Assembly (NCBI GenBank): GCA_965649765.1 | Contig: OZ287760.1 | Location: 25,358,001-25,422,000 of the forward strand | Source: Bispira polyomma | Taxonomy: Eukaryota | DNA length: 64,000 nucleotides | Direction: 5' to 3' | In this document: positions 1-64,000 of the stretch, piece by piece | Layout of the letters: the number at the start of each line of letters is the position of its first letter | Numbering within the stretch: position 1 is the stretch's first letter | Position numbers and translations under genes: made by a program | Notes under the pieces: generated by a model | Databases searched by the model: none | Told to the model about the DNA's origin: nothing | What the model saw: the letters and a program-made list of their open reading frames with translations, nothing else

Positions 1-920
1 AGGCATTTTCTAACGTGCAACGTCGGTGACAAAGTAATATACAGTGTAGAATCTTGACTACCTAGGATACACTAGTTTCCTTAAGCACTATATGCCTGTT
101 GTGTTATGACCTGTACATGGTGTGGAAAGCGTTTTTAAACCCAAAATCAAATCAAATCTTTAATAGAAGCCCACCCCTTTAGAAAAAATACAAAGCCCCT
201 TGGGTGGTGGGGAGGGGGTGGGGGTGTCTATAGCAGACATTACAGTAAACAAATATTATATGCCTAAAGGGCTCTTGTGAAACGGTTATGAAACCAAAAT
301 GGGAAAACTGGCATTTAGTTTAGCAAACTGTAAGAAAAAGTGAAAGCCATTAGATATATTGGCAAAAGTTTTGCACACTCAAAAGATATTTTTTGAGAGG
401 TATTAGGTGAGGGGATTAAAAATTTTCTTTAAAAAATGTGATGACGAGAATTTTTATTGGCATTATAACTAGCCTAAGCCACTTGATAAACGCTCCGTTA
501 ATTCTCAGCGATTGCGATATTTCTTGAGAACTATTGTTGTTATTTGAAACAAATGTGGGTATTTTTTCTTATCAGTCAAGACTTTAAATGACAACGTCAA
601 AGTATTAGCCGTAAAGCAAGTGTAATTGAGTGCTCAATAATGTTTTATGTGAAGGTTACTTGTACTTTGTGTAACAATGTCAAATAAGTAGCCATTAGTA
701 AGTATAATTAATGCTTAACAATGTTTTTTATAAGAAGGGTTCTTTTTTGTATTTTTAATTGTATCTCTTAACTTCTTGGTTTTTGTGACAACTGAAAATG
801 CAATAAGGTTTCAGAATGAGCCATTTTTATCACATACGTCAAGATTCTTTAGCCTGCCACTTCTAATACACTGAGACACTGTGTATCTGCCTGTACCAGT
901 GATGTATTTGAAGACGTCCA

Positions 921-1091
921 CAGTGCACCCTGTTAAGTCGAATCAGAAGGGACCAAAAAATTGTTCTACTTACCAGAAATTCGAACTTAACAAGGTAAAT
1001 TTTAATAGGAAATATAGCAAATGGACCTTGAAATAATTTCTACTTAACAGCTAATTCTACTTATCAGAGCTCTACTTAAGGGGGTTGACTG
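921..1091. mobile_element. Tc1/pogo(Tigger)-like MITE
   Basis: Imperfect TIRs CAGTGCACCCTGTTAAGT / ACTTAAGGGGGTTGACTG. Related copies at ~9655-9910, 11826-11988, 54442-54614 and 55189-55310. Confidence 0.7.
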
Positions 1092-3359
1092 TGCTTACTT
1101 TTAGTAGCTGGTAGTCTAGTTCGAACTTTGTCCCAAGATCACATTCTAAATAGAGTTAAACCTGTTTAAATTGAACCTTAAAAGTATGAAGATAAATAAC
1201 TGTACACTACAGCGGGATTCTATTTATTAGGGTCAATTTTAAAAGAAAATGCCTTTTGTGTGGACTACACATTTTTCTCGACATAAAAGTGAAATTGAGT
1301 TTAATTTAAAGAGAATGGACTGTATCTTATAAGATGCATATCAAACACTAGAAATGTATGTGAGTGAATACAAAAATGAATGAATCAAATTGATAATGAA
1401 AAATACCATTAATTTATTATTATAGTTCAATTAATTAATCTGTAAGTTAAACTATTTCAGACTAACTTAATCTATTTATCTTATCTATATACAAAGACAT
1501 GAAGATTGCACAAGTGTTTACAATAGTTTCTTGGCCATAATTGTGTTTAGTTTGGTCAATGTTGGTCTTTGCCGATAAATTTTAAGCACAAAATATTTCA
1601 GCTTAAATTGATAGGTTGTTTTCGTGACTGGGTTTAGAATACACAAAGAAAACTTAACCAAAGCCATCCAACAATTGGTTCTATCAAATAAGGACACTGT
1701 ATAATGACCTCCGAACACGATTTCAGTATAGATGCCTGTGAAGTTGCATAATCTCGAGGTTCTTCAATGTTCATTTTGGTCCCTAAAAATTGTCTCGCGC
1801 GCTTTAGTATGCACTGTGCTCATAACGCCCTCGTATAGATGCACGAGTTCAGCATCTACTTCGAGTATGTGTAAAACAATAAACGAAGTGTATTTATTGC
1901 TGTGAAATTATTTGAAAAACAGCTGTCGTCATTTACGGTATAGTTTTTGTTTTTTTTAACTAAAACTACTTGAGTATCTGTTTTTGGTGATTGGGAAAAA
2001 ATTTTTTTTATTGAAACACAAAAGTTCTGCAAATATAGAATATAGGGGGGGGGGGGGGGGGGCTTTTTATCTCAAACCTTTCAAGAGAAGCGATTTAGTA
2101 TTATACAAGTTTAATTTTAATATAAAAATGTGATAAAAGAGAGAAAAGAAGAGACTGAGAACCGACAAATGGACAGAAGAAGGTTTATTGCTGTCCAATT
2201 GACATAGTTGTATAGACAAGCTTAGAACTACATTGGGTCAGTATAAATAAAGGCAATATTTTTATACATAGAAATCAACTAGTTCGTTAGTCTAAAAAAA
2301 TAGTATGTAAAGATTGTAGAACCTGATATTTTTTCATTAAAATAAACAAAAACATTTTTTTTTTACTATTTAGAATGTGAAGTTGTTCTAAAGAATGGTG
2401 TGTTAAGATGGTACAACCTAATATTTATTCGTTTAACAAAAAACATTTTAATTACTATTCAAAATATTATTCTTTTAATGTTATGCACTGGATTTCTTCC
2501 GGCTTTTTTGCCACTGGTCAAAGTAATTTTTCTTTTAATATAATTGAATACAAATTCAATAATTCTTTTTATGGAAAATTATTCATTTTTTCACGTCAAA
2601 CACATTGGTGAAAAGTTATTCAATATTTAATCAACATTTGAAAACTATATTTATCCAGTTACTGCACTTTTAAACCACAAAATATAAACCCACATACATA
2701 AAAAAGAACAGCCATAAATTAAAATTTATTAAATGGGTGCATTGTGGCACCATAATCATGGCTTAACCTAAATTAGCAGTAGTTTTTAACCAACTGTGTC
2801 AGTGGTATACTTATAAGACACAGAACATAATACACAGGGGACGGGAGAGCGATAGGGGACAGTAACTTAATACATCAAATTTGTTGCATTTAAAAACCCA
2901 TGGCAGCACTAGCTGTCAGTCCTAGAAGTGACACCAATGAATTATTTTCCCCCTTTTTCTCCCTCCTATGTTTTCCAAGGTAATGACTTTCTAATCTTTT
3001 TAATGTTCTCTTTTCAGCTAGCTATTTTAGAGTTTCTGTGTTATTTCATCTACTATATATGTATCTTTGACACGTATTGTGGCTGTTGTGATATTGTGAT
3101 TTCATGTGGTGAATATATGTAAATTAAAGCAATGGCTACTGCCTATTGTCGAAAGTGTAGAAATCATCACTAACGACCTGTGGGAAAAAATTGTACTAGG
3201 GATATTGTTGATCAGAGTTTTTCACCTGTGCAAACCCAGGCTGCTGATAGTCATTCCACTAGAGGACGTTCTCGTAAACACACGGACGCTGCTGTGGTCA
3301 CGGATGACTCCCATGTGTGGCTCAAAATGAATCCAGCTCCATTTCATTATTAATAAGTT

Positions 3360-5520
3360 GCAAAGCTTAGAGGACCGAGGTAACAAAGAGACACCACGCA
3401 GCCAACAATCTGAGGACCGAGGTAACAAAGAGACACCACACAGCCAACAATCTGACCTGTCAAGACGCCAACCCAGGCGTCCTTCCCCCGATACAACCGG
3501 TTACGGCACCCTTCACCATGTGAAGCGTGAAAGGGAGTTGCGCCCCTTGCCGCCGGATGCTACGGGGTGGGTTAATACTCAATCTGGTTGCTTGCTGATC
3601 AACCAGCTGTTAACCCCCCTACCCTTACGACCTTGCTATGCCCATGGACTTTACGATTGGATCACTGATTCTGCTGTTGCGCTTTAGAAGATGCCTGGCA
3701 TCAATAAAGCGCATTAAAAATGCATTATTATTATTATGTGCCAGAAGCAAGCAGTCGTGCATGCCAGAGCTCCCCTACCAGGGCAGGGTATCGTCCTGAC
3801 AGTCCTTAAGGCGAGGAAGTTCTAATGGCTGACAGAGACGGACCGTCTGATGGAGGACATGGAGTCTGACTGACGAGGGGGCCTACCTGTAATGACTAGA
3901 AGATCCCGGGGTGCAGCGGAGAGAGGACACCAAGAGGACGGCAGACGTGCTGATACCAGACTTTTTGACTACCATGATTCTGAAGATTTACTTTTACCAA
4001 GCCAACAGTACTTACGCACAAATGATTACATACAACGCCAAGTCGACGCACGTCTCCAGCGTCATAAAAACAGGTTAGCCTCCTCTCCTGACTACTTAGG
4101 TAAGAAGTTAAAGTCAGGGTTACACCGTACTGGGGAACATACCATTAAAAAACACATAAATTGGCCCCATGAGCACTGTTATGTTAACTCAAGTCAAAAA
4201 TACCCGGTATGTAAAGAACTGACTCCACTTATGTGGTTTCAGGGCTACCTTCAGTGTACGATCGAAGAACCAGATAGTGTGGTTAAAGATATCATGATGC
4301 AATACGGGGTTCAACTTATGAGAGATGTCATGGAAACGTCCTGGTATACCGCTAAGAGAGCTCACTGTGTTTTGCTCTTGGAAATGGAGAAGGGAAAAGT
4401 CGATTGGCAAGATTTGAGAGCAGTCCATGAAATAAGGGCTCACCTTACTCAGCGAATAGTTAAAGAAAGTACCCTGATTCACGTGATTCGACCACTAGTT
4501 CATAAAATAAGGGTAATATTGTTCTCTGCACTGCCTATAACAAAGGCACGTGCACTCAGACTGGGGACCACACTTTCACAGGTATGACTTTAAAACATGA
4601 TTGTGCGAAATGTTTCAAAAGAACTAAAAAATTCAGTGCTTATAGGGAAATCAATTGTAGGGGCTAGGAAAATGGGAGAAGCCTCCAGCCAACCCAAAAG
4701 TATAAAGACAAAATCAAGAACTTTTTGGAACACAGCTTGGTTGGACGCATTTACAAAAACACACAAATTAAATGAAACAAAAAAATTTAATTCTTAAAAA
4801 AGGGTTTTTGTGGGACAAAAACAGGAAAAGCAAAATGAGGTAAAAAGTAAACAAAAATTCCCGCCCTCCACAACCCATGCAATTGATCAAAAAATTGTAA
4901 ATAATGTGTCAAAATATCAACAAGTCTGTGTACAAGAAGTAAGTCAAGAATGGGCCATTTTGTCAAATGAAATGGGGAGTCAATATGGTTGCCCCAATTA
5001 CTTGGGAGCAAGAATCTCAGTACCCTCAGAAATAAATATTCCTGCATGGAGAAATTTGTTAAAAAATGACCCAGACGTCTTACTCCCTGAATATTTGGAA
5101 TTTTGGTTCCCCTTGTGTATACAAAAATAGGGATTTGTGTTTTACACTGTAGCCAAAAATCACGATTCAGCAACACAAACCCCTCAAAGTGTCGATAATT
5201 ATTTTCTAACAGAACCACTTCACAAGGCTATAGCAGGCCCTTTCAAAACACCACCATTTGAACAATTGCATTTTTCCCCTGTCATGACTCGGCCAAAAAC
5301 TGACAACTCTAGACGAATAATAGTGGATTTATCATGGCCTCACAACAACTCTTCTGTGAAGAATGCTGTGTTAAATGGGGTGTATGACGCCCATGAATTT
5401 CGGCTTACTTTACCAAATATAGATATGCTAGTTGACAGGATTAATTACCTTGGCCCTCAGTGTTTATTATATAAGACCGATTTGTCTTGGGCTTCTAGAA
5501 ATTCGCATATTGATCTGGTT
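3360..5520 (+). mobile_element. Degenerate DIRS/Ngaro-like (tyrosine-recombinase class) retrotransposon fragment: gag-like ORF and N-terminal RT
   Basis: gag-like ORF 3892-4587 followed by a frameshifted Cys/His finger LCTAYNKGTCTQTGDH...KHDCAKC (~4525-4615). RT motifs NYLGARISVP, NHDSA, IAGPF, SPVMTRPK, RRIIVDLSWP and YKTDLS. Truncated before YxDD; no recombinase seen. The 5' boundary is approximate. Confidence 0.75.
3498..3736 (+). mobile_element. SINE-like repeat with L2-type 3' tail, nested in the DIRS-like element
   Basis: Highly similar inverted copy at 22468-22702; ends gcgctttagaagatgcctggcatcaataaagcgcattaaaaatgc(att)n. Confidence 0.75.
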
Positions 5521-7244
5521 CAGATTAAGACTAAGCTAGGGCTTAAAGCTAAGACTTTGTCTTGATTTAGTATACTTTTGTGTTAGATTTAGGATTTGAA
5601 TTTGGATATTTAACGTCCACTCTAGTACCTTTTGGTAGGTTATATTGGGACGGGTAGTTGGAAACGCTGGAGGAAACACTGCAGACTGTTGGTCAAGGTT
5701 CTGCACTGAAACCAGCAGCCCACAGTAAGGAATTTGTGTCTACGCCTAACAGGATGTAACATTATGATATTTTATTCGGTTGATCAGCTTTTAAGGTGAT
5801 CCTACATTAAATAAAACCTATGTACAATGATGAATAGCATCATTATGTCTGATTCTCACCCTGAACCCTTTGCAGAGACAAAAATACACGACTACAAGGT
5901 GAGACCTTGGGAGAAACAATATCGGGAAAGTCCCAAGTTTTGAAGGGACAGAGGAAAAAAGAATGAACCCCACTGTACCACTGTTTATGTTTGTCACAGG
6001 TTTCCAGATATGTGCGCTTCTCAGAAGGTATATTGTAGTAAACTGCCTCATATGTTCCACTTCTTAATTTACACTTGATACTTATAATTACAATTTGCAT
6101 CGAAACCACAAATTAAATATTTACCAAAAAACATTATAAGTGATTAATTTTCCATCTTAACAGACTTAAAAACTAAAAAAACACAGGAACTGTCTAGTTA
6201 TTGTCAATTATTGTGATGTGATCATTTTTTGTAGCGGCCGATTTTATCGGTCATTATTTAATATTAGGAAGTGCTTCATTTCAATATATTTCCTTCAGAT
6301 CAGAAGTTGCCCAACGTCTGTTACACCATCAAAATTTATTAGTCAGGGAGCGAAAAATCACGAGATCGGTCCGTTATTTTTAATAAAAATTAAGAAAATT
6401 TTTTTATTAAAATATTTAGTGCATATCTGATGAAAGGAAGCACTGCATTGGCTAATGTCCAATCGGCTCGGAGTCGGTGACTGCTGAAAGGAAGCTCAGG
6501 CTTAGTCGTAACAATAACAGAGCATGCCTCCCACCTCTATAGTCTCGGATTCCCGGTTTGAATATCGGCTGGGGATTTATAAATGGGATGGTTGGCAGTT
6601 ACTTGCCTATGGTCGCTGGTTTTCAGTGTGGAATCGTGACCAACTGCATGTAGCATACCCTAGTTTTCCTGCAGCACTTAAACTGCCTGTCATGTTATGA
6701 CTCTGTACAATGTGTTGAAAGTGACATTCAAACCCAGAACTCAAATCAAATGGAGCAGGAGTTGAAAGGAATAAATAGCTTTTGCTGGTGATAAGTTATA
6801 TTAAGCTCATTAGTGACTCTCATTTTTTTATTAATCTTTTTTATAAAATAATATTAACATCTGACAATGTCGGAATGTCTGCTTTTATTACCGTTTTCAA
6901 AGTGCAGATGTAATTATATATATAATGAAAACTCTCTGATTTTTACTGGCTTTGATCATCCACGCATTAAAATGGACAAATGAAAACAAAAGCTAATAAA
7001 AAAATTAGTCCCATATATTCTGCAGGGTCCAGTATCCAGGGTCTTCGTCTTAAATCAGTCTTAACCCTTCCGATCCCAAGAGAATACTCTCACTGGGAAC
7101 TGCAGGAAAGATTTTTCGGGTAATACATCACAGATAGCTGGAGTCACTAAAACACACTTCACTTCTGGCATTCCATAATGGCCTTGCATTTAAACGGGGG
7201 ATTCTGCTGTACTAATTGTAACAATTTCCTATCCATGTTTTGGG

Positions 7245-7455
7245 GTGTGTCGAATGCTTGCTGACAGACAGAAGTTCTGAGAGAAACCAGATCCTGTCGA
7301 CTGTTTGTTGACAGACAGGGGTTCTGGAAGTAACCAGATGCTGTCGACTGTTTTCTAACAGACAGGGGTTCTGGGAGTAACCAGATGCTGTCGAATGCTT
7401 GCTGACAGACAGGGGTTCTGGAAGTGACCAGATGCTGTCAAATACATGCTGACAA
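7245..7455. repeat. ~47-50-bp tandem repeat
   Basis: gacagacaggggttctggaagtaaccagatgctgtcga, 4 copies. Confidence 0.85.
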
Positions 7456-8157
7456 CCTAGGGCTTCCAAGGGTTAGGCTTTAGGATTTATGTCTAAAACA
7501 TTCAAAGAAGATTGCCTATACTCTGTGTCCCAGTGTGTAAAGTGCAAAGTTTAACACTGAGCAAGGATTTTTTTTTTTTTACTGTCGCTGGGACCAAAGA
7601 TCTTTAGGCTTTAGAAGTTAACAAAAAATGTTTTTGTAAACAAGGGCCCAGTTAAAACGCTACCTCATTTCCTTTAATGCAAAACAAACCCACATGAAGC
7701 ACTGCATTAAGAAATAGTAAACCCCTTTGTTCTCGTGTTGCAGATTAAAATTAGAAATTCTAGACCAATAAATTTGAAATTCTAGACCAATAACATGCTG
7801 CTTTACAAAAATTAGAAATTCTAGACCAATGACATGTTACTTTACAAACTCATCTGGAGCTGTAATTTTGTTTCAAAGAATCTGATTAGCCATGAACTCA
7901 GAGATTGTCTAAGGAAGGAGCTAGTTAGATGAAATGTCATCTACAAGCTCATCTGGAAACCTTAACCCTTCAGTCTTAATACCAGTCTTATTATGCCATC
8001 CCACACAATACCGGCCGCGGTGGCCCATTGGTTATAAGCCTCTGCTTTAAAATCACTGGCCTCTAAAGGGTTCTGTATTCCCAAAAGAAACTTAAGCTCA
8101 AACTGAAATTCAATAAAGGGAAGTAGAAGTCCTTGTATAAAGATACAATGTATAGTG

Positions 8158-8440
8158 ATCTCTGTGGCCTAGTGATTAGAGTATCGGACTTTGGATCTGA
8201 AAGTTCGATCCTCGCTGCTGGCCTGGGGATTGTACCCTTGAACAAGGTACTTTGCACAAAGTTATCCCTCTCCACCGAGATGTATAAATGGGTACCTGTC
8301 TGCTAATGAGTGTTAGTCTTTGTGCTGCATGTGGCAGCACAGCTAGTATTCTTCCTGAGGGAGCTGAGACTTAACAATTGGTTGACAAGTGGAAATAAAT
8401 GATGTTCAGAACGGCGCTATATCAAATGATAATTATTATT
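8158..8440 (+). mobile_element. tRNA-derived SINE (CORE/Deu-Nin-like body)
   Basis: A box tggcctagtgattag, B box gttcgatcc, then cccttgaacaaggtacttt, tataaatgggtacc and cctgagggagctgag. Minus-strand copies at ~20620-20890, ~33905-34185 and ~18440-18560. Confidence 0.75.
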
Positions 8441-8799
8441 ATCAATAGTATACTGAGATATAACCGGCACTTGTGACCATTCGTTTTAATAGAGCTTTCA
8501 GCACTAAATCCAACTATGCAGTCAGATTTTAGTGAACTTAACACGTTGGACAGAGATATAACTGTGGACTTTAATTTATCAAAGTGGTTATTTACACAAC
8601 GGCTGTGTACGCAAGAGGAAGTCTTGGTGTTGGGTGCACAACGAATATCAATGTTAGACTCTATGGAACTCGATTCACTATACCCGATTTTGGTCCTAAA
8701 TAGAACTGTATTCTAAGTCCAAACATTTTATACCAAAAATACAAGGTTTTACTCGAACTTCGATCTTTAATTTTAGGCATTAATTGAACCCATTTTAAA

Positions 8800-8975
8800 T
8801 TGGGTACATAAGACTACATACCTTTTTGGGGACACAACCATTGGGTACATAAGAATATGTTTCTTTCTTGGGGACACAACTGTTGGGTTCTTGAGAATAC
8901 TTTTCTTTCTTAGGGACACAACCGTTGGGTACATAAGTGAGCTAAGCTGTCTTGGGTAAACAACCGTTGGGTATA
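8800..8975. repeat. ~42-bp degenerate tandem repeat
   Basis: gggacacaaccgttgggtacataag core, 4-5 copies. Confidence 0.75.
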
Positions 8976-11900
8976 CAAGCAAAGATTTCTGTATAGTATA
9001 CACCACTGAGGTGTAAATATCCTCTACCTTAATATATTTGAGTCTGAGTTGAGTTTTAAGATCTTTTCGAGAGTTACGGCCACAACATTTGTAATGATGG
9101 TGTTTGAACAAGCGCTATTTGTATCTGATGGCATTCACTGGCGTTCACAATACAGGTTGGGGTCATAATATTATACATCCATTGTTACAGTTGTAACTGG
9201 AAAAATCCTGTTTAAACCAGTTGTAATTTCCAAAACCAGTTTTGTTTGTTTAAGATTTATATATTGGTAAATTTTACATAAATTTTACACAACCATTTGG
9301 AATATTTTAAGTTGAACTTAGGGCTCCAGATCGATCCATCAGCTGATAAATGTTCAGGACACATTTGTTTGCCTTTAGTCTAGCCATTATTATTGCATCA
9401 AAACACTCAATTGAACAATTTATGAACAATTGTTTTCATTCATGTTATCTTTTTCCAGATTTTATTATAAAACAGTTAATCTATTATATTTACCGGTTGT
9501 TGCCGGTTGGTTTCCTAATCCAACCGACTGGTTAAGGTAAAGTTAAACCAACCCTAGCTTTATCAAATGTTATTATGTAAAGCTCTATACCATGGAAAAG
9601 TCTTAGTGAAAAACAGATTTTTGTAAATCAATAGTATTTGCCCTGCAGAGACATACAGTAGACTCTCTGTAACTAGAACGAGTCTAAGTTGAATACCTCT
9701 AAACTGGAATAACTTCTCTCTAAGAATACTAGATGTAGTTTTAAATTTCAGTCCAACCCCATTATGTAGAGCTCTGATAAGTGAAATGACCTGTTAAGTA
9801 GAAGTTATTTTAAGGTCCCATTGTTATATTTCTAATTAAAATATACCCTTATAAGTAGAAGTTCTGTTTTTATGGTCCCTTCAGATTGTAGGTCAAATAG
9901 AAGTCTGCCATGAGTGGATTATTGGATATATTTGACTTTTAATACTGACGTCTACTGTAATTATTAAGTAAGTTATTAATTTACATGATGACCGAAAACT
10001 AGACGATCAAAACTTACTCATATTTAACATGTCTTGACATATTATCTCCAAATGGCTAAAAATAGCACTTAAACTGTCCGTGTTCACCTGTACCCTTGTC
10101 ATTTTCAGTTTAAATATTCACGGAAGGTAACCTTACGATTAACCACATATATTATAGCTAACACAATCGATTTACATCATTACCATCCATATCCGTAAAA
10201 GATGGGTTTAAAAGCTTATTTTACAGACACGGGTACTGGTAAACACTGACGGGTGAATTTCCCGCATCATACCACTGAATGAGTAACTTTAATCAGCGGG
10301 CCCTTTGGCTATTTCTTAGTATTATCAAATTTACTGTTTATTTTCAGCCTTCATTTGATTATTTATCTGAAATAGAGCTTATAAAGCAATTAAGCAACAC
10401 CCAAAAAACCCACCCGATCTGATACAATGAAAAAACCCAAAACAGTGCTTCAAACAAGAAACCGGCCTGTCCTCATGTTGTAGATTCAAATCAGTAAGTC
10501 AAGGCCAATAAGATGTCACTTTATAAACTCATCTGGGACTGGTATTTGCCCAAAGATTATTGTATCGAGTGTAATTTTTGTTTCAAAGAATCTGATTGGC
10601 CGAGACTAAGTGGAAACTGTCTAAATAAATGCTAAGAAGGAGCTAGATATAGATGAAATGTGAACTATAAGCTCATCTGGAATCAGAACCCTGTACAGTC
10701 TAATACCATAATATGTATTATTATGTCATCCCTACACCCAAAAGACATATATAAAATCCCCACTCTACTGTACAAGAGGCCCGTATTGTCGACAGAAACT
10801 CAAACATAAAGGAGCAAATTGACTGTTTAGTTTAAAGAGGGCCTTACAAACCGCCGACTACATATGCCACTACAGGACACTACAGGGGACGACACGTTAT
10901 TTCACGCCAGTCATATACACACCAAACACGACACTATATAATCCATACGAGTACATATGACAATGTACCCCCCACTCTCCCTCCCTCAAAATACTTTTAC
11001 TACATATACATATAGGACATACCTAAGGACACAACACTTTTTAGAGATTTATCCAAGTTAAAACCAAATTAAATTTGAATAGAGAAGTCATAAAAAGCAT
11101 ATAGCCAAGTCATCTGAACGGATGTGGGGGGGGGGGGGATTAAATAGGCTAAACGAGTTTGAAGAGATAGGTTTTAAAAAAATTCTAAACCCAGGAACTG
11201 TTTTTAGTGATTTAAGTTCAACTGAGAGACTATTCTATCACAAAGGGGACAGCGATTGAGAAAGCTCTAGATCCAACCCTCTTAGGTTTTATAGAAGAAA
11301 TGGTATCATTTCCTGTATTTTGTATTTTAAAAAAACATCTGGCAAGCCACACGGTTTAATTCTTTGCTTAAGATGCCAAAAATATGGGCCTTTGGAATGA
11401 TGTTAAAAGCTGTATATTATTAACGATTGGTCAGGTGTACTTAATCTTACTTGAAAACAGATAAAAGATTAGCATATTATTAGCAGGATTAAAGTCATTG
11501 GCCACAAAAATTTTGTTTTAATAACGAGATATTTAAATTTTATGTGTTCTAAAAACTGAACAAAAAGTGTCGAACTGACATAATTTACAAAATATAATGG
11601 AATCTAAATTTATTGAACAAGTAATACTGCCCGAGATTCACCATGAAAATGTTCTCTGTTTAAAAATGTTTATGAAAGTATTTTAACTATTGTTGGTGTG
11701 AGTACCTTGTAACAGTATTCTTGATGCTTTACTGATGCAGGTTTACAAGGACCTAAGTATTTGATTTGACCTAATCAGCTATCATGGTAACAAAAACTAA
11801 CGGCAGTGTTAGGCTGTACTTAATGCAGTGTGACCCTGTTAAGTTGAATCTGAAGAAACCATACAAATCTGTTCTATCTTACAGAAATTCTGCTTAACAG

Positions 11901-12584
11901 GATACATTTTCATTAGAAGTCTAGCAATGGGACCTCCTTCTTAAATAATTCTACTTGCCAGAGCTCTACTTAAGGGGATTTTGAACTGTATATGTAAACG
12001 TTATTTGATTATTAGCCAATTATATACTATCTCGATGTGACAGTGTAACAGTATCCTTGATGCTGTACTGAAATAAATGAAAAAGTGTGGAGAAAAATAA
12101 TTTGGACGGCTAAATAACCAGCCGTTTGTTCCCACATGTGGAAAAAGTTTGTCAGGTAAATTGCTGTAGGTTGGTGGTTTACACAATGGCTTCAGCACCT
12201 GGTTTCTTGCACCATTAAATTTGGCAGCAGCGATATGACCTAAGCTGTTGACAGCAATGTAAAAACCCGGCTCAATTTATGCTCAAATGTATGGTAAGCC
12301 ACTGAAAGGTGTAAACAGTGAAATAATATGAGTTGGATTTTATGTCGTTTTAATAAGCTTGCTAGGTCATATTACGAGACAGCCAGATTCAATGGTGAAA
12401 TGTACAAGTGCTGGAACCACTGACAAGCTTCCCCACATGTAGAAACGAACGAGATTTGAACCCACATTGGTGAGAGGCTAGTGATTGTGAAGCAGGCTAC
12501 TTCTACCCACTAGGCATTTTTAATTTTTAACCATTAGGCCACCACGGTTCCTACATCATTTCTGGTACAATCTCCAGAGTTTAT

Positions 12585-12705
12585 GGAGTTTAGAGCTCAA
12601 ATACTGAGTCAGAGCAAAGATATAGTTGAGTGTGGAGCTCAAATACTGAGTCAGAGGAAAGATATGTTTGAGTGTGGAGCTCAAATACTGAGTCAGAGCA
12701 AAGAT
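12585..12705. repeat. 42-bp tandem repeat, 3 copies
   Basis: gagtgtggagctcaaatactgagtcagagcaaagat. Confidence 0.85.
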
Positions 12706-12714
12706 CTATTTCTA

Positions 12715-13050
12715 GGCCTTAGGCTTCCTTTCAGCCTCATCCAATCTGAAAACTCAAATCTTTAGCTTATTTGGAGAATACGTTGGCCGAATTTATCCAT
12801 CACTATTTGATGTTAGGAACTGCTTCCTTTTAGCAAATATGCATCAGATCCAATCAGATGTCAGCAAACGTCTGTTACACCATCTGAATTAATGAGTCAG
12901 GGAGGTTGGCCCGTTTTTTGAACAAAAATGAAAAAAAAATTCTTACACTAGTTTACATACATTTGTACTGCATATCGGGTGAAAGCAAGCGTTACATCGG
13001 CTGATATCGGCTTGACTTGGATTTTAATAAATCTGAAGGAAGCCTAGGCT
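12715..13050. mobile_element. PIF/Harbinger-like MITE
   Basis: Ends gccttaggcttcctttcag / ctgaaggaagcctaggct. Relatives at ~6240-6503 and 36722-36955. Confidence 0.55.
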
Positions 13051-15519
13051 AAAAGAACTAGAGACCAAAGGAATGGTTTCAGCATTGTCTGGATTGTGTC
13101 AATTAAAATGAGGACATCTTTATATGTGGTGTTTGAGTTTAGGGGGTATGTATTGTGCCTGAATATTGTCAAAGTAAAATTTCAGGGCATATTTGAATCG
13201 AGCGCTGAAAGCTCTGTTAAAATGAATGGTTACAACTATAGGTTTGATTCCATGTGTACAAGAATTTTTTGACATATTATGTAACCCCCGTCATTTGGGT
13301 TAAGTCTGAGTTTGACCAAGGGCTTCTTTGGAGAATGCCCCCCCCCCCCCCCGATGTGTTTGTGGTAGACTTATATTTTAAAAATTCTTTACCAAGTGTA
13401 TGTCTAACAAGTACCATCTGGCGATGTCCGACCGTAGCATTTGCGATAAATATTTGTGGTTTGCGTCTCCACAAATGTAGTTTGGCACAGGGATTACAAG
13501 ACTTTTAATGGATTGCCACTTCCAATGTGATTTTTCTGTCCGATGTGAAAATTTCCGCTCCAGGAGCAAATTGTTTTATTGCAATCGCAAATGGTACAGT
13601 GGGTTTGTGTAAGGTTTGTTATAAGGAGGAAACACATCGCCATCGCAAATTGTACTTGATATGGCGAAAATAGTATTTGTGGAGACAAACACTAACCCTT
13701 CTGTAACGGCCATTCAACATTTTGAGTGCGCATGTATAAATTTCTTTGTGTGTGCTGCGGTGTGTTTGGGATAGACAAACCACTGAAAGATAACTAAGAC
13801 AGATCAAGTATTAACATTTTATTATATGGATTGTTATAACGTACAATTATTGTAAAAATAAACTTATAATGAAGAAGCTCTCATCGAAACATTCCTGTAG
13901 ATACCAATATTGGCTAAATTAGTGGTCGAAATGCAAAGTTGGCTTTTGGCAGTGGACATTTTATACAATAAAAATATCAGATTTTCATTTATTTCTATAT
14001 TTCATCAGTTTTTTTTAAAATCCCAATATCCTGTAACTGTGATGCACTTGCACATACATTCAACAATTACAAGAGTTGTCTCTTAAAGAAAGACACAGAC
14101 GCAGAGTGTAAAATTACCTAACGTTGATAAGGCCACTATATAATCAGGCCCGCTTGGCACCCCTACAATTATTTCTCTGACCCCCACCCCCCCACCCCCC
14201 TCAGTTTGGACAGGTCGATTACTTCCAACTATTCCACGAAGGCCTTACAACTTATTTTATAAGAAAACGGCGACCCTTTTTTAAATAAAAACAATATCAG
14301 GCTGTGCCTGATAAAACTATAAGAAGGGGAAAATAGGCCTGGCCTTACCTCTGAGGACAGTGAATTGGTCTCTCACTGCTTCCTTTTACATGTGTGGGGG
14401 AAGTGTTTTTGTTTTAGGTGCGTGAAATTAAGTTGGTGGATTCCAGCCACTCACTATGACAAAATGTGTTACCAGTATAAAAGTGATGTAAAAACACCCC
14501 CACATAAAGAATTTAAGTTCAAACAATAAAGAAGAACACTTTGCTTGCTGGTTTTAAATTTTTTTTTAAAAAGTAGCAATAATTGCTATCTTTAAGTGTT
14601 GAACATTTAATAGTTGGTTTGTTTGGATTTGAAATTAGCCTTCTCAATTTGACGTTTGCCAATTTCCTTCACATAAATGAAAATGTTTGTTGTATATCAT
14701 TGGCATGCCAAAGTAAAATTTTAAACATTACAGTACATGTTGTATCTTGATTTATAAATACAGAGTCATAAAGTAAATGTTTACCAAGAAAAGTATTTTT
14801 CTAAAGGCGAAAGAAGCCTATTCAAAAAAAGGTTTACATCGTAGCATTTATGAGAGGCAAGGCTATGCACATTGCTTAACTCACATTTCATCTAACCTGG
14901 TATTCTCGAAATAAACTCATGCTTAAACTCATACTCATACGTGGAAATAACACATACTTTGTAACCATTCATTTTAACAGAGCTTTCAATGCTGGACTCA
15001 AACATAACGGTTTAAGATTTGAGATAGAGTTTAACTCTTTTCTCCAGATCTACAGTGAGGATCCTGTACGGTTAAGTATGAGTGTTTGAGCCAAGAGTAT
15101 GTTCGAGAATACAAGACCAGGCATTTTTGATATAAAAGTCTTTCTTTTCTATTGAGCTTCACTAATAACTTCTTCTAAAATGCTTCATTAATCAAAATAT
15201 CTGCTGTATCCATTGAAATGCCAAAGGAATATTTAAATAGTTAGTAGCTTGATTAAAAAATACAACAACTTCAATTTTTACCAAGGTAAGGTGTGTTTTT
15301 TTTAAATGCGAAAGAAATCCTATAAAACACACTCTTAATTATTTCAAACTTATGAGACACAAGGCTATGTGGAACCATTAACCAGCCAATGTGTCAGATT
15401 CCAGGGTAACCTCTCTGGTTTCCGAAGCAAGCGTAAAACATATCTCTTCAATCTTGCTTACCACACTCCATAGTCATTTGTCCTTGTCCACGTCACCTCT
15501 ACGATCACAAACCTGTGGT

Positions 15520-16330
15520 ACCAAATAGGATTTTTCGCCACTTTGTCAATGATGTTGCGCCTTAGGAAGATTTCTTGCATTACCAATTAGGCGCGTTAAA
15601 AATCTATCATAATTCATTAAATATCGTTTCATCTATCTGGGCAATTTTTTTTTATATCAAGTGTAAGTCTTCCTTTTCTCTTGAGGTTCGCTAATAAAGT
15701 AGAACCTCTATTATCCAACCCTCTATCATCCAAACATGCGATTTTCCGAACTACATTTCACTCTTTCAAACTTTTTTTGCTATTGGTTTATACTAAAATG
15801 CCACTTCTATTTTTATCAAATGTATGTCTTCCGTTTCTCTGGACCTTCTCACTGATATTTCTTCTAAAGGCTTCCCTGTCTTCCTAGCTGATATTATTTT
15901 GCCCTCGTCTTGTTCACCAAAGCAACAGAATGGCTCCACCATGGACTATGATTTTCACCACTTTGTTAATGATGTGTTGTGCTTTAGAACAGATGCCCTG
16001 GCATCATGAATTAGGCGCATTAAAATCTATCATAATTCCTTAAATCACGTTTCATCTATCCAGGCATTTTTTTCAAGATCAAATGTAAGTCTTTATTTTC
16101 TTTTGAGCTTCTCACTATAGTTCTTCTTAGGCTTTCACCGCTAATATTATCTTCTCATCTTGTCGACAAAAGCAACAGAACAGCTCCACAATCGACTATG
16201 ATTTTCGCCCCTTTGTTAATGATGTGTTGCGCTTTAGCACAGATGCCCTATTATCATCAATAAGGCGCGTTAAAAATGATATCATAATTCCTTATATCGC
16301 GTTACATCTATCCAGCTATTGTTCTCTGTA
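15520..16330 (-). repeat. ~255-bp degenerate tandem copies of the GPCR C-terminal coding end plus 3' flank
   Basis: Copies near 16078-16192 (IVELFCCFCRQDEKII...KTYI*) and 15815-15942 (MVEPFCCFGEQDEGKIISA...KTYI*, frameshifted), with partial copies near 15655 and 15130. Each unit includes an L2-like tail segment (gcgctttag..gatgccc..aggcgc). Confidence 0.85.
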
Positions 16331-17168
16331 TCAAATGTAAGTCTTCTGTTTCTCTGGAGTTTCACTAAAACTTCTTCTCATGCTTTGCTGTCTTTTTTTC
16401 TTTGCCGATATTATTTTCTCCTCTTGTTGCTGACTAAAGCAGCAGAAGAGCTCCACCATAGTGTTCTGGAAGCGTTTGCTCATAGCACAGTACAGAACAA
16501 AGGTGACGCTGTTGTTCGCCAGAGCGAGGATGTCCATGAAATCTCCTAGGGGGATGTAAACCTCCTCTAGGAACTTTGGCAGTACACCACTGAGGAGGAT
16601 GATGATCCCTTGGGGAATTTCTGTGACTAAAAACATGACCAGGATGATGATAAGGAGCCGGGTGGGCCTGTTGGTCTCTTTGATCCTCCGCAGTTCAGCC
16701 GGCGACATTCCGACCATGGTGGTGCCGAGTCTCTGAGCGGCGATGTACCTTTGCCGCCTCGAATTCCGAACCGACTTGAGCGTGTGGATGAGTAGCACGA
16801 TAAAGACGAAGAGGATGACTCCGGGCAGGATCTTCATCATGATGGCTTGTACCCAGAAGTTGATATGGTAGACGGACTGTTCCAACGGCGTGTCGTAGCG
16901 AAAGCTTATGACCCACACGGTGCCTCCGATGTCATTTTTTGGGTGACCCGCGATGGTGATGGAGCAGAAGTTGGGGACGCACATGAGAAAGGTGACAGCA
17001 TACACTGCAGCCACTACCACTTTGGCCTTAGTCAGCGACCTGGACTTGTCGGCGCTCCTCTGTCGGCACTCGCGGACGTTCATGTAGCGGAATGCCCCCA
17101 GCACCACGGTCAGCCACAGGGAGGAAGAATGGGCCACAATACTAAAGCAGGCGAAGAACAGCATGTAC
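16331..17168 (-). CDS. Coding exon 2 of the same GPCR: TM3-TM7 and C-tail
   Basis: Acceptor ttttacAG|G at 17168 completes AGG (Arg) in frame with exon 1. TM3 ends LTVVLGAFRY (DRY variant), TM6 has FLVTEIPQG, TM7 has NNSVTFVLYCAMSKRF, followed by a CC palmitoylation-like motif and TGA at 16333-16331. Total 344+838 nt = 393 aa plus stop. Confidence 0.92.
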
Positions 17169-17351
17169 CTGTAAAATGATTGTAAACATTTAAAAGAGCA
17201 GAGTATCAAGAAACTGAACATTGTCTTCAGGTTGTGCATTAAACAGTCAGACTTTCGGGGTCTCCCCTCTAGCTTTAAATGTTAAGTGTGCGTCTATTAA
17301 ACTTAAGATCTGTGAGAGCCACGGTCATAATCCCAGCAGAAGCAAGTTTCT

Positions 17352-17660
17352 ATATAAAACTTACATGGTCAAGATCTGCGGCACCCCCCCCCCCCCATAT
17401 ATAAAACTTACATGGTCAAGATCTGCGGCACCCCCCCCTATATAAAACTTACATGGTCAAGATCTGCGGCACCCCCCCCCCCCCTGTATAAAACATACAT
17501 GGTCAAGATCTGCGGCACCCCCCCCCCCCCTGTATAAAACATACATGATCAAGATCTGCGGCACCCCCCCCCCTGTATAAAACATACATGATCAAGATCT
17601 GCGGCACCCCCCCCCCCATATAAAACATACATGATCAAGATCTGCGGCACCCCCGCCCCG
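17352..17660. repeat. ~42-bp intronic minisatellite with variable poly-C
   Basis: Unit tataaaac(t/a)tacatg(g/a)tcaagatctgcggcac(c)n, 7 copies. Confidence 0.92.
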
Positions 17661-18794
17661 TTTCTCATAAGCCAAACAAGCAAGTAGAATCATAATGTAG
17701 TAGTATAAGACCTGAGGACAGTTCATCTTGGAGAGGAGAGGCATGTAATATCATTGTAATATGAGGGCATTAAACACTCAGGCTTTCAGTGTTTCCCCCT
17801 TAGCTTAATTGTTAAGCTTGCAACTATTAATCTCACGATCCAGGCATCGAATCCCAGCAAGCAAGTTTCTTTCTAATATAACAATACTCAGTGCATATAT
17901 TTTCATCTGGTACTCAGAGCACTGATTGAAAGCCTTTCCTGACTGTCACAGTCAACTGCAATCAGTTTACTTTTATAGCGCCCCAACAAAAGAGAGAGGT
18001 TTGAGAATTTATGACACCATTTGTCAACGTCACCAAGGATATTTTTAGCCTGCCACTGGGGATAGGACCCAGTGCAATTTAATGCTAAACAATTGAACAC
18101 AATTTGTAGAGGAAACATTTTGTACATTTGAATACACAACTGGCTAATCAGTAATCATTTAGAGTGGCTCAATGTAAGATCGCTGGGGTAATATGATTGT
18201 TCTTTTTTGTGTAATGTTATGTAGTTTGTAGTGAATTTATTACATGTCACTATATATACAGTATTATCCGACAATTTCACTCTTCCAAAAGTATTTTTAC
18301 TATTGTTTCATACTAAATGCCACCTCTATCTACAGACCTTCTATTATCCAAACAAACTCATAAAAATAGAGGTTCTACTGTATGTAGAAATGTAAATTTA
18401 TATTTATAGAGCACTTTCTTTCAAAGCGCTGTACATAGTTAACACCCCCAGCCTGGGTTTGTCCACTCAACCAATTGTTCAGTCTCACAGCTCCCTCAGG
18501 AAGCATACTTAAGCTGTGTTGACACATGTATGACGACCAAAGACTAACACCTATTAGCCTAGTACCTGATCTTTAAAGTAGCAGAGATCACTTATTTATG
18601 GATGAGATCACTATTAAATGACAGCACCTATTTTATACTCTGAAAAAAATTGGACACACCCGCTTTGGTTTGGACAGGGTCGATATATTCCAACCAATCA
18701 ATGAAGGCCTTTCATATTTTCATTTCTATGATGGCGGCACCTGATAAAAATAGCAATTGCATAATCATCGAAGCCGCAGTGATTGTGACGTACT

Positions 18795-19053
18795 TTGGTC
18801 AGTGTTAAAGTAGACACAGAGACCATGTACTATATGATTGGTCAGTGTTCAAGTAGAAATAGAGACCATGTACTATATGATTGGTCAGTGTTCAAGTAGA
18901 AATAGAGACCATGTACTATATGATTGGTCAGTGTTCAAGTAGACACAGCGAACATGTCCTTTATGATTGGTCAGTGTTCAAGTAGACACAGAGAATATGT
19001 ACTATATGATTGGTCAGTGTTCAAGTAGACATAGAGACCATGTACTATATGAT
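18795..19053. repeat. 43-bp intronic minisatellite
   Basis: Unit gattggtcagtgttcaagtagaaatagagaccatgtactatat, about 6 copies, ending ~16 nt from the GPCR donor site. Confidence 0.92.
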
Positions 19054-19069
19054 AATAAAATCAATTCAC

Positions 19070-19413
19070 CTGGCTGCAGCAAGTGTGTTCCGCTCCACTG
19101 AGGACTCTGGCCCATGGACGCAGTAGAAGTGTAGGGCGAACGGCAGGTAGATGAGCATGGTGAGGACATCAGAGGTTGCCATGGCGGCCAGGATCAGGTT
19201 ACAGGGGGTGAGCATCTTGGCGCGGGTGAGAACCGCGGCATTGATGAGGTTGACAGGGATTCCCACCAGGCATATGGCGCTGGCGATGTAGCCGTGAACT
19301 CGACTGTAGGCCACGCCAAAGGCCACGATGTTCTCTGAGCCGTAGTACAGCGGTGGAGACGAGGTCATCTCTCCTCCGCTGATGCTCATGGTCACGTTGT
19401 CGAAGACATCCAT
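19070..19413 (-). CDS. Coding exon 1 of a class A neuropeptide GPCR (myosuppressin/myomodulin-receptor, DmsR-like): N-terminus, TM1, TM2
   Basis: ATG at 19413 opens MDVFDNVT (N-glycosylation sequon), then TM1 (YIASAICLVGIPVNLINAAVL) and TM2 (NLILAAMATSDVLTMLIYLP). The exon ends at AG|GTGAAT (phase 2). It is GC-rich relative to its flanks. An acceptor ttttgatttgtAG at 19464-19463 implies an upstream non-coding exon. Confidence 0.9.
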
Positions 19414-19507
19414 GCTTTTTGTGGGGGTGGTGTTTGGTCTTCGAGTTGGTTTTCTCTTGACTCTACAAATCAAAAGGTGACAATTAAATGAAATGTGTTT
19501 TTTAAAA

Positions 19508-20100
19508 TCCAGGCAGATGGCTATGTGGTCGTGTACTCGACTGTAAGCCACACTGAACCTTAGTAGGGAGGGGATGACAAGGAGGTCTCTCCATTCATGG
19601 TCGCGTTGTGTAAGACATCCATGCTCTTTGTCTTTCTTTTTACTCTAGAAATCAAAGGTGAAATGTGTTTATAAACCATCAGTTCAAATATATTTAAAAC
19701 ATATTTCTGCTGCTTATGGTGGCATTGTCTAGCAATCCAAGTTTGGTGTCGCGTTTTTTTTTCTTCTTTTGACTCAAAATAAAAGAGGGTGCCACAATGA
19801 ATAATTTGTACTGTATTATTGTATTGTATTTTTGATATTTTAACGCGCCTTATTGATGGACAATCAATCTAAAGGACAACAACAGAATAAATGTGTTTTT
19901 CATAAACCACCAGTTCACAAATCAATGGCTATATTGTTCTCTGCCCCATAGTAGAGCGGTGGTAAGGTTTCTCCACTGTTCACTGTTGCATTCTCGAAGA
20001 CATCCATGCCTTTTTTGTTGTTGTTGGTGTGGTCGTGTTTTTTTTCTTTTGTGACATAATTGTAAAGTGGTTTTTAAAACCATCAGTTTTTAAATCTAAA
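19508..20100 (-). pseudogene. Two degenerate upstream copies of the GPCR start region
   Basis: 19622-19560 reads MDVLHNATMNGETSLSSPPY* and is followed by VAYSRVHDHIAICL. 20007-19915 reads MDVFENATVNSGETLPPLYYGAENNIAIDL*. Both match the real MDVFDNVTMSISGGEMTSSPPLYYGSENIV. Confidence 0.85.
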
Positions 20101-20619
20101 AAAAAACAAAAGCATTTTAAGCATATGTTTTTCCTACAAACAGACTTGCCTATACCCCTCCTTATTCTCTTCCTTGGTGGATGCTGTTTGTGTAACAACC
20201 TTTTGCTTATGCCATGGGACCTTCCCTGTTTGGATATCAGCGCCTTAGAGGATGTTCTTAATACATATATCAATTTAAATGTTTTACAAATGAAATGTGT
20301 TTTCAAACCGTCAGTTTATAAATCTAAACAAAAACCCATTTCAGTGATCACAGTTTTTTGCTGATAAAGCTCTCTTAGGTGTGGGACCATAAAATTGGCT
20401 CCTAAGTTTGACCTAAGTTTGACACATACTTGTTCTATTTACATATAGAGCCTACTCTATATACAGGCCTTTAATGTCTCGCATGTTTCACACAAGCTGA
20501 ATGATTGCAAGCTGAAGTTTGGTATACTAAGGATTCTAGTTCAACTATGTAAATGTGTGTAGGTTTATAGTCCGACATCATCATACATTAAGGTATCAGC
20601 CGACTTTACAGTTTACATC

Positions 20620-20890
20620 CCTAGTCTGGGTTGTCCCACTTGTCAACCAATTGTTCAGTCTCAGCTCCCTCAGGAAGCATACTAGCCGTGCTGCCACATG
20701 CGGTGCACAAAGACTAACACCCATTCATGGCCAGGTACCCATTTATACACCTGTGTAGAGAGGGACAACTTTGTGTAAAGCACCTTGTTCAAGGGTACAA
20801 TCTCCAGGCCTGCAGCGATGATCAAACAGGGGCTCTGAGATTACACAGATCCAAATTCTGATACTCTAACCACTAGGCCACAGAGACCAC
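20620..20890 (-). mobile_element. tRNA-derived SINE, same family as 8158
   Basis: Reverse-complement match to 8158-8390. Confidence 0.75.
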
Positions 20891-22074
20891 TACGTCTAAT
20901 TATAGTTTTGCTTATCATGATGCTGAAAGCACCTAATTGTTCCGCAAGGCATTTTCCTCCTTAGTTGGTGTGGCATCCCCGTGTCGCCATGGTGTTGACC
21001 TATTGTCTCTGTGTAACAGATACACGATGAGCTATATTGGCCCTCGTCTAAAGTTTACTATGCACCTTAGAATCTGTGTTTACTTTTCAGAGATTACTTA
21101 CCGATGGTCGCTAGTTTACAGTAATGAATCTTGACCAACCAGTATACACTGGTTTCCTCCAGCACTAAAACTGCTACGTCGTGATATGACCTATACACTG
21201 TGTTGAAAGCAACGTTAAACCCAAAATCAAATAAAACCTTCAGAGATTAAGTGCTCATAAGAAATGTGATTAGGATTAGGGGATTAGGTGCTTAAGATCA
21301 GAGAGCTTTTGTATAAAGTTGAATCAAAGTAGGACTTGTTTTGTGAAAATGAGGGTTTATATGGAACCAGTTATTATATGAATCATGGACATTTTTGGTT
21401 AATATGTCAAATTGAACATTTTGCAAATAGTTAATAGTAATTGTAATATTCTGTTATAAAATATTAGTCCTGTTAAACATTGAATGACCAGTGGAACAGG
21501 GTTACAACCGTTTTTTCTTTGAACTTGTTAAAGGGAGAAAAAAGAAGAAAAAAAGTACATTAGCATCACTGCTTTTGTGCTGCACAGAAATAGGATGAGC
21601 TGGACTTGCACAATCTCTCCACTGATGTAATTACTAGATATTGCTAAACCCTAATTCTACATACTAACCATGCCTTTTGAGAAAAATAATATCAAAGCGG
21701 CTGGATTTGGAAGATTTGATTTGTTGAGTTTACCGGCGCTTTCAACACATTGCATATATCATATCATGACAGGACGTTTTGGTGCTGGAGGAAACAAGTG
21801 TGTACTAACTAGTTGGTCAGGATTCTACAATGTAAACAAGTGACCCTGGACAACCCTTTTCCACTTAAGGCCTCGTCTGAGATTCAAACTGGGACCTCAA
21901 GCAAGTAACTCAAATATTGTGACTGTCTGAAGAGACTGGTCTGTGTTCGTATTATATTTTGTTACTCTAATTAATTAATTGTGAGTCTTTAAAGCTAAAA
22001 GTATGCAAAATTACACAACTTACACAGTCTATTTACCATATACTGTGTCGAGTCATTTTTCGTCTGAGGATCGG

Positions 22075-22467
22075 TACTGATGTCTCTCCATACCTCAAAA
22101 ACTACACTGGCTTACCATTCATTATCGTATTTTGTTTAAAATCCATGTGACCACTTTCAAAGCTGTTATCTCTCAACAGCTCTCCTACCTTGCTGTTCGC
22201 CTTTCCTTCAGTAGCCTTAAAAGTGGGAAAGAGACTTGATTTCCTCTGTTAAACCTACCAAGAGGGTTAGATCTGGAGCTTTCTCTATTGTTGTCCCTAT
22301 GTTATGGAATAGTCTCTCTGTTGAGCTTGGATCACTTGGAACACTTTCTGGTTTTAGAAAAAAGCTTAAAACCCATCTCTTCAGGCTCGCCTACTCCCTT
22401 AGTTCCCTCCATGTACACCCCCACTTCCTTCCTTACAACCTTGACTATGTTTTTAAAAAATTCTCTA
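22075..22467 (+). mobile_element. L2/CR1 LINE 3' fragment
   Basis: LKKLHWL..IHYRILFK and AFSIVVPMLWNSL...FRKKLKTHLFRLAY. Related tails occur at ~27600-27950 and ~60170-60305. Confidence 0.8.
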
Positions 22468-22702
22468 TTATTATGCATTTTAACGCGCTTTATTGATGCC
22501 AGGCATCTTCTAAAGCGCAACAGCATAATCAGTGATTCAATCGTAAAGTCCATGGGCATAGCAAGGTTGTAAGGGTAGGGGGGTTAACAGCTGGTTAATC
22601 AGCAAGAAAACCAGACACGATATTAACCCACCCCGTAGCATCCGGCGGCAAGGGGCGCAACTTCCTTTCACGCTTCACATGGTGAAGGGTGCTGTAGCCG
22701 AG
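22468..22702 (-). mobile_element. Second copy of the L2-tailed SINE-like repeat
   Basis: Reverse complement of 3498-3736; lies tail-to-tail with an L2 fragment. Confidence 0.75.
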
Positions 22703-24429
22703 ATGTGCTGTAGATGTCTATATATATATATCCCTTTTACTAAAACCATAACATTTTTAGATTTTGGGATTCATCTCTGTAAATATTCCCCAATTGAAGT
22801 TGTCTTTCTTGTCTATTCTGTATCCTGTTTATTAAAAACACCTGTGGCCTACACTTCCCTAATTTAAAGCTTCAATTTTAGTTTTACATAATAAAAAGAA
22901 ATCTGTATATCTTCTTTGTTATTCCTTAAAAACTCACCTTTTATTTTGTCGGAATCAGCTCTGTCAATATTTTCTCATTAAAGTTGCTTTCAGTTGATGT
23001 CCACTTTTATCATATGTTGACTATTTATAGAAACAGCACCCATATGTCCATTCAGTCAGACTTCTATTCAGAAACATATTTTCTACATTTTCCTAATAAA
23101 ATGTTTGATTTGTATTATTTACAATAATCTACAAAACCCTTTAACTAGTGCATCCCTTCTTGAATCTTTTTAACTTCGAGAATCAGCTTCATATAAATAT
23201 TCCTTGTTGAAGCTGTTTTTGCAATGTCCAGTTATATTATTGTTTCCATATAACACAACATGTATCATATATTAACCAGTGTCTCTTCAACAATCTTCCT
23301 TAAACTTCCTTTATCCCTTGGTTTGTAGAATCAACAACTCTCTTAAAAATAGTGCTGATTAAAAGTTAATTTGTATATTAACAGAACTTCTTATCCATAT
23401 AAACATCCTTCTCTAAATTTCCTGATTTTCAAATAAAAAGTCTTTTTTTTTTTTAATTTACAAAATGCAATCATATATAAACAAGCACATATTCACCTTT
23501 AATTAATATATATTCCTAATTTGCTGGCATTTGTTTATATAGTCACACAGTGGGATGTTACACAGGTCACAAGAGACACAGAAGTCAAATTAAGGGTTTG
23601 TTTTCCCATTTGTCTGATGATTATATTCATTTACAAAAATCCCCCGCATCTCTTTTTTCTCCCTATTAGCGAAGACTAAAAAAGCTAGAAATGATATCAT
23701 CATCATTGTTACAAAACTTGACAATGACCCATCATGGGTGAGAAAAAAGGATTCACTTGTGACCAATCAAAACGCTTGTAACATGTCAGTTTACTGAGAT
23801 CTGTTAAGTGATCTCTGATGTAGGGGTCGTCCGTCCATGTGCTTCTTTCATTTAATCCACTTAACAGCTCTAAACGAGAGAGAAAATAGGCAGCTAGTGA
23901 AGTTTGCCTGCAGCGATTGCTACCCAAGACAGTTAGCCAATGCACTAATTGGATTGTAATGGGAAACTAGGTTCCAGGAAATTATGTGTCCTCTGTGTGT
24001 TTTTTCTATCTTTTCTTTGCTGCCACCCATGTTTTCTTATTGGGCAAATTAAAAAATGAGAAAATTGAAATGTTTGTGAATGTATTTGTGAAATGTGTCA
24101 CCTGAATGAAATTGAAGATGAATTATAGCACTTTCTATTAAGATGTTGTTCTCCGTATGATTTACACGAAAAAGAACACAAAACTATGTGAAATTGATAA
24201 ATTTAGCTTGGTGATGCGAAACTCAAATAGATATATGGCAACCTTTTTGATAAAGGCAAGGGAATGTAGATAAAGTCTTCGGTTTAAAGAATATATTTGA
24301 AAATACACATGTATTAGAAATTGTATTTTGTGCTAAATTATGTATTTACACACATTCAAGTGTTACTTCAGGCCAATTAAGAAATGATTTAAGTAAGTAT
24401 TACAGACTTAAACATTCAATATCATTACA

Positions 24430-25415
24430 TGTCATCTGATCATAAACCATTGTCTCTTAAACTTCATGTCATTACTCCTGATGAAAATACTGCCACTGAT
24501 TCTGCCCCAAAAAGTATGGAACATTTTGTCTGAAACTCAACTGAATGCCTACTATCAACACAGTGAATCGGTACTAAAACAGCTTATCCCACCAGTTGAA
24601 GCCTGTAACTGTACAAATACAAACTGTAAAAACAATAACCATGCAGCATCTTTAAACCAGTTATATAAAAACATAACTCATGCCTTGTCCAGTGCTTGTT
24701 ATCCTTTCTGTAAACCCTTATCTGATACACCAAAAAAACATTAATACCTGGGTTGAACGAATAAGTTAAAGACAGTCACAGCGCTGCTAGAGATGCTTTA
24801 AAGCTCTGGAAATGCCATGACAGCCCCAGAAGTCGTCCCGTTACAACACTTTTGAGAGACTCATGAGCTGTTTACAAATATTGCCTCAGAACTAGTAAAA
24901 AACAGATCTGATAAACTGGCACAAGCTTTACTTAATTCAAGCAACGGATCTGATTGTTAGCAGGATTTAAGAAAAGTAACCAACAAGCAGGTACCATTAC
25001 CCAAGAATCTTGATAATGTTACAGGCACTGTTTTCATTTTGATCATGCGGAAGACACACTTCAAATCTATTTTCAACAGTGTAATTCCTACGAAGTATGA
25101 CAGGCATTATCTCAGTTATTTCCGATAGAACAATACCTGCAAGTTAAATGGTAAGAGAGGCTATATCACATCTCCCTTGCGGCAAATCACCAGGTTTAAA
25201 ATAACCTAACAGCAGAGCATTTAAAGTACTCCTGCAAAAGAGTTCATAGTTTGTTTGCCATGGTAATTACAGCATTATTTATACATGGATATCTTCCTGA
25301 AAAAATCATTAATGGTGTTTTGGTACCAATAGTGAAGACCAAATATGGGGACCTGACTTCTGAGAATAACTACAGGCCTATAGGCCTCAGCTCAGTTTTC
25401 TCAAAGATACCGGAA
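24430..25415 (+). mobile_element. Degenerate non-LTR retrotransposon, RTE-X-like ORF2 fragment
   Basis: SSDHKPL (end of an APE endonuclease) at ~24431 and FIHGYLP...LVPIVKTKYGDLTSENNYRPIGLSSVFSKI (start of RT). The clade assignment is tentative. Confidence 0.75.
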
Positions 25416-28400
25416 TGTAAAAAGGATAAATAACAATTTTAATGTATCCCTGTTGAAAAATTATGGCCCTGTAAGAACCGTGGGAAAATCAATGTCAAAA
25501 TCACAGATAATCCAGTTTTCACAGTTTAATCGACTGACAGCAATAGATATATTTCATATATTATCGATTAGAGTTTAAGTAGGAATGCATGTGAGATTCT
25601 GAGAACGGGTGACCTTTAGAATGTTAATAGTAGAATTGTGAGAACTCCAGCCCTCTCCCCCATCTACCCACCCACACCTCCTCTACATATAATGGCACAA
25701 ACATAATGACGGAAACATGCACAGGTGAAATGAGGGATGTGACTTGTCAAAGTTGCAAACGTTTTGTATCCTGCCAAAAAAAATTCCAAGGGGGCCCGTA
25801 TTGTCCAGAGAAACTCAAAGTCAAGCTCAGGCTCCAAGAAAGATGATATCATCAAATATCTGACTGTATGTTTAAATTCAGCGCTGAAAATTCTGTTAAA
25901 AGGAATGGTCACAAGTCTAGGGTATTTCTTTGTGTACAGGAGTTTATAGATAGTATTCATTTGAATATAACTGTGAGCTTGAGCTTCTGGTATTCCCTAA
26001 TGAAACTCAAACTCAAACCCAATTCAAGCAAAGACTACTATTTAAGTTTCACATGGTAGCAAAGTTTGTTGATTGATAATTTAGCGATCACACTATTAAG
26101 ATCTCAGCCACGTTTATACCAGAAGACCTTGTGTAATCTGGAGAGAATAGGTGAAAATGCTCATTTGCATATTATTCACCAGATCATGCCCAGCTTATGC
26201 CCAGGATATGTCCTGTTTTACCTGATTTCACAAGTTTATGACCAGTTTTTGCCCAGACCAGACCAAATTTAAGCAGATCATCACACGTTTAGGCAACGTT
26301 TGTTCTAGATTACACAAGACTGCACCAGTCCTGTCCAGATCACACATGTTCTGAGCAGTTTTTGCCTTGTGTAAGGCCCGCCAACACTTGTTGTCTCCAG
26401 TTCTCCTCAGATGTGACTGTTAGAGCCGACCACCCATGAAAGTTTTGAACATGTCCAGTTCTTGCTAATCTCTTCAATATCTTAGACATTTACACCAGAT
26501 CAAACAAGTTCTTGGGAGGGTGTGTACAGAGTTTATGATGTGATCCAGATCAATAAGACATATAAACAAACGTCTTACACACCTTTTATATTTTATTATA
26601 TATCTACACATGTCTACGTGTTAGAAACTACCATGCCTTAAGCTAAGTTTTACTTACATTTCGCCTGTGTAGCATTTTAAGGTAGCCTTCACCTGAGGCT
26701 GACTTCACTCTGACGTCTACTACTACTTTTGCTTTGTTTAATAGAGCTTTCAGCATTGAATTCAATTGTGCAGTTCAATATTGGTGTTACATTTAGGGGG
26801 ATACACGGAAGAACCCTGTTCCTGGATCCCTGGACAATACCCTAGATAAGTACGCTTCAATCCGGAAGTGGGAAGTGGCAATTGGTGGAGCGGTAAACGG
26901 TACACCGCTGTGAAACAGCTCAGTAGTTACAGGTCAGAAGTTACAGGGTGGTGCTCACAATAGTCTAAAACAAAATTAAATGTTCTACACTAACTAGCAT
27001 CTACCACATATAGGGCTGTCATTTACCGAGTTATAAAAGAAACTTATACAAGAACAAATGTTATCCATCAATAATCACATTACTTGAGAGAATATTCTAG
27101 CAACTAAAACATACAGATGGCTAGTAAATAATAGGAATAATAAAATAACTATATTTTAGGCATAATATATATGAACTACACCAAGCAAAATAACAGAATA
27201 TTTTACTGCACTAACTTATAAGATTACAGCAAACTCTATATAATTCAAATATCTACAATGCACAAGATTTGATTCTAGTTATAATAAATCTACTATGTAT
27301 AGAAAATACTGTCCTTACATTATACACCCCAAATAAATGTCAACACACAACTTGTTGCTCCTTGCCCATAACTTTTGTGAGAGTGATTGGAAGGGGACAA
27401 TGTCCTAAATACCCAAACCTTGGCAATGTGACAATATTGAAAACCATACACACATACACACACAGTTCACTGGCTGGACACTGCATTACAAAACACCCAC
27501 AAACTCTAGGGTCACTTAGTTCACAAGAACAGTCTAGCTATATACATTAACACACAACACTAGTCAGACTATATACACTAATACACAACAATTGGGTTGA
27601 TCACTTATATACCTCAAGGAAATACTTCATTCTTATACCTCGCCTAGAAACACAAGACACAGCTTCCCAAAATTAAAATTCCTTCAAGTCCCTTCTTTTG
27701 ACTCTAGAATACACCAATCCCACAAATATTTCACCAAATCTTTAAGCCACTATGCGCCTACTTTCTGGAACTCTCTTCCCCTTTATAAAAGAACTAGGCC
27801 GTCAGTAACATCTTTTAGAAAGCACCTTAAGACTCACCCCTTGTAATCTGCCTTCCCTGCCTAGCACTTTCCTTCATCACACTCACAACCCTGGATTAAC
27901 GACCTGTTATGTCCATCGACTATGAATTTGGATGATTTTCTTGTTTCGTTTTCAGGATGATTTTTCATTTGGTACTCAATTCATTCAAATATTATGTTTT
28001 TTTTTGCTGATACTATTAATTCGATTCTTGGAGGTAGGGGGGTGGGGATTAATTTTTTTTCTGTCATCAAATTGGTACACCTGGGTGTACTGGCTTCTAC
28101 AGTAGCTACACCTTTGCCTTTGCGAGGAAGATTTTGCGCCTGTAAAGCAGTAGATTTAGATTTTTCGATTAAGTAATTTAAATAAACAAGCAGATTTTAC
28201 ACATATTGCCTCTCACTGGAGATTTAGGCAGAGACACATTGTAGGAGTAGAGTTTCAGTTGATCCTTAAGCATTGACATTGAGTTAAGCATTGACATTGA
28301 GTTGGGCCTGAGGGTTGTTTTTGGAGACTGGAATTTTGGTGGTGTCCAGAGGTTTCGCTGTTTTCTGTTTTTCAGATTCGGTGCATAGTTATTTTGCTGT

Positions 28401-30060
28401 TAAATTTGGGGGTTTCGCTTGATAGATATGTTAATTTCAAGTTTTGTGTTTTTTAGTTTTTGACAGTTTTCCTGAAAATTTTAATTGAATAAATGGCTGG
28501 TATCTATATGAATATTTGATCTAAAATGTTGGTTTTAGTATCACTACAAAGCTGTTATTATGTCCTTTATGACAGGCGTCTCCAATATACAGGGGGGACA
28601 GCGATTCGTGGTGGACAGCGTTTCGCCGTAAATATGCTTATTACACCTTCTCACTGTAGAAAATTTATTTTAAAGGAAATTATATACACAATATATAAAG
28701 TATTATCTGTTGAAAGAATTTTTGAAGTAATTAGATATACGAACAGAGCTTAATAATCAGTGGTACTACTCAAAGTGTGGGTTTACCAATTCGACTGTAC
28801 TTCTAATGGGCTATTAAAATAATAATAATAGAAACATATATATAGCACAAAATTGATAAAAATCCTTTAATGCGCTGAGTGGTATCTTTTTTTTCTATTT
28901 CTCATGTTATGTACAGTGCACACAAACTATTACCTAATATAATTATTGTTATTAATAAACCTTATAGGTAATATTTTAATCTACATATTTACCATTGTTT
29001 CAAAATGGCGAAATGCTGTCTACTTTTTAATCAATATTAAGCCAGTCACTTTGATTTGTACCTTGTGGTTAAACTTCATCAGAAGTACCTTAATGTACCT
29101 GGATATGAGTCAGATATGTATGCAATAAAACAACCTCCACAAATTACCAGTGGATTGCCTTAACATAATTCTTTTTGCTCACATTTGTCAAATTTGCCGA
29201 AACAGCAGCGAAAACGTCGTCTAGCAAAACCTCCGGTAATCATTTTGGTGACTGGATGTCAAAACGTGTTTGAGATGTTTGTGATTACAGTGCCACACAC
29301 AGAACTGTCATTTTGTGTTAACGTGGCAGGTCTAGATCTGTCCGTTGTGTAATAGTGGGTATTTTTGTCTGTGGGTACAAAACTTGCAACAAAAATTTTA
29401 GAAAAAATATTAATACCAAAAATCCCCACAAATAAGATTGATGACCGGAACAAGACCAGCCCATTAGAATGTCAAAATACTTACGGCTGGGGTACTTAGT
29501 TACTATAGGAATAACCCATGACAAAGTATATGATAATTTTTACCATGATTGGAGGCGTATTAACATAAAGGCAAGGCTCCAAAAATGGTAATAATTACTG
29601 TATACCATGCTTTGGAATGGATTATTCCTACTCTAACATAACAAATTAAAGTTATTTCCTGATTTAAACTGGTTTTACTGCAAAATTATATTATTGAAGG
29701 AACTATATCCACTGGGTATACAGTACACTTTAGATGAAATTAGTTTATTTCTATCTATGGGTGCATGTTATTTTTACTATAGCGTTAAGCCAATCAGAAT
29801 CGCCAACACTGCCGTGTCATGTAAGACATAGGTTTCAAACTTTAAACCATTCCACCTCAATGCTGTGGGAAAGTAGTTGACGGCATTTGTAACTTCCAGA
29901 ACTTATTGTCATTCACACCTCAAAACTATGTCCCTTCAGTTCCACACGAAATAGGAAATGATTAGTAGTTATTGAATGCTAGAAGTAGTCTGTGGTGTGT
30001 GTGTGTGTGTGTTAGTCACTCCAAAAATTTCCTTTACTTCTCGGCGGGATCTTAATCCCT

Positions 30061-30192
30061 NNNNNNNNNNNNNNNNNNNNNNNNNNNNNNNNNNNNNNNN
30101 NNNNNNNNNNNNNNNNNNNNNNNNNNNNNNNNNNNNNNNNNNNNNNNNNNNNNNNNNNNNNNNNNNNNNNNNNNNNNNNNNNNNNNNNNNNN
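30061..30192. other. Assembly gap
   Basis: Run of N. Confidence 1.
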
Positions 30193-31561
30193 ACGATGGC
30201 AAATTTTAGATTCCTTACTCTAACATTAAGCACTCAATTGCACTCATCCAAATAACGTATTTTTTTTCTCATGTTGTTTCCATTCGACCGTCGGCAAGTA
30301 ACAGCCAACTATCCCACTTAAAAGCCCGAACGAAATTCGAACTGGGACCCTAGAGGTGGGAGGCGAAGTGTGTTAGCACTGCGCCATTGAGGCCCCACAA
30401 AAACTCAGTGAAAACCCCATTTTAAGTAGAACTCTGTTAAGTTAGTGTTCTATTCAGTTGTTATGGTGAATAATTTTGTAGTCCCACTAAAAAAGTCTTC
30501 TCTCTTTTAAAATCTACTCTGCTAAGTGGAAATCTTTCTAAAATAGAGGTAAATCTCCTGGCCCCATATTCACTAACATTCCTCTTCAGAGAAAACTACT
30601 CTCATTTACGGAAGAGTATAAGGGCCAACGTTTGTTTTTTTTTAATTGTCGAGATAATATCTCAATAAATCAAGATAATTCGGAAAAAAAAATAAATTTT
30701 GTTTTTTGAATTGTCGAGATAATATCTCGATAAATCGAGATAATTTAGAATTATTTTTTGGGGAATTGTAGGCAATTTCTGAAAAAACAATTCTAAGAAT
30801 ATGAATTTCTAAGAATTGTCATAAAAATGACTTTTCCACAAACAAATCCATGCTTAAGTCAACAACTAAAATATTGTTGCTACCTCTTTTGTACACAGCT
30901 ATAATTAAACTGAATTGTTCAATTATGTTCACTTTTGGAAATCTAACCATTCTCAGACCAGGGATTTTTTTACAAATTGCTGGTTTTCCTCTAAAAGTCC
31001 TAGAATAAAGGAGGCAGTTTCCCGAAGCTGGCGCCAAAGTATTAGTGAAGTGAATACCTGATGTAAAGTAAGGCTGATGAAGAAAGCAAGACAAGTTTAG
31101 AAAACCTTTGGGCTTTCCATTTACACACACAGAACACAATGTTAACACACTTCTACGTACCTTAACGTAAGGGTACCTTAACTTTTGGTTGCACGCTCTG
31201 CATGTTTGAGTTTAAGGCGACCTGAACTTTAGGCCACCTTAGCTTTAAAGGTTTTACGTATGTGTTTGTGAGTATAAACCCCCGGTCTATCGAGCACGAC
31301 AACTTCAGGGGCCTGCTGAATCAGTTCCACATCCTAGTAAATACCCCTTTTAAAAACTATTCTTGTTCCCAAGTACATACTTCCCACACTTCTCCCAATT
31401 AGCCAATCACTAATTAGACCACCTTTCATTAGAAATTATGTCCCCACTTTTGGGTGCCATATTGGACCAAGCATTCAAAGGGTCAACAACAAAAAACGAA
31501 ATTTTATTCCCAGCACCAACCCCTAAGATTTCACCACTTAAGTTACATTTTACTAGGGAAG

Positions 31562-31725
31562 GCAGGGTGAAGACTGAACTCATGGCCGGGTGAAGATCGG
31601 GTAGTCTTTTCGCTCTCCTCTGAGCCCAACTATAGTGGCCAGGGTAGAATAAGGGCGATCTGACCATTCTTTTTCTTTGCTAGGTGATTAGGTACCACAG
31701 GCCTCGGGCTCCACGGACTCCCTGC
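31562..31725 (+). ncRNA. Candidate structured RNA element, copy A (mirror copy 34797-34960, minus strand)
   Basis: Nested helices shared with copy B through compensatory changes (see findings). Expression is not shown. Confidence 0.55.
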
Positions 31726-31776
31726 ATGTCCAGTAAGATTAAGTACAAATTAGGTAAATAAAAATTTCAGAGAATG

Positions 31777-31940
31777 GCAGACGGGTGGTTGAACTCTCGG
31801 CTGTGTGGAGACGTTTTCAGTCCTTGTTCCCTCCTCTGAGCCCAACTGTAGTGGCCAGGGTTGAATAAGGGGACAGGGACTGAATTCTTCTCTGCTAGGT
31901 GAATAGGTACCATAGGCCTCGGGTTCCATTGCACGTCTGC
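31777..31940 (+). ncRNA. Candidate structured RNA element, copy B (mirror copy 34582-34745, minus strand)
   Basis: GCAGACG/CGUCUGC outer stem and a 17-bp inner stem with two G-U pairs; conserved loop blocks shared with copy A. Confidence 0.55.
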
Positions 31941-34183
31941 GCAAATCAGTGAAAAGTACATTGATTATTTATTAACTTAGTTATAAATGTCGGATGGGCC
32001 ACAGGCCTACTAAATCGGTTGACAATGTCAACCATAGTGTGAAACTTGCATGTGTATTTGTCCGCTGTCGTGGGCTCACTGCTGTGACATTATGTCAGTG
32101 GTCTTGAATTAAAGAAATAATAGAGTAAATGTAATATACTGAATCAATGTGGTGGGCTAGTCCCAGGAACACTTATATCTGGTGTTTATAGACGTAGTTG
32201 TACCCCTGATAATTTTAATGGTTTTAATGTAACGGGCTAGTCCCATAAGCTTCAACTATATGGGTTGTTTGCTTTATATTTACACTAGTTATTTTGTACT
32301 TTTATTTACGTGCTTTGTTATACTAGTATTATTATATATCTTTTATTCTGTTGAAGGGTTCATTTAAAATTTCAGCTACCTCTTCAATTTTAAATATTTT
32401 ATACTAATTACTGTATATTGTACATAGCATACTAACTTGTACAGAAAAATAAACTCCAAAACAGTATCTTTTCATTGTCTTATATCACTAACCATAGACA
32501 CTTTGATATCAACAACTTACTTTGACTACACATAGGGAACTGCCTCGAGGTTTGACTAAAAGGGGGTTTGACCCTAAAATGGGGTTTACCTGTTGAGCTC
32601 CCTTCTATTTGATTAACTTTCTATTCTCCAAACACATATTAACACTCTCCTACTTTGTTGGATAATAGAGCTTCTAATGAGTAGTCGCAAAGAACAGATG
32701 TTCATCAATTATGTAGTATATACATTCACCTTTCTTTGGGAATACAGTGTAACTTCTGTTATTCAAACATGTTCGCATTACAGAAGGTTTCATTAGATAA
32801 ATTGAGGCATTTCAGAATGTGGTGTTTTTCTGGTTTGCCCCTTTCTTGACTGGAAGAAAAAAAATGCCGGTATAACTGAGGGATTTTTTTCTGGTAAGAG
32901 GTTACAGACAGCTTGAATCACTGAGAGACACACAACAGATTACTTTTGGCACTCAATAATGACCTGTTGAATGTAAAAATTTTTAAACAAAGTAGTCTGC
33001 TGTTCTAAACAATTTCCTATTTCCAGGAACTGAGGGAAAAATAAACTCATATTTTTTGGGGTGGTGTCGGCTGCCTGCCGATAGGCATAGGGTTCTGGGA
33101 GTCACAAATTGGAACTGTATGTACAAAAAATTGGATGTGGGCTGTTGTGAAAGCATGGAATTCCCCCCCCCCCACCCCCCCCCGACACAGAATGTCTAGA
33201 TGAAAAAAACACACGTATTATCCGAGCCTATTAAGGAGAGTAAAGGGCTTTACAGACCACAACACGACACAACGTTTTTAAGAGATTTATCTAAGGCCAA
33301 TCACACTGACGTGCAGTGTCATGCTAGGACTAGTCTCAATAATCAATATATATTGTCTTTATATTTATGTAGTGTCGTGTTGTGTCGTGGGCGGCCTGTT
33401 AAAGCCCTTTCGTTGGGATAACAGAGCTGTTTTCATAACACAGAAGAGGGTTATTTGAGAGTTATATTCACAAAGAGTGTTATATTCATAAAACAATAGG
33501 AAAATGTCGGTTTAGAAGAAGAATGCAAATATGTTCATCAATATTAGGATAATGAGGGAGCTAAATAAAAGTCATCAATCCACCATCGAAATTTTGCGAT
33601 AAATATAGTCACATTTTGACACAGGTATTGCCAAAGTCCTTAACCAATCTCTGTATCCAGTGCAGTGTGAATGAGCCAATACTTTACATACACTTGTGGA
33701 GGAGGTAAGGCTGTCATGACAAAAAGGCGTTTTTCCCTTCTCCCGAGGCAAGTTGCCAAGATGAGGAAACACACGTACATATTGCTGACAAGTGACATAA
33801 ATAACAGGAAATAGTTGTAGTAATCTTTTTGTAGTAGAACGTCTATAATAATTATCATTTTTTTTTTTGGTATATCACTGTTATCTAATGCATTTTGACA
33901 TTATTACCCCGACCTGGGTTCTTCCACTTGTCTATCAATTGTTCAGTCTCAGCTCCCTCAGGAAGCATACAAGCCATGCTGTCACATAAGGGCACAAAGA
34001 CAAACACCACACCAGGGCCCGTATTCATTAACAGACTGAGCCAAGTCTTAGGCTTAAATCTAGTATCCTTAGGTTAGGGCCCAGGGTAGAGAGGGGCAAC
34101 TGTGTGTAAAGTACCTTGTCCAAAGACACAATCACCAGACCAGCAGCGAGGATTGGACCAGAACTGAAGTTTGACATTCAAGC

Positions 34184-34229
<46 letters not shown>

Positions 34230-34233
<4 letters not shown>

Positions 34234-36244
34234 CTAGTGTAAATATAAAGCAAACAACCCATATAGTTGAAGCTTATGGGACTAGCCCGTTACATTAAAA
34301 CCATTAAAATTATCAGGGGTACAACTACGTCTATAAACACCAGATATAAGTGTTCCTGGGACTAGCCCACCACATTGATTCAGTATATTACATTTACTCT
34401 ATTATTTCTTTAATTCAAGACCACTGACATAATGTCACAGCAGTGAGCCCACGACAGCGGACAAATACACATGCAAGTTTCGCACTATGGTTGACATTGT
34501 CAACCGATTTAGTAGGCCTGTGGCCCATCCGACATTTATAACTAAGTTAATAAATAATCAATGTACTTTTCACTGATTTGCGCAGACGTGCAATGGAACC
34601 CGAGGCCTATGGTACCTATTCACCTAGCAGAGAAGAATTCAGTCCCTGTCCCCTTATTCAACCCTGGCCACTACAGTTGGGCTCAGAGGAGGGAACAAGG
34701 ACTGAAAACGTCTCCACACAGCCGAGAGTTCAACCACCCGTCTGCCATTCTCTGAAATTTTTATTTACCTAATTTGTACTTAATCTTACTGGACATGCAG
34801 GGAGTCCGTGGAGCCCGAGGCCTGTGGTACCTAATCACCTAGCAAAGAAAAAGAATGGTCAGATCGCCCTTATTCTACCCTGGCCACTATAGTTGGGCTC
34901 AGAGGAGAGCGAAAAGACTACCCGATCTTCACCCGGCCATGAGTTCAGTCTTCACCCTGCCTTCCCTAGTAAAATGTAACTTAAGTGGTGAAATCTTAGG
35001 GGTTGGTGCTGGGAATAAAATTTCGTTTTTTGTTGTTGACCCTTTGAATGCTTGGTCCAATATGGCACCCAAAAGTGGGGACATAATTTCTAATGAAAGG
35101 TGGTCTAATTAGTGATTGGCTAATTGGGAGAAGTGTGGGAAGTATGTACTTGGGAACAAGAATAGTTTTTAAAAGGGGTATTTACTAGGATGTGGAACTG
35201 ATTCAGCAGGCCCCTGAAGTTGTCGTGCTCGATAGACCGGGGGTTTATACTCACAAACACATATGTAACCTTTAAAGCTAAGGTGGCCTAAAGTTCAGGT
35301 CGCCTTAAACTCAAACATGCAGAGCGTGCAACCAAAAGTTAAGGTACCCTTACGTTAAGGTACGTAGAAGTGTGTTAACATTGTGTTCTGTGTGTGTAAA
35401 TGGAAACCCCAAAGGTTTTCTAAACTTGTCTTGCTTTCTTCACCAGCCTTACTTTACATCAGGTATTCACTTCACTAATACTGAGAATGGTTAGATTTCC
35501 AAAAGTGAACATAATTGAACAATTCAGTTTAATTATAGCTGTGTACAAAAGAGGTAGCAACAATATTTTAGTTGTTGACTTAAGCATGGATTTGTTTGTG
35601 GAAAAGTCATTTTTATGACAATTCTTAGAAATTCATATTCTTAGAATTGTTTTTTCAGAAATTGCCTACAATTCCCCAAAAAATAATTCTAAATTATCTC
35701 GATTTATCGAGATATTATCTCGACAATTCAAAAAACAAAATTTATTTTTTTTTCCGAATTATCTTGATTTATTGAGATATTATCTCGACAATTAAAAAAA
35801 AACAAACGTTGGCCCTTATACTCTTCCGTAAATGAGAGTAGTTTTCTCTGAAGAGGAATGTTAGTGAATATGGGGCCAGGAGATTTACCTCTATTTTAGA
35901 AAGATTTCCACTTAGCAGAGTAGATTTTAAAAGAGAGAAGACTTTTTTAGTGGGACTACAAAATTATTCACCATAACAACTGAATAGAACACTAACTTAA
36001 CAGAGTTCTACTTAAAATGGGGTTTTCACTGAGTTTTTGTGGGGCCTCAATGGCGCAGTGCTAACACACTTCGCCTCCCACCTCTAGGGTCCCAGTTCGA
36101 ATTTCGTCCGGGCTTTTAAGTGGGATAGTTGGCTGTTACTTGCCGACGGTCGAATGGAAACAACATGAGAAAAAAAATACGTTATTTGGATGAGTGCAAT
36201 TGAGTGCTTAATGTTAGAGTAAGGAATCTAAAATTTGCCATCGT
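34230..36244 (-). repeat. Right arm of the inverted duplication
   Basis: About 99% identical to the left arm. Lacks 83 bp corresponding to 30957-31039 and abuts (TA)n at 34186-34231. Confidence 0.97.
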
Positions 36245-36440
36245 ATCTGAATTTCGCTACCCTAAAATTTAAGTTAGATCAATAAAAAATGGTGAAAAAT
36301 AACTGGAATTTAGGTGAGCAAGGCAAAATAGTCATCAAAATATCAATTTCACCAAATATTACTTACAATTCTACCAAAACCACTACCTTTTCTTGGTGGC
36401 GTATTTCAGATACAGTGGCGAATTTTAGAATCCTTACTCT
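36216..36440. mobile_element. MITE with ~25-bp TIRs
   Basis: AGAGTAAGGAATCTAAAATTTGCCA / TGGCGAATTTTAGAATCCTTACTCT. Older copies at ~61570-61797 and 63508-63704. Confidence 0.75.
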
Positions 36441-37836
36441 GTACATTTTGAGAACAAAAAGTTCTCTACAGGCTTAGTAACTGTGTTTTATCTTGTGCCA
36501 AAGTAGTAACACATTTTGGGGCCGGCAGGAGCTGACTTGACTTGAAACTATTTTTGGGTGCAATTTTGGTGATTGGTTTATTAATCCCCCTGTTGAATTA
36601 AACCAAATTGTCCCAGTCACTTCTAGATTCACGTCTACAACAAAGACTCCAGCACAGTCACTGTCACATATGCTCGAGGTGTGTGTTTTTTTAGTCGCTG
36701 TTGAATTGAATACCATGTCTTAAGCCTATGCTTCCTTTTAACGGATCCCGACGTCTTCCATTTTTAGCCTGACATTGGCCGATTAATGCTTCTGTGCAGC
36801 CAATGAAAAATATGTTGCTGTCTCTCACATTCGATTAAAATCACATTCTGAACGGACATATTTCAGCAAAGCACCCCAAAAATCAGACTGACCTCCCAAA
36901 ATGGTGACCGATGAATTTGGCTGACAAAAATCGACTGAAAGGAAGCGTAGGGCTAACCTAATCCAAATTTTTTTTTTTTTTTTTTAGGGGGGGGGGGGGA
37001 GGGGGGCAGTTTTGTGATGTATAGAAAAGATGTTAAAGATTCTGTACATGTATATAATGGAACCTATGACATATAGACAATATTGTATTTATAATACATT
37101 TTTTAGGTGTCTCTGAAAACAACAACAGTGCAATGGTTTGTGTGTGGAACTTATGTAAGAAGCAAATTTAGTCGTGACACTTAGATTTGTCACCCCCCAC
37201 AAATTGATTTATACTGTGGCCAGAGAGATTGGTATATAATAGATCTAAGGAAACTAAGAACAGAAAGTGCAGTGCGGTGACTGGTTTAGTACATTAGAGC
37301 TCTTTATACCAAAAGGTGCCGAAAACAAAAACACAGCTTTGTTAATACCATAAAAGTAGGAGCATTCGTTTTTACAACATCAACATTGCAGCAAACTTTA
37401 TGGGCCTGTATTTACAAAAGGTCTTAAGCTCGATTCATACAGGCAGGAAAATTTAAATACAGTTCTAATGTCCTGGTCACACTAGATTTCCGTTTTAATT
37501 ATGCACAAAAATGAATAAATAGAAGGTAAAACGTAATGAAAATGAATCCGAAAACAGATTTTGCGTATTGAACATAGAATATATAAAAGTAAGGTTGCGT
37601 AAGTAAAACATAACAGAAAAATCCATCATATCGAACAGCACAAAATGATAGATAAAATTAGTTAAACTTAATTAAAAGTTCATGTGTTCACTATCTTAAT
37701 ATGCGTTAAGAACGTGATAGAAACAATTATGTTTTATAAATTTTCACTTGTTTACTTCCGTTTGCCGAAAATAAAAACGTAAAACCAAATATATTTAATA
37801 TTATTTATTAAGATCCCATCTTTAATGGGATCTTAA

Positions 37837-38109
37837 CCCCTTCACGACCATGTCCATCAACCGCCAGCCAATGGCTGTTTTTTTTCGCAAGTGTCATGTC
37901 CGTTAGCCAGCAGTCGACAGTATATTATATTATTATATAGCTCCCTCAGCACACAGGAATACAATCTATATGGTACAGTGCTTTCAAAATTAAATTAAAC
38001 ATATGTATTAATTTGTGGGGTAATAAGTAGTGTCGAAAACCTTCTCTGTGACGTCATGGAATGTTCTCCCTTGGTATAGTACAATTACTCTCAATCGGTG
38101 GTGAAGGGG
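37837..38109. mobile_element. piggyBac-like MITE
   Basis: TTAA on both sides and TIRs CCCCTTCACGACC / GGTGGTGAAGGGG. Confidence 0.75.
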
Positions 38110-38156
38110 TTAAAATAACTAAAACTTAACAGATTATTTTCACTTAGCAGAGTTCT

Positions 38157-38309
38157 NNNNNNNNNNNNNNNNNNNNNNNNNNNNNNNNNNNNNNNNNNNN
38201 NNNNNNNNNNNNNNNNNNNNNNNNNNNNNNNNNNNNNNNNNNNNNNNNNNNNNNNNNNNNNNNNNNNNNNNNNNNNNNNNNNNNNNNNNNNNNNNNNNNN
38301 NNNNNNNNN
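38157..38309. other. Assembly gap
   Basis: Run of N. Confidence 1.
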
Positions 38310-38974
38310 TATTCAAACGTGTCAGGAGATCCTTGTTCGGGTAAAATATAAGGTTCATAAAATACAAACAAGGGTTCTATTCTACTTTAATGAAAGTTTT
38401 ATTTCTGATGCCACAAAACATTAAAAGGTTTGGTAATAGGTAAAGGTGCATTTTGTTTTTCTGCCTCATAAAATACCAATTAAATCATTCTATCCTTACT
38501 TTGTTTTTAAAAAGTATAAATTAATTTAGTCATGGCAGATAAGGTTACTGACAATGAACTTTTAAATTATCACCTGATAGGATACATATATGTATCATTG
38601 AATTCTTTCTGATGTATGGATGTTTTTTTTTTCTCAGGGGCAGACATACCTGTAAATGAATTTTGCTTGGAGAATAGATATAGCCACCCTTTACAAAAAC
38701 AGTACTTAATTAAAATAGACAGAGAGAATTGCCATCGACAAGTGTCAGAAATATCTTTCTTATGTTCTGAAGCCAATATGTTAACTGAATAGTTGCAATT
38801 CTTAGAATTGTCTTAGTCTCAGCCAATCAGTCATGTCTTGAGAACAACATTTTCAGCCAGTCAAATTGACTAAGATAAAAAGATAAGCATTAGAATCTTT
38901 GTGAATACCAGTCCTTATACCTGAAGATGACCTATGAATGTGTTATAAGTGGCCAAATTAGCAGGGTTTGCTCA

Positions 38975-39320
38975 CCTTATTAGTAGCCAAATTGTTGTAC
39001 CTTACTGTATAAGAATTAAGCAGGATTTTCTAACTTTAAGTTTAGTAAGAGCCAAATTGTTGTACTTTACTGTGTTTGATTTAAACATGATTTTCTCACT
39101 TTAAGTTTAGTAGGAGCCAAATTGTTGTACTCACTGTGTTTGATTTAAGCATGATTTCCTCACTTTAAGTTTAGTAGTAGCCAAATATTGTACATTACTG
39201 TATACGAATTAAGCAGGATTTCCTTACTTTAGGTTTAGTAGTAGCCAAATTGTTGTACCTTACTCTGAATGATTAAGTAGGATTTCCCCACTTTAAATGT
39301 AATATGAGCCAAACTGTTTT
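38975..39320. repeat. ~65-bp tandem repeat, 5 copies
   Basis: agccaaattgttgtaccttactgt...ttaagcaggattt...actttaagtttagta. Confidence 0.85.
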
Positions 39321-39524
39321 AGTTGTGTACATCAAAACTGCTATTATCTTAACACCAAAGGAGAGTAAGAATTTTGTTTGGATGACAGAAGGTTTATAAA
39401 ACAGAAGAGATATTATGGCATTAAACAATAGGTAAATGTTAACTTGCCTCAGTAGAAATGAGTTTTCATTAAAAGCAAATATTCGGATAATAGAAAATTC
39501 ACAAAATAGAGTTTTCTACTGTAT

Positions 39525-40282
39525 TTAATAGGAAGAGTGGTATAGCTACTAGTATTAAAATTAATATAATAGGAAGAGTGGTATAGCTACTAGTATTATA
39601 ATTAATATAATAGGAAAAGTGGTATAGCTACTAGTATTATAATTAATATAATAGGAAGGGTGGTATAGCTACTAGTGTTATAATTAATACAATAGTAAGG
39701 GTGGTATAGCTACTAGTATTCTAATTAATATAATAGGAAGGGTGGTATAGCTAGTAGTATTATAATTAATACAATAGTAAGGGTGGTATAGCTACTAGTA
39801 TTCTAATTAATATCATAGTAAGGGTGGTATAGCTACTAGTATTATAATTAATACAATAGTAAGGGTGGTATAGCTACTAGTATTCTAATTAATATAATAG
39901 GAAGGGTGGTATAGCTGCTAGTATTCTACTTAATATAATAGGAAGGGTGGTATAGCTACTAGTATTCTAATTAATATAATAGGAAGGGTGGTATAGCTAC
40001 TAGTATTATAATTAATACAATAGTAAGGGTGGTATAGCTACTAGTATTATAATTAATACAATATTAAGGGTAGTATGGCTACTAGTATTATAATTAATAC
40101 AATAGTAAGGGTGGTATAGCTACTAGTATAATAATTAATATAATAGGAAGGGTGGTATAGCTACTAGTATTGTAATTAATACAATAGTAAGGGTGGTATA
40201 GCTACTTGTATTATAATTAATACAATAGTAAGGGTGATATGGCTACTAGTATTATAATTAATACAATAGGAAGGTGGTATGG
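39525..40282. repeat. 41-bp AT-rich minisatellite, left part
   Basis: Unit ataggaagggtggtatagctactagtattataattaatata, about 18 copies. Confidence 0.95.
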
Positions 40283-41088
40283 TGTTACGGTCACGGGAGC
40301 AAGCGCGGTAGCAATTACCGGTTGCTTTGAGGTTGTAACAGGAAAAGACAAAAAGTTTCACTTAACAAATTTATTTAACAAATAAAATAACAATTACAGA
40401 ATTACAGTCAACCGAGATACTCTTAATGGTTCATACAATAATACAATAATGAAACCAATCTGAGCTGACCACAGTCCTGTCCACATAAATAACAATTAAA
40501 CAAGTTTGTCCACTGTATCCAGCAATCTGTCTTGAAATCCGCTCGGTGTCCACACAATGCTTGTATCCTGTTATCCGTTCGGTGTCCACAAACACAAAAT
40601 GTATATATCCAGAGAGTCTGCACAACTAAGCTATCCAGTCCAGGATGCAAACAATATCCAATATGGAGTAAATCCAATCTTTGATAGATCCACAACTTTT
40701 ATCTAGTTCACTCCAATGAGCTTACCACAAAAACATATATAGTAATCAGTTTATATCCACAGGAAAAGAAATAAAATGTTTCACAGTATAGCAGTTCGTA
40801 TAGCACACCAACTCAATAAACTCTGGTCTGTGGCCAGGCTGTCAACCCTTATATATACAACTGCTAGAGAAGGCTGTAGAATATGTAAACAATTGCTAGA
40901 ACATTCCAGAGATGAGATATACATATGAACACAACTTTAATAACAACAGAAACAAAATAGAACCGGCTTCTAGAAGCTTAGGGGTTTCCCCAATTCTATA
41001 AATAGAACACTCTAGCAGAGTGTAAGAATCATTAGTACTAACTAGACCGGTTCTGCTTTAACACACTACAATGTCCTTATATGTAACA
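40283..41088 (-). repeat. 3' LTR
   Basis: Direct repeat of 45937-46742; adjacent to the polypurine tract. Confidence 0.95.
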
Positions 41089-41099
41089 CCTCCCCCCTT
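41089..41099 (-). promoter_or_regulatory. Polypurine tract
   Basis: AAGGGGGGAGG directly precedes the 3' LTR on the minus strand. Confidence 0.9.
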
Positions 41100-41285
41100 A
41101 AAGAAAAATTCTGGAAGCCAAGGGGTTACAAAATTTCATATTACACAAAACATAAGTGAATATACAGTGTACATATGTAATAACATTCTATGGAACATTG
41201 TATTTTAAGTTACACAAGTAATATCCATAAGTAAATATTTAAGTTTTACAAGTTTACTTTTCAGTTGTTAACATACAAAATGACC

Positions 41286-42560
41286 TTAACTACAACTTCT
41301 GGATAGAGCATCAGCACAAATGTTATCCTTTCCTTTAACATACTCTATTTGTAAACTGTATTCTTGCAAAACCAAACTCCAATTCAATAAACGTCTGTTT
41401 TTGTTTTTCATTTTGTGCAAGAATACTAAAGGGTTGTGATCTGTGTACACAATAGTTGGTTTTGATGATGAAGATATATAGATATCAAAGTGTTTAATGG
41501 CTAAAATGAGGGCTAAACATTCTTTTTCTATTGTAGAGTAATTCTTTTGATGTACATTAATTTTTTCCGAAAAATAACAAATGGGTTGTTCAATATCTTC
41601 ATCATCAGTCTGCAGTAAAACTGCACCTGCCCCAACATCACTGGCATCCACAGCTAGCCGGAATGGCCTACTGAAGTCTGGAGCAGTTAATACAGGCTCT
41701 GAACAGAGAACATTTTTTACTTTGTCAAATGCTTTTTGACAAGCTTCAGACCAGTGATATTTTATGCTTTTTTTAAGAGCTCAGTCAGTGGAGCAGTGAT
41801 ATCTGATAAATTTTTACAGAATTTTCTACAATAACCTGACATTCCCAGGAACCTCATCAATGAATGGGGTAGTCAATGATGCTTTCAACTTTTGCTTTAA
41901 TTGGTGTCACAACTCCATGACCCACTACATGCCCTAAGTAAACAACCTTTGCTTTTACAAAGTCACTTTTCGATAGATTCACAGTAAGGTTGGCTTGCTT
42001 GAGCTGAAACAGAACTTGTTCAAGTCTTTTTAAATGTTCTTCCCAAGTATCACTAAAGATGACAATATCATCCACATACACTTCAACCCCTTCTAAGTTC
42101 CTTAAACATATATTCATTAGTCTCTGAAATGTAGCTTGGGAATTTTTCATGCCAAATGGCATTACCTTGTACTGATACAGACCATTGTTAGTTACAAATG
42201 CTGATATTTCTTTTGCCCGTTCAGTAAGAGGTACACACCAGTAACCTTTCAATAAGTCACATTTTGTGATATATTTGGCTTTACCAATCCGATCAATACA
42301 GTCTTCCATTTTTGGGATAGGAAATGAATCGGTTTTACTCAAAACATTAACCTTTCTATAGTCTGTGCAATATCTAATAGAACCATCAGGCTTTGGGACC
42401 AAAACACAAGAAGATGCCCAACTACCTTGACTTGGTTCAATTATATCTTTGTCCAACATGTATTGCACTTCTTGTCTTAATTTTTCAAGTTTGATTGGGT
42501 TTACATGATACGGGTGCTGTTTGACCAGAATGGCATTGCCAACATCAACACCATGCATGA
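41286..42560 (-). pseudogene. Reverse transcriptase plus RNase H, frameshifted
   Basis: Gypsy-type RT motifs RYCTDYRKVN, DLLKGYW, MPFGMKNS and YVDD. RNase H motifs DASDVGAG, YSTIEKEC, TDHNPL and ADALSR. Confidence 0.95.
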
Positions 42561-42719
42561 GTACATTGGTTCTGTTACATTTTACATTTAACTTCAACAT
42601 CAGGATTGTCATCCCATGGTTCATGCTCCTGATTGTTGTCATTTACTACATTAGTCAGTAGCCATGACAGGCTTTGTCACACCCTTTTCAAAGTATGGTT
42701 TTACCATATTTACATGACA

Positions 42720-43760
42720 CAGTTGGGTTGACTTCCTTCTGTCCGGGGTTTCAATGACATAATCCAAATCACCTACTCTCTTTAACACTTTGTATGGCCC
42801 ATGATATCTGGCCTGTAACGTGTTCCCCCGTGTTCCCCTGGACAGGTAATAACACTAAAACCTTGTCTCCCGACTTTCTATCATAAAGCCTTTTCATTTT
42901 TGACTGAGAATGTTTCAAATTTTGTTGCGCTAGCTCACAAGCCCTTTTCAGCCTACTCCTAAACTTTGAAACATAATCTAACAGGTTTAGACTCTCAGAG
43001 TTCTCAGATAACCAATTTTCTTTCAACAACTTAAGAGGACCACGGACTGAATGACCAAACACCCAGTCTTTCTCATTGTCTAAGCAATATGTCCTAATCA
43101 TATTTTTAAAGTGGAATGGAACCTCTCAAGGGCACCTTGTGATTCTGGGTGATAAGCACTAGATTTGATGTTTGGCACCTAACTGAAACACAACTTGCTG
43201 AAATAATCCTGACATGAAATTTGACCCTTGATCTGACTGGATCTCCTTCGGTAAGCCAACTAAAGTAAAGAAATTGACTAAAGCTTTTGAAATTTTCGGG
43301 GCTGTTATGTTGGTCAAAGGTATGGCTTCAGGGAATCTGGTTGAGGCACACATAATGGTTAAGAGATATTGGTTTCTGGATTTAGTCTTTGGTAAGGGGC
43401 CTACACAATCAATTATCACCTTGCTGAATTCTTCCTCAAATGCTGGAATGGATTTTAGAGGAGCTACAGGAATCTTTTGGTTTGGTTTCCCTACAACTTG
43501 ACAATTGTGACAAGTTTTACAAAATTCTGCCACACGGCGCCGGATTTGAGGCCAGTAGAAATGCTTAGTTATTTTGCCACAGGTTTTATTGATGCCTAAA
43601 TGGCCACCCATTGGAGACTCATGAGCTAACCTCAATACATCATTTTGGTACATTTTTGGTAATACAATCTGATGAAGTATTGACCCGTTCTCAGAGGTAG
43701 GACACTTGGCGGCCTCCACTTTCGCATAAGCACACCATTTCTAATATAATAGCCTACTGG
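42720..43760 (-). pseudogene. Integrase, frameshifted and partly deleted
   Basis: HHCC motif (AHESPMGGHLG...CKTCHNC), core IIDCVGPLP and QSDQGSNF, and C-terminal GDKVLVLLP. Confidence 0.92.
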
Positions 43761-44020
43761 GACCTTATCTAGCTCTACTGGTGGTAACACCAATTTGAAT
43801 AGAGGGGCTAATTCAGGGTCATTTTTCTGCTCTACAATCAATTTTGATTTTGAGAGTGATACATCTGGATCATCATTTGGGTCTTGTTTCTCAGAATCTT
43901 CCCTACCTTTAGGGTCAATATCATGATTTTGCACATCATGGTCACAGTTGTTTAAGAAGACATCTGTAGATTGTTTACAATCTTTTGGTTCTTCTTGAGC
44001 TTTTTTAGCCATAGCTCGAG

Positions 44021-45826
44021 TCACAGCACAGGAGGGAAAATACCAGGAATAGCCTCTTCTAATTTCCTAATGCTAACCAAAGTGATCGGCTTAGAAGTAA
44101 CCTTAGGATCAGCAACAACCTTGCCACCTGCCAAATCGTTTCTCAACAGCAAAGACAACCCTTTAATGGGTAAAGTGGGCCTGGTACCCACCACAACAGA
44201 ACCAGTAACTAAGTCTGATACTAAGTTGACCTTATGTAAGGGAATGTTTACACAATCTCCTTCAATACCTTGAGCAATAATACTCTCACCAGTAGAAGTG
44301 CTTACACTCAATGGCAATACACCTTCTAAAAGTATTGACTGAGTAGCCCCAGTGTATCTTAATATCTTGATGGGAACTTGACTGGAACTACTTTCTAAGG
44401 ATACAAAACCCTCAGACACAAAAGGTTTGAACTCTTCCCTAATCTCAGACTTGACTAAACCAATACTAGAATCTGCTTTATTGGGATTTGAACGCCAATT
44501 GGATTTGCTAGAAATAAAGGCATTAGGTGTTGCCTCCTTTTCTCTCCTTTTCTTTAAGAGCCAACAGTCAGACATAACATGCCCAGGTTTTTTACAGTAA
44601 TGGCACACAGGAGCAAAGGACCTAGGTTTCCTATCCTTACTCATTGTCTGATTTGTTGTTTGAAACTTATCTGAACTCTTTTCTGGAGCTACATTTTCTA
44701 GTTTCTTTCCTACTTCAGGATAAAACTTCTTTGTGGGACCAGAGGATTTATTCTTGTTAAAAGTGGACTTGTGAGTCAGCGCATAATCATCAGCATAAGC
44801 TGCTGCTTTTTGCAAATTTTCTACTTTCTGTTCACCCAGATAGGTTTTAATGTCATCACGAACACCCCTTTTGAACTCCTCAATTAAAATGACTTGCCTA
44901 AGCTTTTCAAAGTCTGTACCAACCTCTCTAGAATTACACCATCTGTCAAAGTATACTTCTTTTTCATGGGCAAATTCAACATAAGTTTGATTTTCTTGCT
45001 TATGGTATTTTCTGAATTTTTGACGATATGCTTCTGGTACCAACTCATATGCTTTCAAGATAGCATTTTTCACACATTCATAATCTCTACATTCAGAAAT
45101 TGGCAAAGCTGTATATGCCTCTTGGGCTTTGCCTTTGAAAACACTTTGCAGTAGTAAAGGCCACTGGTTTGTGGGCCATTTCAAATTTTGAGCCACTCGT
45201 TCAAAATGTTGAAAATACTTATCAACTTCCGATTCGTTGAAAGGTGATACCAGTCGCATATTTTTACCAAAATCAAATTTGGTTGCCATGGACTCTTCGT
45301 GGGCAATTCGGCGAGCATTGAGTTCCAAAGCCTTCATTTCCCTTTCATGCTTAAGCTCAAGTTTTTTTTCAAATTTTTGAGCTTCGAGCTCTTCTTTTCG
45401 TCTTTGAGCCTCAAGCTCTTCTTTACGCTGTTGAGCTTCAAGCTCTTCTTTTCGTTGTTGAGCTTCAAGCTCTTCTTTACGCTGTTGAGCTTCAAGCTCT
45501 TCTTTACGCTATGGAGCTTCAAGCTCTTCTTTACGCTGGTGAGCTTCAAGCTCTTTAAGTTTTAGATCTCTTTCAATTTCTAATCGCCTGATCTCAAATT
45601 GCCCAGAAGGTTCCATTGACAGTGGTTTATACACTTCTAAAAAACTATCATGCAAAAGGTCTTCATCAACTAACTGTTCAACAATAAGCCTTTTAAGTTC
45701 ATGTTTACGTGTTGACCTTTTCACCTCTAACTGTAATTCTTGTGCTATCTGCATTAACATATCTTTTTTAAAAGTTTCCAAAACCTCAATAGATGGTGAC
45801 TGTACAAACTCTTTAGCACTAGCCAT
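44021..45826 (-). pseudogene. gag (coiled-coil repeat, SCAN-like capsid, CCHC knuckle) plus aspartic protease
   Basis: One frame from MASAKEF (45826) with a premature TAG at 45511-45509. It contains LVPEAYRQKFR...LRQVILIEEFK (SCAN-like), CHYCKKPGHVMSDC, and ILRYTGATQS (DTG changed to YTG). Confidence 0.9.
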
Positions 45827-45912
45827 TTTGAGCACTGTTGACTGTAATATATTTTCCAACAAAATAAATGATTTTTCAAAAAGCTAATTAAATAGTTAGA
45901 TCAAATGGTTGG

Positions 45913-45929
45913 ATCCCGGACGAACCCCA
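45913..45929 (-). promoter_or_regulatory. Primer-binding site, tRNA-Pro type
   Basis: Minus strand TGGGGTTCGTCCGGGAT resembles the tRNA-Pro PBS TGGGGGCTCGTCCGGGAT; it lies 7 nt from the LTR. Confidence 0.85.
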
Positions 45930-45936
45930 ATTTTCC

Positions 45937-46742
45937 TGTTTCGGTCACGGGAGCAAGCGCGGTAGCAATTACCGGTTGCTTTGAGGTTGTAACAGGAAAA
46001 GACAAAAAGTTTCACTTAACAAATTTATTTAACAAATAAAATAACAATTACAGAATTACAGTCAACCGAGATACTCTTAATGGTTCATACAATAATACAA
46101 TAATGAAACCAATCTGAGCTGACCACAGTCCTGTCCACATAAATAACAATTAAACAAGTTTGTCCACTGTATCCAGCAATCTGTCTTGAAATCCGCTCGG
46201 TGTCCACACAATGCCTGTATCCTGTTATCCGTTCAGTGTCTACAAACACAAAATGTATATATCCAGAGAGTCTGCACAACTAAGCTATCCAGTCCAGGAT
46301 GCAAACAATATCCAATATGGAGTAAATCCAATCTCTGGTAGATCCACAACTTTTATCTAGTTCACTCCAATGAGTTCACCACAAAAACATATATAGTAAT
46401 CAGTTTATATCCACAGGAAAAGAAATAAAATGTTTCACAGTATAGCAGTTCGTATAGCACACCAACTCAATAAACTCTGGTCTGTGGCCAGGCTGTCAAC
46501 CCTTATATATACAACTGCTAGAGAAGACTGTAGAATATGTAAGCAATTGCTAGAACATTCCAGAGATGAGATATACATATGAACACAACTTTAATAACAA
46601 CAGAAACAAAATAGAGCCGGCTTCTAGAAGCTTAGGGTTTTCCCCAATTCTATAAATAGAACACTCTAGCAGAGTGTAAGAATCATTAGTACTAACTAGA
46701 CCGGTTCTGCTCTAACACACTACAATGTCCTTATATGTAACA
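45937..46742 (-). repeat. 5' LTR
   Basis: Direct repeat of 40283-41088, with about 13 substitutions by eye (~98% identical); adjacent to the PBS. Confidence 0.95.
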
Positions 46743-47260
46743 TATGGCTACTAGTATTATAATTAATACAATAGTAAGGGTGGTATAGCTACTAGTATTC
46801 TAATTAATATAATAGGAAGGGTGGTATAGCTACTAGTATTCTAATTAATATAATAGGAAGGGTGGTATAGCTACTAGTATTATAATTAATATAATAGTAA
46901 GTGTGGTATAGCTACTAGTATTATAATTAATATAATAGTAAGGGTGGTATAGCTACTAGTATTATAATTAATATAATAGTAAGGGTGGTATAGCTACTAG
47001 TATTATAATTAATATAATAGTAAGGGTGGTATAGCTACTAGTATTATAATTAATATAATAGTAAGGGTGGTATGGCTACCAGTAGTATAATTAATATATT
47101 AGAATGGGTGATATGGCTACTAGCATTATAATTAATATAATAGGAAGGGTGGTATGGCTACTAGTATTATAAATAATATAATATTAAGAGTGGTATAGCT
47201 ACTAGTATTATAGTTAATATAATATGAAGGATGCTATGGCTACTAGTACTATAATTAATG
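46743..47260. repeat. 41-bp minisatellite, right part of the same array
   Basis: The same unit resumes after the TSD, about 12 copies. Confidence 0.95.
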
Positions 47261-47341
47261 TATTTTGTCGGAGTGTTGTATCAAATAATTTCTAGACTTA
47301 AAATGTAAATTGTTAAGTACAAATGTATACATAAAAGTAGT

Positions 47342-47793
47342 ACTGTAGAAACTCTATTATCTGAACATTTTGGAAAAAATCAATGGTTTTGTACGGATAT
47401 CAGAAGGTTTATAAAATAGAAGATGCATTTTAGTATAAAACAAGTATATGATGATAATGTAAATTTGGGAGTAGAGGGGAAATGAGTTCATCAAAATCAA
47501 ATATTTGGATCATAGAAGTTTGTTGGATAAAAGAGGTGAATTTATTTTATTAGAGTATTAATTGATCAACTGATTCGTTGGTTGACTTAAAATGTGATTT
47601 GTATATGCATAAGTTTACATAAAAGTAGTATGGTAGAACTTCTATTATCCAAACAGAGGGTTCATAAAATGGAAGAGGCGTTTCTGCATAAAAAAAAAAT
47701 CTATAGGCAAACATACATTGGGGAAAGAGTGGGAATAAGTTCAAAAAATAGAATATTCGGATAATATAATTTTAGATAGTAGAGGCTCTACTG
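47342..47793. mobile_element. Tigger-like MITE, family with ends cagtagaacctctattatc / gataatagaggttctactg
   Basis: TA-flanked inverted ends. Fragments recur at ~15698, 18260-18380, 39350-39522, 47900-48025, 53150-53240 and 60955-61120. Confidence 0.65.
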
Positions 47794-48928
47794 TATTAAG
47801 AGGGGGTTATAGCTAATAGTGTTATAATTGATTGATTTTGTCACAGAGTAATGTATCAAATAATTTCTTGTTTGACCTAAATGTGAATTGTGTATATAGA
47901 GGTAGTACAGTTGAACCATTATTATCTAAACATTTTGAAAAAGCAAGGTTTGGTTTGGATAACAGAAGGTTCATAAAACAGAAGAGGCTTGTAGTTTGTA
48001 CAGTGGAACCTCTATTATCTGAACTTCTGCTTAAAGAAACAAGTAAACTACATGTATTCTCGAAATATTAATTTATCGACAAAGTTTGGCAAAATTTATT
48101 GTTTTATGACTATACAGTAGAAGCTCTATATGATTAAGAAGGATTTTCTAGTTTTATAAAAAAAAAACCTTGGCCAAACTGTGGGTAGTTTACTGTAACT
48201 GTGGACCAGACTCGTGACTAATGGTGTGGTCTGGGGAAAATGTAGGCAGTTTCAACACGATTATATAATATGTTACCATATCTGTGCGTCTGTGCTCATT
48301 AAAACCAATTAAATTATTTTTAAATTCCTTTAAGCTTGAACTATCTCAGTCTCTCTTACATAACTCTGAACATAAACAAAAAAGAAATGATGTAAGAGTG
48401 AAACTCGATTCTCTTGTAGAAACAAAAGTTGGGTATATAGCTTGGACAAGACTGTCTACTTCTGTCAAAAGGTGTCAGAAGTGCATATAACACAGTGTGG
48501 AGAGAATACTCATAACATACGTGGGTTTATTAGAAAAAAGAAAGAAATGGATACTGTCACCAATCTCTGCCCCCACAAGGGTTTAAAACACAGACCCTTT
48601 TTTTAGAAACGATGAAAATTTTAAAGAAGAGGAAAAAACGTTCCTTCACATCTTGGTTGCACGAAAATTAGGTACAATTAGGTCGTCATTGGATGCTTTG
48701 CTGTTTGTGGGGAAGGGGCCATCCCTTAATTGAAAAGGACTGATTTCAAAACACTGTCTCACCAGGTTCTGAAATCAAAATCATTCTTTATTTAGAGCAA
48801 GAAGGGGCTAGAAGCATTAGCTCCACAATTCTCACTGACCTCTCTCACCAATGTGTGGGTTCAAATCCTGTATGTTCCTTCATGTTGGGAAATGTTTTGT
48901 CAGGTACCGGTACTTACCATAGGGGGTC

Positions 48929-49372
48929 GGTGGCTTACAGTGGCTTACAGTGACTCACAGTGGCTTACAGTGGCTTACAGTGGCTCACAGTGGTTTACAG
49001 TGGTTTACAGTGGTTTGCAGTGACTTACAGTGGTTTACAGTGGCTCACAGTGGCTTACAAGGGTTTAAAGTGTCTTACAGTGGTTTACAGTGGTTCACAG
49101 TGGCATACAGTGGTTTACAGTGGCGTACAGTGGTTTACAGTGGCGTACAGTGGTTTTCAGTGGCGTACAGTAGTTTACAGTGGTTTACAGTGACGTACAG
49201 TGGCGTACAGTGGTCTACAGTGGTGCACAGTGGTTTACAGTGGCTTACAGTGGTTTACAGTGGTTTACAGTGGTTAACAGTGGTTTACTGTGGCTCACTG
49301 TGGTTTACAGTGGCGTACAGTGGCTTACAGTGGCATACAGTGGCATATAGTGGCTTACAGTGGCTCACAGTG
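48929..49372. repeat. 10-bp tandem array (cagtggttta and variants)
   Basis: About 44 units; the repetitive ORFs at 48950 and 48960 are a by-product of the array. Confidence 0.95.
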
Positions 49373-51385
49373 TCATCACCTTTTTGTCACCTTTTTTCCA
49401 ATCATGTTCTATTACCCTAACACAAAGCTCCGTTGCTCTCTCCCTCCCAACGGATAATAGAGGGTTATACCATTTGTGGTCGTATTTTTCAGTTTACCTA
49501 CAAGTTTTAATTTTAACCGTTTCAACCCCTAGGTTGGTAAGGCAAGCGGTTGATGACAATTATAACTTCCAGGGCCCTATCTTTGTCGGCAAGGAGTTGA
49601 CACCCCCAAAATAATATTTTATATTCCTTGCATATGACCATAATGTATGCACCTTAGAATCCACCTTAATGTAGATTAAGCACTAAAGTTAAAACTTGAC
49701 TAAGGTATGTGAATTAAGGTGACCTTAACTTCCTCAGGTCACCCTAGCCCTGGCACCAGGTTTTAGGTTAGAAATGATTTTGACTAGAATAACAATTACT
49801 GTTGTTTAACCACCTTTGAATATAATTCAGATAAGATTATAGCTATAGCTGTTACCTATTGCTAAAAATTTTCTTGAATTTCTGGCAATTGTTTTCTCCC
49901 AGTATGGTAATGAAAGACCTTTTGACTCGTGCACAAAAAGTGTGGACTGCGCTGAATCTCTGAAATCTGAGATCGCTCTCTGTGTAATATCTCTGGATAC
50001 AGTAAACATTTGTTTGCTTATTTAAATTCCATGTTGGCAGCTCTGTTTAAATGTAATGGTCACAGCGTAAAGGTGATTTTCATATAAAGGAGCTTCACAA
50101 GGATTTATTTTTTAGTCGAGAGACTGGTGTAGTATATTATAAACTTAAAATAATAATAATATTATACCAGATTTATGTAGCACCCTATCCATTCATAGAA
50201 ATTATCTAAAGCGATTTAAAATATAGCATTGAGTAAAAATAATTATATAATACAGTACAATATAAATATATACTGTTTGATAAAACAGAACTTAAGCTAA
50301 AATTTGTTATTCTAAAGTTATTTTGACATTTTAATCTATTTCATAAACTGTTTTAGGAAGATGTGTTTTAAGTTGAGATTTGAAGGACCGTACGACCTTA
50401 GCATGTTTGACATGTTCTGGCAAATCATTCCATAATGCAGCTGCCATAGGTTGCAGTGTGTGTTTTTGGTACAACTAGCATATTTTTTGTTTATACCCAA
50501 ACTAAACGCCAATCTGGATTCTCTATCTAACTCTGGATTCTCTATCTAACTCTGGATTCTCTATCTAACTCTGGATTCTCTATGTAAACACATTGTCCAT
50601 TCAGATTCGACTTAACAGGGTTCCACTAAAGAAATCCACACACACAGCATCTATATTTTTGAGTAATAAGTGTTAAGGCATGGGTTTATACTATGTGATA
50701 TGTGGCTCTTTGTTGTCAGTTGTAGTGTGGTTTGCAAGTGTGGTTTACAAGTGGGCCGGCAGACCCCTGTGATTAAGTCACGACTTGTGGTCAATTATTA
50801 CCAGAAGAACATTATATCATCTGTATGTATATGTTCATTTAATGATTACATAACTCATCCCACATCAGGCTTCGGAATAGAGGGAGTAGTGGGGTGTTAG
50901 ATAACATCTGCATGTGTATCTTCATGTAATGATTACATAACCCACCAGGCTTCAGAATAGAAGGGGTAGTTGGGTGTCAGATAACCGCTTTACAGTGTAT
51001 AAAAATAATATAATACAAAGATATAATGGTGTAACCTTTTTAAAAAATAAATACACTTACAGTATGCTTGTGTAAATCAGCAAGTTTTTTTTAGAAAGAG
51101 TTAATCTTGGAACAACATTTTAGATATTGTATTATTCAATCAACTATTTTGAAAAGTAGTTCCCAAAACCAAAATGTAGTCCCTGTTATATCTATATTAT
51201 ATTTATTGTATTTATATCACGTATATTATATATATATATATATATAGCTTAAAAAAACGACAGGTCGACAAGTTAAAATAAAATAGAAAAATCGTACCAA
51301 AGGTTCACAGGTATGCGACTTAAAACAGAATTTTGTTTTACTCAATTCTATATTTTGCACAGATTCTACTTTGTTGAACCCCAAA

Positions 51386-51630
51386 GGTTAGAGGTTAGGG
51401 TTTAGGGTTATGGTTTAGGGGAGTTAGCCATCATTCTTTAGCCTACACATCTCTTACACTTAAAATTAGGGTTAGGGTTTAGGGGAGATAACCATCATTC
51501 TTTAGACTACATATCTCTTACACCTAAAGTTAAGATTAGGGTTGGGGCTTAGGGGTGTTAGCCATCATTCTTCAGCCTAAAATCTGTCACACTTAAAGTT
51601 AGATATAACCCCCTAACTCCTAAAGCCTAA
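51386..51630. repeat. ~65-bp tandem repeat containing TTAGGG/TTTAGGG motifs
   Basis: ggttagggtttaggg...agccatcattctttagcctacacatctcttacact, 3 copies. Confidence 0.75.
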
Positions 51631-51893
51631 CAATAATGTCCCCAACAAGAGCATCTCCAGATTAATGGATGAACATTGCATAACTGTGAAATAGGGTTAT
51701 ATTTATGAGATATATAAACACCATATCTGCTGTTTATGTGTCGGAAGAAATAATATATTATTAATTTTGTCTTTATTTTTTTATGTCGGTTTGTAAACCT
51801 CATATATATATCTGCCTATATATAACCTATAGTACCTTAAATTCCAAATATATCACAATTTATCGACCTGTCATCCTGTCGGTTTTTCAACCT

Positions 51894-51932
<39 letters not shown>

Positions 51933-52764
51933 CATATAGGAACTATATTTCCTGTAATAGCTGAATCAACTATAATCCTACCTGGAAATACATGTATTTA
52001 TACAACTAAGTGGGAATACTTAACTTGTTCCTTTAAAATACTGAGTAGGTTAGTTAGTCAGAAGTGTCTTAATTTATTTTGATGATAAAAGGTCGCTAAT
52101 GTTAAAAGAATTAGTTACGGAGGTGTGTGTATGTATCAGTTTCCTGAAACGTGAGATAAAGTTCTTGTGATTGTATAACACATATTTGTCCTTTGTAAGA
52201 GATACCCAAGGAATGAGGGTGTCAAACCTTACATCATGTGTACTGAAGAACACTTGTTTGATGACAACATAAAGGCAGTAATCGTGGGCTTATGGACAAA
52301 AGCTTAGGTTTCCTGACTTTTTTTATCAGGCTCAGGCTGAAATTATTTTTACTCTGAAAAGAGTGCGGCCATGATGAAAATAGTATGTAAGGTAGGGGAG
52401 CTGTTATTGTTTAAGTCAATTGAGGGCTTATGTGAGATAACCAATATGTTAGTTAAGATGACCAGCTTTGCTTTGGGTGACCTCAGAGGAACCAACTTTT
52501 TTTGCACGAGATATAATTAAATAGGTTTGATAATACAGCGAATTGGGTCATATAAGTTAAAGTTTATTTCACTTTAATGAGTAACCCACGTGAGTTAGTA
52601 GAAAAATGGATTCATTGTTCAAAATCATGTTTAGTGGAGATGGTTCATCACTATTCCAACTCATTGCAAGCCATAAAATTTGTAATCGGTAGATGTCTTT
52701 GAACCACTTTTAAACTGTACTTTGAATTGTGTACATTCCAGGTCATTCACACAGTATAACCGGC

Positions 52765-52970
52765 ACTGCAGTAGCCTTGTGGTTGGAAGTGGTTAAAAGT
52801 GCCTGCTCACCAATGTAGGTTCGAATCCCATTTGTTTCTTCATGTGGGGAAAGCTTGTCAGGTACTTGCCGTAGGTCAATGGTTTATACAGTTTCTTCAG
52901 CACTAGTTCCTTCCAGCATTAAATTCTGAGCCACCTGCCCGTCGTGATGTGACCCTAAGCTGTTGAGGTA
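52765..52970 (+). mobile_element. tRNA-derived SINE with V-domain-like body (mollusc-type)
   Basis: B box ggttcgaatccc, then catgtggggaaagcttgtcaggtacttgccgtagg...gacc.taagctgttga. Related copies at ~40-160, 6510-6750, 12125-12275, 12320-12550(-), 21095-21235, 21715-21905(-), 48830-48935, 53940-54135 and 62325-62535(-). Confidence 0.7.
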
Positions 52971-55900
52971 GTCAAACCGTGGATAGTTAACTGTAACTGT
53001 GGGCTGGACTCGTGACTAAATATGTGTGGTCTAGGAAAAAGGTTGGCATTGCCAAAACGATAACATGTTACCATATCTGATGATTCCTGGCTGGACTTCC
53101 AATGCGACTTGGTCCAACATCAAATAGAAGCAGCATTTCTGTCTAAAACAATAGCAAAAACATCAATTTGGGGGAGAGTGGAAATGAGTTCATAGAATTA
53201 AACATTTGGATAATAGAATTTCAGATAATAGAGGTTCTATGCTTTATGACAATACAGTAGAAGCTCCATATTATCAAGAAGGATATGCTCACTTTTAAAA
53301 ACACTTGGCCAAATGTGATTATTGTGTGTGGTCTGGGATAAAAGTCGGCAGTGACAATACGATTATACAATATTATATAATATAATATGTTACAATATTT
53401 GTGTGTCGGTGCCCATTAAAAATTAATGATTTTTTTTTAACTTTCTTTAAACTTGAACTATCCTTTTTTTCTCTCCATTATATAACTTCAACCCTTTCTT
53501 TTCTTATCTGTGGACACACCACACAGCTAAAGAAAACCAGAAAATTATATAAGTGTGAAAATGATTGTCTTGGAGTGGGAAAAGTTGGGTGACACAGCTT
53601 GGAAAAAACTGTCTGCTGCCTGTCAAAGGTACATCTCAAACGGTGTAGACTATTCATAATTCATAATATACGTGGGTTCTTTATAAAAAACAAATGGGTA
53701 CTGTTACCAATCTCTGCCCCCAGTGTTAAAACACAGACTATTTTGTAAAAGATGGAATTTCATACAAGAGGAAAAAGTTTTCTTTATCTCTTGCTTGCAC
53801 GAAAATTAGGTACAATAATTTAATGCTTTGCTGTTTTGTAGGGAGAGGGGGGTGCATCCCTTGGGTGAAAGGAACTAAATTTAAAAAAACTGACCCATTA
53901 AGTTCCAAAATCAAAATTACTTCAATTAGAACGAGAATTCTCACTGGCCTCTCACCTAGGTGTGGGTTTAAAATCCTGATTTGTTCCTTCATGAAAGTTT
54001 TGTTAGGTACCTTGCCGCAGGTCAGTGGTTTACACAGTGGCTTCAGCACTGGGTTTTTCTTCCACCATTAAATCAATCTGGCCGTCATTATATGTGACGC
54101 CTAAGCTATTGAAAGAGATATAAAAACCTCAACTCAAAATTATTCCACCTTAAGAAGAAAGTCTCGCCTATGTTGGCCACAGATTTTTAGCTCTGATTAT
54201 GTCATTGTTTTAATTGAACTGTTTGTGACAGTTAAAGCAGTTTTACATTTTCTAGTTTAGGGTATAGATTTTAGAAAGTTGGCAAGAGACTTGCTGAAGG
54301 TTGGTGGTTTTACAGAGCAGAAATGCCTTGACCAATTACACACTGTTCTGAAGTTTTCTCTCCACCTGTGTGATAAGACACAAATGAAACGTGTTGAAAC
54401 CGAACTAAAAATTAAACATAGTTTTTTACTTGAATGTAGTACAGTCAAACCCATTTAAGTAGAACTCTGCTAAGTGTAATTACCTGTTAAGTAGAAGTTA
54501 TTTTTTGAACCCATTGCTATATTTCTCATTACAATTTACCTGGTTAAATAGAATTTCTGTTAAGTAGAACAAATTGTATGGTCTCTTTAGATCTGACTTA
54601 ACAGGGTTCCACTGTAGAGCAGAGTTAAAGTTTCTGTCAGAGATCACAAATCCTTGGTCCAGAGTGATCAAACATCTTACACTTCAACTGGCAATAATTT
54701 TAACCACACCTTTGGATCAATGTGTTAGTGGTTAAGGGCTTTACAGACCGTGACTACACAACACGACAAATCAGAAAAATAGAAATAAGACAACATATAT
54801 TGATTATTCAGACTGGTCCCAGCACGACACTGCACGACACTGCAATTTGACTTGAAGTAATCTGTATAAAATGTTATGTCGTTAGGCTGCCATTGATGTA
54901 ATATGTAGCAAAAGTATCGTGGGGGAAGAAGGGGGTGCATATAACTTTTACATGGATAATGTCGTGTTTGGTGTGTATATGGCTGCCGTGCAGTGAGATG
55001 TCATTGCTTGTTGTGTACTGTTGTATCGGCGGTGGGTTTTAAGGCCCTTTAGTTGGTGTAGTGTAGTCTGACTGACACTCGAGTGGGCTGAGAAGGTTCA
55101 CTCGTGATTTAAAATCACGATTTGTGGTCAAAGTCTCAATCTTCAATCTAAGGTCTAGAGTGCAGATAGATCAGACCCTGACACTTGTACAGTCAAACCC
55201 CTCTAAGTTGAACTCTAGTAAGTGAAATTACCTGTTAAGTAGAATATTTTTTATATGATCTCATTGCTATATGTCTAATTTAAATGTTAAGTAGAATTTT
55301 TAATATGCAGAACACATTTGAGTCAATCTCAGACTCTGAATCTCAAGTTTATATTATCCCTATATCTGTGCTTAGAGTGAAGATAGGTCATAACCTTGAC
55401 TGAATGCTGCACTGGAAGCTCCAGTCAAATGAAATGGTTTATTGCAAGCATACCAGCCCTAGGGTGTTATGTGGGACGGATCTATGTTAATGTGGCTCTT
55501 TTGTTGTCAGTTGTGACATTAGGAAAAGTTCAGTTGCTGTACCGAAAATGAGGCATCATTCCACGTTAGTGACAAAAGCTGTAATACTCAATGATAATGA
55601 TCCATGAGTGATGCATATCAGCTGAAACTTAAAGCAGGAAAACATCATCATAAAACGGCACTCTTCAGGGTTTATTTTAGACTCTAAATAACGCATCTAA
55701 CATGTAACTATCATGGTAAATAGGTTACTTATACTTCTATTTCTTACATTAGATATGCGAAATCAGTAAATACGCATGTTTACTGATTTGGTCAGTAATA
55801 CATGTAATCTCTTAATTTTCAGTAAAAATGCGTATTTACTTGTGTTTAGGTCCAGTAAGTTCACATATTTACTGAATTGTCTTATTTTTTCAAAGTGATA

Positions 55901-56523
55901 ATTAAGTAGTCCCAATAAAGTCTTTTTCATCCATAATGATGCATCAAATTGATTTACTCATATCAGTGACATTTTCTTATACATTACATGTCATGTGGTA
56001 TGTTCAACTCTGATAATAAATCAAACCAATTAATTAATTACATTATTACAGCAAATATGTACATGTATAAATTGTTGCTAATGGTTTTTCTTGGTTAATA
56101 TATATATTTAGTTATAAACTTTCTTATTTTATCAATTATCTAGCTTATAAATAAATAATAATTATAGTTAGCTGTATCAGATGTATTAGAACTAATAAAA
56201 GCCGAAATAGTGCCTTTTTATGACTGGGTGTTCCCTTATTTCTCGAACTTGTACCATAGGAAGCTGTTGATTCATATTGGAGAAACTTATATTTAAATGG
56301 AACTTACATGGACTGTGCTGTATTTTAGTGTATACATTTTTCTTGAATATACAAATCTGAAATGACTTAATAACACAATCATTTAAAATATGCATCTTTT
56401 AGAAAAATGTTTTTCTTAGTTGGCTGTACTTTAGTGTTTATATCTTTCTTGAATGTGTTTTCAACTGAATCAGCCATTTCTCACATGTACAAATCTGACT
56501 TGACTTGATAGCAGGCCAGGTCT

Positions 56524-58360
56524 TTATTACATTACATTTATATAGCGCTTATATACCTAAGCACTTTACAATTTTTAGTACAATTTAAAGAAATATATAT
56601 ACAGTAATTTAACAGTCATATGCTAATTTACATAAATAGGTTTTTAAATGTTTTTTAAAAACTGAGATGCAGTTGCAGTTTCTAAATGTAAGGGGCAAAC
56701 TAGTCGCTTCCTGTTTGAGACAGAAACATATTTTATATATGCATTGAATCTGGTAGTAAGCAGACCTTCAGACCTGTAGAATCTGATATGACATTGACAA
56801 CTGTCCATCAATCCAGACATCTAAATTCTTCGCAAGATTTTCATTCTTTGTGTTATGTCCACCTACTGTTATTGAATCGTGAATAACTTTTGACTTTTGA
56901 AACTTGGATCCGATCACAAGAAATTCTATTTTATTATCATTGAGCTTTAACTTGTTTTGAAACATCCACTCAGATAGCTTACTAATGTAGGTTTCAATTT
57001 GCTTGAAGGCTGTTGTTTGATCTTCGATACTATTGGTATTGACAGGTAGGTACAGCTGCCTGTCATCAGCAAAAAGATGGAATAGAATATTAGAACTTCA
57101 AAAGATGGCACCAATCGGTATGGTGTACCTTAAATACAGTGATGGGCCTAGGACAGATCCCTGTGGAACACAACAATCCAACCTACAACTAGTTGATTTG
57201 ACACCCTTGACACTTACACATTGTGATCTCTCTGCTAAATAAAAAGTAAACCATTTCAAGCAGTTTTCTGAGATACCAAACATATGTTCAAGTCTTTTCA
57301 GCAATATTGCATGGTCGACAGTGTCGAAGGCTGTTGACAAATCCAACAGAGATAATAACACAACTTTTCCATTGTCAATGTTTGTAAGGAGGTCATTGAA
57401 TATCTCAATTAAGACAGATTCAGTGCTGTGGTGAGCACGGTATGCAGACTGAAGTGGATCAAGTACATTGTTTCCAGCTAGATGACTATTGACCTGAACA
57501 CTGACTGCCCTTTCAGTTAGCTTTGAGAGAAAACTAAGGTTTGATACAGGTCGATAGTTTTTGTAAGTCAAGTCTAGCTTAGGTTTTTTTAACAATGGAG
57601 TGACAAATGCCGTTTTAAAAATGGATGGTACTTCCCCTCTTGTTAGAGAAGCATTAAAAATCCTGGTGATCACAGGTACCAGTTCAGCTGCACACTATTT
57701 CAGCAGATATGTAGGTGTAGGGTCCAGCTCACTGAACTTTGTTGGAGCTTTACTTGTAAGCTTTGAGACATCAACCTCAGAGAGACAGTGGAAGTTGTGC
57801 ATGGATGAATCACCACATAAAAATTGTCATGGCTACCATACCCGTCTGAGTCTACAAATTTATCACATATTTTCTCGTTTGACAGTTCTTCCACTGAAGA
57901 ATGGGATGGGAGAGGTGTATCTGATACTTAATGTAGAAGCAACTTTGTCAGTTGGAAAAGCTTCTTTTGGTCATTCTTGTTCTCAGCAATGATATTGTGG
58001 AAGTATTCTTCTTTGGCTTTAATAAATAGAATTAAATACTGTTGATGTTGACTCTTGAAGGCAGACAAATCATCAGGGCCCTTAGTTTTATGCCACTTTC
58101 TCTCCAGTTTCCTCAATTTTGATCTCTCCTCTTTAGGATTTACTAAACCAAGGACGATTTGGTTTGACAAAAACTCTCCGCTTCATCACAGGAGCATGTT
58201 TGTCGATAACCTTGACAAGGCCTTGATTGTATCTTTCAACCAACACATCAATATTGTCATTTATATTACCAAAGTCATGGGATTGAATATCATGCCTAAA
58301 CTTATTGATGTTGATGTTCTTCACTTTATTCATAGACAACAGTCTGTGATAATTACAGTT
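56524..58360 (-). mobile_element. Degenerate L2/CR1-clade LINE ORF2 (RT) with 3' tail
   Basis: KHAP...RPWF, NYRPVSNLSFLSK, QSAYRAHHSTE, LDLSTAFDTVDH, VPQGSVLGP, FADD and KLKLNDNKIEFL. Multiple frameshifts. Tail aagcgctatataaatgtaatgtaat. Confidence 0.9.
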
Positions 58361-59679
58361 CAATAAATGGGGAAACCATATTTTTAAAAATGTACATGCA
58401 ATAATGTACATACAAAATACATGTGGTGTAGTGTGCTTTAAATTGACCTAACTAAAGACAGACTTATTAACAGCTAAATGAATGAAATTTCCACATTACA
58501 TATGTTTGCTGAAATAAGCCTTTCACTATATCAAATTGTTAATGACGGGTCTATGTTAATGGGGCTCTTTTCGTGTCGGTTGTGATGTTAAGAAAAATGA
58601 CTTGGTGTGACCAAACTGTGGTGTATTTTGTGATTATAGTTTTTAAGTTGCAAACAACCTCATCTTTTGCAGTGTATATTGAGTAACATATTATCATTAT
58701 CTGAAATCGCAGGAGCTGGGCAGGTTTTTTTAAAGTACACTAAACTGAAACACTGGATTCTCTCGATAACTCTGGATACGGTGCAAACATAATTATCTAA
58801 AATCTGACCACATGTCTAAATTTAGTGTTAAAAGCTCTATTAAAATTAATGGTCAGAAGTATGCTCTTGGGTTTATTTCCATGTGAACAAGGATTTCCAC
58901 ACATAATATTAGCCTCCTAACTTTGAGTTTGAGTATTGTGTGTTTAGCATTTGTCTTTGTTTATCATTTTTGAGCGGTTGAAGTGTGGTTTACAAGTGGG
59001 CCGGCAGACCCTTGTGATTAAGTCACGACTTGCGGTCAATTATTACCAAAAGAACATTAGATCATCTACATGTGTATGGTCGTGTAATAATTACATAACT
59101 CATCCCACATCAGGCTCAAAACAGAGGGGTGTCGGGGTGTGGGGGTTTCAAATAACTGCTTTACAGTAAATTAAAACAAGATTACACAAAGGTATAATGG
59201 TCGTAACCTTTAAAAAAAGAAATACATTTACAGTATGTGTAAATCAGACAGTTTAAAAAAAAATAAAAAAAGTAAATATGATGTTGGAACAATATTTTAG
59301 ATATTAATATTTTAAACAAACAAACGTTTAAATAGTCTCCATCAATTTGGTAAAGATTTTTAAGAAGCGAGTGACTTGTCTTAATTAATTTTGATGATAA
59401 AATGTCGCCAATGTTAAAATAAATAGTTACGGAGGTGTGTGTGTGTGTGTATCACTTTACTGATTGTTTTACACATATTGTCCTTTGTAAGAGATACCCA
59501 GGGTATAAGGGTGTCAAACCTTACATCATGTGTACCGAAGAACACTTGTTTGATGACTACAAAAGGGCGGTAATCGTGGCGTTGTGGGCAGAAGCTCAGG
59601 TTTCCTCATTTTTTTTTCATATTGTTTTCACTCTAAAAAGGGCGTGGCCAAATTGGAAGTAATATATTGTGGGGCTTGA

Positions 59680-59945
59680 GGCAATTGACCCGGCCAAACT
59701 GAGGGTGTTTCAGCTTACTATCAGGTGCTGACTGATATGGCCACCATGTTGGAAATATTATGCCAGGCCTTCATGGATTGATTGGAAGCAATCGACCTGG
59801 CCAAACTGAGGGGTGTCTGAATAATATTATCAGGCCTTCATGGATTGATTGGAAGCATTCGACCTGGCCAAACTGAGAGGTGTCCGAATAACATTATTAG
59901 GCCTTTATTGGTTGGTTGGAAGCATTCGACCTGGCTAAACCAAGG
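59680..59945. repeat. Degenerate ~67-bp tandem repeat
   Basis: ggccttcatggattgattggaagcattcgacctggccaaactgag, 3-4 copies. Confidence 0.8.
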
Positions 59946-62900
59946 GGATTAATATTTCTCATACTGGGAGCGCCTAGGTCTTTTAAAAAAATAATTACCC
60001 TGATCAACATGACATAATACTTTCTTTTTATTGTTTAATATCTACTAAGTAGCTACGAAATGTCATGTTTGTAAAAAAAATTAAAACTGGTCTATAAACA
60101 CCTTCTGGTTTTTAGGAAAAAGGCTAAAACCCTATTTTTTTTAAAAGTTGGCTACCCCCCCCCCCATCCCCCCCATAGTTTCCTTCCTGTACACCCACCC
60201 ACATTCCTTCCTTACAACCGTGTTGTTTGGACTTCTCTATTGGTTCTGTTGTTGAGCTTTAGAAGATTCTCGCATCAAGAAGGCGCTTTATAAATCCAAT
60301 ACAATATTCTCGAATGACACTAGAGTTCAAATTCAGACCCTTTTGACCCCTGTGTCTGTCTGCTGGCAGCTGATACCCTCAAAAATATCATTTTATATTT
60401 CTTCAGTTCCTGCCAATAGGAAATTATTAGTACAGCATACTCCTAATTATAGGTGAGGCTGTTATGTAGTGTAGGAAGTATAGTCCGTGGTGTGTGCTTT
60501 AGTGACTCCAGCTATCTGGAACCTATTACGGAAACATTTCTCTTGGGTTCGAGAGGGTTAAATCTGATGAAGGTTTCTGTGGGAGTACTCACATATAAAA
60601 ATATGGCATGTACTTGTGACCATTCCTTTTAATAGAGCTTTGAGGGGTGAATTAAAATAATAATGCAGTTAGATTTTTACTCAAGCTAGAGAGATATGGG
60701 GACGTCAGATTTGAGTTTGAATTAAGGTACTATAAGGTACTAAGGTACTATGCCACCTGTTAACTATAAATGTAATAATCGTGGGGGTAAATAACACACA
60801 GTATCTGCGTAATAACAAGGAGTGTTAATTTGCAATTTTTTTTTTTATTTACTTGATATATAAACTTATTTGAACAAGAGAACAAGTTTCCATAATAACA
60901 TAACAGTATTACATTTTAATTCATTTTTATCTGCAAACAGTTTTTATATGCGTACAGTGTAGAACTTCTGTTATTCAAACATGTTTGGGGCGGGGGGAGG
61001 GGGGGAGGGGGGGAGAGCAAGGTCTTAATAATATTTACTTATATATTACCTTACTGACCTGCTTAATTACCCAAACCAAATCTTCCTAGCTCCAATACGT
61101 TTGGATAATAGAGGTTCTACTTGACACAAATACCCACATTCATCAATAACACTGTCATTTTACAAGGTACAACAAGTACACACACACACACACACAAAAC
61201 ACAACCCTGGTCGTTTGTTACCTAGAATTGGCATAATCTCCACAGTCACAGATGATGTAGCGTCAATAAGCGTTTCCATGCAGGCAATTTTCTTAGGTGA
61301 CCTGCCGACGGCAATTCTATCAGTTTTATTGATTTATAGCCAAGTGTTTCCACATAAGCAATGCCAACGGGCTGCAGGAAATGCCAGGCGGTACTAAGAG
61401 TGAAAAAATTGCCTGGTATTGCCTGGTAAACATTGCCTTTTGGGGATACGCGATACATGATTTCCTTATAAAATCAGCTGTATAATTGCTTGCATGGAAA
61501 CCCAAAATTGCGGATTGCCGTAGCCTGATTGCCCATCAGCAATTGCCGATATGGAAACACAGACTTAGTAATAAGGAATGTTAAATTTACCACTGTATCT
61601 GATATTCTCTACTACTCTAAAATTGAAGCCCAAATTAATAAAAAATGGGCGAAAAATAACTGTAATTTTTAGGTAAGTACCGGTAAGGCATAAAATAATT
61701 TTCAGCAACTATGACCTCACAATTCTAAGCCTAAAAAACCACAACATTTTCTGGGTGGCGAATGTCAGATACAGTGGCAAATGTTAGATTCCTTACTACT
61801 ACTCAAGAATGAAAAAAAAGTGCCTAAGATGTCAGCAAATTTAGGAACAAAAATTCTCAGGCACGTCTACTACACTCAGTGCAAAAAAAAAACACTCTGT
61901 AAACGGCAACATCACCTTTATACATGAATTGAGATCAATATGGAAACCAGATATATATCAGGAATGTCTGTAAAATTCCAGTAAGTTGTGGAAAATGAGT
62001 CATTCCAAAAATCATACAAATTGATAAAAACAAGAAGCTCCAGATGATGAATATCTGTATAATCTTATCCATTGTGCAAAGTCATAAATTATTTTTTAAA
62101 ACTTTAAATGATTTATAAACAACTGATGCCCAGTGTTTTGGAGACTGCATAAAATAAGTTGATAATTTACCTAAAACACCCAAATTGAGAGGTTCTGAGG
62201 TACTCGTTTAGGATACTACAAAAATTTGTTCATAATCTAACCTTATAAAGTCTGATTTTGTATACTAATAAGGACAGAAATACGTTCGCTACAGATTAAC
62301 ATACAGATAATATAAAAGACATGTTTGCTTTGGGGTTTTTCGTTGCTTTCAACACATTGTATAGGTCACATCACAATGGGTAGTTTTGGTAGCGGTATAG
62401 TAGTGGGTCAAGATTCTACGCTGTAAACCACCGACCATCGGCAAGAGTGTGCCAATTTTCCCACTTAAAGCCCCGGCCGAGATTCGAACCAGGACCTTAG
62501 AGGCGAGTGTGTTAGTACTGTGCCACTGAGGCTCCCTAAAATACTCTTTTAAAGCAACATATGTATGTGTGTGTCAAGAACTCTATTTGTTGTACAAAGA
62601 TTAAGCGCTATAAAAGTACGACTAGATTAGATTAGATTAGATTAACTCTACCACTCTGCGATAAGATTATACAGACATCTTCTGCTTTAGCCGTCTGTAT
62701 AATGTCAAGTCAAGACAGGACACATTTGGAAAGCAATTCACCACACATTCTTGCCAAACCATTATAAAAAAAACAATCTAAAAGTTGTGATTTTATCAGA
62801 CATTAATTGCTAATTTCCCAATCAATCAGATTTCTCAAAACTGTGTCACCAGTTATATATGACCAATAACATTATAGAACCATCAACATTGTAGGGGCAA

Positions 62901-64000
62901 ATCGATTGTTTGTTTCTTGAAAGAATGTGAAGTCATTTGCCTTTCAAAATTGTGTCTGCAAAACCCTGAATGATACAATGTGAAACGTTAAAATAAGCAC
63001 TGCAATGTATAGTATATGTGAAGACGCACATCAATAAATCAAAACACTCAATAACAAACGTGACAAGAGTTGTCTTTTAAAAAAGATATACACTAATGTT
63101 GATATATGGACCACTATATATACTCAGGACCGCTTGGCACCTCTACAAATATTAATCTGACACCCCCTCAGTTTGGTCGATTTGTCGCTTTCCAACGAAT
63201 CCACAAAGGCCTTACATATTAATTTCAACATTGCGGCATCCTTTTTCTAATGATGGCTGCGCCCTTTTTCAGTTTGAAAACAATGTCAGGCCAGGCCTGA
63301 TAAAAAAGACAACACTCAATAAGCAGTGAAAACCTGTTTAACAAAAACATACATGCAACAAATAGGCATACCTGAAAAATAAAGAAGGAAAATGAAAAAA
63401 AATAGGTGAAATGGTAAACCTTTTGTTAAAAAAGTTTAACTTTAATTTGATAGCAAATTTTTATTTTGACAGTAGTACTGAAGTTATTATATTTTTATGC
63501 AATATAAAAAGTAAGGATGTTGCCACTGTATTTTGTAATTTACCACCCCAACATTTAAGCCAAATTAATAAAAACTGGCGAAAAATAACTGTCAATTCTC
63601 AATTACCGTTACAGCAAATTTTACTCGCAATTCTACCAAAAATCACAAAATTTTCGAAGTGCCGATTTTCATATACAGTTCGTGAATTTTAGATTGCTTA
63701 CTCTACTTATTTTCTTTCCAAGGTTCACGCGAATGCAATTATATAATGATGCACTTCTGTTAAATTAATTTTGATAATGTAGATAACGATATAATATAAA
63801 ACCTTATATTAAGCTTGTACGGAGTCTTAACTGTACAAGCCTTTGATATTAATGTACAAAAACAAGAGTTGTCTTTAAAAAACCCACAGGCTAAAATACC
63901 CTGACGTGATATGGGCCACTGTATAAACTCAGGCCCACTTAGCACCTCTACAAATATTAATCTGACACCCACTCAGACAGGTCCATTGATTCCAACCAAT

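What the first reader, a model, noticed from the sequence alone, without database searches (positions are those of the whole stretch)
31562..31940. Tandem pair of 164-nt structured RNA modules with compensatory base changes: candidate unrecognised ribozyme or cis-acting RNA
Seen: two diverged copies start 215 nt apart (A 31562-31725, B 31777-31940), both exactly 164 nt. The stems differ in sequence but keep pairing. Outer stem: GCAGGG/CCCUGC (A) vs GCAGACG/CGUCUGC (B). Next: GAACUC/GGGYUC and GGCY/GGCC. Middle helix: GUGAAGA/UCUUUGC vs GUGGAGA/UCUCUGC (A-U to G-C swap). Inner stem: UCGCUCU/AGGGCGA vs UUCAGUCCUUGUUCCCU/AGGGGACAGGGACUGAA. Two blocks between the stems are nearly invariant: CCUCUGAGCCCAACUNUAGUGGCCAGGGUNGAAUA and UGCUAGGUGAWUAGGUACCAYAGGCCUCGGGYUCCA. 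Most non-Watson-Crick pairs are G-U on this strand (C-A on the other), which points to an RNA and gives its orientation. GAGCCC could also pair with GGGYUC, giving an alternative fold or pseudoknot. Inference: variable helices around a conserved core is the signature of a functional RNA. A tandem ~200-nt spacing recalls retrozyme-like ribozyme repeats or duplicated retroelement export/packaging signals. I see no hammerhead (CUGANGA/GAAA), HDV, twister, tRNA or snRNA consensus.
Basis: partly seen in the sequence, partly recalled or inferred. Interest (0 to 1): 0.85.

Follow-up and report, generated by a model that had tools for sequence, protein, structure and literature searches.

The report
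Structured RNA pair inside Ngaro retrotransposon
The two 164-base modules are real and their RNA fold has been kept by selection, but they are not a free-standing ribozyme gene: they sit in the non-coding tail of a jumping gene that inserts with a tyrosine recombinase, and most likely act as a signal on that element's own RNA.

Summary
Modules A (31562-31725) and B (31777-31940) are 164 nt each, about 81-85% alike, and fold into the same three-way junction.

The context changes the reading. The pair lies in a dispersed 1.25-kb unit (window 31290-32542; about 48 pairs genome-wide). In at least 13 loci this unit directly follows a 4.9-kb part encoding gag, RT and a tyrosine recombinase. The full element is therefore A1-ORFs-B1-A2-X-B2, the split direct repeats of Ngaro-type retrotransposons, and the modules lie in the A2-B2 spacer X. 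The window copy is a solo A-X-B remnant.

Evidence for selection on a plus-strand RNA fold:
- G.U pairs outnumber A.C cells 612 to 79.
- 8-10 pairs differ on both sides between lineages yet stay paired.
- The modules are as conserved between subfamilies as the terminal repeats; the linker is not.

No Rfam family or known ribozyme matches. No RNA data could be found. The function is inferred: a cis-acting recognition, packaging or dimerisation signal on the read-through replicative RNA.

Two first-reader notes of this scan (s1-581962, s1-590174) describe the same kind of feature on other pieces of this genome.

The parts
31290..32542 (+). Solo A-X-B copy of a Ngaro-like tyrosine-recombinase retrotransposon (its 3' unit, without the coding part)
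   Evidence: Sharp homology limits in about 28 loci, 68-97% identity. No target duplication or poly(A) tail seen by eye. Flank junctions are bridged by DNA contigs.
31290..31508 (+). A repeat (equals A1/A2 of the split direct repeats); starts (TG)TCGAGCACGAC
   Evidence: Shared with the 5' end of the 4.9-kb coding element. In L033, A1 243-450 and A2 5099-5306 are 97% identical.
31509..32355 (+). Spacer X between A2 and B2; non-coding
   Evidence: Absent from A-ORFs-B copies. Only short ORFs. Relatives in another genome have X of 193-785 nt at the same place.
31562..31725 (+). Module A: three-way-junction RNA module
31777..31940 (+). Module B: paralogue of A with a 17-bp inner stem
   Evidence: z = -5.1 against shuffles.
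31617..31645 (+). Conserved apical hairpin of module A; 10-nt loop holding the self-complementary CUAUAG
31833..31861 (+). Conserved apical hairpin of module B; the loop hexamer here is CUGUAG, self-pairing with G.U
32356..32542 (+). B repeat (equals B1/B2); ends GGGAACTG; AATAAA at 32448-32453
   Evidence: AATAAA lies about 95 nt before the 3' end in 15 of 17 copies and is present in B1/B2 of relatives.
34582..34960 (-). Second, inverted copy of the module pair (B' 34582-34745, A' 34797-34960)
   Evidence: Lies in the palindrome arm 34230-36244, which is 100% complementary to 30193-32292.

Best explanation
SHOWN:
- The pair belongs to the non-coding spacer X between the A2 and B2 repeats at the 3' end of a Ngaro-like tyrosine-recombinase retrotransposon. 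Its layout is A1, gag, ORF, RT/RNase H, YR, B1, A2, X, B2, about 6.1 kb in all.
- The window holds a solo A-X-B remnant, the product expected from A1 x A2 recombination.
- The two modules are old paralogues. Their fold, on the sense strand of the element, has been kept by purifying and compensatory selection in the active lineages, while the linker and the rest of X drifted.

INFERRED MECHANISM:
- B carries a conserved AATAAA, so transcripts can end in B1 (a message for the proteins) or read through to B2.
- Only the read-through RNA carries the B1|A2 junction that the split-repeat model needs to rebuild the element, and only it carries X.
- The modules would therefore mark the replication-competent RNA. 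The element's Gag-like or RT protein would recognise the invariant apical hairpin and junction blocks.
- The self-complementary loop hexamer (CUAUAG) could let two RNAs, or modules A and B, kiss. This would resemble retroviral packaging and dimerisation signals.
For: Context:
- The unit 31290-32542 recurs in about 28 sampled loci.
- In 13 loci the upstream DNA is the RT/YR part plus B, running to the locus edge.
- RT is PF00078. The last ORF has weak SAM-like and catalytic integrase hits in the right order, and its relatives are abundant.
- Relatives in another assembly show A1...B1-A2-X-B2 with 97-100% identical repeats.
- Solo and composite copies are interspersed on the tree: 7 changes, no fewer than shuffled labels.

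Structure:
- 91.7% of cells are paired against 36-52% when partners are slid; 28 pairs show double changes.
- 8-10 pairs differ on both sides between clade majorities. Two of these lie inside the A lineage: 26-202 CG to UA and 50-167 AU to GC.
- Departures private to single copies keep a pair in 55-58% of cases; clade-level differences do so in 90-95%.
- G.U 612 against A.C 79.
- RNAalifold on an unfitted alignment of 17 diverse copies gives the same junction.

Selection:
- Between-subfamily identity is 82-86% for the modules, 85-87% for the A and B repeats, 56% for the linker and 74% for the rest of X. Within subfamilies it is about 95% everywhere.

Mechanism hints:
- AATAAA is conserved in B.
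- The loop hexamer is CUAUAG or CUGUAG in 62 of 70 modules.
Against: - No RNA data. The only runs found are DNA, so transcription, read-through at B1 and the RNA ends are all unobserved.
- Module A's energy is no better than shuffles.
- The covariance-model alignment is fitted to a structure derived from the window's own two modules. Many double changes are a single A-versus-B event each.
- Relatives in the other genome have an X spacer but no detectable module, so the modules are not a general requirement of the clade.
- A palindromic hexamer in a 10-nt loop is expected by chance in roughly 1 case in 12.
- In L043 both loops carry CUAUUG, which weakens self-pairing.
- The invariant blocks could equally be DNA-level protein sites.
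Confidence: 0.55

Rival explanations
1. A2-X-B2 is its own transcription unit. A2 would act as promoter and B2 as terminator, giving a structured non-coding RNA of about 0.9 kb. This RNA would act in trans, for example as scaffold, primer or decoy against host silencing. Solo A-X-B copies would keep making it.
For: - A is duplicated upstream of X and B (with AATAAA) downstream of it.
- A holds CCAAT- and CArG-like motifs (read).
- Solo copies are frequent.
- The modules are conserved like functional parts.
Against: - No transcript data.
- The promoter motifs were read by eye only.
- Solos do not form a lineage of their own, so nothing shows that they are kept for expression.
Confidence: 0.15
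2. The modules are self-cleaving ribozymes of an undescribed class. Two cuts 215 nt apart would release a unit-length RNA, as in retrozymes.
For: - Tandem structured modules with invariant junction and loop blocks.
- Other retroelement classes do carry ribozymes (general knowledge: hammerheads in Penelope-like elements, HDV-like ribozymes in R2 and RTE).
Against: - No match to any Rfam ribozyme, even at E<=10, in the window or in four diverged copies.
- The modules lie mid-spacer, not at a transcript end where processing would help the element.
- There are only two copies, never arrays.
- Contigs gave no unit-length joint. The runs are DNA, so this says little.
Confidence: 0.04
3. There is no RNA function. 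The pairing would reflect DNA-level hairpins or palindromes, or protein-binding sites for the recombinase or host factors on the circular or single-stranded DNA intermediate.
For: - The most conserved parts never vary, so they cannot distinguish RNA from DNA.
- Module B's inner stem is a near-perfect 17-bp inverted repeat.
- DIRS-1 is reported to move through single-stranded cDNA (PMC7192593, title and abstract).
Against: - The G.U over A.C excess of 612 to 79 means the minus-strand cDNA would carry mismatches where the plus strand pairs.
- The compensatory changes are spread over five helices, not one palindrome.
- Duplex DNA sites would not need paired columns at all.
Confidence: 0.12
4. The long hairpins are precursors of small RNAs (miRNA- or siRNA-like), made either for the element or against it.
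For: Module B's stem gives weak hits to miRNA hairpin models: mir-4650 at 29.8 bits, E 4e-4.
Against: - The score is far below the gathering score of 80.7, and the opposite strand scores too.
- Module A's stem is interrupted.
- Conservation is highest in loops and junctions, not in a mature-arm-like stretch.
Confidence: 0.04

Closest known systems
Ngaro retrotransposons (tyrosine-recombinase retroelements with split direct repeats A1...B1-A2-B2; described in PMC9210276, PMC4157794, PMC3783388)
   Same: - gag-like, RT/RNase H and YR genes in that order.
- No methyltransferase domain found.
- Direct repeats, with the internal B1-A2 pair downstream of YR.
- No target duplication seen.
- Low copy number.
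   Different: - A2 and B2 are separated by a long non-coding spacer: 847 nt here, 193-785 nt in relatives.
- Here the spacer holds two selected RNA modules. The papers read describe no such RNA structure.
Retroviral packaging and dimerisation signals (Psi; DIS hairpins with a palindromic loop) - from general knowledge
   Same: - Structured sense-strand RNA in a non-coding part that only the full-length replicative RNA would carry.
- Hairpin loop with a 6-nt self-complementary sequence.
- Two hairpins in series.
   Different: - Lies near the 3' end, not in the 5' leader.
- No sequence relation.
- Binding and dimerisation are untested.
- The element has no retroviral integrase or protease.
3' stem-loops recognised by the reverse transcriptase of stringent LINEs and their SINEs (PMC5135761, abstract)
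   Same: A conserved 3'-proximal RNA structure that would serve as the identity tag of the retroelement's template.
   Different: - Those are short single hairpins at the very 3' end of elements that use target-primed reverse transcription.
- These are 164-nt junction modules about 420-800 nt from the end of a YR element.
Duplicated 3'-UTR structures of flaviviruses (tandem xrRNA and dumbbell elements) - from general knowledge, analogy only
   Same: Tandem paralogous junction-type modules in a 3' non-coding region. The loops and junctions are conserved while the stems co-vary.
   Different: - No homology.
- No evidence of exonuclease stalling.
- Different kind of genetic element.
Retrozymes and Penelope-like elements with hammerhead ribozymes
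   Same: Non-coding structured RNA repeats within a retroelement.
   Different: - No hammerhead or other known ribozyme motif.
- The flanking repeats are Ngaro A and B repeats, not LTRs.
- There is a pair, never an array.

Membership tests
Ngaro (YR retrotransposon) | Reverse transcriptase domain | tested here: met
   PF00078 RVT_1, E 3.5e-12, in L032 6335-7816(-); YIDD motif present.
Ngaro (YR retrotransposon) | Tyrosine recombinase ORF downstream of RT | tested here: inconclusive
   - 271-aa ORF with sub-threshold Phage_int_SAM_4 (N-terminal) and Phage_integrase (C-terminal) hits.
- Invariant H214/R217-218 and Y248 in 19 relatives.
- A profile of the relatives hits XerH only at E 0.87.
- Some relatives have precomputed PF13495 or faint PF00589 hits.
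Ngaro (YR retrotransposon) | Split direct repeats A1...B1-A2-B2, with the internal pair downstream of YR | tested here: met
   - L033 has A1 and A2 at 97% identity, with B1 directly before A2.
- In 13 loci the coding part plus B lies directly upstream of A-X-B.
- Relatives show both repeat pairs at 97-100% identity.
Ngaro (YR retrotransposon) | No methyltransferase domain (this separates Ngaro from DIRS and PAT) | tested here: met
   Pfam finds only RVT_1 in the pol ORF, and the gap to YR leaves no room. This is negative evidence only.
DIRS1-like | Inverted terminal repeats with an internal complementary region | tested here: not met
   No inverted terminal repeats in the unit or in L033; the repeats are direct.
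Retrozyme / hammerhead-bearing retroelement | Hammerhead ribozyme motif in the repeats | tested here: not met
   No Rfam hit at gathering score in 64 kb, none at E<=10 over 31300-32200, and none in four diverged copies.
Retrozyme / LTR-type non-autonomous element | Long terminal repeats flanking the unit | tested here: not met
   The apparent upstream 'LTR' is the B1 repeat of the coding part. Homology continues into the YR ORF.
SINE | High copy number, free-standing copies, Pol III boxes with terminator or tail | tested here: not met
   - 95 core-motif sites genome-wide, and in every locus fetched they lie within this element family.
- No tRNA, 7SL or 5S match.
- T-runs inside module A would stop Pol III.
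miRNA precursor (mir-4650 and others) | Score at or above the Rfam gathering threshold | tested here: not met
   29.8 bits against a threshold of 80.7; both strands hit.
Retroviral-type dimerisation hairpin | Hairpin loop with a conserved self-complementary hexamer | tested here: met
   CUAUAG in 55 and CUGUAG in 7 of 70 modules. This is a resemblance only.
Retroviral-type dimerisation hairpin | RNA dimer formation and Gag binding | not testable with these tools
   Needs in vitro RNA and protein work.

The most novel reading that the evidence does not exclude
The A2-X-B2 unit makes a separate, stable structured RNA, or its two modules are a new class of self-processing RNA. Either way the RNA would act in trans in the life cycle of tyrosine-recombinase retroelements, for instance as the still unknown primer or scaffold for their reverse transcription. 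Solo A-X-B copies scattered in the genome would then keep supplying it.
Probability: 0.1. Interest if true: 0.8.

Novelty: new variant of a known kind. Interest (0 to 1): 0.5.

Why it matters
How tyrosine-recombinase retrotransposons (DIRS, Ngaro) choose, prime and copy their RNA is poorly understood. In the papers I could search, I found no cis-acting RNA structure described for them.

This finding offers a defined pair of modules under selection, placed where only a read-through transcript would carry it. That gives a concrete handle for testing the split-repeat replication model and for asking what the element's Gag-like protein binds.

It also warns annotators about these families. A 1.25-kb unit that looks 'non-autonomous', and the apparent 'LTR' upstream of it, are pieces of one larger element.

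Tried and rejected
- **LTR or TRIM-like non-autonomous element, and Penelope-like pseudo-LTR.** These were my first readings. I rejected them when the upstream 'LTR' proved to continue into the YR ORF and solo copies did not form their own lineage.
- **Transposon terminal inverted repeats.** I considered this for the inverted second pair. I rejected it because the two arms are a 2.1-kb, 100% identical palindrome that includes 1.1 kb of non-element flank.
- **Abundant SINE or a known SINE core domain.** Rejected on copy number. Dfam and Repbase were not available, so a distant relation to a SINE domain is untested.
- **Modules inside the coding element.** None found with filters off.
- **Homologous modules in relatives from another genome.** None found by covariance model, nhmmer or sensitive blastn. 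Their spacers show no similar fold or energy signal.
- **Expression.** No RNA run holds the stretch. The three runs laid are DNA.
- **Fetching the full upstream parts of the composite loci.** Complete 6.1-kb copies in this genome were therefore inferred from overlapping pieces, not read end to end.
- **Consensus or ancestral sequences.** None were built. Clade comparisons are counts of pair types only.

Full report
**1. The observation**

Window 31562-31725 (A) and 31777-31940 (B) are each 164 nt, start 215 nt apart, and align at 81-85% identity with one indel each. The 29-nt core block occurs four times in the window and never in 100 shuffles. Two of the four are an inverted copy of the whole pair at 34582-34960. 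That copy exists because 30193-32292 and 34230-36244 form a 100% complementary 2.1-kb palindrome.

Each module folds alone into the same architecture. It has closing helices, a long hairpin topped by an invariant 8-bp hairpin with a 10-nt loop, and a short GGUG/UACC hairpin. A gives -54.1 kcal/mol, which is no better than shuffles (z -0.08). B gives -78 kcal/mol (z -5.1).

Rfam gives nothing at gathering scores in the 64 kb, and ARAGORN finds no tRNA. At E<=10 the only hits are weak miRNA-hairpin models on B's long stem, on both strands.

**2. What the pair belongs to**

The host genome is a 1.04-Gb eukaryote. Module A finds about 40 dispersed loci at 68-100% identity, nearly always with B next to it. 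The core motif with up to 3 mismatches occurs 95 times, against 0 for the reversed control. That makes roughly 48 pairs, so this is not an abundant SINE.

Aligning the flanks shows a unit with sharp ends at window 31290 and 32542. It starts (TG)TCGAGCACGAC and ends GGGAACTG. I saw no poly(A) tail and no target duplication.

Many loci carry an extra copy of the last 190 nt directly upstream. I first took this for an LTR. It is not one:
- Elements of 4.6-5.2 kb share only 31290-31508 ('A') and 32356-32542 ('B') with the unit.
- These elements encode a gag-like ORF, a further ORF, RT (PF00078, YIDD motif) and a 271-aa last ORF. The last ORF has weak N-terminal SAM-like and C-terminal catalytic integrase hits, plus invariant H..R and Y positions.
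- In 13 loci the DNA upstream of the unit is this coding element's RT/YR part plus B, continuous to the edge of the locus. The end of the YR ORF can be read directly in front of the 'LTR'.
- The order is always coding part first, and no A follows the last B in any locus.

The full element is therefore A1-ORFs-B1-A2-X-B2. This is the split direct repeat layout that defines Ngaro and PAT elements (PMC9210276, PMC4157794, PMC3783388). Without a methyltransferase domain it is Ngaro-like. X (31509-32355) is a long spacer between A2 and B2.

The layout is not a local accident. Relatives in another assembly have a YR 48-58% identical in protein. They show the same A1...B1-A2-X-B2 layout with 97-100% identical repeats and X of 193-785 nt.

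On a tree of 17 full units, solo (A-X-B only) and composite copies are interspersed. Seven changes of state are needed, no fewer than for shuffled labels. Solos therefore arise repeatedly, as A1 x A2 recombination would give, and are not a separate non-autonomous lineage. The window copy is such a solo.

DNA contigs from three runs of the same organism bridge both of its junctions. They also show the unit at several-fold the depth of its flanks.

**3. Is the RNA structure selected?**

A covariance model built from the window's two modules finds 76 instances in the loci held and none in the coding elements, even with filters off.

On that alignment, 91.7% of cells form standard pairs. The figure falls to 36-52% when the 3' partners are slid by 1-3 columns. 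Twenty-eight pairs show changes on both sides. The alignment is fitted to the model, and many double changes are one A-versus-B event each, so I checked further:

- **Clades.** The modules fall into four clades (A-young, A-old, B-young, B-old) plus about 15 diverged single copies. Clade majorities differ on both sides while staying paired at 8 core pairs, or 10 with the outer helix. Two of these lie inside the A lineage: 26-202 CG to UA and 50-167 AU to GC. Diverged copies show third solutions in the lower long hairpin.
- **Private against shared changes.** Departures private to single copies, which reflect decay after insertion, keep a standard pair in 55-58% of cases. Differences between clade majorities keep one in 90-95%.
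- **Strand.** G.U cells outnumber A.C cells 612 to 79, so the pairing works on the + strand only. This is the sense strand of the element.
- **Independent prediction.** MAFFT plus RNAalifold on 17 diverse copies, not fitted to the model, returns the same junction, long hairpin and short hairpin. It does not return the outer stem, which is mismatched in most lineages.
- **Rates.** Between the two main subfamilies the modules are 82-86% identical, like the essential A and B repeats (85-87%). The 51-nt linker is 56% and the rest of X is 74% with many indels. Within subfamilies every region is about 95%. This is the pattern expected if selection acts on the active lineage and copies decay neutrally after insertion.

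I did not build consensus or ancestral sequences. All of the above are counts over natural copies.

**4. How it most likely works (inferred)**

B carries a canonical AATAAA about 95 nt before its end in 15 of 17 copies here, and in both B repeats of the relatives. Transcripts should therefore end inside B.
- An RNA ending in B1 can serve as a message for the proteins.
- Only an RNA that reads through to B2 contains the internal B1|A2 junction. The split-repeat model uses that junction to restore the ends.
- Only this read-through RNA contains X.

The modules are thus placed to mark the replication-competent RNA.

The parts that never vary are the apical hairpin, the stretch 3' of it, and the junction with the short hairpin. 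These are the natural candidates for contact with the element's Gag-like protein (which has a Cys/His knuckle) or its RT.

The apical loop holds a self-complementary hexamer: CUAUAG in 55 and CUGUAG in 7 of 70 modules. Both variants can pair with themselves and with each other. This recalls retroviral dimerisation hairpins, but by chance alone such a hexamer is expected about once in twelve loops.

I give about 0.55 to 'cis-acting signal on the element's own RNA', and about a third to the specific packaging and dimerisation version.

**5. Rivals**

- A separately transcribed A2-X-B2 RNA acting in trans: 0.15.
- A DNA-level or non-functional reading: 0.12. The strand bias and the spread of compensatory changes over five helices count against it.
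- A new ribozyme: 0.04. No known motif matches in the window or in diverged copies, the modules are in the wrong place for end processing, and they never form arrays.
- Small-RNA precursors: 0.04.

**6. What could not be done**

No RNA-level data exist in the runs served. Dfam and Repbase were not available.

Relatives in the other genome have no detectable homologue of the modules. One family there does have its own diverged tandem pair in X (124 nt, 77% identity, period 226). This hints that duplication of structured pieces in this spacer recurs.

**7. Earlier notes of this scan**

After reaching the reading above, I found that first readers had flagged the same kind of feature on other pieces of this genome. 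One note reads 'covarying structured RNA in the A2-B2 spacer of two divergent Ngaro retrotransposons' (s1-581962). Another describes a 'densely structured non-coding cassette inside the Ngaro retrotransposon' (s1-590174). They agree with this report, but they are unchecked notes, not independent evidence.

**8. Verdict**

The feature is real and under selection, and it is not in Rfam. Its kind is a known one: a cis-acting structured RNA of a retroelement. It sits in a class of element for which I found no such signal described. I rate interest at 0.5.

Noticed in passing
window 30193-32292 and 34230-36244: A 2.1-kb inverted duplication, 100% identical apart from a 94% stretch with a 2-nt indel. 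It encloses 1.9 kb. One arm ends inside the retroelement unit at 32292, and DNA contigs of three runs also end near 32285-32293. It is either a very recent palindrome or an assembly fold-back.
   Followed up: partly
window 32146-32165 and 32226-32245: A second short direct repeat (AATGTGGTGGGCTAGTCCCA-like, period 80) in the 3' half of spacer X. This may be another small duplicated motif.
   Followed up: no
window 32543-32549 versus 31290-31294: The unit's 3' flank reads CC-TCGAG and the unit itself starts with TCGAG. In other copies the 5' flank often ends in TG and the 3' flank often starts with T. This may be a short recombination core of the tyrosine recombinase, or chance.
   Followed up: no
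L051 8463-8586 and 8689-8808 (ENA ERZ22147071): A related Ngaro-like family in another genome has its own diverged tandem pair (77% identity, period 226) in the A2-B2 spacer, plus a 30-nt A-run at 8418-8447. It shows no sequence similarity to the modules here.
   Followed up: partly
L033 874-1071: A 99-nt tandem duplication (79% identity) inside the gag-like region of the coding element.
   Followed up: no
L021, L022 and L023 (C9, 45.6-46.1 Mb): Three copies share the same internal deletion, joining the RT region to position 31499 of the unit, and the same 3' flank. This is a segmental duplication of one rearranged insertion.
   Followed up: no
window 30632-30750 and 35687-35805: Pairs of 54-nt direct repeats (period 65) rich in TCGAGATAAT, lying inside the palindrome arms. 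They belong to an unrelated repeat.
   Followed up: no
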